A stretch of 61,967 nt of DNA, filler included, from 4 parts of 4 records of this genome joined end to end with filler, not necessarily neighbours in it; one strand, 5' to 3'. Numbered from the whole stretch's first letter, positions 1 to 61,967 are shown. Numbers and translations are program-made. The notes: generated from the sequence alone by a model not told the origin.

Positions 1-747
1 TATCTCTAGGGCTTCTTTGTGATATTTTAAGGCTTGATCTAAATCCCCTTTAGCTCTATAGATTAATCCTATATTCCCTAAAACTATAGCTTTTTCATAG
101 TTTAAATGATTTTTATCTGCTATGGCTAAAGCTTTTTTATAATACTCTAAAGCAAAGGCTAACTTTGAGTTTTTTTGTGCTTCGTAAGCTATATTAAAAA
201 GAAGCTCCCATATCACTTTTGGTTCATGATTTTGATATAGTGTAATATAATTGTTATATTTACTGATATTTTCCTCTAATTTTTCACTTTGTTTTATATC
301 ACTATTTAAAAAACTATAAGAATGATCACTAAACAAAAAAGTAAAATTATTTCTTGAATAAAAATCATAAGCATTTTGTTTTAATTTTTCTAAAGAATCT
401 TTATCTATTAGGATAATCACTTTTAAATTATTTTTAAAAATATCATCTCTATTATAATTTAAAAGCTTTATTATCTCATCAATATTTTGTTTATACGCTA
501 TATTTACTAAAAAGATTCTCTCTTTGTTTTTATCTATTGTTTTTATATACTCAATGATATTTGAAGTTTTAGTCTCTATTTTTTCTAAATTAGGAATAAG
601 AGATGAGAAATACTCTTCAAATCTCTTAGCAAGATTTTTACTATCAACCCCAATAATAGCTAAGATTGATAAATCTTCTAAAAGTTCTATCACATCAAAA
701 AGCTCTTTGAGTTTTATATTTTCAGAACTTGTTAATAACTCTTTCAT
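1..747 (-). CDS. Tetratricopeptide-repeat protein, 3' end runs off the window
   Basis: Missing from the ORF track because it has no stop in the window. ATG at 747 is open to base 1: MKELLTSSENIKLKELFDVIE...LLNYNRDDIFKNNLKVIILIDKDSLEKLKQNAYDFYS...ALEYYKKALAIA...KAIVLGNIGLIYRAKGDLDQALKYHKEALEI. The last part fits the TPR consensus. Starts 8 nt after the ATPase stop. Confidence 0.85.
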   Translation of the reverse strand, partial: MKELLTSSENIKLKELFDVIELLEDLSILAIIGVDSKNLAKRFEEYFSSLIPNLEKIETKTSNIIEYIKTIDKNKERIFLVNIAYKQNIDEIIKLLNYNRDDIFKNNLKVIILIDKDSLEKLKQNAYDFYSRNNFTFLFSDHSYSFLNSDIKQSEKLEENISKYNNYITLYQNHEPKVIWELLFNIAYEAQKNSKLAFALEYYKKALAIADKNHLNYEKAIVLGNIGLIYRAKGDLDQALKYHKEALEI

Positions 748-755
748 CAAGCTTT

Positions 756-2030
756 TTATTTATTATATACCTCTAAAGACTCTAAACATACTGGATTTAT
801 TGAGTACCATGTATGTCCATTAAAATAAGCAAAAATCACTTCATTTGCAATAGCTTTTTGCAGTTTTTCCACATTGTCCGTATTATCTTCTAAATCAAAC
901 TCATTCTTGTTTATCGTAGATAAAAACTTCTTTTGATTCATCACATAAGAAGACAAATCTTTTCGTAGATGTTTTACTGCATCTATCACATCATCTTGAT
1001 TAATTTTATTTGAATCGGTAGTTCTAGCTTTTAATGCAGCTTTATGGATCAAAGAGATAAGTTGATTCATATTTGCACCACTATATGTAATCGCTTCATT
1101 GATTGCATTTTGGGTGATAAGATTTTTATCTTCTAATCTTCTATTAATAACCTCTTTTAAAAGTCTAATTCCATCTTCATCATCACTTCCATCAAAGTTC
1201 TTTATTTTCAATCCAAACTCTTTAAACTCTCCAAATTGGATATTTTGAGTTCTTTTAAGATGTACAGGCATAGTGATAATTTTTATAATATTTAAATTGT
1301 TTAAAATAGGAAGTTGATACTCTTTTGTAAAAAGATGGTTCACATCATCTCTTTTTTCCAAATCATCAATAACTACTATAATCTTTTTATTGGTTTCTTT
1401 TTCATATTCAAAGATTATCTCATTGACTATTTTTGTAAGCTCTTGCTTTTTAAACTTAAATATCTCTATGGCACTATTCCGTGCTTCTTCATTCATCTTG
1501 TAGTTTGCTGTAAAATCTACTCTTGATTCGAAAAGACTTAGAATTTTTGCACCTATTCCTATTTTGGCATTTATTTGTGCTTTTGCTTCTTCAGTTGTAG
1601 CTGTTTGGGCTTTTTTTATCAGTTCTTCATTATGGATTTTTTCAAGCTCTGTTAGTTTCTCAATAAAAATATCTTGGATAGTCTTATTTTCTTTTATTAT
1701 TGAATAGGCAATATTAAATAAAACATCTGCAATATCTATATTTTCAATATATTGAAAAGCTTCTCTTCCCATCACATATTTAAAATCATACTTTTTATTA
1801 ACATTTGGATAATTAATACTAAGCATATTTAGTGCTGTGCTTTTTCCATTTCCTGTTTGACCTGCAATAAGATATGTTTTATTAGGTAAAGGTAAATCTT
1901 CTAAGTCAATTGAAAACCGTAGCATCTCTTCTTCAAATAACTCAACATAAAAATCTTTATCTTCAACAGACAAGGTATGTCCTGGTAAAAAATTTTGGAA
2001 AATCTCTTTTACACTTTCAGCTTTTTTCAT
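756..2030 (-). CDS. P-loop ATPase (AAA/KAP/STAND-like)
   Basis: Walker A LIAGQTGNGKST and Walker B IIVVIDDLEK, separated by a long helical insert; 424 aa. Confidence 0.85.
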   Translation of the reverse strand: MKKAESVKEIFQNFLPGHTLSVEDKDFYVELFEEEMLRFSIDLEDLPLPNKTYLIAGQTGNGKSTALNMLSINYPNVNKKYDFKYVMGREAFQYIENIDIADVLFNIAYSIIKENKTIQDIFIEKLTELEKIHNEELIKKAQTATTEEAKAQINAKIGIGAKILSLFESRVDFTANYKMNEEARNSAIEIFKFKKQELTKIVNEIIFEYEKETNKKIIVVIDDLEKRDDVNHLFTKEYQLPILNNLNIIKIITMPVHLKRTQNIQFGEFKEFGLKIKNFDGSDDEDGIRLLKEVINRRLEDKNLITQNAINEAITYSGANMNQLISLIHKAALKARTTDSNKINQDDVIDAVKHLRKDLSSYVMNQKKFLSTINKNEFDLEDNTDNVEKLQKAIANEVIFAYFNGHTWYSINPVCLESLEVYNK

Positions 2031-2058
2031 AGTGAGTTCCTAATTTGATCTTTATTAA

Positions 2059-3483
2059 TTACGCCAACTTCTCTTTTAAAATTTTATTCACAACCTGAGG
2101 GTTTGCACTCCCTTTTGAGGCTTTCATCACTTGTCCTACAAAGAATGCAAACATCTTCTCTTTACCTGCTTTATATTCAGCTACTTTATCTTCATTATTT
2201 GCTAAGATCTCATCGATCATAGCTTCAATAGCCCCATCATCACTTACTTGTTTAAGACCTAGCTTTTCAATAACTGCATCTACACTTTCATCATTTTCCA
2301 TTAGATGATCAAGTACTTGTTTCCCTGCTTTACCAGAAATATCTCCTGCTTCGATAGCTTTTACAAGAGTTCCAAGCTTCTCAGCACTTACTGGTGAATT
2401 GGTTACATCTTGACCTTCACCAAATCTTCCTTGAAGTTCAACCGTGAGCCAAGAACTTGCATTTTTCCCAGTGATTCCTGTAGCCATCATCTCTTCAAAA
2501 AAGTGAGCCATCTCTTTAGTCGCACAAATTACTCCAGCATTGTATTCTGTAAGTCCATACTCTTTTACAAATCTATTTTTCTTCTCATCTGGAAGCTCAG
2601 GAATATCTGAATATTTTTCAATCATCTCATCAGTGATGATAAGTGGAAGTAAATCTGGATCTGGAAAATATCTATAATCTGCTGCGTCTTCTTTTCCTCT
2701 CATAGATCGTGTTTCACCACTATCCACATCAAAAAGTCTAGTCTCTTGTACTACTTCTTGCTCATAGACTCCATCTTCCCAAGCTTCCACTTGTCTTTGT
2801 ACTTCATATTTGATCGCACGCTCGATAAATTTAAAAGAGTTCATATTTTTGATTTCACATCTAGTGTAAAGTTTCTCATCACCTTTTGGCCTTATAGATA
2901 CGTTTACATCACATCTAAATGATCCCTCTTGCATATTTGCGTCACTAATATCTATATATCTTACAATTGAGTGAAGTTTTTTAAGATAAAGAATCGCCTC
3001 TTCTGCACTTCTCATATCTGGTTCACTTACGATCTCTAATAATGGTGTTCCTGCACGATTAAGATCCACTTGTGAATGATCTCCTGCATGGGTATTTTTC
3101 CCTGCATCATTTTCTAAGTGAGCTCTTGTGATACCAATTGTTTTATTTGATCCATCTTCAAAATCAATCACTAAAGTCCCCTCACCTACTACTGGAACTT
3201 CAAATTGAGAGATTTGATATCCTGTTGGTAAGTCTGGATAAAAATAGTTTTTTCTATTAAAAATCGATTTTTTATTGATCACTGCATCTACTGCTGTTCC
3301 AAACTGGATCGCTTTATGTACTGCTTCACGATTAATCACTGGTAATGCCCCAGGTAATCCTAAACATACTGGACATACATTTGTATTTGGTTCATGTCCA
3401 AAACTTGTGGCACACGAACACCAAAGTTTACTATTGGTATTTAACTGTACGTGAACTTCTAACCCAATTATAACTTCAAACAT
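2059..3483 (-). CDS. gatB: Asp/Glu-tRNA(Asn/Gln) amidotransferase subunit B
   Basis: [36 protein letters not shown] and [10 protein letters not shown] motifs. Confidence 0.98.
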
Positions 3484-3492
3484 TTTCTCCCT

Positions 3493-4314
3493 TTATCGAT
3501 AAACTTTTATATTTGCTGTGATTTTTTGTGTTTCAAAGTATTCATTTAAAAAGTTTGTTTCTCTTTGTTCCATAATAGTTTGGAAAATTTTCTCTTTTAC
3601 TTCATCAAATGGTAATACTTTTACTCCTGTTTTATTTTTTACATAAAACATATTGTAATTCTCTTTTTGAGCAAAGATTGGACTAAACTGATTCTCTTTT
3701 GTATTTTGTAAAACATATCGTACCTGAGGATTTAGCTCATTGTAATTGAAAGTAATATCTTGAGACATTACTCTTGGATCATTCATCATAGGATTTGCTG
3801 CTACTTGATTTAAAAGTCTTTTTTCTTTTGTGATATACGCTGTAACATCAATCGTATCAGCTACACTAAACTCCTCTTTATTATTATCATAATAAATTTT
3901 CATATCTTCATCAGTTGCTATTTTTAAATTTTCTCCTGCAACTTTTTGGATAAGTTTTTGATGTTTGATCTGTTGTTTTATTGTATCTATAAATGCATCG
4001 TAATCTTGCTGTTGTCTTACTAAAGATTTAAACTCTAAAGGCTGCATCTTGTTTCGTGCTGCTAATTTTGCAATATAATTATCCACATCAAAAATATCCA
4101 CACTTACTTTATTTTTTTTCACCTCTTGATCATAGATGATCTCATTAATAAGATTTTTTACTGCTTGATTTTTATCTACACTTTTAGATTGCATCTCACT
4201 ATCTATATCGTATAGAGTAATTGGTTCATTATTTACTACTAAGGCTATTCCATTAACCATCCCAGCCCATGAAAGGCTACACCCGAATAATAAAGCTACT
4301 ATTGTTTTTTTCAT
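3493..4314 (-). CDS. SurA-like periplasmic chaperone / PPIase
   Basis: Signal peptide; VNGIALVVNNEPITLYDI SurA N-domain pattern. Confidence 0.8.
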   Translation of the reverse strand: MKKTIVALLFGCSLSWAGMVNGIALVVNNEPITLYDIDSEMQSKSVDKNQAVKNLINEIIYDQEVKKNKVSVDIFDVDNYIAKLAARNKMQPLEFKSLVRQQQDYDAFIDTIKQQIKHQKLIQKVAGENLKIATDEDMKIYYDNNKEEFSVADTIDVTAYITKEKRLLNQVAANPMMNDPRVMSQDITFNYNELNPQVRYVLQNTKENQFSPIFAQKENYNMFYVKNKTGVKVLPFDEVKEKIFQTIMEQRETNFLNEYFETQKITANIKVYR

Positions 4315-4340
4315 GAATGCTTTCCTTCTTTAAAAAAAAA

Positions 4341-4904
4341 TCATTTTACCATAAAGATGGTAAAATCATTCTCCAAATAATCTTCTTTTAATATTATATT
4401 GCGACTATATCCTTGGATGATTGCTATCACCTCTTCTTTATGGATTCCATTAAAGGTAAATCCTTTTAGGTAGTTTAATACAATCCCTTTTTTTGCATGT
4501 TGATACATATTATGTACAAAAAGCTCTATCTCCCCATGATCTAAGGTATTTAAAGCCCCGCTACAGAGATAATAGTCTGCATCTGGTAAAGGATCACTGG
4601 TAATATCTTTTCTCTCAAAGTTCGTATCAAAACGCTCTTTTGCTTTTTTGATCATCTCTTTTTCACTATCGATTCCAATATATTTTTTTGGTAAGAGATT
4701 TTGTTCTTGCAAGTATTTATAGTACTCTCCAAAGCCACACCCCGCATCAACAATGGTAGAGGTTTTTATATCTGAGTATATAAATGAGGTTAAGGCTTCA
4801 AAGCGTTTATATTGAGTTTCTTTATTTTTCCAATGCACTCCAAGAGGAGATACACCATATTTTTTTATGCTTTTTTTGTAGAAGTTTTTTTTATTAAATA
4901 GCAC
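4341..4904 (-). CDS. Class I SAM-dependent methyltransferase
   Basis: IVDAGCGFG motif I; YIGID. Confidence 0.85.
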   Translation of the reverse strand: MLFNKKNFYKKSIKKYGVSPLGVHWKNKETQYKRFEALTSFIYSDIKTSTIVDAGCGFGEYYKYLQEQNLLPKKYIGIDSEKEMIKKAKERFDTNFERKDITSDPLPDADYYLCSGALNTLDHGEIELFVHNMYQHAKKGIVLNYLKGFTFNGIHKEEVIAIIQGYSRNIILKEDYLENDFTIFMVK

Positions 4905-5337
4905 TATCTATCTGCTCTATCTCCACTTTATTATCTTTTAAAAACTTTGATACGATCTGCGAGTTTGTATGTTCATACGCTCTTTCATAGACTATTCGTA
5001 CTATTCCACTAGCAATAAGGTTTTTAGAGCATTCACTACAAGGCTCTAGGGTTACATAAATAGTTGCACCTTCTATTGAGATCCCTTTTCTAGCAGCCCA
5101 AATAATAGCATTCATCTCAGCGTGGATCTCATAGGTCTTTGACCAATCATGATGATCTTTTGTATACTCATCATTCCAATGTTCACAACAGTTTGTATAT
5201 CCAGCTGGAGTTCCATTATATCCAGTACTTAAGATTCTACCATCTTTTACGATCACTGCTCCCACTTGCTTTGAGACACATTTACTAGCACTTGCTATCT
5301 CTTTTGCAATATTGATAAAATTTCTATCACTTAACAT
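4894..5337 (-). CDS. dCMP deaminase (ComEB family)
   Basis: STGYNG, HAEMNA and PCSEC zinc motifs. Confidence 0.92.
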   Translation of the reverse strand: MLSDRNFINIAKEIASASKCVSKQVGAVIVKDGRILSTGYNGTPAGYTNCCEHWNDEYTKDHHDWSKTYEIHAEMNAIIWAARKGISIEGATIYVTLEPCSECSKNLIASGIVRIVYERAYEHTNSQIVSKFLKDNKVEIEQIDSAI

Positions 5338-5340
5338 CTT

Positions 5341-6522
5341 TTAATCCTCTACAATATGCCCAACAAATTTTGACATATTATCTAAAACTATGCCACCTTT
5401 TCGAAAGCCCATAGCACATGCTTCATAGGCATAAAATACCCCTGCTTGATAAAAGTTTCCTTCACTATCTTGATTAAACTCATAATACTCTTGATAGACC
5501 ATCTTAAAGTTATCATATACCCCATCTGTTTTAAACTCAAGTGAGTTATCGCTATTAACAATAGCTACATTTGCACCCTCTCTTCCAAAACATGGTTTTT
5601 CAACTTGTTTTGTATTTTCTAGAGGCTCAAACGATGTTTCAAGTAATAGTGGATGTTCAGGATAAAGATCCCAAAGGATTTTTAATATCCCTTTACTTTG
5701 AAAAAGTAGGGTATAGGCTGGATTAACAATGATCCCTTTTTGATTTTTAATGATATCAGTTAAGATTACTGCTAACTCACCCTCATCTATAGCGATATCT
5801 TCCCAAGGGATAAGTTTAAACCAAAACTCATACAGCTCTCCATCTTTACTAATCCCCTCATCACTAAACTCTACTTTATCGATATATTCAAATGCTGTTT
5901 GATAGCCTGCTTCACTTGCAATATGTTCTAAAAGTTTTGTAGTATGTTCCTCTTCATCATTTCCTTCAACTGAAGAAAATAAAATCTTCCAATTTAAATC
6001 TTTATAATACTCTTCAAACTTTTCAACCTCTGTATCAAGGGTGATAAACCTTTTAAAGTTATCCTTGATTGCTTCATATAAAGAGTTAAATTGACTTGAT
6101 TCATCTAGGTTATTTAGCTTTAGTAAAGCCCACTGGATGATTGCACTCTCATAAAGAGCTGTTGGGGTATCTGCATTAAATTCAATCAGCTTTATAGGCT
6201 TTCCATCAAGTCCACCAGCTAGATCAAATCGCCCATAAAGATGCCAGTGCACATCATTTTCCCACGATTCTTTGATAAGTTCTACTAGATTAAAAGGGAT
6301 ATTAAGTTCATGGAAAAGATCATTTTCAATCACATATTCTGCCGCTTCACAATACATATCATAAAGCTCATTTGTAGCTTCATAAAAAGCTTCTGCTTCA
6401 CTTCCACTTACACTTACTACCTCATCAGCAATATAAGAAGACTTATCACTATCAGTATGCCATGTAAATCCTATAGAGCTTAGATACTCATCTGTTAAGG
6501 GTTGTAGTTTTTTTAATCTCAT
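5341..6522 (-). CDS. Glutathionylspermidine synthase family ATP-grasp protein
   Basis: LYGRFDL, KLIEFNADTPT, FKLIPWE and KPCFGREGAN motifs. Confidence 0.93.
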   Translation of the reverse strand: MRLKKLQPLTDEYLSSIGFTWHTDSDKSSYIADEVVSVSGSEAEAFYEATNELYDMYCEAAEYVIENDLFHELNIPFNLVELIKESWENDVHWHLYGRFDLAGGLDGKPIKLIEFNADTPTALYESAIIQWALLKLNNLDESSQFNSLYEAIKDNFKRFITLDTEVEKFEEYYKDLNWKILFSSVEGNDEEEHTTKLLEHIASEAGYQTAFEYIDKVEFSDEGISKDGELYEFWFKLIPWEDIAIDEGELAVILTDIIKNQKGIIVNPAYTLLFQSKGILKILWDLYPEHPLLLETSFEPLENTKQVEKPCFGREGANVAIVNSDNSLEFKTDGVYDNFKMVYQEYYEFNQDSEGNFYQAGVFYAYEACAMGFRKGGIVLDNMSKFVGHIVED

Positions 6523-7152
6523 CTATCCACCAAAGCTTGAACTTGAAGTACTTTTTTGAGAGCTTCCAAAAAAACCTGATTTTTTTGTAGAGCTTGAAGT
6601 ACTTTTAGAAGTTGATGCACTTTTTGCTTTATTAAAGCTATCTACACTTCTTGAATAGGTACTAGGATTTTTATAACTAGTTCGTCTATTTTGTTGATAG
6701 TTTTGATTTCCAAAAAGTTTGTTTCCAATAAAACTTCCGATAATGGCTCCTGCTGCACTTGCAAGTAAAGCTTCTCCAAGACCCATTCCCCCCATTCCAT
6801 TAGAGTTTGTAAGATTTGAAGTTCCATTATCTATTTTTTGGGCTTCTTGTTGTACTAAAGCATCAATCTCTGCTTTAGAAAGGATTCTTTCTTTTCCATT
6901 TTCTCTTAAAACAATCGTTGTATTAGTACTTGGAAACTCATCTACTATTTGATAACTTCCTGTTGAAGTCTTTTCAATGATTACAAAAGCCCCTTGTTTT
7001 TGAGCAGCCTCTGTGACTCCACCACCTGAACCATAGTTTGAACCATTGGCATTCTTATCTTCACACCCTGTAAGTCCAAAAACAAGTGAGGCTCCAAGTC
7101 CTCCAACTACTGCATAATCTGATACTTTTTTTAAAAAATATTTCTTAGCCAT
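6523..7152 (-). CDS. UPF0323-type lipoprotein
   Basis: Lipobox LTGC; Ser/Gly-rich tail ending SSFGG; adjacent to the GSP synthase as in other Campylobacterota. Confidence 0.75.
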   Translation of the reverse strand: MAKKYFLKKVSDYAVVGGLGASLVFGLTGCEDKNANGSNYGSGGGVTEAAQKQGAFVIIEKTSTGSYQIVDEFPSTNTTIVLRENGKERILSKAEIDALVQQEAQKIDNGTSNLTNSNGMGGMGLGEALLASAAGAIIGSFIGNKLFGNQNYQQNRRTSYKNPSTYSRSVDSFNKAKSASTSKSTSSSTKKSGFFGSSQKSTSSSSFGG

Positions 7153-7154
7153 AA

Positions 7155-7505
7155 TTATCCTAAAAGCTCTTTTACATTTTCTATCGGTCGTCCAATTGCA
7201 GCACGATCACCTTTTATCACTATAGGTCGCTCTACTAATTTTGGATTTTTGACTACTAGATCGATGATCTCATCTTCACTTTTAGATTCATCTTTGATAT
7301 TTAGCTCTTTATATTCTTTCTCTTTTGTTCGAAGCATTTCTCTAACATCAGAAATTCCAAGCTTTTTCATCAATCCTTTAATATCATCTTTTGTAAATTC
7401 ATTTTTAAGGTATTCAAATACCTCAAACTCTAATCCCATCTCATCTAAAAGGTTTTTAGAGTCTCTACTTTTTCCACATCTTGCATTATGCCAGATAGTT
7501 ATCAT
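7155..7505 (-). CDS. arsC: Arsenate reductase (ArsC/Spx family)
   Basis: IWHNARCGKSR and LVERPIV motifs; start moved to ATG 7505 just after the gltX stop. Confidence 0.85.
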   Translation of the reverse strand: MITIWHNARCGKSRDSKNLLDEMGLEFEVFEYLKNEFTKDDIKGLMKKLGISDVREMLRTKEKEYKELNIKDESKSEDEIIDLVVKNPKLVERPIVIKGDRAAIGRPIENVKELLG

Positions 7506-7506
7506 A

Positions 7507-8919
7507 TTACTCTTCTCCTTTACCAAAGTTTACTTCCATTGCACTTTGTAGTCTTTTGATAGACTCTTCTACTCCTAAAACTGCAATGATATCATATACT
7601 GATGGGGCTTGTGTTCCACCAGTTAGGGCTATTCTTATTGGTTGAAACAGTTGAGGAAATTTCAATCCATTTGATTCAATAAATGGTTTTGTAATCGCTT
7701 CAATATCAACAGGTGTATGAAGATCTTTATTTACTTCAAGCACCTCGATATAAGATTGAAGCATATCTAAAGTTCCCTCTTTAATAAACTTCTTTACCCC
7801 TTTATTTTCATACTCTGTTGGAGTTTCTAGGATATTAACGATTGCACTTTTAAGCTCAAGCAAAGTATTCGCTCTTTCTTTACAAAGATCAAGAAGCATC
7901 TCTTTTTTATCATGCCCATGGATCTCACATTCATAGAATTTCAACTCTTCGATAAGTCTTGAATTTGGTACGTTTTTAATATAATGAGCATTGAGCCAAT
8001 TTAATTTCTCTTCATTATACGCAGAAGCTGATTTATTGATATTATTTGGATCAAAAAGTTCAAGCATCTCTTCCATTGAAAAAATCTCTTGATCCCCATT
8101 TGACCATCCTAGACGTACAAGGAAGTTTAAAAGAGCCTCAGGAAGATATCCATCCCTTTTATACTGCATCACATCCATTGCTCCATCACGTTTTGAAAGC
8201 TTTTTCCCTTGTGGATTATTGATCATTGGGATATGATAAAATTTTGGTACATCAAACCCTAAAGCATTATAAATTACGATCTGTTTTGGAGTATTTGAAA
8301 GGTGATCATCCCCTCTTAAAACATCTGTCATCCCCATCAATGCATCATCAATAGCAACAACAAAATTATAAATAGGCATCCCATTTGCACGTGCAATTAC
8401 GAAGTCATCCACTTGATTTGCTTCAAACTTCATAGCACCTTTTACTCCATCTTCAAACTCAATTGTTCCCTCTTTTGGAGCTTTTATTCTAATAACTGGT
8501 TCTATATCTTGTGGGATTGAAGGAAGTGTTTTCCCCTCTTCTGGTCTCCATGTACCATCATATCTTGGAGTTTGTTTTGCAGCTTCTTGTTTTGCTCTAA
8601 GAGCATCAAGTTCCTCCCTACTCATATAGCATCTATAAGCTTTTCCCTCTTCAAGAAGTTGATCAATATATTTTTTATAGATATCTGTTCTACGTGACTG
8701 ATACTCTATATCACAATCACTTGGCATACCAACCCACTCAAATGCTTCTAAGATAGCTTTTACTGCATCTTCACTATTTCGTGCTTGATCAGTATCTTCG
8801 ATTCTTAGTTTAAATTCACCACCTGTTTTTTTCGCCCACAAATAGCTATAAAGTGCAGTACGAAGCCCTCCAATGTGTAAGTATCCCGTTGGACTTGGTG
8901 CAAATCTTGTTACTGCCAT
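7507..8919 (-). CDS. gltX: Glutamate--tRNA ligase
   Basis: TRFAPSPTGYLHIGG (HIGH) and KLSKR (KMSKS) motifs. Confidence 0.98.
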   Translation of the reverse strand: MAVTRFAPSPTGYLHIGGLRTALYSYLWAKKTGGEFKLRIEDTDQARNSEDAVKAILEAFEWVGMPSDCDIEYQSRRTDIYKKYIDQLLEEGKAYRCYMSREELDALRAKQEAAKQTPRYDGTWRPEEGKTLPSIPQDIEPVIRIKAPKEGTIEFEDGVKGAMKFEANQVDDFVIARANGMPIYNFVVAIDDALMGMTDVLRGDDHLSNTPKQIVIYNALGFDVPKFYHIPMINNPQGKKLSKRDGAMDVMQYKRDGYLPEALLNFLVRLGWSNGDQEIFSMEEMLELFDPNNINKSASAYNEEKLNWLNAHYIKNVPNSRLIEELKFYECEIHGHDKKEMLLDLCKERANTLLELKSAIVNILETPTEYENKGVKKFIKEGTLDMLQSYIEVLEVNKDLHTPVDIEAITKPFIESNGLKFPQLFQPIRIALTGGTQAPSVYDIIAVLGVEESIKRLQSAMEVNFGKGEE

Positions 8920-8994
8920 ATCTCTCTATCCTTATTTTGTTATTGATTTTTCCGTATTCTAACAAAAGTTTTGGGTTAGTTTCTTTAAAAGAGT

Positions 8995-9402
8995 TTATTC
9001 TTGATTTACTTTTTCAATAGTTTGCTTAATTCCCATACTAATAAGCTGAAGATCAAAAGGCTTTACGATCCAAGAGGTTGCACCTGCTTGTTTTCCTTGT
9101 TGCTTCATCTCTTTTGTCCATTCAGTTGAGAGAACCATGATAGGAGTAACTGCATAATCTAATTTTTCTCTTAATCTTTGAATAAAGGTGATCCCATCCA
9201 TATTTGGCATATTGATATCAGTAATAATAAAATCAAACTCATCTTCAGCTTCATCAATCTTTTCAAGAGCATCGATACCATCTACTGCGCCTTGAATATT
9301 TAAATATCCAAGTTGTAATAAAAAGCTTTCAATCATCTCTCTAGTTGTTCCACTATCATCCACATAAAGTATTCTTATATTTTTATCATTACTATCGATC
9401 AT
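8995..9402 (-). CDS. Single-domain CheY-like response regulator
   Basis: YVDD, ITDINMPNMDG and WIVKPF motifs. Confidence 0.9.
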   Translation of the reverse strand: MIDSNDKNIRILYVDDSGTTREMIESFLLQLGYLNIQGAVDGIDALEKIDEAEDEFDFIITDINMPNMDGITFIQRLREKLDYAVTPIMVLSTEWTKEMKQQGKQAGATSWIVKPFDLQLISMGIKQTIEKVNQE

Positions 9403-9410
9403 TTTTATCC

Positions 9411-10136
9411 TTAAAATTGATTCGGGTTAAAGCCGAAGTCTGGTGTCCCTAAAAAATCTGTATTTGAATCAAAGCCACCACTACTAAAGTTTGGATCACT
9501 ATATCCACTCTGAGCTGAAATGTTTCGAAGCATCATTATATCATTTTTTATATCAATATGTTGCGGGCATACCATATTACAGTTTCCACATAGGGTACAA
9601 TCCCACACTCCATTGTTTTGTATTGTATCAATTTTTGCTGTACTGTTATTCTCTTTTTTATCATTTACATATCGATAGACTCTTGTTAAGGCAAAAGGTC
9701 CTAAAAACTCTTTATTTACTTCAAACACTGGGCAAGAACTATAGCAGCTATTACATAAAATACAGTTACTTTGAAGATCAATACTTTTTTCATCCTCAGG
9801 TGTAATAACTACATCGCTTTTTTCTTTTAAGTAAGCAGAAGAGTTACTAATACAGACTTTTTGTGAAGAGATATCTACTACAAGATCTCTTAAAACCTGT
9901 GCATTTTTTAAAGGCTCTATCACATCTCCATCATTGAGATGGGTTTTACAGGCTAATTTTTCTACTCCATTTACCCTCACAGCACAACTTCCACATACTC
10001 CACTTCTACATCCACTTCGAAAACTTAAAGTATTATCAAGCTTTGCTTTAATGTAATTTAAAATAGAGAGTAAACTATCTCTTTTGACCCTATTATCATC
10101 TATTAAATACTCTTTATCACATATTTTTAATTTCAT
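9411..10136 (-). CDS. sdhB: Succinate dehydrogenase/fumarate reductase Fe-S subunit
   Basis: CRSGVCGSC, CILCNSCYSSC and CTLCGNCNMVC cysteine clusters. Confidence 0.85.
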   Translation of the reverse strand: MKLKICDKEYLIDDNRVKRDSLLSILNYIKAKLDNTLSFRSGCRSGVCGSCAVRVNGVEKLACKTHLNDGDVIEPLKNAQVLRDLVVDISSQKVCISNSSAYLKEKSDVVITPEDEKSIDLQSNCILCNSCYSSCPVFEVNKEFLGPFALTRVYRYVNDKKENNSTAKIDTIQNNGVWDCTLCGNCNMVCPQHIDIKNDIMMLRNISAQSGYSDPNFSSGGFDSNTDFLGTPDFGFNPNQF

Positions 10137-11728
10137 ACAAACTCCACACTTAACTGTTCATCTGTTTTAATCACTGATTTTTTTGCAAAACTTTCAAGCT
10201 CTTTTGGGAAGTCACTTCTATAATGAGCACCGCGACTTTCTTCTCTAGCCATTGCACTTAAGATCACAACCTCAGCAAGATCAAGAGTATTTATAAACTC
10301 TATAAACTCTTTTAAATTGGTATTATAGCTTTTTGATTTATCTGTTACTCCCATTTTAGGAAGCTCTGCTTTCCACTCTCTTACTTTTTTGAGAGTCACT
10401 TCAAGTTTTTCTTTTGTTCTAAAAAGCCCTACATTTTTATAAAATTCCACTCCTAAAAGTTTTCTAATAAAATAAAAATCTATCTCATTTGGTAAAGCAA
10501 GTAACTCTTCAATCTTTTTGATATCTTCTAAATACTCCCCGTACTCTTTTTCAACTACTTCAATTTCATCACACTCTTTTGAAGCAGTTTGCCCTACAAG
10601 TCTACCAAAAGTAACTATCTCTAATAAAGAGTTTCCACCTAATCTATTCGCTCCATGCACCCCGTTTGATGAACACTCACCTACAGCATACAGGTTTTTA
10701 ATAGAGGTTCTTCCATACATATCTGTATCGATTCCACCCATAGTATAGTGTGCTGCTGGCATAATAGGCACAAGATCAGTATCAAGTCTTTTTTTTGCAA
10801 ACTCTAAAGCGAGATCATACTCTTGAGGCATTGCTTTTTTAATTTTTTCAAGTCCAAGGTGCCTAAGATCTAGATACACCTCTTCCCCCTCTTGCATCTT
10901 TTCTAAGATAGCACGTGCAACTACATCCCTTGGAAGAAGTTCATCTACAAAACGACTTCCATCTTTTGTCACAAGATAGCCACCCTCACCTCTAGCACTC
11001 TCACTTACAAGCACAAAGCTTTTTTTCAAAGCCGTTGGATGAAACTGAATATATTCCATATTTGATAACTTTATTCCATGACTAAGAGCGGCTGAGACAC
11101 TATCTCCCGTAGTTGCATTTGAATTGGTTGTAAATCCATGATACAAAGCTCCATATCCACCACTTGCTACGATCACACTTTTTGATAAAAGTTGTTTAAT
11201 TTCACTCGTTACAATATCAAATGCAGAAATCCCCTTAATGGTATCATCTTCAATAAGAAAACTTAAAAGCATATGCTCATTTAAAAACTCAATATTTTCT
11301 TTTACACATGTGTCATATAAAGTATGAAGTATTTTTAATCCAGTATAATCACTGCTATAACATGCCCTTGGATTTGATGCTCCTCCAAGAGGACGTTGTG
11401 CAATAAAGTTTTGATCATCTCTACTAAAAGGAACTCCTAGATCATCAAGCCACTTTATTGTATCATCTGCTGCTTCACACATATAAGTAATACTCTCATT
11501 ATCACCTAGTCCATGTGCTGACTTGATTGTATCATTTATATGAGCTTGTTTACTATCACCATTATTTTTATCCAATAAAACCCCATTGATCCCGCCTTGT
11601 GCTTGGGAGGTTTGAGATTGGGTTGGATAGGTTTTTGATACTACTAAAACTGACTTTCCATCTCTTTTTGCTTCAAGAGCAGCACATAATCCTGCACCAC
11701 CACTCCCTACAATTAAAACATCAACCAT
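10133..11728 (-). CDS. sdhA: Succinate dehydrogenase/fumarate reductase flavoprotein subunit
   Basis: GSGGAG, QFHPT, ESARGEGG, HYTMGG, HGANRLGGNSL and ESRGAH motifs. Confidence 0.85.
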   Translation of the reverse strand: MVDVLIVGSGGAGLCAALEAKRDGKSVLVVSKTYPTQSQTSQAQGGINGVLLDKNNGDSKQAHINDTIKSAHGLGDNESITYMCEAADDTIKWLDDLGVPFSRDDQNFIAQRPLGGASNPRACYSSDYTGLKILHTLYDTCVKENIEFLNEHMLLSFLIEDDTIKGISAFDIVTSEIKQLLSKSVIVASGGYGALYHGFTTNSNATTGDSVSAALSHGIKLSNMEYIQFHPTALKKSFVLVSESARGEGGYLVTKDGSRFVDELLPRDVVARAILEKMQEGEEVYLDLRHLGLEKIKKAMPQEYDLALEFAKKRLDTDLVPIMPAAHYTMGGIDTDMYGRTSIKNLYAVGECSSNGVHGANRLGGNSLLEIVTFGRLVGQTASKECDEIEVVEKEYGEYLEDIKKIEELLALPNEIDFYFIRKLLGVEFYKNVGLFRTKEKLEVTLKKVREWKAELPKMGVTDKSKSYNTNLKEFIEFINTLDLAEVVILSAMAREESRGAHYRSDFPKELESFAKKSVIKTDEQLSVEFV

Positions 11729-11739
11729 AAAATCCTCTT

Positions 11740-12468
11740 TTAATCCCAGAACTCTTCTAGTTCTTGTTCTTTTTTTAATTTCTCTTCATGAACTTTTTGT
11801 TCAAGTTCCTTTTCCTCTTGCATCTTTTGTTCCTGTTCATTTGCAAGGGCAATTCTCTCTTGTCGTGCTTGAAGAATTTTAATACGAATTTTCTCTTTTG
11901 CCTGCTGTTTCATATCTTCATCAAAATTCATTGATTCGATACTAGCATACGCTTTTTCTATCTCTTCCTCTTCGGAAAGCTCTTCTACCATAGGTTTTGT
12001 TTCATTTTCACTAGGTTTGGAAACTACTTCTTCAACTTCAGGTTCACTTATCTCTTCTTCTACTTCTTGAATCTCCTCTATATCCTCTTTTATTTTTTCA
12101 ATATCTTTAGCTTCAACTTCATTTTTAATATCAGAGTAATCACCACCATCTATACTTAAAGCTTTTGCTCCAAGTTCCAACTCTTTTTTTAGTTTTTGAT
12201 CTTCTGGTTTGTGTTTTTTCTTTGTTTTTTTAGGTTTTATTTTCCCATTTTCTTCTAAAGATTCTACATACTCTTTGAGCTCTTCATATTCAGCCATGAT
12301 CTTTTCATATTTTGAAAACTCCATCAATAAAAAACTTGGCTTTCCATCCCGTAAAATAATCGCTTTTTCGATCTTTTTTCCCAATATCTTATCAAAGATC
12401 ATTTTACTTTTTCGTATCAGTTCAGTTGATGAAAACATCTCATTTGATTTATAAAGTAATAAAGCCAT
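11740..12468 (-). CDS. Hypothetical protein: Phd/YefM-like N-terminal domain plus acidic coiled-coil tail
   Basis: N-terminal FSSTELIRK...KAIILRDGKPSFLLMEFSKYE resembles Phd/YefM; ATG 12468 has a GGAG RBS. Confidence 0.6.
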   Translation of the reverse strand: MALLLYKSNEMFSSTELIRKSKMIFDKILGKKIEKAIILRDGKPSFLLMEFSKYEKIMAEYEELKEYVESLEENGKIKPKKTKKKHKPEDQKLKKELELGAKALSIDGGDYSDIKNEVEAKDIEKIKEDIEEIQEVEEEISEPEVEEVVSKPSENETKPMVEELSEEEEIEKAYASIESMNFDEDMKQQAKEKIRIKILQARQERIALANEQEQKMQEEKELEQKVHEEKLKKEQELEEFWD

Positions 12469-12532
12469 TACAAACTCCAATTTGTATATTTTTACATATT
12501 ATACCACAAATTTTTCCACGTCTTTTAATTTG

Positions 12533-13459
12533 TTAATTTAAAAAGCTTGTGATATTCTCTTCTATTCCATCTAATAATCTTTTCCTTGCTTCAATAGACC
12601 CCCATGCAATATGTGGTGTTAAAAGAAGTCTTGAACTATCCTCTATAGTTAAAAGGGGATTACTTTTTTCGATAGGTTCACGACTTACTACATCTGTTCC
12701 ATAATAGATATCTTCTCCTTTATTGATTGCATCACTGATATCTTGTTCATTGATAATTCCACCTCGACCAAGATTTAAAAGGATCGCCCCTTTTTTAATC
12801 GCTGAGATATTTGAGCTATTAATCAGATCAAGAGTTTTTTCATTTAATGGTGAATGGATAGAGATAATATCACTCCCCTTTAATAACTCTTCTAAAGACT
12901 TTTGAGTGTAGTTTGTATTATAATTTGCTCCACTAGTTGAATAATAACTCACATTACAACCAAATGCACTAGCGATATTTGCTACATCACGCCCTATTTC
13001 ACCTAAACCTATAATTCCCCAGTTTTTCCCCTCAAGTTCAAAAAATGGCTTTTCTAGATTAGTAAATATTTCACTTTTAGACCATTCATTTTTCCCGTAG
13101 TTATCATAGTAGTCTATTCTTTGTACAAACTGTAGTACAAATGAAAATGTGAGTTGTGATACAGACTTTGTTGAGTACCCTGCTACATTCTTCACTGTTA
13201 TATTTTTCTCTTTTGCGTATTCAAGATCAATATTATTCATCCCTGTTGCAGCTACACAAATAAGTTTTAGATCACTTTGCTCCATCATACTTTTATCAAT
13301 AACTACTTTATTAGTGATCACAATATCTGCACCTTGTATTCGATCTAATGTTTCCTCATAGGAGGTTGTCTCATATACTTTTACTTCCCCATATTTTGAA
13401 AACTGATCAATATTTATATCTAAGCCTAAAGTTCTTCTATCTAAAAATACTAATTTCAT
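12533..13459 (-). CDS. D-2-hydroxyacid dehydrogenase
   Basis: GIIGLGEIG, IHSPL, LNLGRGG and TPHIAW motifs. Confidence 0.93.
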   Translation of the reverse strand: MKLVFLDRRTLGLDINIDQFSKYGEVKVYETTSYEETLDRIQGADIVITNKVVIDKSMMEQSDLKLICVAATGMNNIDLEYAKEKNITVKNVAGYSTKSVSQLTFSFVLQFVQRIDYYDNYGKNEWSKSEIFTNLEKPFFELEGKNWGIIGLGEIGRDVANIASAFGCNVSYYSTSGANYNTNYTQKSLEELLKGSDIISIHSPLNEKTLDLINSSNISAIKKGAILLNLGRGGIINEQDISDAINKGEDIYYGTDVVSREPIEKSNPLLTIEDSSRLLLTPHIAWGSIEARKRLLDGIEENITSFLN

Positions 13460-13484
13460 CTTTTTCCTTCGTATAATACATTAA

Positions 13485-13692
13485 TCAATCAAATAGTTAA
13501 AATATGATTGAAGTTCTATGAAACTCATAGCTCTCACAAAAGCTAATAATAAACAAGTTTTTTTCCTTTTAGGATAAATATACCTACATACAAAACGTCT
13601 TGTGTTAGCTTTATTAAATCATCTATAGGATGCTAAGGAGTAAAGTAATTTTCTACCTTTTATAACACGAAGCTATGAGATTTTAAACTATC
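13485..13692 (+). ncRNA. Predicted IS110 bridge RNA in the left non-coding end
   Basis: Nested stems 13485-91/13505-11, 13524-32/13671-79, 13539-46/13605-12, 13570-73/13583-86 and 13635-38/13656-59; loop segments match target and donor sequences. Confidence 0.7.
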
Positions 13693-13712
13693 ACACATTA
13701 TGGAGGATTATT

Positions 13713-14930
13713 ATGTATTATGTTGGAGTTGATATTGCAAAAGAGAAGCATTATGTTTGTATTTTAAATGATGATAAAGAGTTAGCTTGTAAACCTTTTT
13801 GGATCTACAGTGATATATTAGGATTAAATGAATTACTAAAACGACTAAGTGAATTATCACTTAACAATGATGATTTTATCATAGGGATTGAATCAACTGG
13901 TGCATTTAGTGAAAATTTTTATTCTTATATCACTGATATGGATTACAAAGTCTTACTTCTAAATTCATATCAAACAGCAAAGTATAGAGACTTTTCTACT
14001 TTAAAGAAAATTAAAAATGATTCTATTGATGCTTATGTTATTGCTGAATTAATAGCTAGTGGTAAATACAAAGCTAGTTATATTAGTAATGAAGATTATC
14101 ACAATTTAAAAGTTTTAAATAGACTTAAAAAATCTTTGGATGATAAAATTAAAACCATTAAAAGAGAAATATCAACAGTAGTAGCTACAGTCAATCCTGA
14201 AATTGAAAAAGTATTTCCAAATATTCTTACTAAAACTGCTTTAGTAATCATCAAAGAATACCCAACTAGTGTTGATCTTAAAAAGGCTACTATTAAACGC
14301 TTACTTAAGCTTTTTAGGAACATTAAGGGTAACAACTTTAATGAAGTCAAAGCACAACACTTGATTGACCTAGCTAATTCCTCAATATATGCTGGTCGTG
14401 CTAAAGATGCTCGTTCCTTGATGATTAAGACTAATATTAAGATATTAGAGCTTTTACTTCAAGAAAAAGATTCCATAGAAAAAGAAATTACTAATCTTAT
14501 CAATACAAAAATTGATAATGATTCCAGTAATATTGACAATGCCAAATCAATTCCAGGAGTTGCTGATAAAACTATTGCAGCTATACTTGGTGAATGTGGA
14601 GACTTGCGTAGGTTTGAATCTGCTAAAGCTTTCATTGGCTTTTTAGGACTTTATCCAACACTATATCAATCTGGAAAATCTTTATCTACTGGTAAACTTG
14701 CCAAAAGAGGAATACCTATAGCCAAGCATTCACTTTATCTTGCAGCAGTTGCATCTGTTAGACACAATACTGAGCTTAATAAACTATTCCGTGATAAAGT
14801 ATCATCTGGAAAATCAAAAAAAGAATCTTTAATAATTGTTGCTAAAAAATTGGCTTCAATTATTTATTCACTTTTTAAGTATGATCAACCTTATAATCCA
14901 ACTAGAGTACTTATCCAACATAAAAGATAA
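13713..14930 (+). CDS. IS110-family transposase/recombinase
   Basis: DEDD RuvC-like domain (VGVDIAK, GIESTG, KNDSIDA); C-terminal SIPGV...RRFESAKAFIGFLGLYPTLYQSG; GGAGG RBS. Confidence 0.96.
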   Translation: MYYVGVDIAKEKHYVCILNDDKELACKPFWIYSDILGLNELLKRLSELSLNNDDFIIGIESTGAFSENFYSYITDMDYKVLLLNSYQTAKYRDFSTLKKIKNDSIDAYVIAELIASGKYKASYISNEDYHNLKVLNRLKKSLDDKIKTIKREISTVVATVNPEIEKVFPNILTKTALVIIKEYPTSVDLKKATIKRLLKLFRNIKGNNFNEVKAQHLIDLANSSIYAGRAKDARSLMIKTNIKILELLLQEKDSIEKEITNLINTKIDNDSSNIDNAKSIPGVADKTIAAILGECGDLRRFESAKAFIGFLGLYPTLYQSGKSLSTGKLAKRGIPIAKHSLYLAAVASVRHNTELNKLFRDKVSSGKSKKESLIIVAKKLASIIYSLFKYDQPYNPTRVLIQHKR

Positions 14931-14977
14931 ACTTGTTAGTTTAACACTTGTGAGAACAATGAGTTTTTATAGAACTT
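14929..14977. repeat. Imperfect inverted copy of IS left-end segment 13511-13560
   Basis: AAACTTGTT...TTGTGAGAacaATGAGTTTttATAGAACTT versus the reverse complement of the left segment AAACTTGTT...TTGTGAGAgctATGAGTTTcATAGAACTT. Confidence 0.8.
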
Positions 14978-15104
14978 TGACCAAAATGTATTACTCTTTT
15001 TAAATTTGATCATTTGAACATTTTAAAAAATGCTCAAAAAATCAAACCATAAAGCACGCCCTAAAAAAATAGCTACTTGTTTAAGCTATTCTTTATAGGA
15101 TGGT

Positions 15105-15599
15105 TTATAATTCTTGTTTTATTTTTTCTAATGCATCTTCAAAGCTTTTACAACATACAATATCTGCAAACATTAAATTATACGGCAATCCAAAATCTTC
15201 TATCAATAGATCATGATTATCTCGTATAGCATCTTTTTGAAGATCTAAAATCTCTATAGTTTTTTCTTTCAAGCTACGAAGATCATCAGTGTACCCAAAT
15301 ACTTTTTTTCCAAGTCCTGTAGCATACCCTACTTCCCAAACTGTTCCACTATCAGGTTCACATCCACGAAATAATGATAAGTTTGCTACAACTACGTCAC
15401 ATTTTTGAATAAGTTCAATATTTGCTTTTTGTATTTTTTTTGCTAATTCTTTTGAGCTTAATCCCTCTGCACAAATCTCTGAATCAAGTGGGAACAAACC
15501 CTCCACTCCAGCGCTTAAACAAAGCTTTTTTAAGTGTTGTCCATGTTCAATTGCATCTGCTTTAAATACATCAGGTCCAGCTAAATATACCCTTTTCAT
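15105..15599 (-). CDS. Nucleoside 2-deoxyribosyltransferase family protein (C-terminus clipped by the IS)
   Basis: VYLAGPDVF and DSGTVWEVGYA motifs; the stop codon is created at the IS junction. Confidence 0.9.
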   Translation of the reverse strand: MKRVYLAGPDVFKADAIEHGQHLKKLCLSAGVEGLFPLDSEICAEGLSSKELAKKIQKANIELIQKCDVVVANLSLFRGCEPDSGTVWEVGYATGLGKKVFGYTDDLRSLKEKTIEILDLQKDAIRDNHDLLIEDFGLPYNLMFADIVCCKSFEDALEKIKQEL

Positions 15600-15698
15600 T
15601 CTCTTCCTTTTTTAAAACATTGAATTGTATCTAGTAAACTTTATATCAAAGTAAATTATAATTCGTTATAATTTTGCACTTTTAAAAAAAGGAACCTA

Positions 15699-16478
15699 AT
15701 GAGCCTCAATAAGTATACCAATTGTATCATCGAAGGTATGATTGACAAAAAAGTTGATGGTAAAAAAAGTAAAATCCCTGCAAAACTTGATTTTTATCAA
15801 AGTTTAACGGGACTTATCCTTGCTATTTTTATCAAATTCCACCTAATCTTTGTCTCTTCTATTCTAATCAGTAAAGACTTTATGCACTCTGTAGATAAGA
15901 TCCTCTCAGGATCTTTTTTTGTAAAAGGGGGAGATCCAGCTTTTGTAGCAGGATTTGCTTTTTTTATCTTCATAGTACTTATTGTCCATGCTCTTTTAGC
16001 TGTAAGAAAGTTTCCTAATTCATTTAGGCAATATAGAAACTTTAGAGCACACACTATGGGCTTTCCTCATAATGACACTGTTTTATGGGGAGTACAGATT
16101 ATCACAGGATTTATTCTGTTTTTCTTTGCTTCAATGCACTTATATCAAATGATGAGTGAACCTGCAAATATTGGACCATTTTTAAGCTCCGATAGAATTT
16201 GGACAGATAATGCTTGGGTGATGTATATCATCCTTTTAGTAGCAGTAGAACTTCATGCAACAATTGGTCTTTATAGACTTGCCATAAAATGGGGATGGTT
16301 TGAAGCAAAAACCTATAAGCAAACAAGACAAAGATTAAAACTGGTAAGAAATAGTATCATTGTTTTTTATCTTATTTTAGGAACGCTCTCATTAGCTGCG
16401 TACATGAAAATAGGATATGAACACCAAGATAATTATGGTGAAAGATATATTCCAACTCACATAAAGGCTGATTCATGA
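15699..16478 (+). CDS. frdC: Fumarate reductase cytochrome b subunit
   Basis: Multiple TM helices with heme histidines (KFHL, IVHA, SMHL, ELHA); [10 protein letters not shown]. Confidence 0.93.
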
Positions 16479-18475
16479 AAATACATTATACTGATACCTT
16501 AGTTATTGGTGGTGGATTAGCAGGACTCCGACTTGCAATTGCTACTCAACAAGCAGGACATAAAACAACTGTTCTCTCACTTATTCCTGTAAAACGTTCC
16601 CACTCTGCGGCTGCCCAAGGTGGGATGCAAGCAAGTCTTGGAAACTCTGTTATGGCAAAAGGGGATAATGAAGATGTTCACTTTGAAGATACCGTAAAAG
16701 GGAGTGACTGGGGATGTGATCAAAGAGTAGCTAGAATGTTTACCCATGTTTCTCCAAAAGCTATCCGTGAGCTTACCGCTTGGGGTGTTCCTTGGACAAG
16801 GATAAAAGCTGGAGATAAAAATGTAGTTATCAACTCTGAAAATACTACGATTACAGAAGAGCAAGATGTCCATGGATTGATCTCTTCAAGAGATTTTGGT
16901 GGAACAAAAAAATGGAGAACCTGTTACACAGCTGATGCTACTGGACACTCTATGCTTTATGCTGTTGCCAATGAAGCGATTAAAAACAAGGTAAATATCC
17001 AAGAGAAAAAAGAAGCAGTTAAACTGATCCATAAAGATGGTGTCTGTTATGGAGCGGTGATAAAAGATCTTATGACAGGAGAGATTGCAGCAACTTTTGC
17101 AAAAGCGACTGTTATCGCAACTGGTGGATATGGAAGAATCTATGAAGCCACAACCAATGCCGTAATTTGTGAAGGAAGTGGAGCAGCGTTAGCACTTGAA
17201 ACAGGAGTTGCACGACTTGCAAATATGGAAGCGGTACAGTTTCACCCAACAGGACTTGTACCAAATGGTATTTTGATGACTGAGGGTTGTAGAGGTGATG
17301 GTGGAGTCTTAAGAGATGTGGACGGATATCGATTTATGCCAGATTATGAGCCTGAGAAAAAAGAGCTTGCCTCTCGTGATGTTGTAAGTCGAAGAATGAC
17401 TGAGCATATTAGAAAAGGAAAAGGTGTGCCATCTCCATATGGAGATCATCTTTGGCTTGATATCTCAATCTTAGGACGAGAACATATCGAAAAAAACCTG
17501 CGAGATATGCAAGATATTTGTATGAGCTTTTTAGGGATTGATCCTGCTGAACCTGGGGTTTGGATCCCTGTAAGACCAATGCAGCATTACTCTATGGGTG
17601 GAATCAAAGTTGATTATACTGGACAATCACCCCATCTAAAAGGCTTATTCTCTTGTGGTGAAGCAGCGTGTTGGGATCTTCATGGATTTAATCGACTTGG
17701 AGGAAACTCAGTTGCTGAAACTGTAGTATCAGGGATGATCATAGGGGAGTATGTGAATGATTTTTGTGAAAACTATGATGTTCAGTTTGATACAAAACTA
17801 GCACGTGATTTTATGAAAGAGTTTGATAGGGAACAAGATCTGATCCTTTCAAATATTTGTGATATTACACACAAACCAAATGAGCTAAGCATCTATGATA
17901 TTAGAGATAAGATGAGAAAGATCATGATGGATAAAGTTGGAATCTTTAGAAGTGGAGAACACCTACAAGAAGCTCTTGAAGAGCTTAAAGTACTTTATAA
18001 ACAAAGTGAAGGGGTATTTTTACGGACAGGAAGCAAATCTGCAAACCCTGGACTTATAGATACTCTAAGAGTAAAAAAGATGCTAAAACTTGCTCTTTGT
18101 ATCACTAAAGGGGCACTTCAAAGAACTGAGAGTCGTGGAGCGCATACAAGAGAAGATTTTCCAAAAAGGGATGATGCAAACTGGTTAAAACGTACGCTTA
18201 CATATTGGCCAAGTGAGGATGCACAAGAGCCTGAAGTGGAATATGAAGAACTTGATATCATGGATATGGAGCTTCCTCCAGGATTTAGAGGGTATGGAAA
18301 AAAAGGGAATATCATAGAAAATGAGTTAACTGCTAAAAGAGAAGCAGAGATTTCTAATATAAAAGAACAAAATCCAAATTTTGATCGATTTGAGCTTCAA
18401 AATGCCCTAATGCCATATGAATTACCAAAAATATATCAAAATAAAAATGAAAGAGTAGGAATCGGTTATGAGTGA
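16475..18475 (+). CDS. frdA: Fumarate reductase flavoprotein subunit
   Basis: [16 protein letters not shown] (covalent-FAD His), QFHPT and [10 protein letters not shown] motifs. Confidence 0.97.
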
Positions 18476-19202
18476 TACAAAAGGAAGAACACTAACATTT
18501 CATATTTTTAAATATAACCCTTTAGATAAAGAGGATCGTCCAAAGATGAAAACCTATGAGTTAGAAGAGACTCCAGGGATGACTATATTTGTAGCACTAA
18601 ACTTCATTCGAGATAGACAAGATCATACTTTACAGTTTGACTTTGTATGTCGTGCAGGGATCTGTGGAAGTTGTGCTATGGTGATCAATGGAACTCCAAC
18701 ACTTGCTTGTAGAACTCTTACCTCTTCTTTTGAAGATGGAGAGATCACACTTATGCCACTTCCTATTTTTAAACTGATCGGGGATCTTTCAGTTGATACA
18801 GCAAACTGGATGAAAGATATGAGTCATGATATTGAAAGCTGGATCCATACCAATGAAGAGCCTAAGATCGATAATATTGAAGAGCCTATGGATCCAGAAC
18901 TTTCAGCTGAAATCTTTGAGCTTGATCGTTGTATTGAGTGTGGATGTTGTATCGCTGCATGTGGAACAAAACGTATGCGACCAAACTTTAAAGGAGCAGT
19001 TGCACTGAATAGAATCGCTAGATATGCACTAGATCCTAGAGATCATAGGGATGAAGCTGCTATGTATGAGATAGTTGGAGATGACGAGGGTGTATTTGGA
19101 TGTATGACTCTTTTAGGGTGTGACGATACTTGTCCAAAACATTTGCCACTTCAAACAAAAATTGCATACTTACGACGAAAGATGGTTCAACAAGGGATGT
19201 AA
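18468..19202 (+). CDS. frdB: Fumarate reductase Fe-S subunit
   Basis: [20 protein letters not shown] and [11 protein letters not shown] clusters. Confidence 0.96.
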
Positions 19203-19291
19203 AGTAAAAAAATAATTTTTTTTTAAGAACGAATCACTTAAAAACAGAGTATACTTTTTAGGTTTATTAACTTATATAAGGAACTTAGTGA

Positions 19292-19978
19292 ATGATAAGT
19301 GCATACAATCTAAAAAAAGTTTATAAAGTGGGAGAACTTGATCTAACTGTGATCAATGATCTTTCACTCTCTATTGACAAAGGGGAGTTTATCTCCCTTA
19401 TTGGTCCTAGTGGAAGTGGGAAATCTACTGTTTTAAATATGCTAGGATGCCTTGATACTCCAACAAGTGGAAATTTAAATATAAATGATAAAGAGATATC
19501 AAACCTCAATAAAACACAGCTTGCAAACTTCCGTGGGGAACATATAGGCTTTATCTTTCAAAGCTTTAACCTCATCCCAGTATTAACAGTCTATGAAAAT
19601 ATTGAATACCCTCTTATTATGATCCAAAATCTTTCCGAAGAGAAAAGAAAAGAGAGAGTTGAAAGACTTTTAAATGAAGTTGGAATGTATGAGCAAAAAG
19701 ATAAAACCCCTGATCAAATTTCAGGTGGGCAGATGCAACGTGTTGCAATTGCTAGGGCTCTTGTAACTAATCCTCAAATAGTGTTTGCCGATGAGCCTAC
19801 TGCAAACCTTGATAGTAAAACAGCTCATATGATCATAGAATTGATGAAAAAGATACAAAAAGAGCATAATACTACCTTTGTCTTTGCAACTCATGATGAA
19901 AAGATCGTAGCAAATGTAGATAGACTTATCACTTTAGTTGATGGAAGTATCGTCGAAGATAAAAGGGTTGAGAGATGA
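19292..19978 (+). CDS. ABC transporter ATP-binding protein (LolD/MacB type)
   Basis: GPSGSGKS, ISGGQMQR, FADEPT and THD motifs. Confidence 0.93.
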   Translation: MISAYNLKKVYKVGELDLTVINDLSLSIDKGEFISLIGPSGSGKSTVLNMLGCLDTPTSGNLNINDKEISNLNKTQLANFRGEHIGFIFQSFNLIPVLTVYENIEYPLIMIQNLSEEKRKERVERLLNEVGMYEQKDKTPDQISGGQMQRVAIARALVTNPQIVFADEPTANLDSKTAHMIIELMKKIQKEHNTTFVFATHDEKIVANVDRLITLVDGSIVEDKRVER

Positions 19979-21207
19979 ATAATATACTAAAAATCTCTTA
20001 TAGAAATCTCAAAAGAAACCATAGACGAACTCTTTTAACTGCAAGCTTAATTACCCTTGGAGTAATCTTTGTTCTTGTTTATACGGCACTCTCAGGAAGT
20101 TTCAAAGCCTATATGATAGGTCAAATCACTGACTCATCAATGGGACATATTCAAATACATAAAAAAGGGTATGTTGCTAGTGTAGAGAACCTTCCACTTG
20201 AAAAAAACCTCAACGAAAAGGCGATAACTTATCTAGAGCAATTTTTAAAAGAGAGTAACTATATCCAAAGCTACTCCTATCGAATCAAGTTTGGAGGGAC
20301 TTTTTCCAATTTTGTAAGTACTACAAATATACGGCTCAATGCCATTGATCCAAAAATGGAGTTTGAAACCCTTCCTGCTCTTAAAGATAGACTTGTAGAC
20401 TTTGAAGAGTTAAAACAAGGAGAGATTCTTGTCCCAGATCTTATTGCTAAAGGGATGAATGTAAAAAAAGGTGATCCTATCGTACTTGTTGCCAATAATA
20501 AAAAAGGAAGCGTCAATGGGATCAATCTTAAAATAGCAGGACTTGTTGAGCGAATCTCAGGGCCTGGAGGAAGAGATGGATATATCCATATGGATGATGC
20601 AAAAAAAGTACTTCGAATCAAAGGAGTAGAAGTAAGTGAGATTGTTATACGACTCAAAGATAATAGTATGTTAAAAGATGCTATGAAAGAGTTAAGCCCA
20701 ATTTTAAAGAAACTCAATCAAAAAGAGAAACCAGCCTTTGAGATACATACATGGGAGAAGCTTAGTCCTTTTTATAATATTGTTAAAATGCTTGATATTA
20801 TGAATATAGCTATTCAGATCATCCTTATCTCCATAGTACTTATCTCTATTTTAAATGTGATGATAATGAGTGTCTATGAAAGGATAAAAGAGATAGGAAC
20901 TATTGCAGCAATGGGAACACCTCCAAAAACCATTGTAAAACTATTTTTAACAGAAGGATTACTCCTTGGTATTTTAGGAGCTATTCTTGGAGGAGTGATC
21001 TCTTATGCAATTGTAGAAGTTCTTAATTTTATGCAGATAAGTTATAGTTTTGGAAGACAAGATAATCTTATTTTAGAGCCTATCTTAGCACTAAAAGATG
21101 TTATAATTGTAGGTGTAATAGTAGTGTTTATTTCCCTAATCGCTTCGATTAGTCCAGCAATAAAAGCTTCAAGGTTAGATCCTGTGGAAGCATTAAGAAC
21201 CAATTAA
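19975..21207 (+). CDS. ABC transporter permease (LolE/FtsX type)
   Basis: One TM, a periplasmic domain, then three TMs; ERIKEIGTIAAMG; LDPVEALR. Confidence 0.9.
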   Translation: MNNILKISYRNLKRNHRRTLLTASLITLGVIFVLVYTALSGSFKAYMIGQITDSSMGHIQIHKKGYVASVENLPLEKNLNEKAITYLEQFLKESNYIQSYSYRIKFGGTFSNFVSTTNIRLNAIDPKMEFETLPALKDRLVDFEELKQGEILVPDLIAKGMNVKKGDPIVLVANNKKGSVNGINLKIAGLVERISGPGGRDGYIHMDDAKKVLRIKGVEVSEIVIRLKDNSMLKDAMKELSPILKKLNQKEKPAFEIHTWEKLSPFYNIVKMLDIMNIAIQIILISIVLISILNVMIMSVYERIKEIGTIAAMGTPPKTIVKLFLTEGLLLGILGAILGGVISYAIVEVLNFMQISYSFGRQDNLILEPILALKDVIIVGVIVVFISLIASISPAIKASRLDPVEALRTN

Positions 21208-21219
21208 AAGGAATTTATT

Positions 21220-21607
21220 ATGAAAGCAAAAGTTATTGTAACAGGTTTATTACTTGTAGGAAGTTTTTCTCTATGTAGTGCTCAAATGAATTTTGAAAAT
21301 ATGGATGCTAATGGAGATGGTGTTGTAAATGAAAATGAGTTTTATCAAGCACAAGCTGCTAATATGGAACAAAGAGCAAGTGAAAATAGAATGATGAGAA
21401 ATGCAGCAAATGCTCCACAGTTTTCAGATATTGATGCAAATGGGGATGGGCTAATCTCAAAAGAGGAGCAAGTTACTTTTCAAAATAATAGAAGAGCTAC
21501 AAATAGATCAAATAATATGAATACAGGATTTGGTGGGAAAGGTGGCTTTGGCGGTAACGGCAACGGTGGAGGCAATAGTAACGGCGGTGGAAACGGTAAC
21601 GGCGGTG
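21220..21607 (+). CDS. Secreted EF-hand protein with Gly/Asn-rich tail, truncated at the gap
   Basis: Signal peptide; EF loops DANGDGVVNENE and DANGDGLISKEE; GGNGNGG repeats. Confidence 0.8.
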
Positions 21608-21707
21608 NNNNNNNNNNNNNNNNNNNNNNNNNNNNNNNNNNNNNNNNNNNNTTAATTAATTAANNNNNNNNNNNNNNNNNNNNNNNNNNNNNNNNNNNNN
21701 NNNNNNN
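21608..21707. other. Artificial contig linker
   Basis: N44-TTAATTAATTAA-N44, with stops in all six frames. Confidence 0.97.
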
Positions 21708-23090
21708 TTCAACAGCTGCATTTAAAGATAGAATATTTGTTTGGAAAGCGATCTGATCAATCACTCCAATCGCATCATTTATCGCACAAACTTGCTCATT
21801 GATATCATCCATAGAGACTGCTGTTTGTTTTGCTAGTTTTTCACCTGATCGTAAAGACTCTAATACATTTTTTGCTTCTTTATCCATCATCGTCGTATTT
21901 TTAGAACTCTCAACAATAGTAGATGTCACCTCTTCAACTGCTGCTGAAGTCTGTTCTAAACTTGCCGCTTGTGCATTACTAGCATTACTAAGGTTTGATG
22001 AAGAGTTTGTAAGCTCTTTTGATCCAAAAAGAAGTCTTTTATTAGAGTTATCAATTAAAGCTAAAAGTTCTTGTACTGTATTTCCTGTAGCTTTTACTCC
22101 CCAGAACATCGAAGCAACAAGTCCAGTTAAACCTTCTACATGCTTTACTGGATAATCAAACTTTGAATTTGAATAAGCAATAAGCGCTTGGGAGAGTTGA
22201 TGAAGATTGTCAGAAGTTGTTTTTATCATAGAGTTTAGCTCATCTACTAGACTTTGTACTCCAACCGAGTGTGCTTTTTGCTTAACCGATTCATCTAAAA
22301 GCCCACTTTTTACTTTTTTAATAACCAGTCGTACCTCTTCAATCACTTTAGTATCTTGCTCTAATCCTTTTTCAATATTATGCATATAGATATTAAAATA
22401 CTCTGCAACCTTTTGTATCTCATCATTATTATGAAGATCTAGTTTATCACTAGTTTTTCCTTCACTTAAGTTTTTCATTGAGTTTTCAAGCTCTTCAATA
22501 GAATCTATAATCCCTTTAGATACTATAAGATTAAAGATTATTATGATTAATGTTACTACTACAATAACTGCAAGTATCGATATAAGGAGATGATTTAATG
22601 TCTTTTTAAAATCTTTTTCTAAAACCATTTTATCTTCATTAAATGTTTTGACCCTATTTTGTATATCTATTTTTAAAGGTCTCCATACTTTTAAGATCTG
22701 TTTTAAAGTTATAGGATCAAGATAATGATTTGTTTTTGCAAAGTTTAAAGCATTGTTTGAAGTGCTTAGAAAATCTTGAAAAAGCTTCTCATTTTTTTGA
22801 TCAATCTTCTTAGAGAATTGATCCACTTTTTTAATACCCATACCAATAGTTTTCAAAGGTTTTTTTTCATTAGGATCATTGGCAAAAACCCCTGAAGCTG
22901 AATTAACTAAAAGTCCACCTACAAGTACAGACTTATAATGACTTACTTGATCTGATACATATTTTGCTTTTTCATAATTTTCTTTGAGATGATTCACATT
23001 ATAATAGGTGATAACTGCTAAAGTAGCTAGTCCTAAAAAAACTATTAAGACATTAAGCTTTAATTTTGTAGAGATAAAAAGATTTTTCAA
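21708..23090 (-). CDS. Methyl-accepting chemotaxis protein, 3' truncated
   Basis: Two TMs, HAMP, QAASLEQTSAAVEE and IAFQTNILSLNAAVE. Confidence 0.93.
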
Positions 23091-23144
23091 AAGAGTTCCT
23101 TTTTTACAAGATAATAAACTATATTATATTGGAACTCTTCTTGT

Positions 23145-23166
23145 AGTCTTATTATATAATAAGACT
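23145..23166. other. Perfect 22-bp palindrome (terminator or operator)
   Basis: AGTCTTATTATATAATAAGACT in the intergenic region. Confidence 0.5.
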
Positions 23167-23188
23167 TTTTGAGATAAAAAGTTAACTT

Positions 23189-23578
23189 TTAGTTACTTTT
23201 TAACCCTTTTGCCCATGTCTCCATAAGCTCATGAAGTTGCTCTTTTGGAGCTTCTAAAAACTCTATTACAAACTTATCTTCAAACTCTGCTACTCCTATA
23301 CTTCTAGGTCGAACCGCTAAAATTTTTGTATTTGGGATCATTGGTCCAAAACAAAATACAATATTTTGCGCGTCCGTCATCCCCTCCATGATCTCACCAT
23401 CAATATTTTTTGTATGGGTATAGTGATCAAAGATCGCAATAAACTGAGCTATAGGGTGAGCTTCTATTTTTGCTTTAAAATATTCTAAGATCTCTGGTAC
23501 AGTTTTTTGAGAAACTTCACTCTTTTCAAGCTCTAACGTATAGACTGGGTATTTATCCATTAAAATTGTTTTTTTCAT
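23189..23578 (-). CDS. Conserved hypothetical protein (DUF302/DUF6858-like)
   Basis: 129 aa with RBS; IFDHYTHT, NIVFCFG and AVRPRSIGV motifs. Confidence 0.65.
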   Translation of the reverse strand: MKKTILMDKYPVYTLELEKSEVSQKTVPEILEYFKAKIEAHPIAQFIAIFDHYTHTKNIDGEIMEGMTDAQNIVFCFGPMIPNTKILAVRPRSIGVAEFEDKFVIEFLEAPKEQLHELMETWAKGLKSN

Positions 23579-23603
23579 ATTTTATTTCCTTTTTTATTTG
23601 AAT

Positions 23604-24587
23604 TTATTCTGCGATACAGATCTCTTTTTTCATCATATGTTGAATAGTTCGAATTGCAACAATTAACACAACCAAAGTAGTTACAAACATAAAAAAGTAT
23701 GCAAAGTAGCTATAAAGTGCAATTTGTGTCATCTTAAATGCAAGCATAGAAGCTATTGTTACTGCTGCTAGAGGAAAAGTAAATGCCCACCATGAGATAA
23801 AAAACTTTAGATTTAAAAAGTTTTTATACATAAATAGAAGTAAAAAACTAAAAAATAGTGCTAGATTAAAAAGTACACTTGCAAACATATCAAAAACCCC
23901 ATACATCTTTACATAGGCAATAAAAGCAACTGCAGGAGGTGCAATAAAGATAAAAAGTGTTGGCACAAATTTGATCGCTAATTGGTGATGGAAGATAATT
24001 CTATTTATAAGAATCGACGTAAGTACGATCCAAAAAAATAGACCCACTGCATAATAGTACATCAAAAGATTTACATCTGCCATACCAGCCCCTGCAACAG
24101 GTACTAATACATTTCCAACGATTGGAATAAACCATGCTGGATTTGAGTGTTGTACTTCCATATTTTTATTGATCCAAAAACTGATCGTATAAAAAGTAAA
24201 AAAAGTTTGCATCACTGTACCAATCACAAAACAATAAAATGCAATACTATGATTGATAGGATGGTATACAATTGCTAAAAGTAAAAAAGAGATTGCACTT
24301 GCTGCAAAGAAGTTAATTCTTACTGGATGGGAGAACTCTTTTTTTACTTCTGAAAAGTATTTTACTGTTTTTGCAAGATATACAACAACAATTCCTATAA
24401 ATAATACTGTATCAATTTGAGCTAATACTGTATCAATCCCAAGGTTAAATCCTAAGATCTCATCTGCTTTTTGAAATACTATCGTAAGTCCTGATAATCC
24501 CATAATAATAGCAAACATCATAATTGGGAAAAACTGCAATCTATTTGATGGTATTGCAGAACATTGTTCCATTTTATTCTCTTCCAT
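23604..24587 (-). CDS. SLAC1/TehA family anion channel
   Basis: About 10 TMs; NPAWFIPIVGN and SWWAFTFPLAA; start at ATG 24587 (TAATG overlap). Confidence 0.9.
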   Translation of the reverse strand: MEENKMEQCSAIPSNRLQFFPIMMFAIIMGLSGLTIVFQKADEILGFNLGIDTVLAQIDTVLFIGIVVVYLAKTVKYFSEVKKEFSHPVRINFFAASAISFLLLAIVYHPINHSIAFYCFVIGTVMQTFFTFYTISFWINKNMEVQHSNPAWFIPIVGNVLVPVAGAGMADVNLLMYYYAVGLFFWIVLTSILINRIIFHHQLAIKFVPTLFIFIAPPAVAFIAYVKMYGVFDMFASVLFNLALFFSFLLLFMYKNFLNLKFFISWWAFTFPLAAVTIASMLAFKMTQIALYSYFAYFFMFVTTLVVLIVAIRTIQHMMKKEICIAE

Positions 24588-25132
24588 TACTTTTCTCCTT
24601 GTATACTTTGGATAGATTTTATTGCGCATTTTAGAACTTTTGGCGTATCATTCCCTTTTTCATCTAAAAAGTCAATTTGCAGTTTATATACCAATTTATT
24701 ATTGAGTTTAGCACTAAATACTAAATATCCAGCATAAAGTTTTGACTTGGCTGTTTTTTTCCCTGGGTCTTTTTTATCATTTTCATAGATCAAAATATCT
24801 ATTGAAGCTGGATATTTTTTGCTTTGATCTTTGAGTTTTGATAAAGTGATAAAACTTTTTTTAAGTTCCCTATCATCAAGATACTCAAAAAGTTTTGACT
24901 CCATATATTTTGCTTTTTCTATCTCTATGGTAATATTTACTTTTCCTTCTTTGAAGTGTTTTTGAAACTCTCCTAAAAGCTCTGGTTTGAGTACTCTTTC
25001 AAATACAGTTGAGTATTTATGACACTCTATCCTTGTAGATTTGGCACTTTTTTTATTCACTTGGTCATAAATAGATTTCCCTATCCCTCCAAGTATAAGT
25101 ACAGCTACAATAATATAAATATATTTTTTCAT
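24587..25132 (-). CDS. Hypothetical membrane-anchored protein
   Basis: N-terminal TM; operonic spacing. Confidence 0.7.
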   Translation of the reverse strand: MKKYIYIIVAVLILGGIGKSIYDQVNKKSAKSTRIECHKYSTVFERVLKPELLGEFQKHFKEGKVNITIEIEKAKYMESKLFEYLDDRELKKSFITLSKLKDQSKKYPASIDILIYENDKKDPGKKTAKSKLYAGYLVFSAKLNNKLVYKLQIDFLDEKGNDTPKVLKCAIKSIQSIQGEK

Positions 25133-25144
25133 ATACCTTTTCCT

Positions 25145-25543
25145 TTAATGGTGGTGGTGCTCACCGTGTTTATGGTCTTTTCCACTTTTATGCATATTGC
25201 CTTGCTCTATAAACTCATTCATATTTACAGGTTCTACTTTGGTAAGTTCCCCTTTTTGAAGCTTTTGTAAAACCTCATCTAAAAAGATTCGCTCACCTCC
25301 ATCATGAAAACACTCTATCCCAGCACGCTGTAAAAGCATATAAGGATTTCCACCCATATGATGAAAAACCAATTGATCAACGCCACGCTGTGCCATTTGT
25401 TCTACCACAACTCTTCCACTTTCAGTCTCATTTGCTTCTATAGTAATTGTATCACCATCAACATAAGCAAACCATTTTGCTTTTCCAAAAAGGGTACTTA
25501 CTACTGGATTTTCTTTATTTGTTTTTACTGGTATTGCTATCAT
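25145..25543 (-). CDS. NifB/NifX (FeMo-cofactor-binding fold) family protein with His-rich tail
   Basis: MIAIPV...STLFGKAKWFA...HMGGNPY; ends HKHGEHHHH. Confidence 0.8.
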   Translation of the reverse strand: MIAIPVKTNKENPVVSTLFGKAKWFAYVDGDTITIEANETESGRVVVEQMAQRGVDQLVFHHMGGNPYMLLQRAGIECFHDGGERIFLDEVLQKLQKGELTKVEPVNMNEFIEQGNMHKSGKDHKHGEHHHH

Positions 25544-25653
25544 TTGATCTTCTCCTCAAACTTTACTGCATTTTTTACACTCAACTTCCACCCTAAATAT
25601 ATCACTACAGGCCATAAACAAAGCCATAATATCTCAGCTAAATATTCCATCAT
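25540..25653 (-). CDS. 37-aa single-TM protein downstream of cydB (CydX/CydY-like small subunit)
   Basis: MMEYLAEILWLCLWPVVIYLGWKLSVKNAVKFEEKIK; AGGAG RBS; ATGA overlap with the next gene. Confidence 0.75.
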   Translation of the reverse strand: MMEYLAEILWLCLWPVVIYLGWKLSVKNAVKFEEKIK

Positions 25654-25659
25654 CTTCTC

Positions 25660-26793
25660 CTAGTAATTATGTGCATCAGGTGCTTCGATCTCTTCTTTTG
25701 TGATCTTTACTTTATCCATAGAGTACCAAGCATATGCAATATAAGCTAGTACAAATGGAACCATAAGTGACGCATAACTCATCGCCATTAAAGTATAGTG
25801 GCTTCCTGAACTATTGGTAATAGTCAATGAACTTTGTAGATCAACTGTCGAAGGATAATATGCAGTACCATTAAACCCAACATTTAAAAGGATTGCCATA
25901 ACTGTTAATACGATCCCTACTCCACCTGTTTTGATACAACAAGTCTTTTTATATACAATTGCAGTAAATACTGCTCCAATTACCATTACAACCCCTAAAA
26001 GAAACATCACTAAAACACTTGGTATCTCCAAAAAGTTGATCAAGTATTTATTCGCTTGTAAAGTCACTACTCCATTTGCATCAACAGCATATCCATCTTT
26101 TAAAAAGATCCAAGCCATAAACCCTAAAAAGAAAAATAAAAAAAGAATCATATTATATTTTATCGATTCGATCGCTTTATCTCGTATAGGTTGATAATCG
26201 ATTGAGCTTATAAAATATAAAGCTCCACTGATTCTTGCTAAAAACACTAAAGCAAATCCAAGTAAATAGTTGTATGGGTTTAATAAAGCTTCTAAACCTC
26301 TTAATTCATTTTGCCAATCAACAAAATTATTAGAATCAAGTATAAACTCACTTCCGCTAAAAAATGTACTTATTGCAACTCCAAGTAAAAACACCCCTAA
26401 AGTTCCATTGATCTTTAAAAAGCTTTCATAGACTTTTTGTCCTAAAAAGTTATCAGGTTTTGTTCTATACTCATAGCTTACTGCTTGGATAATAAAACAA
26501 AATAAAATCGCCAACCATACCCAATAGGCTCCTCCAAAACTAGTCGCATAAAAAAGAGGAAAGGCTGCAAATAATGCTCCTCCAAAAAGCACAAGCGTGG
26601 TAAACCCAAGCTCCCATTTTCGCCCAATAGAGTTTATAAGCATCGTTTTTTCTGTCTCAGTATCGCTTAACTGATCTATCAAAGTTTGTCCCCCTTGAAC
26701 AAACATGATAAATACAAAAAGCCCACCTAAAAGTGCAATAATGATCCACCAATATTGTTGTAATGTTAAAAGTTCTAAGCTATCAAATCCCAT
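25660..26793 (-). CDS. cydB: Cytochrome bd ubiquinol oxidase subunit II
   Basis: GRKWELGFTTLVLFGGALFAAFP motif; follows cydA; start at ATG 26793. Confidence 0.95.
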   Translation of the reverse strand: MGFDSLELLTLQQYWWIIIALLGGLFVFIMFVQGGQTLIDQLSDTETEKTMLINSIGRKWELGFTTLVLFGGALFAAFPLFYATSFGGAYWVWLAILFCFIIQAVSYEYRTKPDNFLGQKVYESFLKINGTLGVFLLGVAISTFFSGSEFILDSNNFVDWQNELRGLEALLNPYNYLLGFALVFLARISGALYFISSIDYQPIRDKAIESIKYNMILFLFFFLGFMAWIFLKDGYAVDANGVVTLQANKYLINFLEIPSVLVMFLLGVVMVIGAVFTAIVYKKTCCIKTGGVGIVLTVMAILLNVGFNGTAYYPSTVDLQSSLTITNSSGSHYTLMAMSYASLMVPFVLAYIAYAWYSMDKVKITKEEIEAPDAHNY

Positions 26794-26794
26794 C

Positions 26795-28321
26795 TTAGTG
26801 CCCTCCATTTGGACCAATTTTTATCTGCTTGGTCATGATTTTAATCTCAGCAATTAATAAAAGCGTAAAAAGAAAAGCAAACATCCAAAAGCTGATCTGT
26901 ACATTTGTTGTTGCTATTTTAGTAGCTGCAATTCCAACTGGCATAAGATCTTGTATCGCCCAAGGTTGCCGTCCAACCTCAGCTACGATCCAACCAGCCT
27001 CAGCTGCGATATAGCCAAGTGGAATCGACCAAAGTGCCGCTTTAAGCAACGCTCTATAATCACTAATATCTTTTTTTGTAGCCAAATAAAGAACAATGGC
27101 AAATAAGAAAATAAACCACCCTCCAAGTAATACCATCACATGAAATGCATAAAAAGTGATCGCAACTGGTGGAACTACATCTTCAGGCTTTTTAATATGC
27201 CCATATCCAAAGTAGTGCATATTTTCATCTAAGATTCTTTTAGCTTCCGTTGCTTTTATCATATCATTAGCCTCTTTGGCTTTTTTATACTCTTCTAAAG
27301 CTTGAACTGCTAGTTTCCCTTGTGCCATTTTCTCTTCAACACTGATAATCCCTCGCTCCGTATTTCCATACACAAGATCTTTTAATCCTGGAACATACGC
27401 ATCTGGACTATGATATCCTAAAAGTGAAAGTGCATAAGGGATCTCAAATTCAAAATGGTATGTCTCTTCATCATTTGTAAGAGTTTTATCACTATTTAAA
27501 ACTCCAAGTGCTACGATGCCAGCTGGTGCTTTTCCTTCATAGAGTCCTTCCATAGCTGCTAACTTTACAGGCTGTTTTTGAGCAACTTGATGAGCTGATT
27601 CATCTCCACTTAAAGTAAGAAAAAGTGAAGTAATAAGCCCAAAAGTAGCTCCTATGATCATCGATCGTTTTGCAAAAAGCACCTCTCTACCTTTTAAAAG
27701 ATACCATGCACTGATCCCTACTACAAAAAGTGAAGCTATCACATATCCACTCCCAATTGTATGTAGAAACTTAGCAATTGCCACAGGAGAGAATAATACA
27801 TCCCAAAAGTTCATCATCTCATTTCTTACCGTATCAGGGTTAAACTCCATCCCTACAGGATACTGCATCCAACCATTTGCTACAAGTATCCAAAGCGCAC
27901 TTAGATTTGATCCAATGGCTACAAGCCAAGTAGAAAGTAAGTGAAACCCTTTTCCTACTTTATTCCACCCAAAAAACATCACCGCAAAGAAAGTTGACTC
28001 CATAAAAAAGGCTAATATCCCTTCAACTGCAAGTGGTGCACCAAAAATATCTCCAACAAACCAAGAGTAATTTGCCCAGTTAGTTCCAAACTCAAACTCC
28101 ATAATAAGACCAGTCGCTACTCCAATTGCAAAGTTAATAGCAAACAAGGTCATCCAAAATTTTGTCATCTTTTTATATTCAATACTTCCAGTCTTTACAT
28201 AGATCGTCTCCATAATAGCAACGATAAATCCAAGACCAAGAGTAAGAGGTACAAATAAAAAGTGATAAATAGCAGTTAAGGCAAACTGCGCCCTACTCCA
28301 ATCGACTAAATGCTCTTCCAT
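26795..28321 (-). CDS. cydA: Cytochrome bd ubiquinol oxidase subunit I
   Basis: YHFLFVPLT, FEFGTNW, QPVKLAAMEG and EVGRQPW motifs. Confidence 0.97.
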   Translation of the reverse strand: MEEHLVDWSRAQFALTAIYHFLFVPLTLGLGFIVAIMETIYVKTGSIEYKKMTKFWMTLFAINFAIGVATGLIMEFEFGTNWANYSWFVGDIFGAPLAVEGILAFFMESTFFAVMFFGWNKVGKGFHLLSTWLVAIGSNLSALWILVANGWMQYPVGMEFNPDTVRNEMMNFWDVLFSPVAIAKFLHTIGSGYVIASLFVVGISAWYLLKGREVLFAKRSMIIGATFGLITSLFLTLSGDESAHQVAQKQPVKLAAMEGLYEGKAPAGIVALGVLNSDKTLTNDEETYHFEFEIPYALSLLGYHSPDAYVPGLKDLVYGNTERGIISVEEKMAQGKLAVQALEEYKKAKEANDMIKATEAKRILDENMHYFGYGHIKKPEDVVPPVAITFYAFHVMVLLGGWFIFLFAIVLYLATKKDISDYRALLKAALWSIPLGYIAAEAGWIVAEVGRQPWAIQDLMPVGIAATKIATTNVQISFWMFAFLFTLLLIAEIKIMTKQIKIGPNGGH

Positions 28322-28533
28322 TATTTTTCTCCTACTAGATTTTCATATACAAAATTTACTTTTGCATCTTCTGTTTTATATTCACTCTTAAAACTACGAT
28401 CATGTATAAAATAGTTTAAAAACAAAAATATCACGGCAAGTTTGATAAAGATCAACTTCCATAAGGTTTTTCCTACCGTCATATTTTTAAACCCTAAAAA
28501 GTAGAAATCATAAATCTTTTTTATACTTATCAT
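28321..28533 (-). CDS. DUF4492-like small membrane protein upstream of cydA
   Basis: FYFLGFKNMTVGKTLWKLIFIKL pattern; TAATG overlap with cydA. Confidence 0.75.
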   Translation of the reverse strand: MISIKKIYDFYFLGFKNMTVGKTLWKLIFIKLAVIFLFLNYFIHDRSFKSEYKTEDAKVNFVYENLVGEK

Positions 28534-28543
28534 AATTTATCCT

Positions 28544-28590
28544 TTTTGAACATATGTTCGAATCTTAGCACTATTTTGAACATATGTCAA
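28544..28590. promoter_or_regulatory. Tandem palindromic operators overlapping the sigma70 promoter of the cyd operon
   Basis: TTTTGAACATATGT at 28544 and 28574 (30-bp period). Minus-strand TTGACA (28590-28585), 17 bp, then TAAGAT (28567-28562) with a TG extension. Confidence 0.75.
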
Positions 28591-28639
28591 GAATACTTAA
28601 ATTAAATTCTGCTAAAATTTGAAAACTAAGGAAATAAAA

Positions 28640-29218
28640 ATGCCACGAGAAAAAAATACCAGAAAATTAAGTTTTAAGCCTTTGTTTAAAACATTTGTCC
28701 CACAATCTTGTACTCCAGAGGGGATCACCACACTACTTCATGAAGAGATCGAAGCGATCTATTTAATGGATGTATTAAACCTTTATCAAGAAGATGCAGC
28801 AAAAAAGATGGAAGTCTCCCGCCCAACTTTTACAAGGATATTAAAGTGTGCAAGAAAAAAACTAGCTAAGGCTTTAGTGTGTGGTCACGCTATCAACTTT
28901 CAAGATGAAAAGAATGAATCTATCATAGCAATTTTTAGTGATGCAAAAGATTCTATAATCAACTCTATTCCAACTTCAAAATATATCTTACTCTATAAAC
29001 AAAGTGATAAAACCTTGGAACTTCTTAAAGTTTTAGAGAACCCATCGTATGGAAATAAACAAAAACCTGCCATTGCGCTTCCAGCTTTTTTAGTATCCTA
29101 TCATGTCAATATTTTAATAGCCTCAAAAATAGGAGAAGGTTTAAAAAACTCATTAGTTATCAAGGGGATAAAAAGCATACTCAAAGATATTCAATCTATT
29201 GAGCAAATATTAGAATAA
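28640..29218 (+). CDS. DUF134 helix-turn-helix protein fused to a NifB/NifX-like domain
   Basis: MPREK...EEIEAIYLMDVLNLYQEDAAKKMEVSRPTFTRILKCARKKLAKAL; C-terminal IASKIGEGLKNSL; ATG 28640 with AAGGA RBS. Confidence 0.85.
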   Translation: MPREKNTRKLSFKPLFKTFVPQSCTPEGITTLLHEEIEAIYLMDVLNLYQEDAAKKMEVSRPTFTRILKCARKKLAKALVCGHAINFQDEKNESIIAIFSDAKDSIINSIPTSKYILLYKQSDKTLELLKVLENPSYGNKQKPAIALPAFLVSYHVNILIASKIGEGLKNSLVIKGIKSILKDIQSIEQILE

Positions 29219-29285
29219 GACTAACAAACATTTAGACTCTACGAAATTCCTTTTTTATCTATTACAATTACAAAAAGGAGTTTTT

Positions 29286-30167
29286 ATGTCTTTAGATATT
29301 GCGATCATCGGTGCTGGATTAAGTGGTGCGATCTTATATGATAGATTAAAACATAATCACAATATCACTATTTTTGAAAAATCTAGAGGTGTTGGTGGAC
29401 GTTGTAGTACTCGATATATTAAAGATTTAAAAATAGATCATGGAACCCATGATTTCTCCACGAAAGACCAAGAGTTTAACCTTTTTTGTTCACGGTTAAT
29501 CTCTTTAGATATTTTAGAAAAAAAAGAGCTCTCATATACTCCAATTGATGGTATAAATCAAATGATATCAGTATTGATAGATGATGAAAAGCTTTTATCT
29601 CAAACAAAAATCGTAAAAGCATATACAAAAGATAAAAAATGGGTTTTAGAAGATGATCAAAAAAATATATTTGGAGATTTTGACATCTTATTATCTACTA
29701 TTCCTGCACCTCAGGTATTACAATTAGATACTTCACTCTCAGCAGATATTCAAGAGCAACTACATAAAGTAAGTTATGAACCAATAGCAACGATGATAGC
29801 TTATAATAGTACATTAAATATAAAACAAATAGAAAAACTTCAAAAAAACCCTTTTTTTAAAAAAATATCAATTCAAAAAGATGCTATTGTATTTCATGCA
29901 AATCATGAAGTATCACAACAAATAAACTCTAAGCAAAGTATTGAAAAAATTTTTATAGATGAGATCCAAGCTACTATCAATCTCAATATTTCCAAAAGTT
30001 TTCAAACCCTTCCCCATTTGTGGAGATATGCTTTAGTAAAAGATTCTCTTACCCTTTCTTCAATCTATGACAAGAAGAACAGATTTGGCCTATGTGGAGA
30101 TTATTTTCTTCAAAAAAATCTAGAAAGCTCTTATAAAAGTGCTTTATCTTTAATAAATCAATTATAA
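29286..30167 (+). CDS. Renalase-like NAD(P)/FAD-dependent oxidoreductase
   Basis: IIGAGLSG, FEKSRGVGGRCSTR, DHG, HLWRYA and CGDY motifs. Confidence 0.88.
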   Translation: MSLDIAIIGAGLSGAILYDRLKHNHNITIFEKSRGVGGRCSTRYIKDLKIDHGTHDFSTKDQEFNLFCSRLISLDILEKKELSYTPIDGINQMISVLIDDEKLLSQTKIVKAYTKDKKWVLEDDQKNIFGDFDILLSTIPAPQVLQLDTSLSADIQEQLHKVSYEPIATMIAYNSTLNIKQIEKLQKNPFFKKISIQKDAIVFHANHEVSQQINSKQSIEKIFIDEIQATINLNISKSFQTLPHLWRYALVKDSLTLSSIYDKKNRFGLCGDYFLQKNLESSYKSALSLINQL

Positions 30168-30176
30168 AGGAAAAAC

Positions 30177-31235
30177 ATGGGATGTAATAAATGTAATGAA
30201 AAATTTGTATTAAAAACGATACCAGCAACATTTTACTTTTTATGTGAGCATGATGAACTCAATAGAAAAATAAAACTTTTTCTTCAAAAACTTGCTTTAG
30301 AGTTTCAGGAGGTACAGGGACTTATCAAACTTGAAGTCAATAATCCTCAACTTTTTTTTGTAGAAAATATAGATGCTTTTCACAACTTTTTTAACTCACT
30401 TGAAACAAATGATATAAAACTTTTTATTGAAGATAAAGAGAATACCTTCGAACTACGTTCACTCTTATCAGCAAAGCCATTGCAAAGATTTCTCAATCTC
30501 ATAGAGGATCAAGAGTTCTTTGATATTGTAAATAATGAATCTCTTACTTCTTATTTTCAGCCTATTATTGATATGAATGAAAATAGTATTTATGGATATG
30601 AGACTCTTGTAAGAGGAGTAAAAGATGATGGAAGTTTAGTTTTTCCAGATGAGCTTTTTTCAAAATCAAAAAGAAATGATCTCAATTTTAAACTTGATAG
30701 ATTGTGTAGAGAATCAGCTCTTAAAACTGCTGCAACAAAAAAAGTACATCAAAAAGTTTTTATCAACTTTATCCCAACTTCAATTTATGATCCAACTTTT
30801 TGTCTACAATCTACTGAAAAATGGGCAAAACAACTAGAGTTTGATCCATCTCAAATCGTATTTGAAGTGGTAGAAACAGAACTAGTAAATGATCAAAAGC
30901 ATCTTAGAAATATTTTAGAGTTTTATCGTGAAAAAGGGTATAAAATCGCTTTAGATGATGTGGGGGAGGGATATTCTAGTCTGAATATGCTTATTAAACT
31001 CCAACCTGATATTATCAAAGTTGATCGAAATATCATTGAAAATATTGATACAAATAAGCTCAAACAATCTGTATATAAAGCACTTTATAATGTAGCAAAA
31101 GAGAATGATATTTGTGTACTAGCTGAGGGAGTAGAAACTGCTTATGAATTAGACACTTTACGGTCAATTGGAGTTGACCTTGCCCAAGGATATTATTTTG
31201 CCAAACCAGCAAGTGAGCCAATAAGAAGGATTTGA
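30177..31235 (+). CDS. EAL-domain c-di-GMP phosphodiesterase
   Basis: FQPI, ETLVR, IALDDVGEGYSSL and AEGVET motifs; N-terminal CNKC. Confidence 0.9.
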   Translation: MGCNKCNEKFVLKTIPATFYFLCEHDELNRKIKLFLQKLALEFQEVQGLIKLEVNNPQLFFVENIDAFHNFFNSLETNDIKLFIEDKENTFELRSLLSAKPLQRFLNLIEDQEFFDIVNNESLTSYFQPIIDMNENSIYGYETLVRGVKDDGSLVFPDELFSKSKRNDLNFKLDRLCRESALKTAATKKVHQKVFINFIPTSIYDPTFCLQSTEKWAKQLEFDPSQIVFEVVETELVNDQKHLRNILEFYREKGYKIALDDVGEGYSSLNMLIKLQPDIIKVDRNIIENIDTNKLKQSVYKALYNVAKENDICVLAEGVETAYELDTLRSIGVDLAQGYYFAKPASEPIRRI

Positions 31236-32623
31236 TGGAGATATTTTTACTCTATCCCCATCAGCTTTTTTCAGATATTGAGCTTTTAAAAAACAAAAAA
31301 GTGCTTTTAATTGAAGAGCCTTTATTTTTTACCCAATTTGCTTTTCATATCCAAAAGCTTGTATTCCATAGGGCTTCTATGAAGTTTTATGAAACCTATT
31401 TAGAAGCTCATCATATAGAAGTGGCGTATTGTGAAGATGAAACTTATTTAAAAACTAATCAAAACTCTTCTATTTATATCTATGATGTGGTAGATGATTG
31501 GCTTTTAAAAAAGATTCAAAAACACTTTTCAAACCTTACAATTTATCCAAATCCAAACTTTTTAAATGTACAAGATCACAATAGGTTTATGCACCACTTT
31601 TATATCAATAGAAGAAAAGAACTTGGTATTTTACTTGATCACAATAATAAACCACAAGGTGGTAAATGGAGCTTTGATAATGAAAATAGAAAAAAGCTTC
31701 CAAAAGAGATTACTCCACCTGTAGCTTTTACTTACACCAATAGATTTATAGAAGAAGCCAAAGAGTATTGTACAAAGTTTAAAAGTGTAGGAGAGATAAA
31801 CCACTTTTATTATCCCATCACTTTTGAAGAAGCCCATGCCAATTTTCAATACTTTTTAAAATATAAACTTGAAAACTTTGGAGACTATCAAGATGCTATT
31901 TGTAAGAATCAGCTTTTTATATATCACTCAAATATCTCAATATCTCTAAATAGCGGACTTTTAGATCTTCACTATATATTAGATGAGATACAAAAAGCAG
32001 ATGCTCCATTAAATGCAAAAGAGGGATTTATAAGACAAATCATCGGATGGAGAGAGTTTATACTTTGTATCTATAAAAGCTTTCATGTACTTTTACGTAC
32101 CACAAACTTTTTTCATTTCCATAAAAAGATACCACAAAAAATACTAGAAGCAAAAAGTGGACTAGATCCAGTAGATGATGTGATCAAACAATTGTATAAA
32201 ACTTCATATAATCATCATATTCAAAGATTGATGATCCTTGGAAATATCTTTTTACTTCTTGAATGTGATCCAGATGATGTATATAGTTTTTTTATGCAAT
32301 ATTATATCGATAGTTTTGATTGGGTGATGGTTGGCAATGTATATGGGATGAGTCAATTTAGTGATGGAGGCTCAATCACTACAAAACCATATATAAGTAG
32401 TAGTAACTATATTTTAAAGATGTCAAGTGATTATAAAAAAAGTGATCCATGGTGTAAGATCTGGGATGGGTTGTATTGGAGATTTTTAGATAAGTATAAA
32501 GCACTTTTTCAAAATATCCCAAGGATGCAGATGCAACTTCGACTTTTAGACAAACTTGATAGAGTGAAACTACAAAACCATATAGAGACAGCTGAAGACT
32601 ATTTACAAACCTTAGAAACATAA
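31235..32623 (+). CDS. Cryptochrome/photolyase family protein (PhrB/CryPro (6-4) photolyase-like)
   Basis: LYPHQLF, HIQKLVFHRASM, GGKWSFDNENR, EGFIRQIIGWREF, HHIQRLM and TTKPYISSSNYI motifs. Confidence 0.92.
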   Translation: MEIFLLYPHQLFSDIELLKNKKVLLIEEPLFFTQFAFHIQKLVFHRASMKFYETYLEAHHIEVAYCEDETYLKTNQNSSIYIYDVVDDWLLKKIQKHFSNLTIYPNPNFLNVQDHNRFMHHFYINRRKELGILLDHNNKPQGGKWSFDNENRKKLPKEITPPVAFTYTNRFIEEAKEYCTKFKSVGEINHFYYPITFEEAHANFQYFLKYKLENFGDYQDAICKNQLFIYHSNISISLNSGLLDLHYILDEIQKADAPLNAKEGFIRQIIGWREFILCIYKSFHVLLRTTNFFHFHKKIPQKILEAKSGLDPVDDVIKQLYKTSYNHHIQRLMILGNIFLLLECDPDDVYSFFMQYYIDSFDWVMVGNVYGMSQFSDGGSITTKPYISSSNYILKMSSDYKKSDPWCKIWDGLYWRFLDKYKALFQNIPRMQMQLRLLDKLDRVKLQNHIETAEDYLQTLET

Positions 32624-32711
32624 ACCTTTAATACTAATGGTAAATCTCTATTGTTTTTTTACAAGATTATCGTTATGATAATAGTATAAATATCTTGCAA
32701 GGAGATATTCA

Positions 32712-32849
32712 ATGAATAAACTAATTTATATACTTGTACTTGTTTTTTTATTTGTAGGATGTGCAAAAAAAGAGCAACAATTTCAAGATATGAAAGATCT
32801 AAAAAATATTCCCAAAGTACAACTCTTTCAAAAAGAGTTTAAATTTTAA
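32712..32849 (+). CDS. 45-aa lipoprotein
   Basis: AAGGAG RBS; MNKLIYILVLVFLFVGCAKKEQQ... with lipobox FVGC. Confidence 0.7.
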   Translation: MNKLIYILVLVFLFVGCAKKEQQFQDMKDLKNIPKVQLFQKEFKF

Positions 32850-32923
32850 ATACAAATGAACCAACAAATTTTCTCTACCTATCAACACCTAAAAGTGCTA
32901 AAATCAAATAAAAAGGTTTTATA

Positions 32924-33436
32924 ATGATGAAATATATTCTTAGTTTATTTTTCGTATTTTTTCTTTTTGGATGTAGTTCTAAACATCCACCTTTACCAAC
33001 TGTACAAAACGTAGAGATTGATAGATATATTGGCTCTTGGTATGAGATAGCACGATTTGAGCACTTTTTTGAAAAAGGGTGTAAAAATGTCACTGCAACT
33101 TATAAGATAAAACAAGATGGTGATATAAAAGTGATCAATAGATGTACTATCATAGAGGATAATGAAAAAAAAGAAGCTGTGGGTGTCGCTTATGCTGCTG
33201 ATAGTACAAACTCCAAATTAAGAGTAAGCTTTTTTCGACCATTTTATGGGGACTATCAGATCATTGCATTAGGTGAAAACTATGAGTATGCCTTAGTTGG
33301 AAGCCCAAGTAAAGAGTATCTATGGATCTTAAGTAGAACAAAAACTATTAGTGATACTCTTAAAAATAAACTAATCAAAAAGGCACAAACTTTAGGATTT
33401 GATACCGATCAGTTTATCTGGACTATTCAGGAGTAA
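32924..33436 (+). CDS. blc: Outer-membrane lipocalin
   Basis: Lipobox LFGC; RYIGSWYEIAR, VSFFRPFYGDY and YLWILSR motifs. Confidence 0.93.
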   Translation: MMKYILSLFFVFFLFGCSSKHPPLPTVQNVEIDRYIGSWYEIARFEHFFEKGCKNVTATYKIKQDGDIKVINRCTIIEDNEKKEAVGVAYAADSTNSKLRVSFFRPFYGDYQIIALGENYEYALVGSPSKEYLWILSRTKTISDTLKNKLIKKAQTLGFDTDQFIWTIQE

Positions 33437-33438
33437 AG

Positions 33439-33885
33439 ATGAAAACTATTATAAAAAAAACGCTGATCAATTGTACACAAGAGGAGCTATTTGAGTTTCA
33501 TATGGACTCTAATAATATTACAAAGATCACTCCACCAAATATAAAAGTAGAGCTTCTTACAAGAGAACTTGATACATATGAGGGGAAAATAGTGAAGATA
33601 AAAACCACAAAGTTTTTCCTCCCAACATATTGGGAAGTACAAATAGAAAAACTTCATGCTCCAGATACTCTTATAGATATCGCTTTAAAATCCCCTTTTA
33701 AGTTTTGGAGACATCAACACCTTTTTATACAAACAGAAAATGGGTGTGAGCTAAAAGATATCATCGAATATGAACTGCCATTTGGATTTATTGGAAAACT
33801 ATTTGATCACTATATAGAAAAAGATATAAAAGATATGTTTGAATATAGACATACCCAAACAAAACTTTTACTTGAGAAACACTAA
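33439..33885 (+). CDS. SRPBCC family protein
   Basis: FEFH...ITPP, SPFKFWRHQHLF, YELPFG and MFEYRH motifs. Confidence 0.85.
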   Translation: MKTIIKKTLINCTQEELFEFHMDSNNITKITPPNIKVELLTRELDTYEGKIVKIKTTKFFLPTYWEVQIEKLHAPDTLIDIALKSPFKFWRHQHLFIQTENGCELKDIIEYELPFGFIGKLFDHYIEKDIKDMFEYRHTQTKLLLEKH

Positions 33886-33891
33886 GGAGAG

Positions 33892-34536
33892 ATGATGCCA
33901 GATATATCAACCATGAGAAAAGAGTACACTCAAAATGGACTACGACGAAAAGATTTAAATGAAAACCCTTTTAAACAGTTTGAAAAATGGTTTAATGAAG
34001 CTGTTGCAGTTGAACACCTAGAACCAAATGCCTTTACCCTTGCAACCGTAGGGAAAGATCTCAAACCATCTCAAAGAACAGTACTTTTAAAGATGTATGA
34101 TGAAAATGGGTTTATCTTCTTTTCCAATTATGGAAGTAAAAAATCTCGTCAAATAGAAGAGAATAATAATGTATCTTGCCACTTTGCTTGGCTTGGATTA
34201 GAGAGGCAAGTAAGAATAGAGGGAACTATTGAAAAAATCAGTAAAAGTGATTCTCTTAAATACTTTTTATCTCGTCCTAAAGGGAGTCAGATAGGGGCTT
34301 GGGTCTCTCATCAAAGTCAAGTGGTTAATGCTAGAAGTCTTTTAGAATCAAAGTTTGAGCAGATCCGCCAAAAGTTTTCAAAAGGGGAGATCCCATTTCC
34401 TGATTTTTGGGGTGGATATATTATCAAGCCCACATATTTTGAATTTTGGCAAGGGGGACATGATAGATTACATGATCGATTTATCTATCAATCACAAGAA
34501 AATCAAATATGGGAGATTAACAGGTTAGAGCCATAA
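33892..34536 (+). CDS. pdxH: Pyridoxamine 5'-phosphate oxidase
   Basis: RTVLLK, RQVRIEG, WGGY and EFWQGGHDRLHDR motifs. Confidence 0.96.
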   Translation: MMPDISTMRKEYTQNGLRRKDLNENPFKQFEKWFNEAVAVEHLEPNAFTLATVGKDLKPSQRTVLLKMYDENGFIFFSNYGSKKSRQIEENNNVSCHFAWLGLERQVRIEGTIEKISKSDSLKYFLSRPKGSQIGAWVSHQSQVVNARSLLESKFEQIRQKFSKGEIPFPDFWGGYIIKPTYFEFWQGGHDRLHDRFIYQSQENQIWEINRLEP

Positions 34537-34621
34537 AGAAAAATCTGTTACAATCTACTTGGAAAAAATCAACTACAGACAAACATAATTTTTGGATAAA
34601 ATAAAATAAAAAGGATCCACA

Positions 34622-34885
34622 ATGATAGACAAACTACTTTACACAGGACTTGGAGCTGCTGCAGTTTTAAAAGACAAAGTTGAATCGGAACTTGAAACTT
34701 TAGAAAAAAAAGGGAAGATCAAAACTGATGATGCTAAAAGCTTTTTAGAATCTATTGAGAAAAAAGGGAAAGAGGAAGATGAGCGAGTCAAAGGTGAGAT
34801 TAAAAAAGCTTTAAAAGAGATCATTGATGAACTTGGTCTAGCAACAAAAGAGGATATAGAAAAACTTAAAGAGGAACTCAAATAA
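34622..34885 (+). CDS. Phasin/PhaF-like small helical protein
   Basis: LLYTGLGAA...ELGLATKEDI pattern; upstream of a UbiB kinase. Confidence 0.7.
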   Translation: MIDKLLYTGLGAAAVLKDKVESELETLEKKGKIKTDDAKSFLESIEKKGKEEDERVKGEIKKALKEIIDELGLATKEDIEKLKEELK

Positions 34886-36420
34886 AATATTATAATCCAA
34901 GTAGAATATATGGTGTATTTTTATTTTTACTCACTGTATATCTAGTCATTAAAAAACGAAAATCATTTTTGGGATTTAAGCCTCTTAGTCCACAGAAACT
35001 AAAAGAGGCTACCATAAAGCTTGGAGCAAGTTTTATAAAACTTGCCCAAGTACTAGCTACTAGAAGTGATTTTTTTACTCCTGAATATTTAGATGAGCTT
35101 AAAACGCTTCATGATAGTTTACCTCCAATGAAACAAAAAGAGTTTGAAGAGGTTTTTAATAGTTCATTTGATTCTAAAGATATTTTTCAAAGCTTTAGTA
35201 AAGAGCCTATCGCTTCTGCATCAATTGGGCAAGTGCACAAAGCTACATTACAAGATGGCTCTAAAGTAGCTGTAAAACTTCGACGACTTGGAATTAAAAA
35301 GCAGGTCTTAGCTGATATTAAAATAGTCAACTTTTTTAATAAACTCTTTCGACCCCTTTTTTCAACCTATACAAAAAACTCTATTGAAGCAGTGATCAAA
35401 GAGTTTGCTATTATGATCCAACAAGAGGTCTCGTTTGAGAGGGAACTTGGAAACTTAATAGAGTTTAGTGAAGTGTATAAAGAGTATGGGGTAAAGTTTC
35501 CAACTCCTTACATTGAACACTGCTGTGATAGTGCTATTGTGATGAGTTTTGAAGAGGGATTTCGATTTGATGATAAAAAAAATATTTTTGCTCATAATAT
35601 CGATTTTCGATCCATCATTACAAAGCTTGTAAACTTTTATACGGATCAAATGCTAGTAAAGGGATACTTTCACGCTGATCCTCATCCTGGAAACCTTTTA
35701 GTTAATACTGATGGGGAATTGATCCTTCTTGATTTTGGGATGGTCAAAAGAGTTCCAAACCAAATAAGAGTAGCTATTATTGAACTTATAAAAGCAGCTA
35801 ATGAGCAAGATTATGAACTTTATATTAGTGCAAATAAACGACTAGGAACTATAGCTTATGAAGCCCCTGTGGCTGAGCTAGCAGAGTTTTCAAGACGTAT
35901 GTTTGAGATTTTTGGAAATGATAATCTTGATAGTGAGTCGATGCAAAAGTTAGCTTTTGAAGTATTAGAATCTACTAGAGATCTTCCTTTTAAGCTTCCA
36001 AGTGATGCTATTTATATCTTAAGAGTCAGTGCTATTATTGAAGGACTTGGAACCACTTATATTGAAAACTTTAATGGGGTCAAAGATATTTTACCAATTT
36101 TACAAAACAACATCCCAAAAGCTTTAGGGGCGAGTGATAGTATCTTAGAAACACTTATTGATAGTATAAAAGATATCCCTTTTATTGTAAATGACTTTAA
36201 ACACTCTATGAAAAAGATTAGTGAGGGGGATGTACAAGTGGAACTCTCCCATGATCAACTTCAATATATAGAACAAAAACTCTCCGATAATATAAAAAGC
36301 TATCTAAAACCTTTTGCTTTTATCTTAGGTGGATTTTTCTTACTTTTGTATGAGCCAGATTATAAGAACTTTGCTCTTCTTCTTTTTGGATTTGGTTTTT
36401 TGAAAATAGTTCTAAAATAG
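34882..36420 (+). CDS. UbiB/AarF (ABC1) family atypical kinase
   Basis: FIKLAQ, ASASIGQVH, VAVK, FHADPHPGN and LDFG motifs. Probable ATA start at 34882; first canonical start is TTG 34969. Confidence 0.9.
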   Translation: MKYYNPSRIYGVFLFLLTVYLVIKKRKSFLGFKPLSPQKLKEATIKLGASFIKLAQVLATRSDFFTPEYLDELKTLHDSLPPMKQKEFEEVFNSSFDSKDIFQSFSKEPIASASIGQVHKATLQDGSKVAVKLRRLGIKKQVLADIKIVNFFNKLFRPLFSTYTKNSIEAVIKEFAIMIQQEVSFERELGNLIEFSEVYKEYGVKFPTPYIEHCCDSAIVMSFEEGFRFDDKKNIFAHNIDFRSIITKLVNFYTDQMLVKGYFHADPHPGNLLVNTDGELILLDFGMVKRVPNQIRVAIIELIKAANEQDYELYISANKRLGTIAYEAPVAELAEFSRRMFEIFGNDNLDSESMQKLAFEVLESTRDLPFKLPSDAIYILRVSAIIEGLGTTYIENFNGVKDILPILQNNIPKALGASDSILETLIDSIKDIPFIVNDFKHSMKKISEGDVQVELSHDQLQYIEQKLSDNIKSYLKPFAFILGGFFLLLYEPDYKNFALLLFGFGFLKIVLK

Positions 36421-36494
36421 AATACAACTTACAATCAGTTTACTCTAGCTAGGTACAATCTCCTTATAAATTTTATACTTATAAGGAGTCCACC

Positions 36495-36620
36495 ATGCAG
36501 TTTATCGACATACTTTCTACAAATCTAAAAAATAATAAAAAAGATGTTTTAGTGATAGTCACTATACAAGTTACAGTAGCGCTTAGTTCATATCTTTTTG
36601 TTCCAAAACTGTTGGGATAA
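36495..36620 (+). CDS. 41-aa small membrane protein (paralog of 37223-37336)
   Basis: TAAGGAG RBS; MQFIDILSTNLKNNKKDVLVIVTIQVTVALSSYLFVPKLLG. Confidence 0.75.
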   Translation: MQFIDILSTNLKNNKKDVLVIVTIQVTVALSSYLFVPKLLG

Positions 36621-36650
36621 AATTAAAAAAATTCTTAAAAAAATAAAATA

Positions 36651-36671
36651 CTTTAGTCTTTAACTATAAAG
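36651..36671. promoter_or_regulatory. Possible HAIR-like (HspR) operator
   Basis: CTTTAGT-N7-TATAAAG compared with HAIR CTT(G/T)AGT-N7-ACT(C/A)AAG. Confidence 0.45.
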
Positions 36672-36683
36672 TTATAAATACTA

Positions 36684-36726
36684 TTAGCACTTACTATTGA
36701 CAAGTGCTAAAAATATTTGTTATAAT
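36684..36726 (+). promoter_or_regulatory. CIRCE-like (HrcA) operator enclosing the -35 of the hsp20 promoter
   Basis: TTAGCACTT-N9-AAGTGCTAA (36684-36710); TTGACA at 36697 and TG-n-TATAAT at 36721. Confidence 0.85.
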
Positions 36727-36783
36727 TTCATTGAAGTTAGAGAAAATCTAACTCGAATTACAATTTATAATAAGGAGTTTAAA

Positions 36784-37212
36784 ATGTTAATAACAAGATT
36801 CGATCCATTTAAAGAGTTTCAAAATATGCAAAAAGTTTTCAATAATTATTATCCAGCAACTGAGAATCAAGACACATCAATTAGTGCCTTTGCACCTTCT
36901 GTAAATACTAGAGAGGGTGAATTTGCATATCATATTGATGTGGATCTTCCAGGGGTAAAAAAAGAGGATATAAATATTGATATCGATAAAGGAAAACTAA
37001 CAATTTCAGGACAAAGAGAGCATAAAGAGGAGATAAAAGAGGAAGACTACTATAAAGTGGAAAGCTCTTTTGGAAAATTCCAAAGAATGTTCACCTTACC
37101 TGAAAATGTAGATGCTGAAAATATCAGTGCAAAATGTGACTCAGGTGTCTTAGAAGTGGTGATTCCAAAATTAGAAAAAGATGCCAATGTGAAAAAAATA
37201 GAGGTAAAATAA
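36784..37212 (+). CDS. Hsp20/alpha-crystallin small heat-shock protein
   Basis: DLPGVKKEDI, SFGKFQRMFTLP and GVLEVVIPK motifs; ATG 36784 with AAGGAG RBS. Confidence 0.95.
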   Translation: MLITRFDPFKEFQNMQKVFNNYYPATENQDTSISAFAPSVNTREGEFAYHIDVDLPGVKKEDINIDIDKGKLTISGQREHKEEIKEEDYYKVESSFGKFQRMFTLPENVDAENISAKCDSGVLEVVIPKLEKDANVKKIEVK

Positions 37213-37222
37213 GGAGTCAAAG

Positions 37223-37336
37223 GTGCAAAATATTGCTGCAAATATATATGAGAACAAAAGAGATCTTTTAGCGGTGATATTGATTCAAGTTTCGGTTGCT
37301 ATAGGTTCTTATCTCATAGTACCACGTTTATTTTAA
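37223..37336 (+). CDS. 37-aa small membrane protein (paralog of 36495-36620)
   Basis: TAAGGAG RBS and GTG start; MQNIAANIYENKRDLLAVILIQVSVAIGSYLIVPRLF. Confidence 0.75.
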   Translation: MQNIAANIYENKRDLLAVILIQVSVAIGSYLIVPRLF

Positions 37337-37340
37337 AAGT

Positions 37341-37370
37341 AAAGGGAAAGAGTTTTCTTTCCCTTTTTTT
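37341..37370 (+). terminator. Rho-independent terminator
   Basis: AAAGGGAAAGA-gttt-TCTTTCCCTTT followed by a T run. Confidence 0.85.
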
Positions 37371-37418
37371 ATTATAGACTTAAAAATAAATTAACATTGA
37401 GTATTATGTAAAAAATAT

Positions 37419-37461
37419 TTAGCACTTATAATTGACAAGTGCTAAATCTATTTGTTATGAT
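37419..37461 (+). promoter_or_regulatory. CIRCE-like operator enclosing the -35 of the htrA promoter
   Basis: TTAGCACTT-N9-AAGTGCTAA (37419-37445); TTGACA at 37432 and TG-n-TATGAT at 37456. Confidence 0.85.
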
Positions 37462-37492
37462 ACATTCCTACTCAATACTCAAAGGAACAGTT

Positions 37493-38917
37493 ATGAAAAA
37501 AATTCTTGTGTTACTTAGTCTGAGCTTATGCTTAGCATATGGTGGTTTATTTAGTAAAGATTTTGAATTTCAAAAAGCAGACCCTGATATCAAAAGAGAA
37601 TTTCCTACAGATGAAAAAAGGATACTCTCATATAGTAATGTTTTAGAAAAAGTAAAAACATCTGTAGTCAATATCTCTACAAAAAAAAGTGTGAAAACAG
37701 GAGGATATGCCAATCCATTTTTTGGAGATCCTTTTTTTGAACAATTTTTTAGAAACTTTGGAGGACCAGGATACGCTCTTCCACAAGAAAGGGTACAAAG
37801 CTCACTAGGATCTGGAGTAATAGTCTCAAAAGATGGATATATTGTTACAAATCATCATGTAATTGATGGAGCAGATGAGATCAAAGTAGCAATTCCAGGG
37901 ATCAAAAAAGAGTATGATGCGAAGATCATAGGAACTGATAAAAAAAGTGATATTGCTGTAATTAAAATTGATGGAGATAATCTAAATGCGATCACTTTTT
38001 ATGATTCAGATAAAGCAAAAGTTGGTGATATCGTATTTGCTTTAGGGAACCCTTTTGGGGTGGGAGAGACGATTACACAAGGGATCATCTCTGCAACAAG
38101 AAGATCTTCAATTGGAATCGTTGAACATGAAAATTTTATCCAAACAGATGCATCAATTAACCCAGGAAATTCAGGTGGAGCTTTAGTAAACTCTGCTGGA
38201 TATCTTGTAGGGATCAATAGTGCGATCATTAGTAAAAGTGGTGGAAATGTGGGAATCGGCTTTGCTATCCCTTCTAATATGGTAATAAACATTGCCCAAG
38301 CACTTATTAATGATGGAAAGTTTGTAAGAGCCTATTTAGGGGTATCTATCTCTGATGTGACTGAAAATTTAAGTGGTTTTTATGGAGAAAACTCGGGTGC
38401 ATTGGTAACAGCTGTAGGGGAAGACACACCAGCTGAGAGATTAGGATTAAAAAGAGGAGATTTAATTATCAAAGTAAATGGTAAAGAGGTGGAATCCTCA
38501 AGTAATCTAAAAAATATGATCAGTTCACTTACTCCTGGGACTACTGTAACAATTACTTATTTAAGAGATAAAAAAGAGATGGAAGGTTCAGTAAAACTTA
38601 TCAGTTATAAAGATAATGACAACAATCTCATTGCAGATGAGACAGGATTTACTTACAAAGGACTTACAGTAGAGTCTTTAAGTGAACCTGTTAAAAAATC
38701 ACTTGGAATCTCCCAAAATATCTCTGGTGTAGTAGTTACAAAAATTGATCCTGAATCAAAAGCTGCACAAATTGGTATAAGAACGGGTGATGTGATCATT
38801 CAAGTGGAATATAATGAGATAAAAAATCTTGAGGAGTTTAAAAAATCTGTAAAAGGGATCTCTAAAAAACGTCTTTATATTCTCAGAAGAGGTGGAATTT
38901 TTGCAGTAGCACTTTAA
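37493..38917 (+). CDS. htrA: Periplasmic serine protease DegP/HtrA with two PDZ domains
   Basis: Signal peptide; TNHHV, DIAV and DASINPGNSGG catalytic triad; ATG 37493. Confidence 0.95.
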   Translation: MKKILVLLSLSLCLAYGGLFSKDFEFQKADPDIKREFPTDEKRILSYSNVLEKVKTSVVNISTKKSVKTGGYANPFFGDPFFEQFFRNFGGPGYALPQERVQSSLGSGVIVSKDGYIVTNHHVIDGADEIKVAIPGIKKEYDAKIIGTDKKSDIAVIKIDGDNLNAITFYDSDKAKVGDIVFALGNPFGVGETITQGIISATRRSSIGIVEHENFIQTDASINPGNSGGALVNSAGYLVGINSAIISKSGGNVGIGFAIPSNMVINIAQALINDGKFVRAYLGVSISDVTENLSGFYGENSGALVTAVGEDTPAERLGLKRGDLIIKVNGKEVESSSNLKNMISSLTPGTTVTITYLRDKKEMEGSVKLISYKDNDNNLIADETGFTYKGLTVESLSEPVKKSLGISQNISGVVVTKIDPESKAAQIGIRTGDVIIQVEYNEIKNLEEFKKSVKGISKKRLYILRRGGIFAVAL

Positions 38918-38983
38918 AAGTGCTATTGCAACTTAAAAAAATTAAATAAGGTTATTTTTATCTATTTTTAGTAAAATTTAAGT

Positions 38984-39670
38984 ATGAAAAAGAAATCAAA
39001 CTACAATATACTATTCATCGAAGATGAACAAACACTCAGAGAGATATTTTGTGATACATTAAGTAAGATGTATAAAAAGGTATTTGAAGCTTCAAATGGA
39101 TTAGAAGCTTTAGAGATCTTTCAAAACAACAAAATAGATGTTGTCGTTACAGACATCAACATGCCAAACATGGATGGGATAGAGTTTTTAAAAGAACTTC
39201 GTAAGATAGATCAAAACTGTAAGATCATCATCTTAACAGCTTATACAAATACGGAATATCTTTTAGATGCTACTGAACTTAATATCACAAAATACCTTAT
39301 CAAACCTATTGATATGGAACAACTTTTAGATGCTTTAGATCTTGCAAGTGAGCAAACAAAGAATTTTGAAGTTTTAAGAAAAGATATTTTTGAGATTAAA
39401 GATGGGTATGTATGGAACTTTGCAAAAAAAGCACTTTTTTTAAATGCAAAAGAGATCAAACTTACTAAAAAAGAGAAATTGATCTTAAATACGATCTTCT
39501 CTAATCCTAATAAAGAGCTAAACTATAAAACACTTATCAATGCAGTTTGGGATAAATATGATATCGAGCATAAAGATACATTGAAAACTATGATCGCTTC
39601 TATTAGAAAAAAACTTCCTAAAGATACTATTCGAACTGTATATAGTATAGGATATATGTATAATAGTTAA
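38984..39670 (+). CDS. OmpR-family response regulator
   Basis: IEDE, TDINMPNMDG and KP receiver motifs; winged helix ending IRTVYSIGY. Confidence 0.92.
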   Translation: MKKKSNYNILFIEDEQTLREIFCDTLSKMYKKVFEASNGLEALEIFQNNKIDVVVTDINMPNMDGIEFLKELRKIDQNCKIIILTAYTNTEYLLDATELNITKYLIKPIDMEQLLDALDLASEQTKNFEVLRKDIFEIKDGYVWNFAKKALFLNAKEIKLTKKEKLILNTIFSNPNKELNYKTLINAVWDKYDIEHKDTLKTMIASIRKKLPKDTIRTVYSIGYMYNS

Positions 39671-39680
39671 GTAAGCCTCG

Positions 39681-42600
39681 ATGTTAAGCCACCTCCATAA
39701 ACTTCCTATGGATTTTTCGAGTACTATCAAAAAACTCACCACTGGAATCATACTCCATGATTCTAGTGGTAAAATAACGCAGTATAATCAAGCAGCCTCA
39801 AATATTTTAGGAGTTGATCAAGAACAACTTCTAGGTAACTCCTCATATTCACCCCTTCAATGTTGTTGCAATGAATACAATCAAACCTTATCAGAAGATG
39901 AGCTACCTGCTGCACTTACACTTAAAACAAATTCTGAGATTCATGGTTTTTTAATGGGAGTTGTCTCTTTGGATAAAAAAACTATTTGGCTCTCAGTAGA
40001 TTCCTTTCCTATTATTGAAAATGATGAACTTCAAGGGGTTCTTGTTACTTTAACCTCACAAACAGACCTTAAGCTCCATCAGGAGCGATTAAAATCAGTA
40101 TTAACCCATTCTAATATTGGCGTTTGGGACTGGGATCTTTTAGATAATTCACTTTTTTTAAGCAATACTTGGAAATCTCAATTGGGATATCTAGATACTG
40201 AAGTGGAAAACTCTCTTGAAAGTTTTAAATCGCTTTTACATCCAAAAGATAGTATCAAGGTTTTTGAACATGTGCAAGAGTGTATAGAGGATAAAACAAA
40301 AAACTTCAATATGAGATTTCGTCTTAAAAATAAGCATAATGCCTATGTATGGATCGAATCAGCTGGAAATATTGTAAGAAACATTCAAGATGAACCAATC
40401 CGTTTCATCGGTATCCATCAAAATGTCAATGAAACGATTAAAGATGAGATTAAACTTCGACAAAGTGCTACGATCTTTGAATCTGCCCATGATTCTATTA
40501 TGATCACTGATCAAAACAATATGATCATCTCAGTGAATAAAGCTTTTGAAGATACCACTGGCTTTAGTAGTAAAGAAGCAGTTGGGAAAAGCCCAAGGAT
40601 CTTACGCTCTGGAAAACATGATGAAAGTTTTTATCTTAACCTTTGGTACCAACTAGAAAAAGAGGGTTCATGGGATGGAGAGGTTTGGAATAAAACAAAA
40701 GATGGAACCATCTACCCTGAATGGCTCAGTATCAAAGTCAATAGAGATGTAAATGGAAATATACAAAACTATATTGCAATATTTTCTGATATGAGTGAAA
40801 TCAAAAGCTACCAAAAACAGCTTCAATTTGAGATCAACCATGACTCACTTACAAAACTAAGCAATAGAAAAAAGTTTTATGAAGATCTAGAATATTCACT
40901 GATTCAAGCATCAAGAACCCACTCAAAAGTAGCCTTAACCTGTATCGATATTAAAAACTTTAAATTTATCAATGATACCTATGGACACGATACTGGAGAT
41001 CAAGTTCTCATTGAGATCTCACACCGTCTTCGATCACTTTTTCGAGAGAGTGACTTTGTAGCAAGACTTGGAGGAGATGAGTTTGGATTTATCCTAAATC
41101 ACTTAGAGCATGAATATGAGATCGAAATCCTTTTAAATAGGATCATTGATACCATTAAAAAACCTGTAAAACTCTCTACTACAACTCTTTATCTTGATCT
41201 AGCAATTGGTGTAGCACTTTTTCCTGATAATGGTGCAAATGTAAAAACCCTTGTAAAATACGCAGATATTGCCATGTTTAAAGCAAAAAAATCTGAAAAT
41301 ACATTTTGTTTTTATGATGATGAGTTTACTCAATTACATATCAATCAGTTAGAACTTCTTGATAACCTAAAAGAGACTCTTAAAAATAAAAATATTGATG
41401 TGGTATACCAACCACAAATCGATATTGAAACAGGTATTGTAAGTAGTTTAGAAGCCCTAGCAAGATGGGCTGATCCTGAAAAAGGGAATATCTCTCCAAA
41501 TACCTTTGTAAAACTTTGTGAAGATTTTGGCTTAGTTGAACAGCTTAGTGATATTGTTTTTGAGACCTCTTTAGAACAACTCAAAAAATTACAGAAAAAT
41601 GGATATGTGGGAAAACTTGCTTTAAATATCTCTGCAAAACTTTTAAAACATAGAAAAACTATCAGTAAAATTCGTGATCTTGTTTATAAATACGATATCA
41701 ATCCCGCTTTTATAGAACTAGAGATCACAGAAACAGCTATTATAGAAAATATTGATCTCGCAGTGGAAATTATTGAAGAGCTTCAAACTATAGGATTCTC
41801 AATTGCGATTGATGATTTTGGAACAGGGTATACTTCTTTAATCCACTTACAACGGCTTCATGTGAATACTATCAAAATTGATAAAAAATTTATTGATAAT
41901 ATCACTGTAAATAAAAAAGATCAAATCTTGGTAAAAACTATGATCCAACTTTGTGAAAGTATGGAGTTAAATGTGATCATAGAGGGGATAGAAACAGAAG
42001 AACAGATAGAGTATCTTTCTCAATATAGTTGTAATGAATATCAAGGATACTATTTTAGTAAACCCCTTGATCAAGAACACTTAGAAAAATATCTCAAAAA
42101 ACACACCAACTATTCTAAAATCTATAATAAAATTCTCAAAAAAGTAAAACAAGAGTCACAAAAAAAAGAGAGTAAAAAACAACAGCTTCTAGATATAGAA
42201 GAGCTTACTCTTGGGTTAAAAAGTCAATATAAAGAGCTCCAACATCAAACGAATCAACTCAATGCTTCAAAACTTCAATACCAAAAGATCTATGACGAGT
42301 TTAAAACTCTTTTTGACCTCGCTCCTGTTGGATATACTATCGTTAACCAACATATGCAGATCGAAAACTCAAATAACTACTTTGATAAGCTTACACATAA
42401 TCTTGATCATAAGTTTATCAATCTTTATTTTGATCCACAATCAAAATATAAATTTATCCAATGGTTTGAAAAACTCAATGACAAAGAGGTCAATACGATA
42501 AAACTCACTCTTGATAAATCTTCTAAAATAGTACAACTTTATGGAAGAGTTTATCTTCATAGAAATCATAAAAGCTATTTTATCTCGATTACTGATATTA

Positions 42601-43436
42601 CTGAAGAGAGTATCAAAAATATAAAACTACAAAAGCTTAATACAAAACTTAATGACCTGGTACAAGAAGAGATCACGAAAAACATTCAATTTCAAGAACA
42701 CTATATCAATGAAAAGATTGAAAGTTCACGATTAGCAACCATTGGACAGATGGCATCTGGACTTACCCATGAGATCAATACACCTTTAGCTATCATTAAA
42801 GGGAATCTTCAAATGGTACAAGAGGATATAAAAGATATTGAAGATGAAAAAATCAAAGCCTGTATCAATGAAGATATTCACAAAACAAATTATGGAATAG
42901 ATCGTATCTCATATATAGTTAATTCACTCCGTGAATTAGGAGATCAAGATCCTTTACCACAAACAACAAATATCTATGCAACACTTATTACCGCTTTAAG
43001 TATCTCAAATATACGACACAAACATATCTGCCCAGTACTGATTCAAAATGAGATATTTGATGTAACACTTAATAAAGACAAGTATAAATTTTTAAGTAAA
43101 GCTTCCCCTCAAAGGTTAGAGCAAGTTTGGATCAATATTATCAATAATGCTTTAGATGAACTCATAAAAAAAGATGATCTAGCAAGAAGGAATCTTATTA
43201 TTGATATAGAAGAGACACAAAGCTTTAATATAGTAACTATTCAAGATAATGCTGGAGGAATCCCTGATAGTATCCTCTCAAAGATCTTTAAACCATTTGT
43301 ATCTACAAAAACAAGTTCAGGTATTGGCCTTGGTATGTTTATCACAAAAAAAATCATTGAAGAGTATGATGGATTTATCAATGTTGAAAATAAAAATGGT
43401 GGTGCTATTATAACGATAGGTTTACCTAGGCTTTAA
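39681..43436 (+). CDS. PAS-PAS-PAS-GGDEF-EAL-PAS-HisKA-HATPase hybrid signalling protein
   Basis: RESD-x5-GGDEF, EALAR, DDFGTGY, H-box THEINTPL, N-box NIINNA and G boxes DNAGGI/GIGLG, all in one 1251-aa ORF. Confidence 0.9.
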   Translation: MLSHLHKLPMDFSSTIKKLTTGIILHDSSGKITQYNQAASNILGVDQEQLLGNSSYSPLQCCCNEYNQTLSEDELPAALTLKTNSEIHGFLMGVVSLDKKTIWLSVDSFPIIENDELQGVLVTLTSQTDLKLHQERLKSVLTHSNIGVWDWDLLDNSLFLSNTWKSQLGYLDTEVENSLESFKSLLHPKDSIKVFEHVQECIEDKTKNFNMRFRLKNKHNAYVWIESAGNIVRNIQDEPIRFIGIHQNVNETIKDEIKLRQSATIFESAHDSIMITDQNNMIISVNKAFEDTTGFSSKEAVGKSPRILRSGKHDESFYLNLWYQLEKEGSWDGEVWNKTKDGTIYPEWLSIKVNRDVNGNIQNYIAIFSDMSEIKSYQKQLQFEINHDSLTKLSNRKKFYEDLEYSLIQASRTHSKVALTCIDIKNFKFINDTYGHDTGDQVLIEISHRLRSLFRESDFVARLGGDEFGFILNHLEHEYEIEILLNRIIDTIKKPVKLSTTTLYLDLAIGVALFPDNGANVKTLVKYADIAMFKAKKSENTFCFYDDEFTQLHINQLELLDNLKETLKNKNIDVVYQPQIDIETGIVSSLEALARWADPEKGNISPNTFVKLCEDFGLVEQLSDIVFETSLEQLKKLQKNGYVGKLALNISAKLLKHRKTISKIRDLVYKYDINPAFIELEITETAIIENIDLAVEIIEELQTIGFSIAIDDFGTGYTSLIHLQRLHVNTIKIDKKFIDNITVNKKDQILVKTMIQLCESMELNVIIEGIETEEQIEYLSQYSCNEYQGYYFSKPLDQEHLEKYLKKHTNYSKIYNKILKKVKQESQKKESKKQQLLDIEELTLGLKSQYKELQHQTNQLNASKLQYQKIYDEFKTLFDLAPVGYTIVNQHMQIENSNNYFDKLTHNLDHKFINLYFDPQSKYKFIQWFEKLNDKEVNTIKLTLDKSSKIVQLYGRVYLHRNHKSYFISITDITEESIKNIKLQKLNTKLNDLVQEEITKNIQFQEHYINEKIESSRLATIGQMASGLTHEINTPLAIIKGNLQMVQEDIKDIEDEKIKACINEDIHKTNYGIDRISYIVNSLRELGDQDPLPQTTNIYATLITALSISNIRHKHICPVLIQNEIFDVTLNKDKYKFLSKASPQRLEQVWINIINNALDELIKKDDLARRNLIIDIEETQSFNIVTIQDNAGGIPDSILSKIFKPFVSTKTSSGIGLGMFITKKIIEEYDGFINVENKNGGAIITIGLPRL

Positions 43437-43439
43437 ATT

Positions 43440-43958
43440 TTAATCTAGAGGGATAGTAATTTTAAACTGTGCCCCTTTGTATTTTTTACCATTACAAGTA
43501 AACTCCTCATTAGAAACCATGATATCACCACCCATCCCATTTACTATTAAGTTGTAGGTCATATGTAGCCCTAGACCTGTTCCTTGCATCTTATCTTTTG
43601 TAGTAAAATAAGGCTCAAAAATCTTTGGAAGCACATTTTCAGGGATTCCACCTGCATTATCTTTAAAAACAATCATCACTTGGTTTTCTGTATTAAACTC
43701 ACTGATAAATATATACCGTTCATCCTCGGGAGTGTTTTCTACTAAAGCATCTTTAGCATTATTAAAAATATTGATAAAACATTGAATGAGTTCATTTGGA
43801 TACCCTTGAATATTGATATTCTCTTCAAGTTCTAAGATAACTTGTATACTGTATCGTTTAATAGTTCCATCAACAAGTTTTATAAAACTATCTGTATCAT
43901 TTTTTAGATTGAACTTTATAGGTTTAACATCCCCTTTGATAAAGTTTCTAAAATCATC
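43440..43958 (-). CDS. Sensor histidine kinase, C-terminal fragment
   Basis: Open from the contig edge: DDFRNF...NELIQCFINIFNNAKDA...DNAGGI...FEPYFTTK...GTGLGL. Confidence 0.9.
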   Translation of the reverse strand, partial: DDFRNFIKGDVKPIKFNLKNDTDSFIKLVDGTIKRYSIQVILELEENINIQGYPNELIQCFINIFNNAKDALVENTPEDERYIFISEFNTENQVMIVFKDNAGGIPENVLPKIFEPYFTTKDKMQGTGLGLHMTYNLIVNGMGGDIMVSNEEFTCNGKKYKGAQFKITIPLD

Positions 43959-44058
43959 NNNNNNNNNNNNNNNNNNNNNNNNNNNNNNNNNNNNNNNNNN
44001 NNTTAATTAATTAANNNNNNNNNNNNNNNNNNNNNNNNNNNNNNNNNNNNNNNNNNNN
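43959..44058. other. Artificial contig linker
   Basis: N44-TTAATTAATTAA-N44. Confidence 0.97.
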
Positions 44059-44106
44059 CGGACTCTGACTCCGCTTATCGGGGTTCGAATCCCTGTCTCC
44101 CAGCCA
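44059..44106 (+). tRNA. tRNA-Gln(CTG), 3' part only
   Basis: Anticodon arm CGGA-CTCTGAC-TCCG; T arm GGGGTTCGAATCCCT; acceptor strand TCTCCCA-G-CCA. Confidence 0.88.
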
Positions 44107-44207
44107 GCTTTCTTTTTATTCTCGCATTAACTCCTTGCTTTTTTTCTTCTTTTCACAATAATTAGAACAAGATAAACAGTTTACCTTTTCTCTGTGAGGG
44201 ATCTGCC

Positions 44208-45074
44208 TTGGGAAAGAGTCACGAATACGCAGTAACCGTTCTTCTTCCAGCCTATAACGAAGAGAGCATTATAGGGGAAACCGTTCGTAAAATACGAGCA
44301 CTACACCCTGAATTTGAAGTCCTTGTGGTTGACGACGGTTCCACCGATAAAACAATGCAGGAGGCCCTCGCGGCTGGTGCAAACGTCTGGCCTCATCCTT
44401 ACAATATTGGGAACGGTGCGGCTATAAAGTCAGGTCTTCGGGTAGCCCAAGGTGACTGGATTGTAATGATGGATGCTGATGGCCAGCATAACGCTGAGGA
44501 TATTGAACGATTACTTGAGTATAAAGATCGTTTTGACATGGTTGTTGGAGCAAGGTCAAGGGCGTCAAAGACATCCCTGCACCGTGACTTTGCAAATTAT
44601 CTTTATAATAAGTTTGCCACCTATGTCACCCGATTCAAAATACAAGATCTCACCTCAGGGTTCAGGCTGTTAAGGAAAAGTACTGTAGAGCAGTACATTT
44701 ATTTACTGCCAAATACTTTTTCTTACCCAACCACACTTACCATGTCTTATTTGCGAAGCGGGAGAAGTCTCAAATACATTCCTATTGAGGCAAAAAGCCG
44801 GGTTGGGAGCAGCAAGATTCGCCTCGTTGAAGATGGAATTCGCTTCTTGCTAATTATTTCTAAGATTGCAACCCTTTATTCGCCTTTCCGTATTTTCATG
44901 CCGGTCAGTTTAGCGTGTTTCATGATTGGTCTTTGCTACTATGCCTACACATATATTTTTTTGGGTCGTTTTACCAACATGTCGGCACTGCTTTTCAGCA
45001 CTTCTGTGATTGTCTTCATGATAGGCTTGGTTTCAGAGCAAATTTCACAACTGCGTTATGATAGGGTTAAATGA
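44208..45074 (+). CDS. Glycosyltransferase family 2 (DPM1-like, C-terminal TMs)
   Basis: LPAYNEE, VVDDGSTD, MDADGQH and DLTSGFR motifs. Confidence 0.92.
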   Translation: MGKSHEYAVTVLLPAYNEESIIGETVRKIRALHPEFEVLVVDDGSTDKTMQEALAAGANVWPHPYNIGNGAAIKSGLRVAQGDWIVMMDADGQHNAEDIERLLEYKDRFDMVVGARSRASKTSLHRDFANYLYNKFATYVTRFKIQDLTSGFRLLRKSTVEQYIYLLPNTFSYPTTLTMSYLRSGRSLKYIPIEAKSRVGSSKIRLVEDGIRFLLIISKIATLYSPFRIFMPVSLACFMIGLCYYAYTYIFLGRFTNMSALLFSTSVIVFMIGLVSEQISQLRYDRVK

Positions 45075-45087
45075 GCAAGTCTGTACG

Positions 45088-46302
45088 ATGAAGCCTAAAA
45101 TTCTGGTGCTAACTACTACTTTTCCGCGATGGAGAAATGACATTGATCCTCCATTCGTTTATGAACTCAGTAAGCGCTTGGTCAAATCATTTGAAGTTCA
45201 TGTGTTAACGCCTCATTATCCTGGTGCCAAGTACAGTGAAATACTGGGTGGTCTTTACGTTCGCCGGTTTGGGTATTTCATTCCTCAATGGGAAAGACTT
45301 GCTGGCTCAATCGGCATTTTGCCTACCTTGCAGCAGAATAAATTCTATTACTTGCTCATTCCTTTTTTTCTCATTGCGCAAATCATCTCTTCTATCATCG
45401 CTGTGAGAAAAATCAGGCCGGATGTAATTCACGCGCATTGGGTTATTCCCCAGGGAGTTGTTGCATTCATATTGCATAAAATATTTCGAACATCTGTTAT
45501 TGTAACAGCTCACGGGGCAGATGTTTTTGGTTTGCAAGGAAAAATTTTCCGTAAGATTAAACAGACTGCGCTCAAAGGTGCATGCCAAATCACTGTCGTA
45601 AGTAAGGCCCTTGCACGTCAGGTCAAATCAATTGATTCAAACCTTCCAGAACCTGTTGTGCTGCCCATGGGTGTGGACGCCTTTCTATTTTCACCTGAGA
45701 ATGCATCACAATCCATAAGGGAAAAGTATAATATTAGAGGTCCCTTTCTGCTGTTCGTTGGCCGTTTGACAGAAAAAAAAGGTGTTGTTTTTTTGATTGA
45801 TGCAATGGTGGAGGTCATACGATTCTTTCCCGGCGCAAAATTACTCATAATAGGAAGTGGTGAACTAGAACCTTTACTTCAGGAACACGCGAGCCGCCTT
45901 AATCTTTCCGGGCATGTTATATTTCTCGGGGGTATTTCTAACGATGCATTGCCGAAATTTTACGCAAGTGCGGATATATTTATAGGCCCTTCAATACAAA
46001 TGAATAAAGGAGATACAGAGGGATTTGGCCTTACCTTTGTAGAGGCTTCTTTATCTGGTTGCCTGGTTATTGGCACCAAAGTTGGTGGTATTGAAGATAT
46101 AGTGGAGGACAGAACAACGGGATTTCTCGTGCAACAGAGTGATGTAAAAGCTTTGGCGCAAAAAATAATTTGGGTGATTGAACATTTAGCAAACCTTGAT
46201 GATGTAAAGGATAAAGCAAGGCAGAAATGTAAAGAAAAATTTGATTGGGAGGTGATAAGTATCAAATACGGGAATTTATTCAATGATTGCATAAATATGT
46301 AG
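45088..46302 (+). CDS. Glycosyltransferase family 4
   Basis: IHAHW, FVGRLTEKKG and EGFGLTFVEA motifs. Confidence 0.92.
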   Translation: MKPKILVLTTTFPRWRNDIDPPFVYELSKRLVKSFEVHVLTPHYPGAKYSEILGGLYVRRFGYFIPQWERLAGSIGILPTLQQNKFYYLLIPFFLIAQIISSIIAVRKIRPDVIHAHWVIPQGVVAFILHKIFRTSVIVTAHGADVFGLQGKIFRKIKQTALKGACQITVVSKALARQVKSIDSNLPEPVVLPMGVDAFLFSPENASQSIREKYNIRGPFLLFVGRLTEKKGVVFLIDAMVEVIRFFPGAKLLIIGSGELEPLLQEHASRLNLSGHVIFLGGISNDALPKFYASADIFIGPSIQMNKGDTEGFGLTFVEASLSGCLVIGTKVGGIEDIVEDRTTGFLVQQSDVKALAQKIIWVIEHLANLDDVKDKARQKCKEKFDWEVISIKYGNLFNDCINM

Positions 46303-46408
46303 AAAACAGAATAGCATAATTTCCTGCAAATGGTTTTGTCTTGAGTGGCGTCAAAGTACACATCTGGAATTGTTATGAACGAGCGGATCAGCAGAAGGCT
46401 TTACAGGT

Positions 46409-46649
46409 ATGAACAGTGTATCTGGCACTATCATTATGACCTTCGGAGCATTTGATCTTCTTCATATCGCCTTTACGGGTTATTGAACTTGCAATAGTCA
46501 GGGGCTATTAATTGTATGGTGGCTTGTCAAGCTATGTGCTGAACTTCAACAAAAATGGCTTGCCCTGCATGTAATATGCAAGACAGGGGAGGGGCAGGAT
46601 AGGTCAATCCATTCGCATTATAGATGTTATTTGTCTATCCTTAAAGTAA
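46409..46649 (+). pseudogene. Decayed TagD-like cytidylyltransferase remnant
   Basis: TIIMTFGAFDLLHI, then a frameshift into LRVIELAIVRGY*LYGGLSSYVLNFNKNG, then SIRIIDVI; collinear with the TagD N-terminus. Confidence 0.6.
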
Positions 46650-46739
46650 GTCTCGGCCATTCTTAAATGTAGTCTCATTAGGAATGTCAAAATTGGAAAT
46701 TTAATCTACCTGGAAAGTTGAGGTACTGCTTGGGTCCAA

Positions 46740-48485
46740 ATGCTCGGTTCATTTTTAAAACTTTTTTCTATATTTAGCGCACGTCAGAAGCGGGATTTTT
46801 ATATTCTGCAAACAATAATGCTGATGACTGCACTTACCGAACTCATTGGGGTTGCTTCGATATTTCCTTTTATGTCAGTAGCCGCTTCCCCAAATTTAAT
46901 CGAATCCAGTCCCTATTTGGCCAAATTGTCTGATTTTTTAGGAGCCCCATCAGAGAAAGAATTCCTCCTGCATATAGGTGGAATATTTATGATGCTGATA
47001 ATTGCTTCTAACTCTTTACTGATTTCTTCCCAGTATTTTATGAACCGATACTCACATCGATTGGGCGGTGAATTCTCAAACAGACTGTATAGCTATTATT
47101 TGTGTCAACCAACAATATACCATGCTAATCGAAATAGCGCAGACTTGATACAACACATCCTGCGAGATGCCAACCGCATAAGCAACAGCTTTATTGCACC
47201 CGCGCTACGACTAAATGCTCGTTTTTTTTCAATTGTATTACTAAGCGGCATGCTGGTTTGGGTTAACTATGTTGTTGCAATCGCATCTTTACTTAGCCTC
47301 GGGGTTATCTATTGGTTTATCTTTTATTTTTTAAGGAATCAAATTTATAAAAATGGAAAGAACATTACAATGGACAACGCACAACGAAATCGAATCCTGA
47401 ATGAGAGCTTTGAAGGCATCAAGGAGGTGAAACTCTTTGCTATAGAAGCCCCTCTGCTTGATCAATTCTACAAGCTCACTAAGAGAGTGTCACGTTCATC
47501 TGCAAACAATAAGATTTTAGGCCAATCTCCTTATTATATAGTTGAAACGGCTGTGTTAGTTGGCGTCATTCTGGTCACACTTTTCTTTGCAACCTCGAAA
47601 GATGACTTTGATTCGGCCATACCTCTCCTGACTTTGTATTGCATGACCGGGTTCAAACTCGTACCAAAGATCCAGCAAAGTTATTTGGCTGTCACCAAAA
47701 TAAAGGGCTCAGAAGCTGCATTCAAATCAGTCTATGATACATTGAAGCTGGCATCAGAATCTAAAGAAAAATTTGAACAAAAAACTGTTAAGCTGACCCC
47801 CGAACACTCTATTCAACTCAAAAACATCTGGTTCAAATATCCTGACGCCATTGACTCCACTTTGGAAAACCTTTCCCTGACTATAAATTTAAGCAAAACA
47901 ACTGCAATAACAGGGGAATCTGGAAATGGTAAAAGTACTCTTCTGGATATAATGATGGGGTTAAACACGCCTGATCAAGGGGCCATTTACATTGGCAATT
48001 GCAAAATTGGGCCAGGTAACCTCGCTTCTTGGCGCCGGTGCGTGGGCTATGTCCCTCAATTGATATACGTGTCTGATACAACAATTGCCAATAATGTTGC
48101 CTTTGGCGAGGAACAAGAATTCGTAGATAGAGCCAGAGTTTTAAGAGCGCTGGAGTTTGCTGGTCTCTCGACTTTTGTTTCTGGTCTTCCTTATGGAATG
48201 GACACATTCACAGGCGAACGCGGAGCCCAATTGAGTGGCGGCCAAAAACAGCGACTAGGAATTGCCAGAGCTCTATATCGTAAAATTGACGTACTCGTAT
48301 TAGATGAAGCAACCAGCGCACTTGACAACGTTATGCAGAGAGAAGTACTCGAAAAAATAAAATATAACTTGCCTGAGCTTACTATTATCATGGTAACGCA
48401 TCGAGAAGAGACACTAACGTTTGCAGATGATGTATATGAACTAAAAAACAAACAGGTTCACTTGCTACCCAAACAGGAGAATTAA
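46740..48485 (+). CDS. ABC transporter with fused TMD and NBD (PglK/Wzk-like glycan flippase)
   Basis: TM domain plus GESGNGKS, LSGGQKQR and LDEATSALD; glycan locus context. Confidence 0.85.
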   Translation: MLGSFLKLFSIFSARQKRDFYILQTIMLMTALTELIGVASIFPFMSVAASPNLIESSPYLAKLSDFLGAPSEKEFLLHIGGIFMMLIIASNSLLISSQYFMNRYSHRLGGEFSNRLYSYYLCQPTIYHANRNSADLIQHILRDANRISNSFIAPALRLNARFFSIVLLSGMLVWVNYVVAIASLLSLGVIYWFIFYFLRNQIYKNGKNITMDNAQRNRILNESFEGIKEVKLFAIEAPLLDQFYKLTKRVSRSSANNKILGQSPYYIVETAVLVGVILVTLFFATSKDDFDSAIPLLTLYCMTGFKLVPKIQQSYLAVTKIKGSEAAFKSVYDTLKLASESKEKFEQKTVKLTPEHSIQLKNIWFKYPDAIDSTLENLSLTINLSKTTAITGESGNGKSTLLDIMMGLNTPDQGAIYIGNCKIGPGNLASWRRCVGYVPQLIYVSDTTIANNVAFGEEQEFVDRARVLRALEFAGLSTFVSGLPYGMDTFTGERGAQLSGGQKQRLGIARALYRKIDVLVLDEATSALDNVMQREVLEKIKYNLPELTIIMVTHREETLTFADDVYELKNKQVHLLPKQEN

Positions 48486-48487
48486 AC

Positions 48488-48916
48488 ATGATTATTGGAT
48501 ATACAACCGGTGTTTTTGATTTATTCCACGTTGGTCACTTAAATATTCTTCGCAATGCAAAAGCAATGTGCGACAGACTCTTGGTTGGAGTAACCTCTGA
48601 CGAATTGTTGGAAATGTACAAGAAGAAGAAAGCGGTTATTCCTTTCGAGGAAAGAATAGAAATAGTACGTAATATTAGGTGTGTAGATGCTGTGGTTCCA
48701 CAAGAAACAATGGATAAATTCGAAGCCTGGCAAAAACTCAGGTTTGACGTAATGTTTGTTGGTGACGATTGGTATAAATCTGAAAAATGGAAAGAAATTC
48801 AAGCGAAGTTTGACGAAGTCAATGTGCGTGTAATTTATTTTCCCTATACTAAATCTACCTCCTCAACAAAAATCAATTTAATCTTGGAAGAACGCAGAAA
48901 AGCAATGAAAAACTAG
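48488..48916 (+). CDS. tagD: Glycerol-3-phosphate cytidylyltransferase-like protein
   Basis: GYTTGVFDLFHVGH, VGDDW and YTKSTSST motifs. Confidence 0.85.
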   Translation: MIIGYTTGVFDLFHVGHLNILRNAKAMCDRLLVGVTSDELLEMYKKKKAVIPFEERIEIVRNIRCVDAVVPQETMDKFEAWQKLRFDVMFVGDDWYKSEKWKEIQAKFDEVNVRVIYFPYTKSTSSTKINLILEERRKAMKN

Positions 48917-48923
48917 GTGAAAG

Positions 48924-50345
48924 TTGAAATCCATGATAATTAAAGTGACTAGAGAGCGACAGTTGCCCCCCTTTACAAGAATAATTAAGTTGCTTTTGGG
49001 CTACACACTATTTCTACTCCTAATTGCCATCTGTGCCCATTTTGTGTCCAGGGGTTTTTCTCTTAACAGTCCTATCGTAGTTGGGTTGTCTATTGTTATC
49101 GGCTTACTGCTCATCACATTGTTTACCACTCGTCTAGCTAACCTACTGAGAATCCCTATTGGGATTTTGAACCTTCCTGTTTATTGGTTAGCGTTGGTGA
49201 TCCCGAAAAGAAAAAATTTATGGTTGTTTACCTGCAGGCAAGGCAATGCTTATGCAGAAAATTCCAAGTACTTATATGAGCACATTAATGCTAATCACCC
49301 TGAAATCAATGCTGTATGGCTCACTAAAAATAAGGCTGTATTCAACATGCTTAGGGGGAAAGGGCTCCCGGTCGTAAAAGCGTTTTCTGTGAGAGGCTAT
49401 TTTTATAGCTTGCAATCTGGCTGTTTGTTTATGTCAAATTTTCAGCGCAGGGCACCAGACTATAACGACTTTGCCATTGGACTCAAGACTATCAAAATAC
49501 AGCTTTGGCACGGTTCTCCAATGAAACGTATCGGTAAACATCGGCCTAGTCACAATCAAATGTCTATTTCATATTTAATTAGGTGTGGAATGAACCTGTG
49601 CTTACCTTTTTACGCAAACAGAACCTCTTGTCATAAAATGGTAGCAGCATCACCTGAAGTGGCTCAGGTCCTGAAAGATTCATTTGGTTTAAGTGATTCA
49701 AACCTTTGGATTGCAGGGTATCCCAAAAATGACCAGTGGCTAAAACGTGCAATGACCAAACCGCCAGAGCGAAATGTCATTTTTCTACCTACGTGGCGCT
49801 TGGATGACTTAACATTGTTTACGCACTATAATTTTGACCCAGTTGAACTTAACAATTTTCTGACCAAATACGATATCCACTTCCATATTAAACTCCATCA
49901 CTTCAGTCTCGAGAATCTGAAATGTGAGTTTAAGGAACTTACCAGCCTATCTAATATATCTATCGTGGAAATTGATGATATTTACCAAGTGCTGGATCAA
50001 TATGATGTTTTAGTCACTGACTACAGCAGCATTCTTTTCGATTACCTCTTATGTGGAAAGCCCGTTGTTTTTACACCATTTGATTATCAGGACTATATAC
50101 AAAATGATCAAGGTTTTTTGCGGGACTATTCAACTTACACAGTAGGTCCAGTTGCAAAAAATTGGAAAGAGTTGGAGGCAGCACTCCTACAAGTGTTCGA
50201 AAAAGATGAATTCGCTGAATCGAGAGAACAATTAAAGGATCTCTTTAACTATTACAAAGACACAAACAGTGCCGAAAGACTTGTAAATATGACCGAGGAA
50301 CTACTTGAAACCGTTGAATATAAACCATTACCAGCATTTCATTAA
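48924..50345 (+). CDS. CDP-glycerol glycerophosphotransferase (TagF/TagB family) with N-terminal TMs
   Basis: QLWHGSPMK, GYPKND, FLPTWR, IKLHH and LVTDYSSILFDY motifs. Confidence 0.9.
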   Translation: MKSMIIKVTRERQLPPFTRIIKLLLGYTLFLLLIAICAHFVSRGFSLNSPIVVGLSIVIGLLLITLFTTRLANLLRIPIGILNLPVYWLALVIPKRKNLWLFTCRQGNAYAENSKYLYEHINANHPEINAVWLTKNKAVFNMLRGKGLPVVKAFSVRGYFYSLQSGCLFMSNFQRRAPDYNDFAIGLKTIKIQLWHGSPMKRIGKHRPSHNQMSISYLIRCGMNLCLPFYANRTSCHKMVAASPEVAQVLKDSFGLSDSNLWIAGYPKNDQWLKRAMTKPPERNVIFLPTWRLDDLTLFTHYNFDPVELNNFLTKYDIHFHIKLHHFSLENLKCEFKELTSLSNISIVEIDDIYQVLDQYDVLVTDYSSILFDYLLCGKPVVFTPFDYQDYIQNDQGFLRDYSTYTVGPVAKNWKELEAALLQVFEKDEFAESREQLKDLFNYYKDTNSAERLVNMTEELLETVEYKPLPAFH

Positions 50346-50348
50346 TTT

Positions 50349-51181
50349 CTGAATCCGTGACGGATAAGCGGCACTACTCTTTTTGAGCTTGTCGCACGAT
50401 TTTTTTATGGCAACCAGTATGCTTTGCCACCTAATCCGTTGCCAAATAGCAGCCGGAACGGGATGATCTTTGAAAATTCGACACAAATTCCATAAAAAGG
50501 ACAAACCTCTTCTGTTAATTGGCCTTTTAATTACTGCCAGCAGGTTAGGTCGCTTCCAGTAACTGGTTATAAAGACCAGAAAAAGCCAGGTAGGCAGGAC
50601 AGTGCCTGCTGAAACGTAACTGTAGCCTTCGCCCACTGCGAATTATGCGGGCTGCCAGGTAGATCAATTCCTGAATGACGGTTTTCAATCTCCTGCGCTT
50701 CGCAGGGTGGCGTACAGGTGAGTTTTCGCCCAGTAACCCCAACTGGCCAATAAAGCGGAGTATGTTGTATGCAAATGCGCCAAGGGCCATAACGGCTTTG
50801 TTGGTGGCAAACTTGCCGCTTGGTAATCGTTCAAGGTCCAGGTCGATTTTGAACTCACTGTGAAATTGTTCACTCAGACCGTGATTCTTGTAAAGACCTA
50901 TAACTTTATCTGCAGGAAGATCCAGATTGGTCCACCAACCATCAATGGTTACATCAGGCACGAGCAGTACCTGCCCATTTTTATCGGTACACCGTTCTGT
51001 TATCCGGACGACCTTAGTAAAAACAAAGCTTTCGTCTTCGAACTGCTGAGTCTTGCATACAGTTATGGTTGCAACCTTTTTACCCGGCCGTGGTTCGTCG
51101 ACTAGCCCCTCAGCAAAAGCTTTTTTGCGCAACTCGCTGGTGTTTTCACTCCTGGGGTTCCATTTGATGATGTATGAGACA
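50349..51181 (-). mobile_element. IS1380-family element, partial
   Basis: Transposase plus downstream end TCACGGATTCAG (minus strand) stopping 3 nt from the tagF-like stop; other end lost in the gap. Confidence 0.75.
50545..51180 (-). CDS. IS1380-family DDE transposase, C-terminal fragment
   Basis: YIIKWNPR...WTNL...YKNHGLSEQFHSEFKIDLDLERLPSGKFATN...AYNILR. Confidence 0.88.
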   Translation of the reverse strand, partial: VSYIIKWNPRSENTSELRKKAFAEGLVDEPRPGKKVATITVCKTQQFEDESFVFTKVVRITERCTDKNGQVLLVPDVTIDGWWTNLDLPADKVIGLYKNHGLSEQFHSEFKIDLDLERLPSGKFATNKAVMALGAFAYNILRFIGQLGLLGENSPVRHPAKRRRLKTVIQELIYLAARIIRSGRRLQLRFSRHCPAYLAFSGLYNQLLEAT

Positions 51182-51281
51182 NNNNNNNNNNNNNNNNNNN
51201 NNNNNNNNNNNNNNNNNNNNNNNNNTTAATTAATTAANNNNNNNNNNNNNNNNNNNNNNNNNNNNNNNNNNNNNNNNNNNN
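51182..51281. other. Artificial contig linker
   Basis: N44-TTAATTAATTAA-N44. Confidence 0.97.
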
Positions 51282-51587
51282 TGACAATAAATTAGTAATA
51301 CACAAACATGGTGTTTTAAAACCGTTATGTAACTCGTATAATACGACCTGGCCCACGGTACAGTGAAAATAGAAGCATGGTTCTTCTGGTCTGTCAAGGC
51401 TTCAAAGGAAGCCAGAACCCAAAGAGCATAGCCTATAGCGATCTTAACATCTATGCTGTTTGAAAAAACAATTAAAAACAGGTTATGAAATATAGCTTTC
51501 AAAGGTCTCAAAGATTAAAAATCTGTGGTGTAAATTCGATTGAAAAATCTATATACACCCATAACATAAGGGATTTAAATTGATTCG

Positions 51588-52658
51588 ATGCAAAATAGGA
51601 AAATTAAAGTTCTATATATAGGCCCAAGCCACAAAAGTCGTGGTGGTATTTCTTCTGTAATTAAATCCTATATGGGAAGTCCTTTATTTAGAGCGTTTTC
51701 TCTACATTGGATTGAAACCCAGCACGATCTGAACAAGTTTACAAAAATGTGGTATTTCGTTAAAGCTCTTTTGATGTCTCCCTATTATTTTCTCAAAAGC
51801 GATATCGTTCATATTCATACTGCTTCATATAATAGTTTTTATAGGAAGTGTATCTTTATTCTTCTTTGTAAATTATTTAATCGTACATTGATATTGCATA
51901 TACACGGGGGAGGATTCGGAGCTTTTCTTAAGAACGGTGGCAGACTTAAAAAGAACGCGGTAATACATCTGTTAAAAAAAGCTGACGCACTAATTTGTTT
52001 ATCCCCTTTAAAAGCAGAGGAAATTAAATCTTATGTGGACATTAAGAAAATTTATATTGTCTGTAATCCTTGCCTTTATTCAACTGTAGTGCCCAAGATT
52101 AAACAAAATGAAGATATCAATATCCTGTTCGCGGGTTGGGTAGAAAAAGAAAAGGGAGTGTTTGATTTGATCTATGCTTTTGCAGAGGTGGAAAAAAGAT
52201 GCCCCAATTGTAGATTGGTTATAGCTGGCAAAGGGATGATTGAGGAAGGAAGGGTAATAGTCCGTAAGCTCGGGCTGGAGGAAAAAATAGTTTTTACAGG
52301 CTGGCTACAAAAAAATGAAATGCAAAATGCACTTGCTGATGCTGATATATTCTGTTTGCCTAGCTACTGTGAGGGGGTTCCAATGTCAATTATTGAGGCC
52401 ATGGCATATTGTCTTCCTGTCCTAAGCACGCCCGTCGGTGGTGTTCCAGATATTATAGATCCCGATAATACAGGTTTTTTAGTGCGTCCTGGAAATGTAG
52501 AAGAATTAACTCAGGAATTATTGTATTTAGTTAAAAATGAAGAGGTAAGAACCCTTGTTGGACAAAACGCAAAGACTTTTGTTGATAAACATTGCTCAAC
52601 TGGCATTGTAACAGAACAGTTGACGTTATTATACCAGAGGCTTAGTCGCGAAAAATAA
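51588..52658 (+). CDS. Glycosyltransferase family 4
   Basis: HIHGG, KEKGVFDL and LPSYCEGVPMSIIEAM motifs. Confidence 0.92.
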   Translation: MQNRKIKVLYIGPSHKSRGGISSVIKSYMGSPLFRAFSLHWIETQHDLNKFTKMWYFVKALLMSPYYFLKSDIVHIHTASYNSFYRKCIFILLCKLFNRTLILHIHGGGFGAFLKNGGRLKKNAVIHLLKKADALICLSPLKAEEIKSYVDIKKIYIVCNPCLYSTVVPKIKQNEDINILFAGWVEKEKGVFDLIYAFAEVEKRCPNCRLVIAGKGMIEEGRVIVRKLGLEEKIVFTGWLQKNEMQNALADADIFCLPSYCEGVPMSIIEAMAYCLPVLSTPVGGVPDIIDPDNTGFLVRPGNVEELTQELLYLVKNEEVRTLVGQNAKTFVDKHCSTGIVTEQLTLLYQRLSREK

Positions 52659-52681
52659 GTGGAACTCATCTGAGAATTGAT

Positions 52682-54100
52682 ATGAACACTAATACAACAT
52701 TGTCGAATGTCCGTCGGAAAGTATTCAACTCTTACAACCAGCTACCGTATCCTTTGAAAATTTCATTTTCAAATATGGCAAGATTATTGCCCTCAAAAAT
52801 GAAATTTGGAAAAGACTATTGTGATACGCTCAAATGGATTAGACAAACAGAATATCTTCCCATGGAAGATCTTGAAGCATTAAGATTAAAACAGTTAAGA
52901 GTTATTCTATCGCATTCTTTTAAAACAGTTGAGTTTTATAAACGAATCATGCGCAAGATGCGCGTGGGGTTAGAAGATATAGAACACGACCCTGCATTGG
53001 TATTAAGCCAAATGCCTTATATTGACAAAAATACTATATTAGAAGATTCTGAATTGTTTTTGTCTTCTGAAAATAGTAGAATCGTTCACGATTACACTTC
53101 TACTGGGGGAACATCCGGTGAACCCTTTTTCTTTTATTTTAATTCCAATAGAAGTGCAAAAGAATGGGCCTATTTTGTTGATCAATGGGGGCGGATAGGC
53201 TTTGATCTCAAATCAAAACGGGCTACCTTTCGCGGGAGTAAAATAACCGGCTCTTGGGAGGATGATTGGATTACCCGGGAACGGAAATTCTCCAGTTTTG
53301 AGCTCACTCACGAATATTTCCATTCTATATGGCCTTATTTACATCAGTATAAGCCTGATTTTATATACGCCTACCCCTCTACAGCAATTACATTGTGCCA
53401 GTTTTTGGAACAAGAACAGATGAAATTGCCTGATTGTACAAAAGCAATATTGATTGGCTCTGAAAATATTTATGAGGGACAGCGCGAATATATTGAGACC
53501 GTCAGCCAGAAAAAAGTTTTTATCTGGTATGGGCATTCTGAAAAATTAGTCCTGGCTGGGGAGTGTGAACAATCATCTTATTATCATGCCTATCCCCAGT
53601 ACGGATATGTTGAATTTATAAATGACACAGGGGCTCCTGCAAAACCGGGAGAATTTTCAGAAATTGTGGGTACAGGTTTTTTGAATACGGTGATGCCATT
53701 TATAAGGTACCGTACAGGCGATTATTGTATTTATCAAGGAGACAGATGTCCTTTATGCGGCAGAAATTATCATATTTTTTCCGATGTAAAGGGTCGATGG
53801 ACACAAGAGGTGCTTTATGGGAAGAAAGGCAACACTATCAGCATGAGCGCAATCAACATTCATTCGAAAAATATGCACAAAGTGTCTAAATTTCAGTTTT
53901 ATCAAAAAGAGATGGGCAAGGCGTCACTCAAGGTTGTTCCCAAAGAAGGTTTTGGTGAAAAGGATAAAGAATCTTTGGAAAAAGAGTTTAATGATAAATT
54001 CAATGGCAGTGTCGTTGTGAATGTTGAGACTGTCGGTGAGATTCCTTTAACTCAGAGAGGAAAGTATAATTATATTAGTCAACAAGTTAAATTAGTTTAA
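52682..54100 (+). CDS. Phenylacetate-CoA ligase/CapK-like adenylate-forming enzyme
   Basis: STGGTSGEP, WYGHSE, MPFIRYRTGD and GR motifs. Confidence 0.85.
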   Translation: MNTNTTLSNVRRKVFNSYNQLPYPLKISFSNMARLLPSKMKFGKDYCDTLKWIRQTEYLPMEDLEALRLKQLRVILSHSFKTVEFYKRIMRKMRVGLEDIEHDPALVLSQMPYIDKNTILEDSELFLSSENSRIVHDYTSTGGTSGEPFFFYFNSNRSAKEWAYFVDQWGRIGFDLKSKRATFRGSKITGSWEDDWITRERKFSSFELTHEYFHSIWPYLHQYKPDFIYAYPSTAITLCQFLEQEQMKLPDCTKAILIGSENIYEGQREYIETVSQKKVFIWYGHSEKLVLAGECEQSSYYHAYPQYGYVEFINDTGAPAKPGEFSEIVGTGFLNTVMPFIRYRTGDYCIYQGDRCPLCGRNYHIFSDVKGRWTQEVLYGKKGNTISMSAINIHSKNMHKVSKFQFYQKEMGKASLKVVPKEGFGEKDKESLEKEFNDKFNGSVVVNVETVGEIPLTQRGKYNYISQQVKLV

Positions 54101-54115
54101 TAATTAAGGTAACGT

Positions 54116-56266
54116 ATGAAACAGCTCACCCAAAAGTTAAAAAACGGAAACATGAAGATAATTGAAGTACCGGTTCCAGCCTTGCAAAAAGGCCAACTTC
54201 TTATTCGGACTCACTACTCTCTTGTAAGTGCGGGAACCGAGGGAAGCACTGTCAAAACAGCGAGGAAAGGATTGATAGGGAAAGCCAAAGAACGACCTCA
54301 GCAGGTCAAGCAGGTTATTGACACTCTGAAATCTCAAGGGCCAGTCCAAACATACCGTGCCGTCATGAAAAAACTTGATGCTTATTCTCCCCTAGGTTAT
54401 TCCTGTGTTGGAGAGATAATTGATATTTCAGCTGATGTTAATGATTATAATATTGGCGATATGGTGGCCTGCGGAGGGCTCTCCGCATCCCATGCTGAGG
54501 TTATAAGCGTACCTGCCAATCTTTGTGTGAAATTGGATCCAGACATCGATATGAAGCAGGCTGCATATAACACCTTGGGTGCCATTGCCATGCAGGGCGT
54601 ACGTCAGGCAGATCTAAGACTCGGAGAGACGTGCGCTGTTATCGGTCTCGGACTTATTGGGCAGCTTACGGCGCTATTGCTCAAAGCCTCCGGAGTCAGG
54701 GTAATTGGTATTGACATTGATTCTGCCATGGTTGAAACAGCTGAAAAGAATTGTCTGGATATCGGATTTCAAAGAGATACCGAAGGAATAGAAGATATAA
54801 TTCGTAATTATACTGGCGGTATTGGGTGTGATTCCGTTATTATCACTGCAGGTTCTTCCTCTTTAGATCCTATAAATTTTTCAGGTTCCATCGCCAGGAA
54901 AAAGGGTTCAGTTGTTGTTGTTGGGGCAGTGCCAACCGGCTTTGATCGTGAACCTCATTTCTATAAAAAAGAGCTGCAAATCAAAATGTCATGTTCTTAT
55001 GGAGCTGGGAGATATGATCCAGTATATGAAGAAAAAGGTATTGACTATCCTGTAGCATATGTTCGTTGGACAGAAAACAGAAATATGCAGGCGTTTCAGG
55101 AGTTGATTTTAAGCAATAAGATTGAGGTTAATTATCTTACAACTCACATCTTCAAGCTGGAGGAAGCCGCTTCTGCCTATGATATGATGATGGCAAAATC
55201 CGAACCATTTATTGGGATTTTGATTCAGTATGATCTTTCAAAAAAGATTGAAAACCGTAAAATTAAAATCAATACATCTCAAGACCGTTCAAAATCTCAA
55301 GCTGTAAGTATTGGTTTTATAGGTGCAGGTTCCTATGCTCAAAGCCATCTTTTACCCAATATCCCAAAGGATGACGCTGTTGCTCTTGATACTGTGATGG
55401 CAAACTCTGGGACAAGTTCCCGTTCCGTGGGCGAGCGGTATGGATTTAAATTTTGTACTGGCGATGAAAGCGATTTTTTTGAAAACAGCAACATTAATAC
55501 TGTTTTTATTGCAACTCGTCACGATTCCCATGCTGAATATGTAGGGACTGCTCTCGAAAGAGGAAAACATGTATTTGTAGAGAAACCTCTTTGTTTGAAT
55601 GAGGATGAGCTTGACCATATTGCGGAGATAATTGAGGGAAAACAATCCTACATGCCCAAGATAATGGTCGGATATAACAGACGTTTTTCTCCTCTCGCAA
55701 AAAAGATCAAGAATTCATTTGGAAGTGGGCCCATGTCCATGATCTACAGAATTAATGCAGGGACAATACCTGCTGATTCTTGGATTCAGGATACCGAAAT
55801 AGGTGGAGGCCGTATCGTTGGTGAGGTATGCCATTTTATCGATTTTCTGACCTACATAAACGGATCGCTTCCAATATCTGTCTATGCTACAGCAATGTTA
55901 GATCCTGAAAATATGGATGATATCATTCATGTTTCTCTCAAGTACCAGAATGGATCCATCGGTTCAATTTCTTATTGTTCCAATGGGGATAAAAGTTTTC
56001 CAAAAGAGAGAGTTGAAATATTTTCATGCGGATGTACCGCTGTTTTGGATGATTTTAAGACACTTTCCATTTATTCTAAGGGTAAGAAAAAAGAGACAAA
56101 ACTGCTAGTGCAGGATAAAGGGCAGAAAAATGAGGTTGAATTATTTATTAATAGTATTCTTAAAGGGGCAGCAAATGTAATACCGTTTCAGGAAATATAC
56201 AGTACCTCTTTAACAACATTTAAAATCATCGAATCGCTTAAGACTGGTGAACCCATAAGCTTGTAA
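54116..56266 (+). CDS. Bi-domain oxidoreductase (Zn-ADH-like plus Gfo/Idh/MocA)
   Basis: SAGTE, LGYS, GLGLIG, IGAGSYA, VEKPL and VGYNRRF motifs. Confidence 0.9.
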   Translation: MKQLTQKLKNGNMKIIEVPVPALQKGQLLIRTHYSLVSAGTEGSTVKTARKGLIGKAKERPQQVKQVIDTLKSQGPVQTYRAVMKKLDAYSPLGYSCVGEIIDISADVNDYNIGDMVACGGLSASHAEVISVPANLCVKLDPDIDMKQAAYNTLGAIAMQGVRQADLRLGETCAVIGLGLIGQLTALLLKASGVRVIGIDIDSAMVETAEKNCLDIGFQRDTEGIEDIIRNYTGGIGCDSVIITAGSSSLDPINFSGSIARKKGSVVVVGAVPTGFDREPHFYKKELQIKMSCSYGAGRYDPVYEEKGIDYPVAYVRWTENRNMQAFQELILSNKIEVNYLTTHIFKLEEAASAYDMMMAKSEPFIGILIQYDLSKKIENRKIKINTSQDRSKSQAVSIGFIGAGSYAQSHLLPNIPKDDAVALDTVMANSGTSSRSVGERYGFKFCTGDESDFFENSNINTVFIATRHDSHAEYVGTALERGKHVFVEKPLCLNEDELDHIAEIIEGKQSYMPKIMVGYNRRFSPLAKKIKNSFGSGPMSMIYRINAGTIPADSWIQDTEIGGGRIVGEVCHFIDFLTYINGSLPISVYATAMLDPENMDDIIHVSLKYQNGSIGSISYCSNGDKSFPKERVEIFSCGCTAVLDDFKTLSIYSKGKKKETKLLVQDKGQKNEVELFINSILKGAANVIPFQEIYSTSLTTFKIIESLKTGEPISL

Positions 56267-56284
56267 GCTTATAAGTAGTCTCTT

Positions 56285-58135
56285 ATGATAATACATAAAA
56301 AAGAGTATCTCAGTAGATTAAAAAATACGTCGGTTCCTGAGTTCGTTTACCGGGTAAAGCGGTATTTTTATAGTTATAGACTTAAAAGAATCCTGAGTAG
56401 GAGGGATCATCCCCTTAAGATACCGGAGATTGGTTGTTCCGGTATTAAAAATATTCAGCTGCCTTTACTTCAAAGGTTAAAGTGTAAGTCGGATTTTGAT
56501 TTTATACTTAAGGAAAATGGGTTCTTTCTCAATGAAGATCAGGATAGAATTAAGCATTATGAAAAATTGTTTTACGGAGTTTATCATTCTAATGTGAAAA
56601 CAGTCGATCCTTCGATTGACATAAGGGCAGTCTGGGAGCCTGCAAGGCTGCAATTCAACAGTGTTTTACTATTGTTTCAAGATCAGTTAAAACCTGGCGT
56701 AACCACAAACCGAAAGATTGCCAAACAAAATGTTTTAAAGTGGATAAATGAGAATCCTTTTCTTTATGGGCCGCATTATCTCTCTCCAATGGAGTTAGGC
56801 CTAAGAATCCCTGTTTTTCTTTATTGTCTGAAGATACCTAATTCAATATCTAAGAACGAAATTAACCAAATCTTAGCCACGATTTACGAACATACCTGGT
56901 GGATTTCCAAGAATCTTGCGCTTTATTCTTCTCTTGGCAATCATACTGTTTGTGAAGCTGTCGGTTTGATATTTGGCGGGGCTCTTTTTCAACAAACTGA
57001 GGAAGGGCAGAAGTGGCTTCAACTGGGCTGTAAATTGCTTGAGTCTGAATTGTTTCATCAATTGCTTGATGATGGTGGTCCTGCAGAACAATCCTTAAAT
57101 TACCACCGTTTTGTTCTCGATTTATATTGGCTTGCAATTGATTTTCTTGAAACCAACCGGGTTTATGACTGTTCAAAATGGCGTATCCGATTAAATAAAG
57201 GTGAGCAATTTTGGCGGGCATTTAGCTATGATGGAGAAAACGTACCATCAATTGGCGATAGTGACGACGGGCATGCTATTGCACCTGGAATTTCCCTGGC
57301 CGGAAAGATTTCAGCTGAATCCAGGACGGATTTAAACAAAAAAATATCATATAGCTCTTTTCCGAATGCAGGTTATACTGTAATTCAAAGCCGCGATAAT
57401 ATGTTTGTCACTTTTGATCATGGTTCTCTTGGAATGGCGCCACTGTATAACCATGGCCATGCTGATGCCCTGGCAATAACTTTGTATAAAAGAAATAAGC
57501 CATTTTTGATAGATCCCGGAACTTATAAATACAACGGAGTTTCCAGGCACAGAGCTTATTTCAAAGGGACAAGAGCACATAATACCGTGTCCGTCGACGG
57601 ACAGGATCAGGCAAGGCAATTGACAGGTTTTATTTGGGATAAGCCTTTTAATGTGAGTTGGAAAGTTCATCATGAAAATAAGGATCTGTTTCATATCAAG
57701 GCAAGTCATGATGGCTATTGCAGACTTAATCATCCGGTTGTTCATACACGGGAGGTCAAAATTGACAATGATCAAATCTGCATGATTGTTGATTCATTTA
57801 CTGGAGAAGGCGTCCATGATTTTGAACTCAATCTACATCTTGATCCCAATGTAATTATTTCCCGGAAAAATGGCTGGCTAACGCTGAAAAATGGCGAGGA
57901 ATCAATTTGTATTTCAGATTTCGATTCTGAATTCTCGATCATAAAAGGACAATCAGATCCATTGCTGGGTTGGTATTCGCCGAAATATGGCCTGCTTCAG
58001 GAAACAACCTCTTTGCACTGTAGAAGAAGAGGAATACCAGGAGATATCCTGTTTGTTACCACGATTTGCGTCAATGCAAAAAATATGCAAAAAGCTGAAA
58101 CTATATTAAGTGATTTTCGGGATGAAAAGGGATAG
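56285..58135 (+). CDS. Heparinase II/III family protein
   Basis: WEPAR, GNH, EQSLNYH, HGHADAL, DPGTYKY and AHNT motifs. Confidence 0.88.
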   Translation: MIIHKKEYLSRLKNTSVPEFVYRVKRYFYSYRLKRILSRRDHPLKIPEIGCSGIKNIQLPLLQRLKCKSDFDFILKENGFFLNEDQDRIKHYEKLFYGVYHSNVKTVDPSIDIRAVWEPARLQFNSVLLLFQDQLKPGVTTNRKIAKQNVLKWINENPFLYGPHYLSPMELGLRIPVFLYCLKIPNSISKNEINQILATIYEHTWWISKNLALYSSLGNHTVCEAVGLIFGGALFQQTEEGQKWLQLGCKLLESELFHQLLDDGGPAEQSLNYHRFVLDLYWLAIDFLETNRVYDCSKWRIRLNKGEQFWRAFSYDGENVPSIGDSDDGHAIAPGISLAGKISAESRTDLNKKISYSSFPNAGYTVIQSRDNMFVTFDHGSLGMAPLYNHGHADALAITLYKRNKPFLIDPGTYKYNGVSRHRAYFKGTRAHNTVSVDGQDQARQLTGFIWDKPFNVSWKVHHENKDLFHIKASHDGYCRLNHPVVHTREVKIDNDQICMIVDSFTGEGVHDFELNLHLDPNVIISRKNGWLTLKNGEESICISDFDSEFSIIKGQSDPLLGWYSPKYGLLQETTSLHCRRRGIPGDILFVTTICVNAKNMQKAETILSDFRDEKG

Positions 58136-58138
58136 AAA

Positions 58139-58894
58139 ATGAAACAAATAGTGAGAAGATTTGATATTTTGAATATCTGGGTGGATGAACTCAATATGCA
58201 ACAGGCCCTTGACAAGGTTTGTGAGTTTGTGGAACACGGTAAAAAGGTATACACTGTTTTTGCTTCTAATCCGGAAAAAAATTATTCGGTTCCCCGGAAT
58301 AATTTTCTCTACGATATGTTTAGAAAATCTGATTTGTTGATTCCAGATGGAATAGGAATTGTTCTTGCTGCCAAATTCCTTTATGGCTCACGATTGAAAC
58401 GGGTACCCGGTTGTGAATTGATGCAAAATATTTGTGAGGTGTCCGCTGACAAGGGATATAAAATTTTCATTTATGGTGCCAAAGAAGAGGTCAATAAAAC
58501 GGCTGTGAAAACTCTGACAGAGAGGTATCCTTCAATTGAGATCGTGGGACGCCAGAATGGTTACCTCCCTGAAAGCGAAATGAATAATCTAATTGAACGG
58601 ATAAATGAATCCGGGGCTGAAATCTTATTCATAGCCCTTGGATCACCAAAACAGGAACTTTGGATTTCAAAATATCGAGATCAATTAGACTCAGTCCGGG
58701 TGTGCCAGGGAATTGGTGGAACTTTGGATGTCCTTGCCGGAACCGTAAAAAGAGCTCCTCAATTGTTCTGCAGGATGGGGCTTGAATGGCTGTTTCGTCT
58801 TATTGCAGAACCGTCTCGCCTGAAACGCCAGATGATTCTTCCGCTATTTGCTGCCCAGACCATAAGACATGGTATAACTCAAAATCTGAAATAA
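58139..58894 (+). CDS. WecB/TagA/CpsF family glycosyltransferase
   Basis: NPEK, PDGIG, ALGSPKQE and GLEWLFRL motifs. Confidence 0.93.
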   Translation: MKQIVRRFDILNIWVDELNMQQALDKVCEFVEHGKKVYTVFASNPEKNYSVPRNNFLYDMFRKSDLLIPDGIGIVLAAKFLYGSRLKRVPGCELMQNICEVSADKGYKIFIYGAKEEVNKTAVKTLTERYPSIEIVGRQNGYLPESEMNNLIERINESGAEILFIALGSPKQELWISKYRDQLDSVRVCQGIGGTLDVLAGTVKRAPQLFCRMGLEWLFRLIAEPSRLKRQMILPLFAAQTIRHGITQNLK

Positions 58895-58912
58895 TAACGT
58901 AAGGATGGCTGT

Positions 58913-60466
58913 GTGTTGAGAACAAATTCAATCAACAGGTATCAGGAATGGGGGAAAAGTGTGTTATGCATCTGTATCCTTTTGGGAATGTACTATTCCA
59001 CGCTCCAATGGCTTGTTTTTAAAGATTGGGCCCGGGATGATTATTCTTACGGCATACTAATTCCATTTATCATCTTATACCTGATCTGGGAGAAAAGGGG
59101 TAGGTTTCAGGAAATTATGTCCAAACAGACCTGGAATGGTTTCATTCTTCTGGTTCCCGGACTTTTATTGTTTTGGCTGGGAGAGCTTGCCGGTGAGTTT
59201 TTCGTTCAGTACTTTTCTCTTTGGCTTATTGTTATGGGACTTTGCTGGCTCAACATGGGGTGGGAAAAAATGCAAGTGATTATTTTTCCACTGTTCTTTT
59301 CCCTGACCATGTTTCCCCTGCCTAATTTTATAAATGTAAAAATAACCTTTGGGTTAAAGCTGATATCCACCAAATTAGGTGTTCTGATGATGCGGAGCTG
59401 GGGCATGAGCGCATTTCAGGATGGAAATGTCATAGACCTTGGTTTTACAAAACTCCAGGTCGTTGATGCATGCTCCGGACTTCGTTATCTGTTTCCCTTG
59501 ATTGTTCTGGGGATTCTTGTGGCATATTTTTTCAGGTCACGCTGGTGGAAAAAAATTGTCATTGTACTCTCCACAATTCCAATTACTGTTTTTACAAACA
59601 GCCTCAGGATTGCTTTTACCGGAATCCTGTCTGAACGTTTTGGCTCAAAGGCGGTTGAGGGCTTCTTTCACGATTTTGAGGGCTTGGTCATCTTCATGTT
59701 CGCACTGGGCTGTCTTGTGCTTGAAATGGTAGTGCTTGCGAAACTGTTTCCGGAAGTAGGGACGGTGAAGCAGGAAGAAAAGCCTTTGGGACAGGTCGGA
59801 GAGTTAGTGGTTCAGCAGTCCTTGTTGAAACAACCTCAATTTTTGGTTTCTGTAGCGCTGCTGGCCCTTACGCTTGGTTTGTCCCAGGGTGTAGATTTCA
59901 GGGAAGCTATTCCCATGAAAAAGAGCTTCAATAATTTTCCCAAAAAGGTGGGGCAATGGGGAGGGACCTCTCAGGTCATGGAACAGAAATTCATTGATGA
60001 ACTGGACTTCAGTGACTATATCCTGATTGACTACAGGGATGGCAAGGGCCGCATGGTCAACTTGTATGTTGCCTATTATGATAGTCAGAGAAAGGGAGAG
60101 TCCATTCATTCGCCTGCAACCTGCCTTAGAGGTGGAGGGTGGCAGTTTAGAAATGCCGGAAAGAGTTTTGTACCTCTGGATGGAAAAGGAAAAATATTGC
60201 CTGTCAACCGGGCGGTGATCCAGAAGGGTAATTATAAGCAGATATCCTATTATTGGTTTCCCACCAGAGGACGGAATCTGACTAATGTTTTTGAGCTAAA
60301 ATGGTTTACCTTCTGGGATGCCCTGACCCGCCAGAGAACGGACGGGGCCCTGGCAAGGGTGATCATGCCTGTCGCTCCCGGTGAGGAGGTGGCTACGGCT
60401 GAAAAACGGCTTCAGTCATTTATTCGGGTAATGGAACCGGTTCTTTCTGACTATTTACCCCAATAG
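58913..60466 (+). CDS. Exosortase with fused EpsI domain (XrtD-like)
   Basis: Multi-TM with catalytic VVDACSGLR, NSLRI and FFHDFEG; C-terminal HSPATCL.GGGW, YYWF and RTDGAL. Confidence 0.88.
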   Translation: MLRTNSINRYQEWGKSVLCICILLGMYYSTLQWLVFKDWARDDYSYGILIPFIILYLIWEKRGRFQEIMSKQTWNGFILLVPGLLLFWLGELAGEFFVQYFSLWLIVMGLCWLNMGWEKMQVIIFPLFFSLTMFPLPNFINVKITFGLKLISTKLGVLMMRSWGMSAFQDGNVIDLGFTKLQVVDACSGLRYLFPLIVLGILVAYFFRSRWWKKIVIVLSTIPITVFTNSLRIAFTGILSERFGSKAVEGFFHDFEGLVIFMFALGCLVLEMVVLAKLFPEVGTVKQEEKPLGQVGELVVQQSLLKQPQFLVSVALLALTLGLSQGVDFREAIPMKKSFNNFPKKVGQWGGTSQVMEQKFIDELDFSDYILIDYRDGKGRMVNLYVAYYDSQRKGESIHSPATCLRGGGWQFRNAGKSFVPLDGKGKILPVNRAVIQKGNYKQISYYWFPTRGRNLTNVFELKWFTFWDALTRQRTDGALARVIMPVAPGEEVATAEKRLQSFIRVMEPVLSDYLPQ

Positions 60467-60473
60467 GTAGATC

Positions 60474-61967
60474 ATGTATCTTTTTACTGTTTTCATCGTC
60501 GCACTGCTTCTTACCATCGCCTTGATCCCTGTTGTCAAGAGCATGGCCTTTAAGATGAACATTGTGGATGTTCCAAATTCACGAAAAGTCCATGTGCTGC
60601 CCATGCCCAAGAGCGGTGGGATTTCCATCGCCATTGGCGCCCTGGTTCCTGTGCTGCTGTGGGTGCCGCGGACTAGCTTTTTGAGTGCCGTGCTCCTCGG
60701 ATCGGGGATCATTGTGGTTGCCGGGGTGATCGATGATATAAAGGAGCTTGGATACAAATCCAAACTGGCCGCCCAGCTGGCGGCGGCCCTGGTTGTCATT
60801 TTTTACGGTAAGGTTGCCATTGGTTGTCTTGGAAATCTGGCTCCCACCGACTTTGTGCTGACGGGGGGGCTTTCTGTTGCCTTGACCCTGTTCGTGATTG
60901 TGGGTGTGACCAATGCCATCAATCTGGCCGACGGCCTGGACGGACTTGCGGGCGGGATATCCATGCTCAGCTTTGTGGCCATAGGATTTCTGGCGTACCG
61001 AAGCGGCAATACCGTCATCGCCATCATGTCCGTTGCGGTGATCGGTGCGATCTTCGGGTTCCTGCGGTTTAACACCCATCCTGCCGTTATTTTCATGGGG
61101 GATGCGGGCAGCCAACTGTTGGGATTTCTGTCGGTGACCTTTGCCCTGGTGCTGACCCAGGCCAATACCCCTTACAGCCGGCTGCTGCCTTTGCTGCTGA
61201 TCGGGTTTCCCATTCTGGACACCCTGACGGTGATGCTGGAGCGGATCGCAAAGGGCCGATCTCCCTTTAAGGCGGATAAGAATCATTTCCATCACCGGCT
61301 CATGAGTCTTGGGTTGTACCATTCTGAAGCCGTTCTTGTCATTTATATTCTTCAGGCGATTTTTATCGCCGTTGCCTTTGTGTTTCGTTTTCATTCAGAA
61401 TGGGTGCATCTGCTCTTTTTTCTTACTTTTGCAGGGCTCATCATCGGGGGCTTTGCTTTGGCCGCGCTCAAGGGATGGGAATTCCGGCGGGGGGAGGTAT
61501 TTGATACCGCGGTCAAGGGCCGACTCCGGGTGCTGAAAGAGAAGAAGGTCTTTATCAAGACCAGTTTTAACTTTCTTAAAATCGGACTTCCCCTGCTGTT
61601 TTTTTGTCAGGTGTTCATTCCACGGAATCTTCCCGGTTACATTCCGGCTGTGGCCGGGGGGCTTATGGCCCTGATTGTCGGGGTGCGCTTTTTCAATCGG
61701 AAGTACAGGGTCATGGTCGTGCGGCTGGCCCTTTACCTTACCATTCCGGTGGTGCTTTATTTTGGCGAGACGGATCCTGCCCGTTGGATCCGGCTTGCCT
61801 GGGTGGACTGGCTTGAAATCAACCAGGTGGGGTTTCTGGTGATTCTTTTTGCCGGGATCGTCACCATTAACCTGACCCGGCGGCAGAACGGATTTAAAAT
61901 TACGCCCATGGATCTGCTGGTGTTCATTGTGGTGCTGGTGTTTCCCCACCTGCCTTCTGCCCAGTGC
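60474..61967 (+). CDS. MraY/WecA-family undecaprenyl-phosphate GlcNAc-1-phosphate transferase, runs off the window
   Basis: Not in the ORF track. ATG 60474 open to the end: MYLFTVFIV...DVPNSRKVH...GVIDD...NAINLADGLDGLAGG...FMGDAGS...ADKNHFHHRL. Confidence 0.92.
   Translation, partial: MYLFTVFIVALLLTIALIPVVKSMAFKMNIVDVPNSRKVHVLPMPKSGGISIAIGALVPVLLWVPRTSFLSAVLLGSGIIVVAGVIDDIKELGYKSKLAAQLAAALVVIFYGKVAIGCLGNLAPTDFVLTGGLSVALTLFVIVGVTNAINLADGLDGLAGGISMLSFVAIGFLAYRSGNTVIAIMSVAVIGAIFGFLRFNTHPAVIFMGDAGSQLLGFLSVTFALVLTQANTPYSRLLPLLLIGFPILDTLTVMLERIAKGRSPFKADKNHFHHRLMSLGLYHSEAVLVIYILQAIFIAVAFVFRFHSEWVHLLFFLTFAGLIIGGFALAALKGWEFRRGEVFDTAVKGRLRVLKEKKVFIKTSFNFLKIGLPLLFFCQVFIPRNLPGYIPAVAGGLMALIVGVRFFNRKYRVMVVRLALYLTIPVVLYFGETDPARWIRLAWVDWLEINQVGFLVILFAGIVTINLTRRQNGFKITPMDLLVFIVVLVFPHLPSAQC

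Follow-up and report, generated by a model that had tools for sequence, protein, structure and literature searches.

Members of the IS110 family of insertion sequences have been shown experimentally to be RNA-guided (Durrant 2024, PMC11208160), and for one element of the IS110 group, IS621, both the bridge RNA and its recombinase have been described (Durrant 2024, PMC11208160; Hiraizumi 2024, PMC11208158). According to these accounts, the IS621 RNA is organized as tandem stem-loops in which the right donor guide (RDG) is discontiguous and the 3' side forms 4-7 nt of pairing with the top strand (PMC11208160, PMC11208158); the left target guide (LTG) spans 9 nt, and so-called handshake bases complement position 7 of the non-cognate DNA (PMC11208158). 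RNA-guided target choice has also been reported for the IS1111 group, which employs the same recombinase superfamily and whose guide is termed a seekRNA (Siddiquee 2024, PMC11187229); in this group, the guide RNA resides in the right end and the subterminal inverted repeats measure 7-17 bp (PMC11208160). Two insertion sequences of Mycobacterium avium, IS900 and IS901, are described as inserting at translation initiation signals in a fixed orientation (PMC2942039, which cites Doran 1997 and Inglis 2003 for the insertion sites), and for ISPpu10 a 'dual-match' arrangement has been described in which a determinant located 5' of the base-paired target adds specificity (bioRxiv 10.64898/2026.03.19.712850).

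The locus considered here lies in a window, by which we mean the whole stretch of 61,967 nt that was analysed, from an AT-rich Campylobacterota lineage. Positions 13470-15103 very probably constitute a recent, apparently intact insertion sequence of the IS110 group, which carries a DEDD/Ser recombinase and whose left non-coding end, from about 13484 to 13680, encodes a bridge RNA. The element belongs to a known kind, that of the IS110 bridge-RNA recombinases described in 2024. This reading is built on features that can be observed directly in the sequences compared, among them the ends and core of the element, a covarying RNA structure, the identity and covariation of guides with DNA, and an intact catalytic motif set. 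The features of the insertion locus are as follows.

13457-13459, minus strand: start codon (CAT on the plus strand) of a D-2-hydroxyacid dehydrogenase gene, 8 nt from the core
13461-13467, plus strand: left target (LT), 7 nt, TTTTTCC, identical to 13560-13566; its position is set by the empty site
13468-13469, plus strand: core dinucleotide TT, left copy; there is one TT in the G001 site and two in the window
13470-15103, plus strand: body of the IS110-family insertion sequence, 1634 bp, absent from the G001 locus
13472-13477, plus strand: TATAAT, a -10-like box that is also part of the right donor (RD), conserved in all relatives
13713-14930, plus strand: IS110-family DEDD/Ser recombinase, 405 aa, intact open reading frame (Pfam, NCBIfam, PDB alignment)
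14931-15103, plus strand: right end (RE), whose last bases, 15094-15103, are the left donor (LD)
15104-15105, plus strand: core dinucleotide TT, right copy, from the empty-site comparison; T15105 is also in the stop codon of the gene at 15105-15599
15106-15112, plus strand: right target (RT), TATAATT, contiguous with the left target in the G001 empty site

The nearest genome (G001) served as the empty-site reference for the window. Its sequence at the same locus is 98% identical in the flank and runs through the site without interruption, reading ...CATCTTTTTCCTTTATAATTCTTG... (in a longer stretch, ...CATCTTTTTCCTTTATAATTCTTGTTTT...). Comparison of the empty with the occupied site leaves a single reading, in which the insert is 13470-15103 and one TT has become two, and since the element is absent from a genome so similar in its flank, the insertion is recent. 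The insertion point falls in a 13-nt spacer separating two co-oriented genes, one of which (12533-13459, minus strand) is the D-2-hydroxyacid dehydrogenase gene (NCBIfam NF006263, 444.5 bits), whose Shine-Dalgarno (SD) region appears, in reverse complement, as the left target. Because the TT core is duplicated, the stop codon of the upstream gene (15105-15107) and the downstream SD (AAGG) both survive the insertion. Eight full-length relatives, representing seven distinct sites in five other genomes (G006, G101, G166, G169 and G119), start with CGTATAATAC, finish with TATAGGATGG and have TT on both sides, and the same left boundary is seen at 15 more left junctions, located at contig ends or within deletion derivatives. 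The core is TT at all 24 left junctions of the window's subfamily and at all of its sequenced right junctions. Near-identity over the last ~24 nt of the right end extends to a sister subfamily (L043-L047 and L049; 46-48% amino acid identity), where the core is CT at 5/5 left and 5/5 right junctions (L044-L047 and L049; L043 is without a left junction and was left out of the right-junction count). The left end (243 nt, 13470-13712) is longer than the right end (173 nt).

These junctions bear directly on an alternative placement of the recombination point. TATAAT occurs near both junctions, 2 nt inside the element and again directly after the right core (15106-15111), and the original prediction had taken it for the junction itself, from which followed a core that differs between target (CG) and donor (TT) under relaxed rules, and 3' guides ATAC and TTATAA. 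The distances from TATAAT to the AGG of each loop domain are arithmetically correct, yet we regard this placement as extremely improbable: the empty site holds a single TT and no CG and so yields a TT core on both sides, in agreement with the junctions of the relatives; the GTAT assigned to ATAC (13471-13474) is DNA of the element; and the TTATAA assigned to the donor (15105-15110) consists of the core and host DNA of the right flank. Misplacing the junction at TATAAT thus made both 3'-guide assignments, and the relaxed-core inference, wrong. The second TATAAT stands after the right core either by coincidence or through some likeness of right target and right donor.

Several copies among the relatives have flanks or contexts of their own. 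After TT, the right flank of L024 (G006:C1, ~263740) reads CGTATATTAAAG, which resembles the left end of the element and is unlike the T-rich right targets; this likeness could be chance, a remnant, or right-arm recognition by the donor guide. Two of the four G006 copies, L033 and L034 (G006:C1, ~240 kb and ~121 kb), have identical flanks on both sides over at least 30 nt, which suggests a segmental duplication that included the element rather than two insertions. L001 (G001:C66:1121-1446) is a 3' fragment of a related copy, consisting of the last ~325 nt and 87% identical; it ends in ..GGATGG/TT and is preceded by unrelated sequence, in the same genome that also has the empty site. Finally, L042 and L038/L039 are the same variant (80% aa) on short contigs binned as Flavobacterium sp. 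and as Sulfuricurvum sp. from related sample names, for which a repeat binning artefact is more likely than transfer between phyla.

The recombinase open reading frame matches Pfam PF01548 (DEDD_Tnp_IS110, 3.5e-27) and PF02371 (Transposase_20, 1.4e-19) and scores 187.2 bits against a cut-off of 140 with NCBIfam NF033542, 'IS110 family RNA-guided transposase'. Its sole relatives in the PDB are the transposases of ISCro4 (E 1.1e-22, the best) and IS621 (E 1.8e-22); ISCro4/IS622 (PDB 9t56; bioRxiv 10.1101/2025.05.14.653916) shares the protein family and is a distant relative only. In the alignment with IS621, D7, E60, D103, D106 and S279 occupy the columns of the residues to which Hiraizumi et al. 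assign catalytic roles (PMC11208158), and the protein is a putative active recombinase. An exact look-up of the protein returned no identical entry in the collection searched. The original prediction spoke of a new programmable recombinase/RNA pair; a bridge-RNA-like element is indeed present, but NF033542 and the IS621 and ISCro4 matches leave no room for a new kind. An opposite-strand gene resembling hed of IS900 was sought and rejected, the longest minus-strand open reading frames within the element being 83 and 58 aa only. Past the recombinase stop, the right end contains an imperfect inverted repeat, TTTGATCATTTGAAC..GCTCAAAAAATCAAA (window 15004-15046), which is kept in relatives and may be a terminator or a protein site.

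The folded features of the left end are the following.

13485-13511, plus strand: 5' stem-loop of the bridge RNA, in both the minimum-free-energy (MFE) and the consensus fold; 3/5 pairs change on both sides
13524-13535, plus strand: long-range helix, 5' strand, which closes the donor-binding loop (DBL) and encloses the target-binding stem-loop
13539-13557, plus strand: stem of the target-binding loop (TBL), 5' strand, consensus fold
13570-13586, plus strand: TBL hairpin TAGG/CCTA, with compensatory changes (TAGG/CCTA, CTGG/CTAG, TTGG/CCAA)
13599-13612, plus strand: TBL stem, 3' strand, consensus fold
13635-13659, plus strand: DBL hairpin AAGG..CCTT; 4/9 pairs change on both sides
13669-13679, plus strand: long-range helix, 3' strand, from the folds; includes G13672, a candidate DBL handshake base

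The MFE fold (-41.8 kcal/mol, z = -2.38) consists of a 5' hairpin, a long-range helix, CTCATAGCT/AGCTATGAG (13524-13532 and 13671-13679), and two internal-loop domains. It thereby reproduces the 5' hairpin, the outer stem and the two domains with AGG...CCT stems that had been drawn from the sequence of this one copy, and RNAalifold on 10 non-identical relatives returns the same architecture as the single-sequence fold. For the 42 pairs scored in 10 sequences, the paired fraction of cells is 95.9%, and in 10 of the pairs both partners change; none of 500 shuffles reaches either structure value, and controls with the structure slid along the alignment are 36-51% paired. Pair 74/140 of the TBL stem, for example, changes from CG to UA in 4/10 sequences. 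The long-range helix is paired in 98% of cells, and its changes are one-sided and wobble-compatible only. One further predicted helix (CATC/GATG, together with a 1-bp hairpin) was dropped, leaving these 42 pairs, because it pairs the donor guide with itself. A search of 13300-15300 against Rfam 15, with E values up to 10, yielded no relevant family, and the miRNA- or snoRNA-type matches below threshold are due to chance, those of 'miRNA' type arising from the inverted repeat at 15004-15046.

What speaks against the main reading in this fold is the closure of the donor loop, which falls to a long-range helix where IS621 has tandem stem-loops; a weak local alternative has 4 bp. As candidates for a local closing stem, TCAT/ATGA and, further out, AAATC/GATTT offer only 4-5 bp, and both were rejected as the main helix of the window's subfamily since the pairing is lost, by eye, in L009, L038 and L008. 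For the sister subfamily, RNAalifold favours a tandem fold with local closure, in which a basal stem contains three compensatory pairs, and a long-range pairing of equal length is also possible there. For the window's own subfamily, the nested topology, in which the long-range helix surrounds the target stem-loop, is likely, though insecure.

With the junction set by the empty site, the guides can be placed in the numbering used for IS621, in which the left arm is positions 1-7, the core positions 8-9, and the right arm begins at position 10. Pairings beyond the two 9-mers were assigned by eye.

13560-13568, plus strand: left target guide (LTG), TTTTTCC plus core TT, 9/9 identical to 13461-13469
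13593-13595, plus strand: right target guide (RTG), AAA, by eye; complements the core TT and the first T of the right flank
13596, plus strand: candidate TBL handshake base, C, by eye; complements donor position 7 (G15103), not target position 7 (C13467)
13624-13632, plus strand: left donor guide (LDG), TATAGGATG, 9/9 identical to the right end at 15094-15102
13660-13671, plus strand: right donor guide (RDG), TTATA-ACA-CGAA, by eye; discontiguous pairing with TTCG-TATAA (13468-13476)

The 9-mer TTTTTCCTT is common to loop 1 and the left flank and corresponds to target positions 1-9, on the 5' side of the loop; the matching 9-mer of loop 2 is shared with the right end. The original prediction had reported both matches, and both hold in full; loop 1 is the target-binding and loop 2 the donor-binding loop, and the original prediction placed the two 5' guides correctly. 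The LDG ends with donor position 6; at position 7 a C stands against G, and the T that follows corresponds to core position 8, leaving the second core base uncovered. In the RDG, CGAA pairs with T8, T9, C10 and G11 and TTATA with T12-A16, whereas 13665-13667 are unpaired, the middle base of these (13666) varying among relatives as C, T or A. At the window site, the RTG forms three contiguous pairs (T8, T9, T10) and the following bases misfit; in G006, 5-6 pairs form at 2/3 distinct sites (by eye). Across relatives, the A-run of the RTG and the bases after it partly follow the right flank, and the signal is weak: by eye, the T-run that succeeds the core is matched in length exactly in 3/6 elements and with a difference of 1-2 in the others. 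The short RTG pairing and the mismatch and gap of the LDG count against the main reading. The second handshake candidate, G13672, complements target position 7 (C13467) and not its own donor (by eye). Both candidates directly follow the complements of the core and fit the rule of Hiraizumi et al., and the sister subfamily shows the same TBL handshake pattern.

A structured left end with loop matches to neighbouring DNA could also be a 5' leader that regulates the transposase, the matches then being due to chance or to a similarity of target and junction that is read by the protein alone. For this explanation it can be said that similarity between target and circle junction was reported in older literature for IS117 and IS900 (PMC1525189), that the DNA is AT-rich, with many sites loosely matching LT positions 1-5, and that each 9-mer match by itself is found in 1-2% of shuffles. 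Specifically, when 13478-13712 was shuffled 5000 times with its dinucleotides preserved, the 15 nt of left flank met a same-strand match of at least 9 nt in 100 shuffles and the 15 nt of right end in 51, and of 254 other 235-nt tiles of the window, five match the left flank and five the right end. The two matches never arose together in the 5000 shuffles, and in the element they occupy homologous positions, on the 5' sides of the two internal loops. The original prediction had itself cautioned that the matches are short and the DNA AT-rich.

Covariation of loop with flank, a check proposed in the original prediction, separates the explanations further. In L004 (G036), a changed LTG in loop 1, TTTTGTCCCTT, is matched 11/11 by the element's own flank, TTTTGTCCCTT, and in L025 (G142) a G precedes CC in loop and flank alike, at a position that is T (17) or A (3) in the other 20 sites. 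When flanks were permuted among 23 loop/flank pairs, the observed LTG identity was reached in 0/20000 permutations, and within the 18 pairs of the window's subfamily in 1/20000; because the other loops of the subfamily are alike, its covariation rests mainly on L004 and L025. Between subfamilies, the core and the RDG covary: loop 1 of the sister subfamily ends in ..CTC-CT and its RDG carries TATGAG opposite CTCATA, such that the RDG changes from A to G with the core change from T to C, and from C to U with the change from G to A at right-donor position 11. The LDG and the right end are conserved together in all relatives, including the sister subfamily, and vary too little for covariation to show. 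With the IS110 family known from experiment to be RNA-guided (PMC11208160), a regulatory leader whose matches are fortuitous or protein-read is very unlikely, and a guide RNA is the preferred reading. Identity of cognate LTG and LT ranges from 4 to 9 of 9 across elements, which indicates that natural sites tolerate mismatches in positions 1-5.

A guide RNA could nevertheless belong to a copy that is bridge-type and inert, with a guide set in decay. The RTG fits its own site poorly, with 3 bp, and C13591 of the loop, which is T in G006, worsens the fit to the window's own right flank; the 62-kb window contains a single copy; and deletion derivatives exist among the relatives (L005, L013 and L015). 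Against this, the open reading frame is intact with all catalytic residues, the insertion is recent, as its absence from G001 indicates, and the position-7 mismatch of the LDG, being common to all relatives, is a family trait rather than decay. Inertness of this copy is accordingly unlikely, and we continue to treat the element as apparently intact. The derivatives differ in form: L013 (G138) is MITE-like, with ~211 nt of left end and ~150 nt of right end; L015 and L029 (G176) are deletion derivatives, and L015 retains nothing of the target-binding stem-loop and little of the gene; and L005 (G110) has internal deletions in the gene. In L004:1316-1552 (G036), the donor loop carries 28 inserted nt (alignment columns 157-184) that take the place of most of the LDG, and the contig ends soon after.

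The perfect TATAAT at 13472-13477 is a putative promoter element for the RNA/transposase transcript. A promoter scan of the inserted state detected no sigma-70 pair on the plus strand upstream of the RNA and no -35 partner for this box, nor was a -35 partner seen by eye at the circle junction; promoters of the Campylobacterota phylum are often without a -35 box. On the minus strand, a promoter-like pair (TTAACT, 16 nt, TATTAT; 13500-13473) faces the host gene, and such matches are not above shuffles (2 found, 2.4 expected). In assemblies from three RNA-library runs and one DNA run, contigs 85-99% alike from the RNA-library metagenomes cover the bridge-RNA region, for example 231 nt over 13505-13738 and 275 nt over 13465-13738; they show neither strand nor ends, carry G006-type letters, leave the host flanks uncovered and may be DNA carry-over. 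No circle junction was seen in the contigs of the RNA-library or DNA runs. By analogy with the described systems, the RNA would be transcribed from the left end and bound by the recombinase, and the protein encoded at 13713-14930 would use the RNA of 13484-13680 in recombination. An excised circle would, as in IS621, join right end, TT and left end, and strand exchange would take place at the shared TT core, leaving the core on both flanks of the insert.

Several features are shared with IS621. In both elements, a left-end RNA precedes the DEDD/Ser recombinase gene and has a 5' stem-loop and, after it, two loops, the first for target binding and the second for donor binding. In both, the LTG consists of 7 nt and the two core bases, the RTG is short and the RDG discontiguous; handshake bases, candidates in the window element, complement position 7 of the non-cognate DNA; and the 2-nt core is duplicated at both ends. 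The core is CT in IS621 and TT in the window element, and the recombinase is ~326 aa in IS621 as against 405 aa here, with similarity limited to E ~1e-22 over two stretches. The LDG of the window element, at 9 nt, still falls one base short of the core, and its RDG leaves three bases unpaired where that of IS621 leaves two. As a difference that is not secure, the donor loop of the window element is closed by a long-range helix around the target stem-loop and not by a local stem. The two also differ in target: the target of IS621 is a REP element, whereas that of the window element is an SD region. From the IS1111 group the window element departs in having a left end longer than its right end (243 vs 173 nt) that holds both guide loops; a copy of the LT 9-mer was sought by eye in the right end and none was found, and the right-end placement of the guide RNA that characterizes IS1111 elements does not apply to it.

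Judged from the sites compared, the natural target is the reverse complement of an SD region, AAGG-N6-ATG. The start codon lies exactly 6 nt before CCTT, i.e. 8 nt from the core, in 22/24 distinct sites of the subfamily (left junctions of the window, L004-L037 and L042, the codon of L042 being read by eye), and these 22 codons comprise 21 CAT and 1 CAA. The exceptions are L003 (GAT, no open reading frame) and L005 (one base further). Of 21 codons tested, 20 open a reading frame of at least 91 codons or one running off the locus, and that of L031 opens 35. In the sister subfamily, the start codon stands 8 nt from the core in 3/5 sites and 9 nt in 2/5. Such a register is not expected from the spacing of host genes: in 400 kb of G006, 86 sites are guide-compatible (CCTT, at least 5/7 T upstream, T after the core), and CAT occurs at spacings of 6, 7 and 8 in 9, 8 and 7 of them; gene-start-like AAGG-Nx-ATG sequences of the window number 7, 6, 5 and 4 for x = 6, 7, 8 and 9. 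Nor is it expected from the guides, a point that counts against the main reading. A longer LTG that reads CAT was considered and rejected, since only the T fits the U-run, and the RNA bases that follow (G, then A) match neither the A nor the C of CAT, of which wobble G.T pairing might accommodate the A alone. No conserved AUG or CAU segment was found elsewhere in the loops when the alignment of relatives was inspected by eye.

These observations lead us to propose, tentatively and as a possibility that we think somewhat improbable, that this Campylobacterota IS110 clade has a second layer of target recognition that is not encoded by the guides, a start codon 8 nt 5' of the core. The closest parallels differ in their particulars. 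IS900 and IS901 are reported, in the account cited above (PMC2942039), to insert between SD and start codon, whereas crossover of the window element takes place where the SD begins on its 5' side (AA/GG), such that SD and ATG stay together, and the element has no long opposite-strand open reading frame. The determinant described for ISPpu10 is a stem-loop rich in GC (bioRxiv 10.64898/2026.03.19.712850); that of the window element would be a start codon held at a fixed distance within AT-rich DNA. A literature search, with subscription journals mostly outside its coverage, returned no paper in which a bridge-RNA element has a start-codon determinant and none on the Campylobacterota clade of the window element.

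For the family as a whole, the window element, which comes from an AT-rich lineage of Campylobacterota, provides a cleanly resolved natural bridge recombinase, with its empty site, its core, the four guides and candidate handshake bases; it has a TT core, a longer recombinase of 405 aa, and relatives in which loop and site covary. It is of use in annotation and can enter engineering screens as a candidate orthologue, and it leaves the picture of IS110 function unchanged. The start-codon register is the part that could matter more, as it may signal a specificity determinant that is read by the protein or is hidden. If the recombinase, or an unrecognised segment of the RNA, does read CAT, the element would be a natural 'guide plus fixed DNA motif' recombinase, PAM-like in its logic and different from the stem-loop gate reported for ISPpu10.
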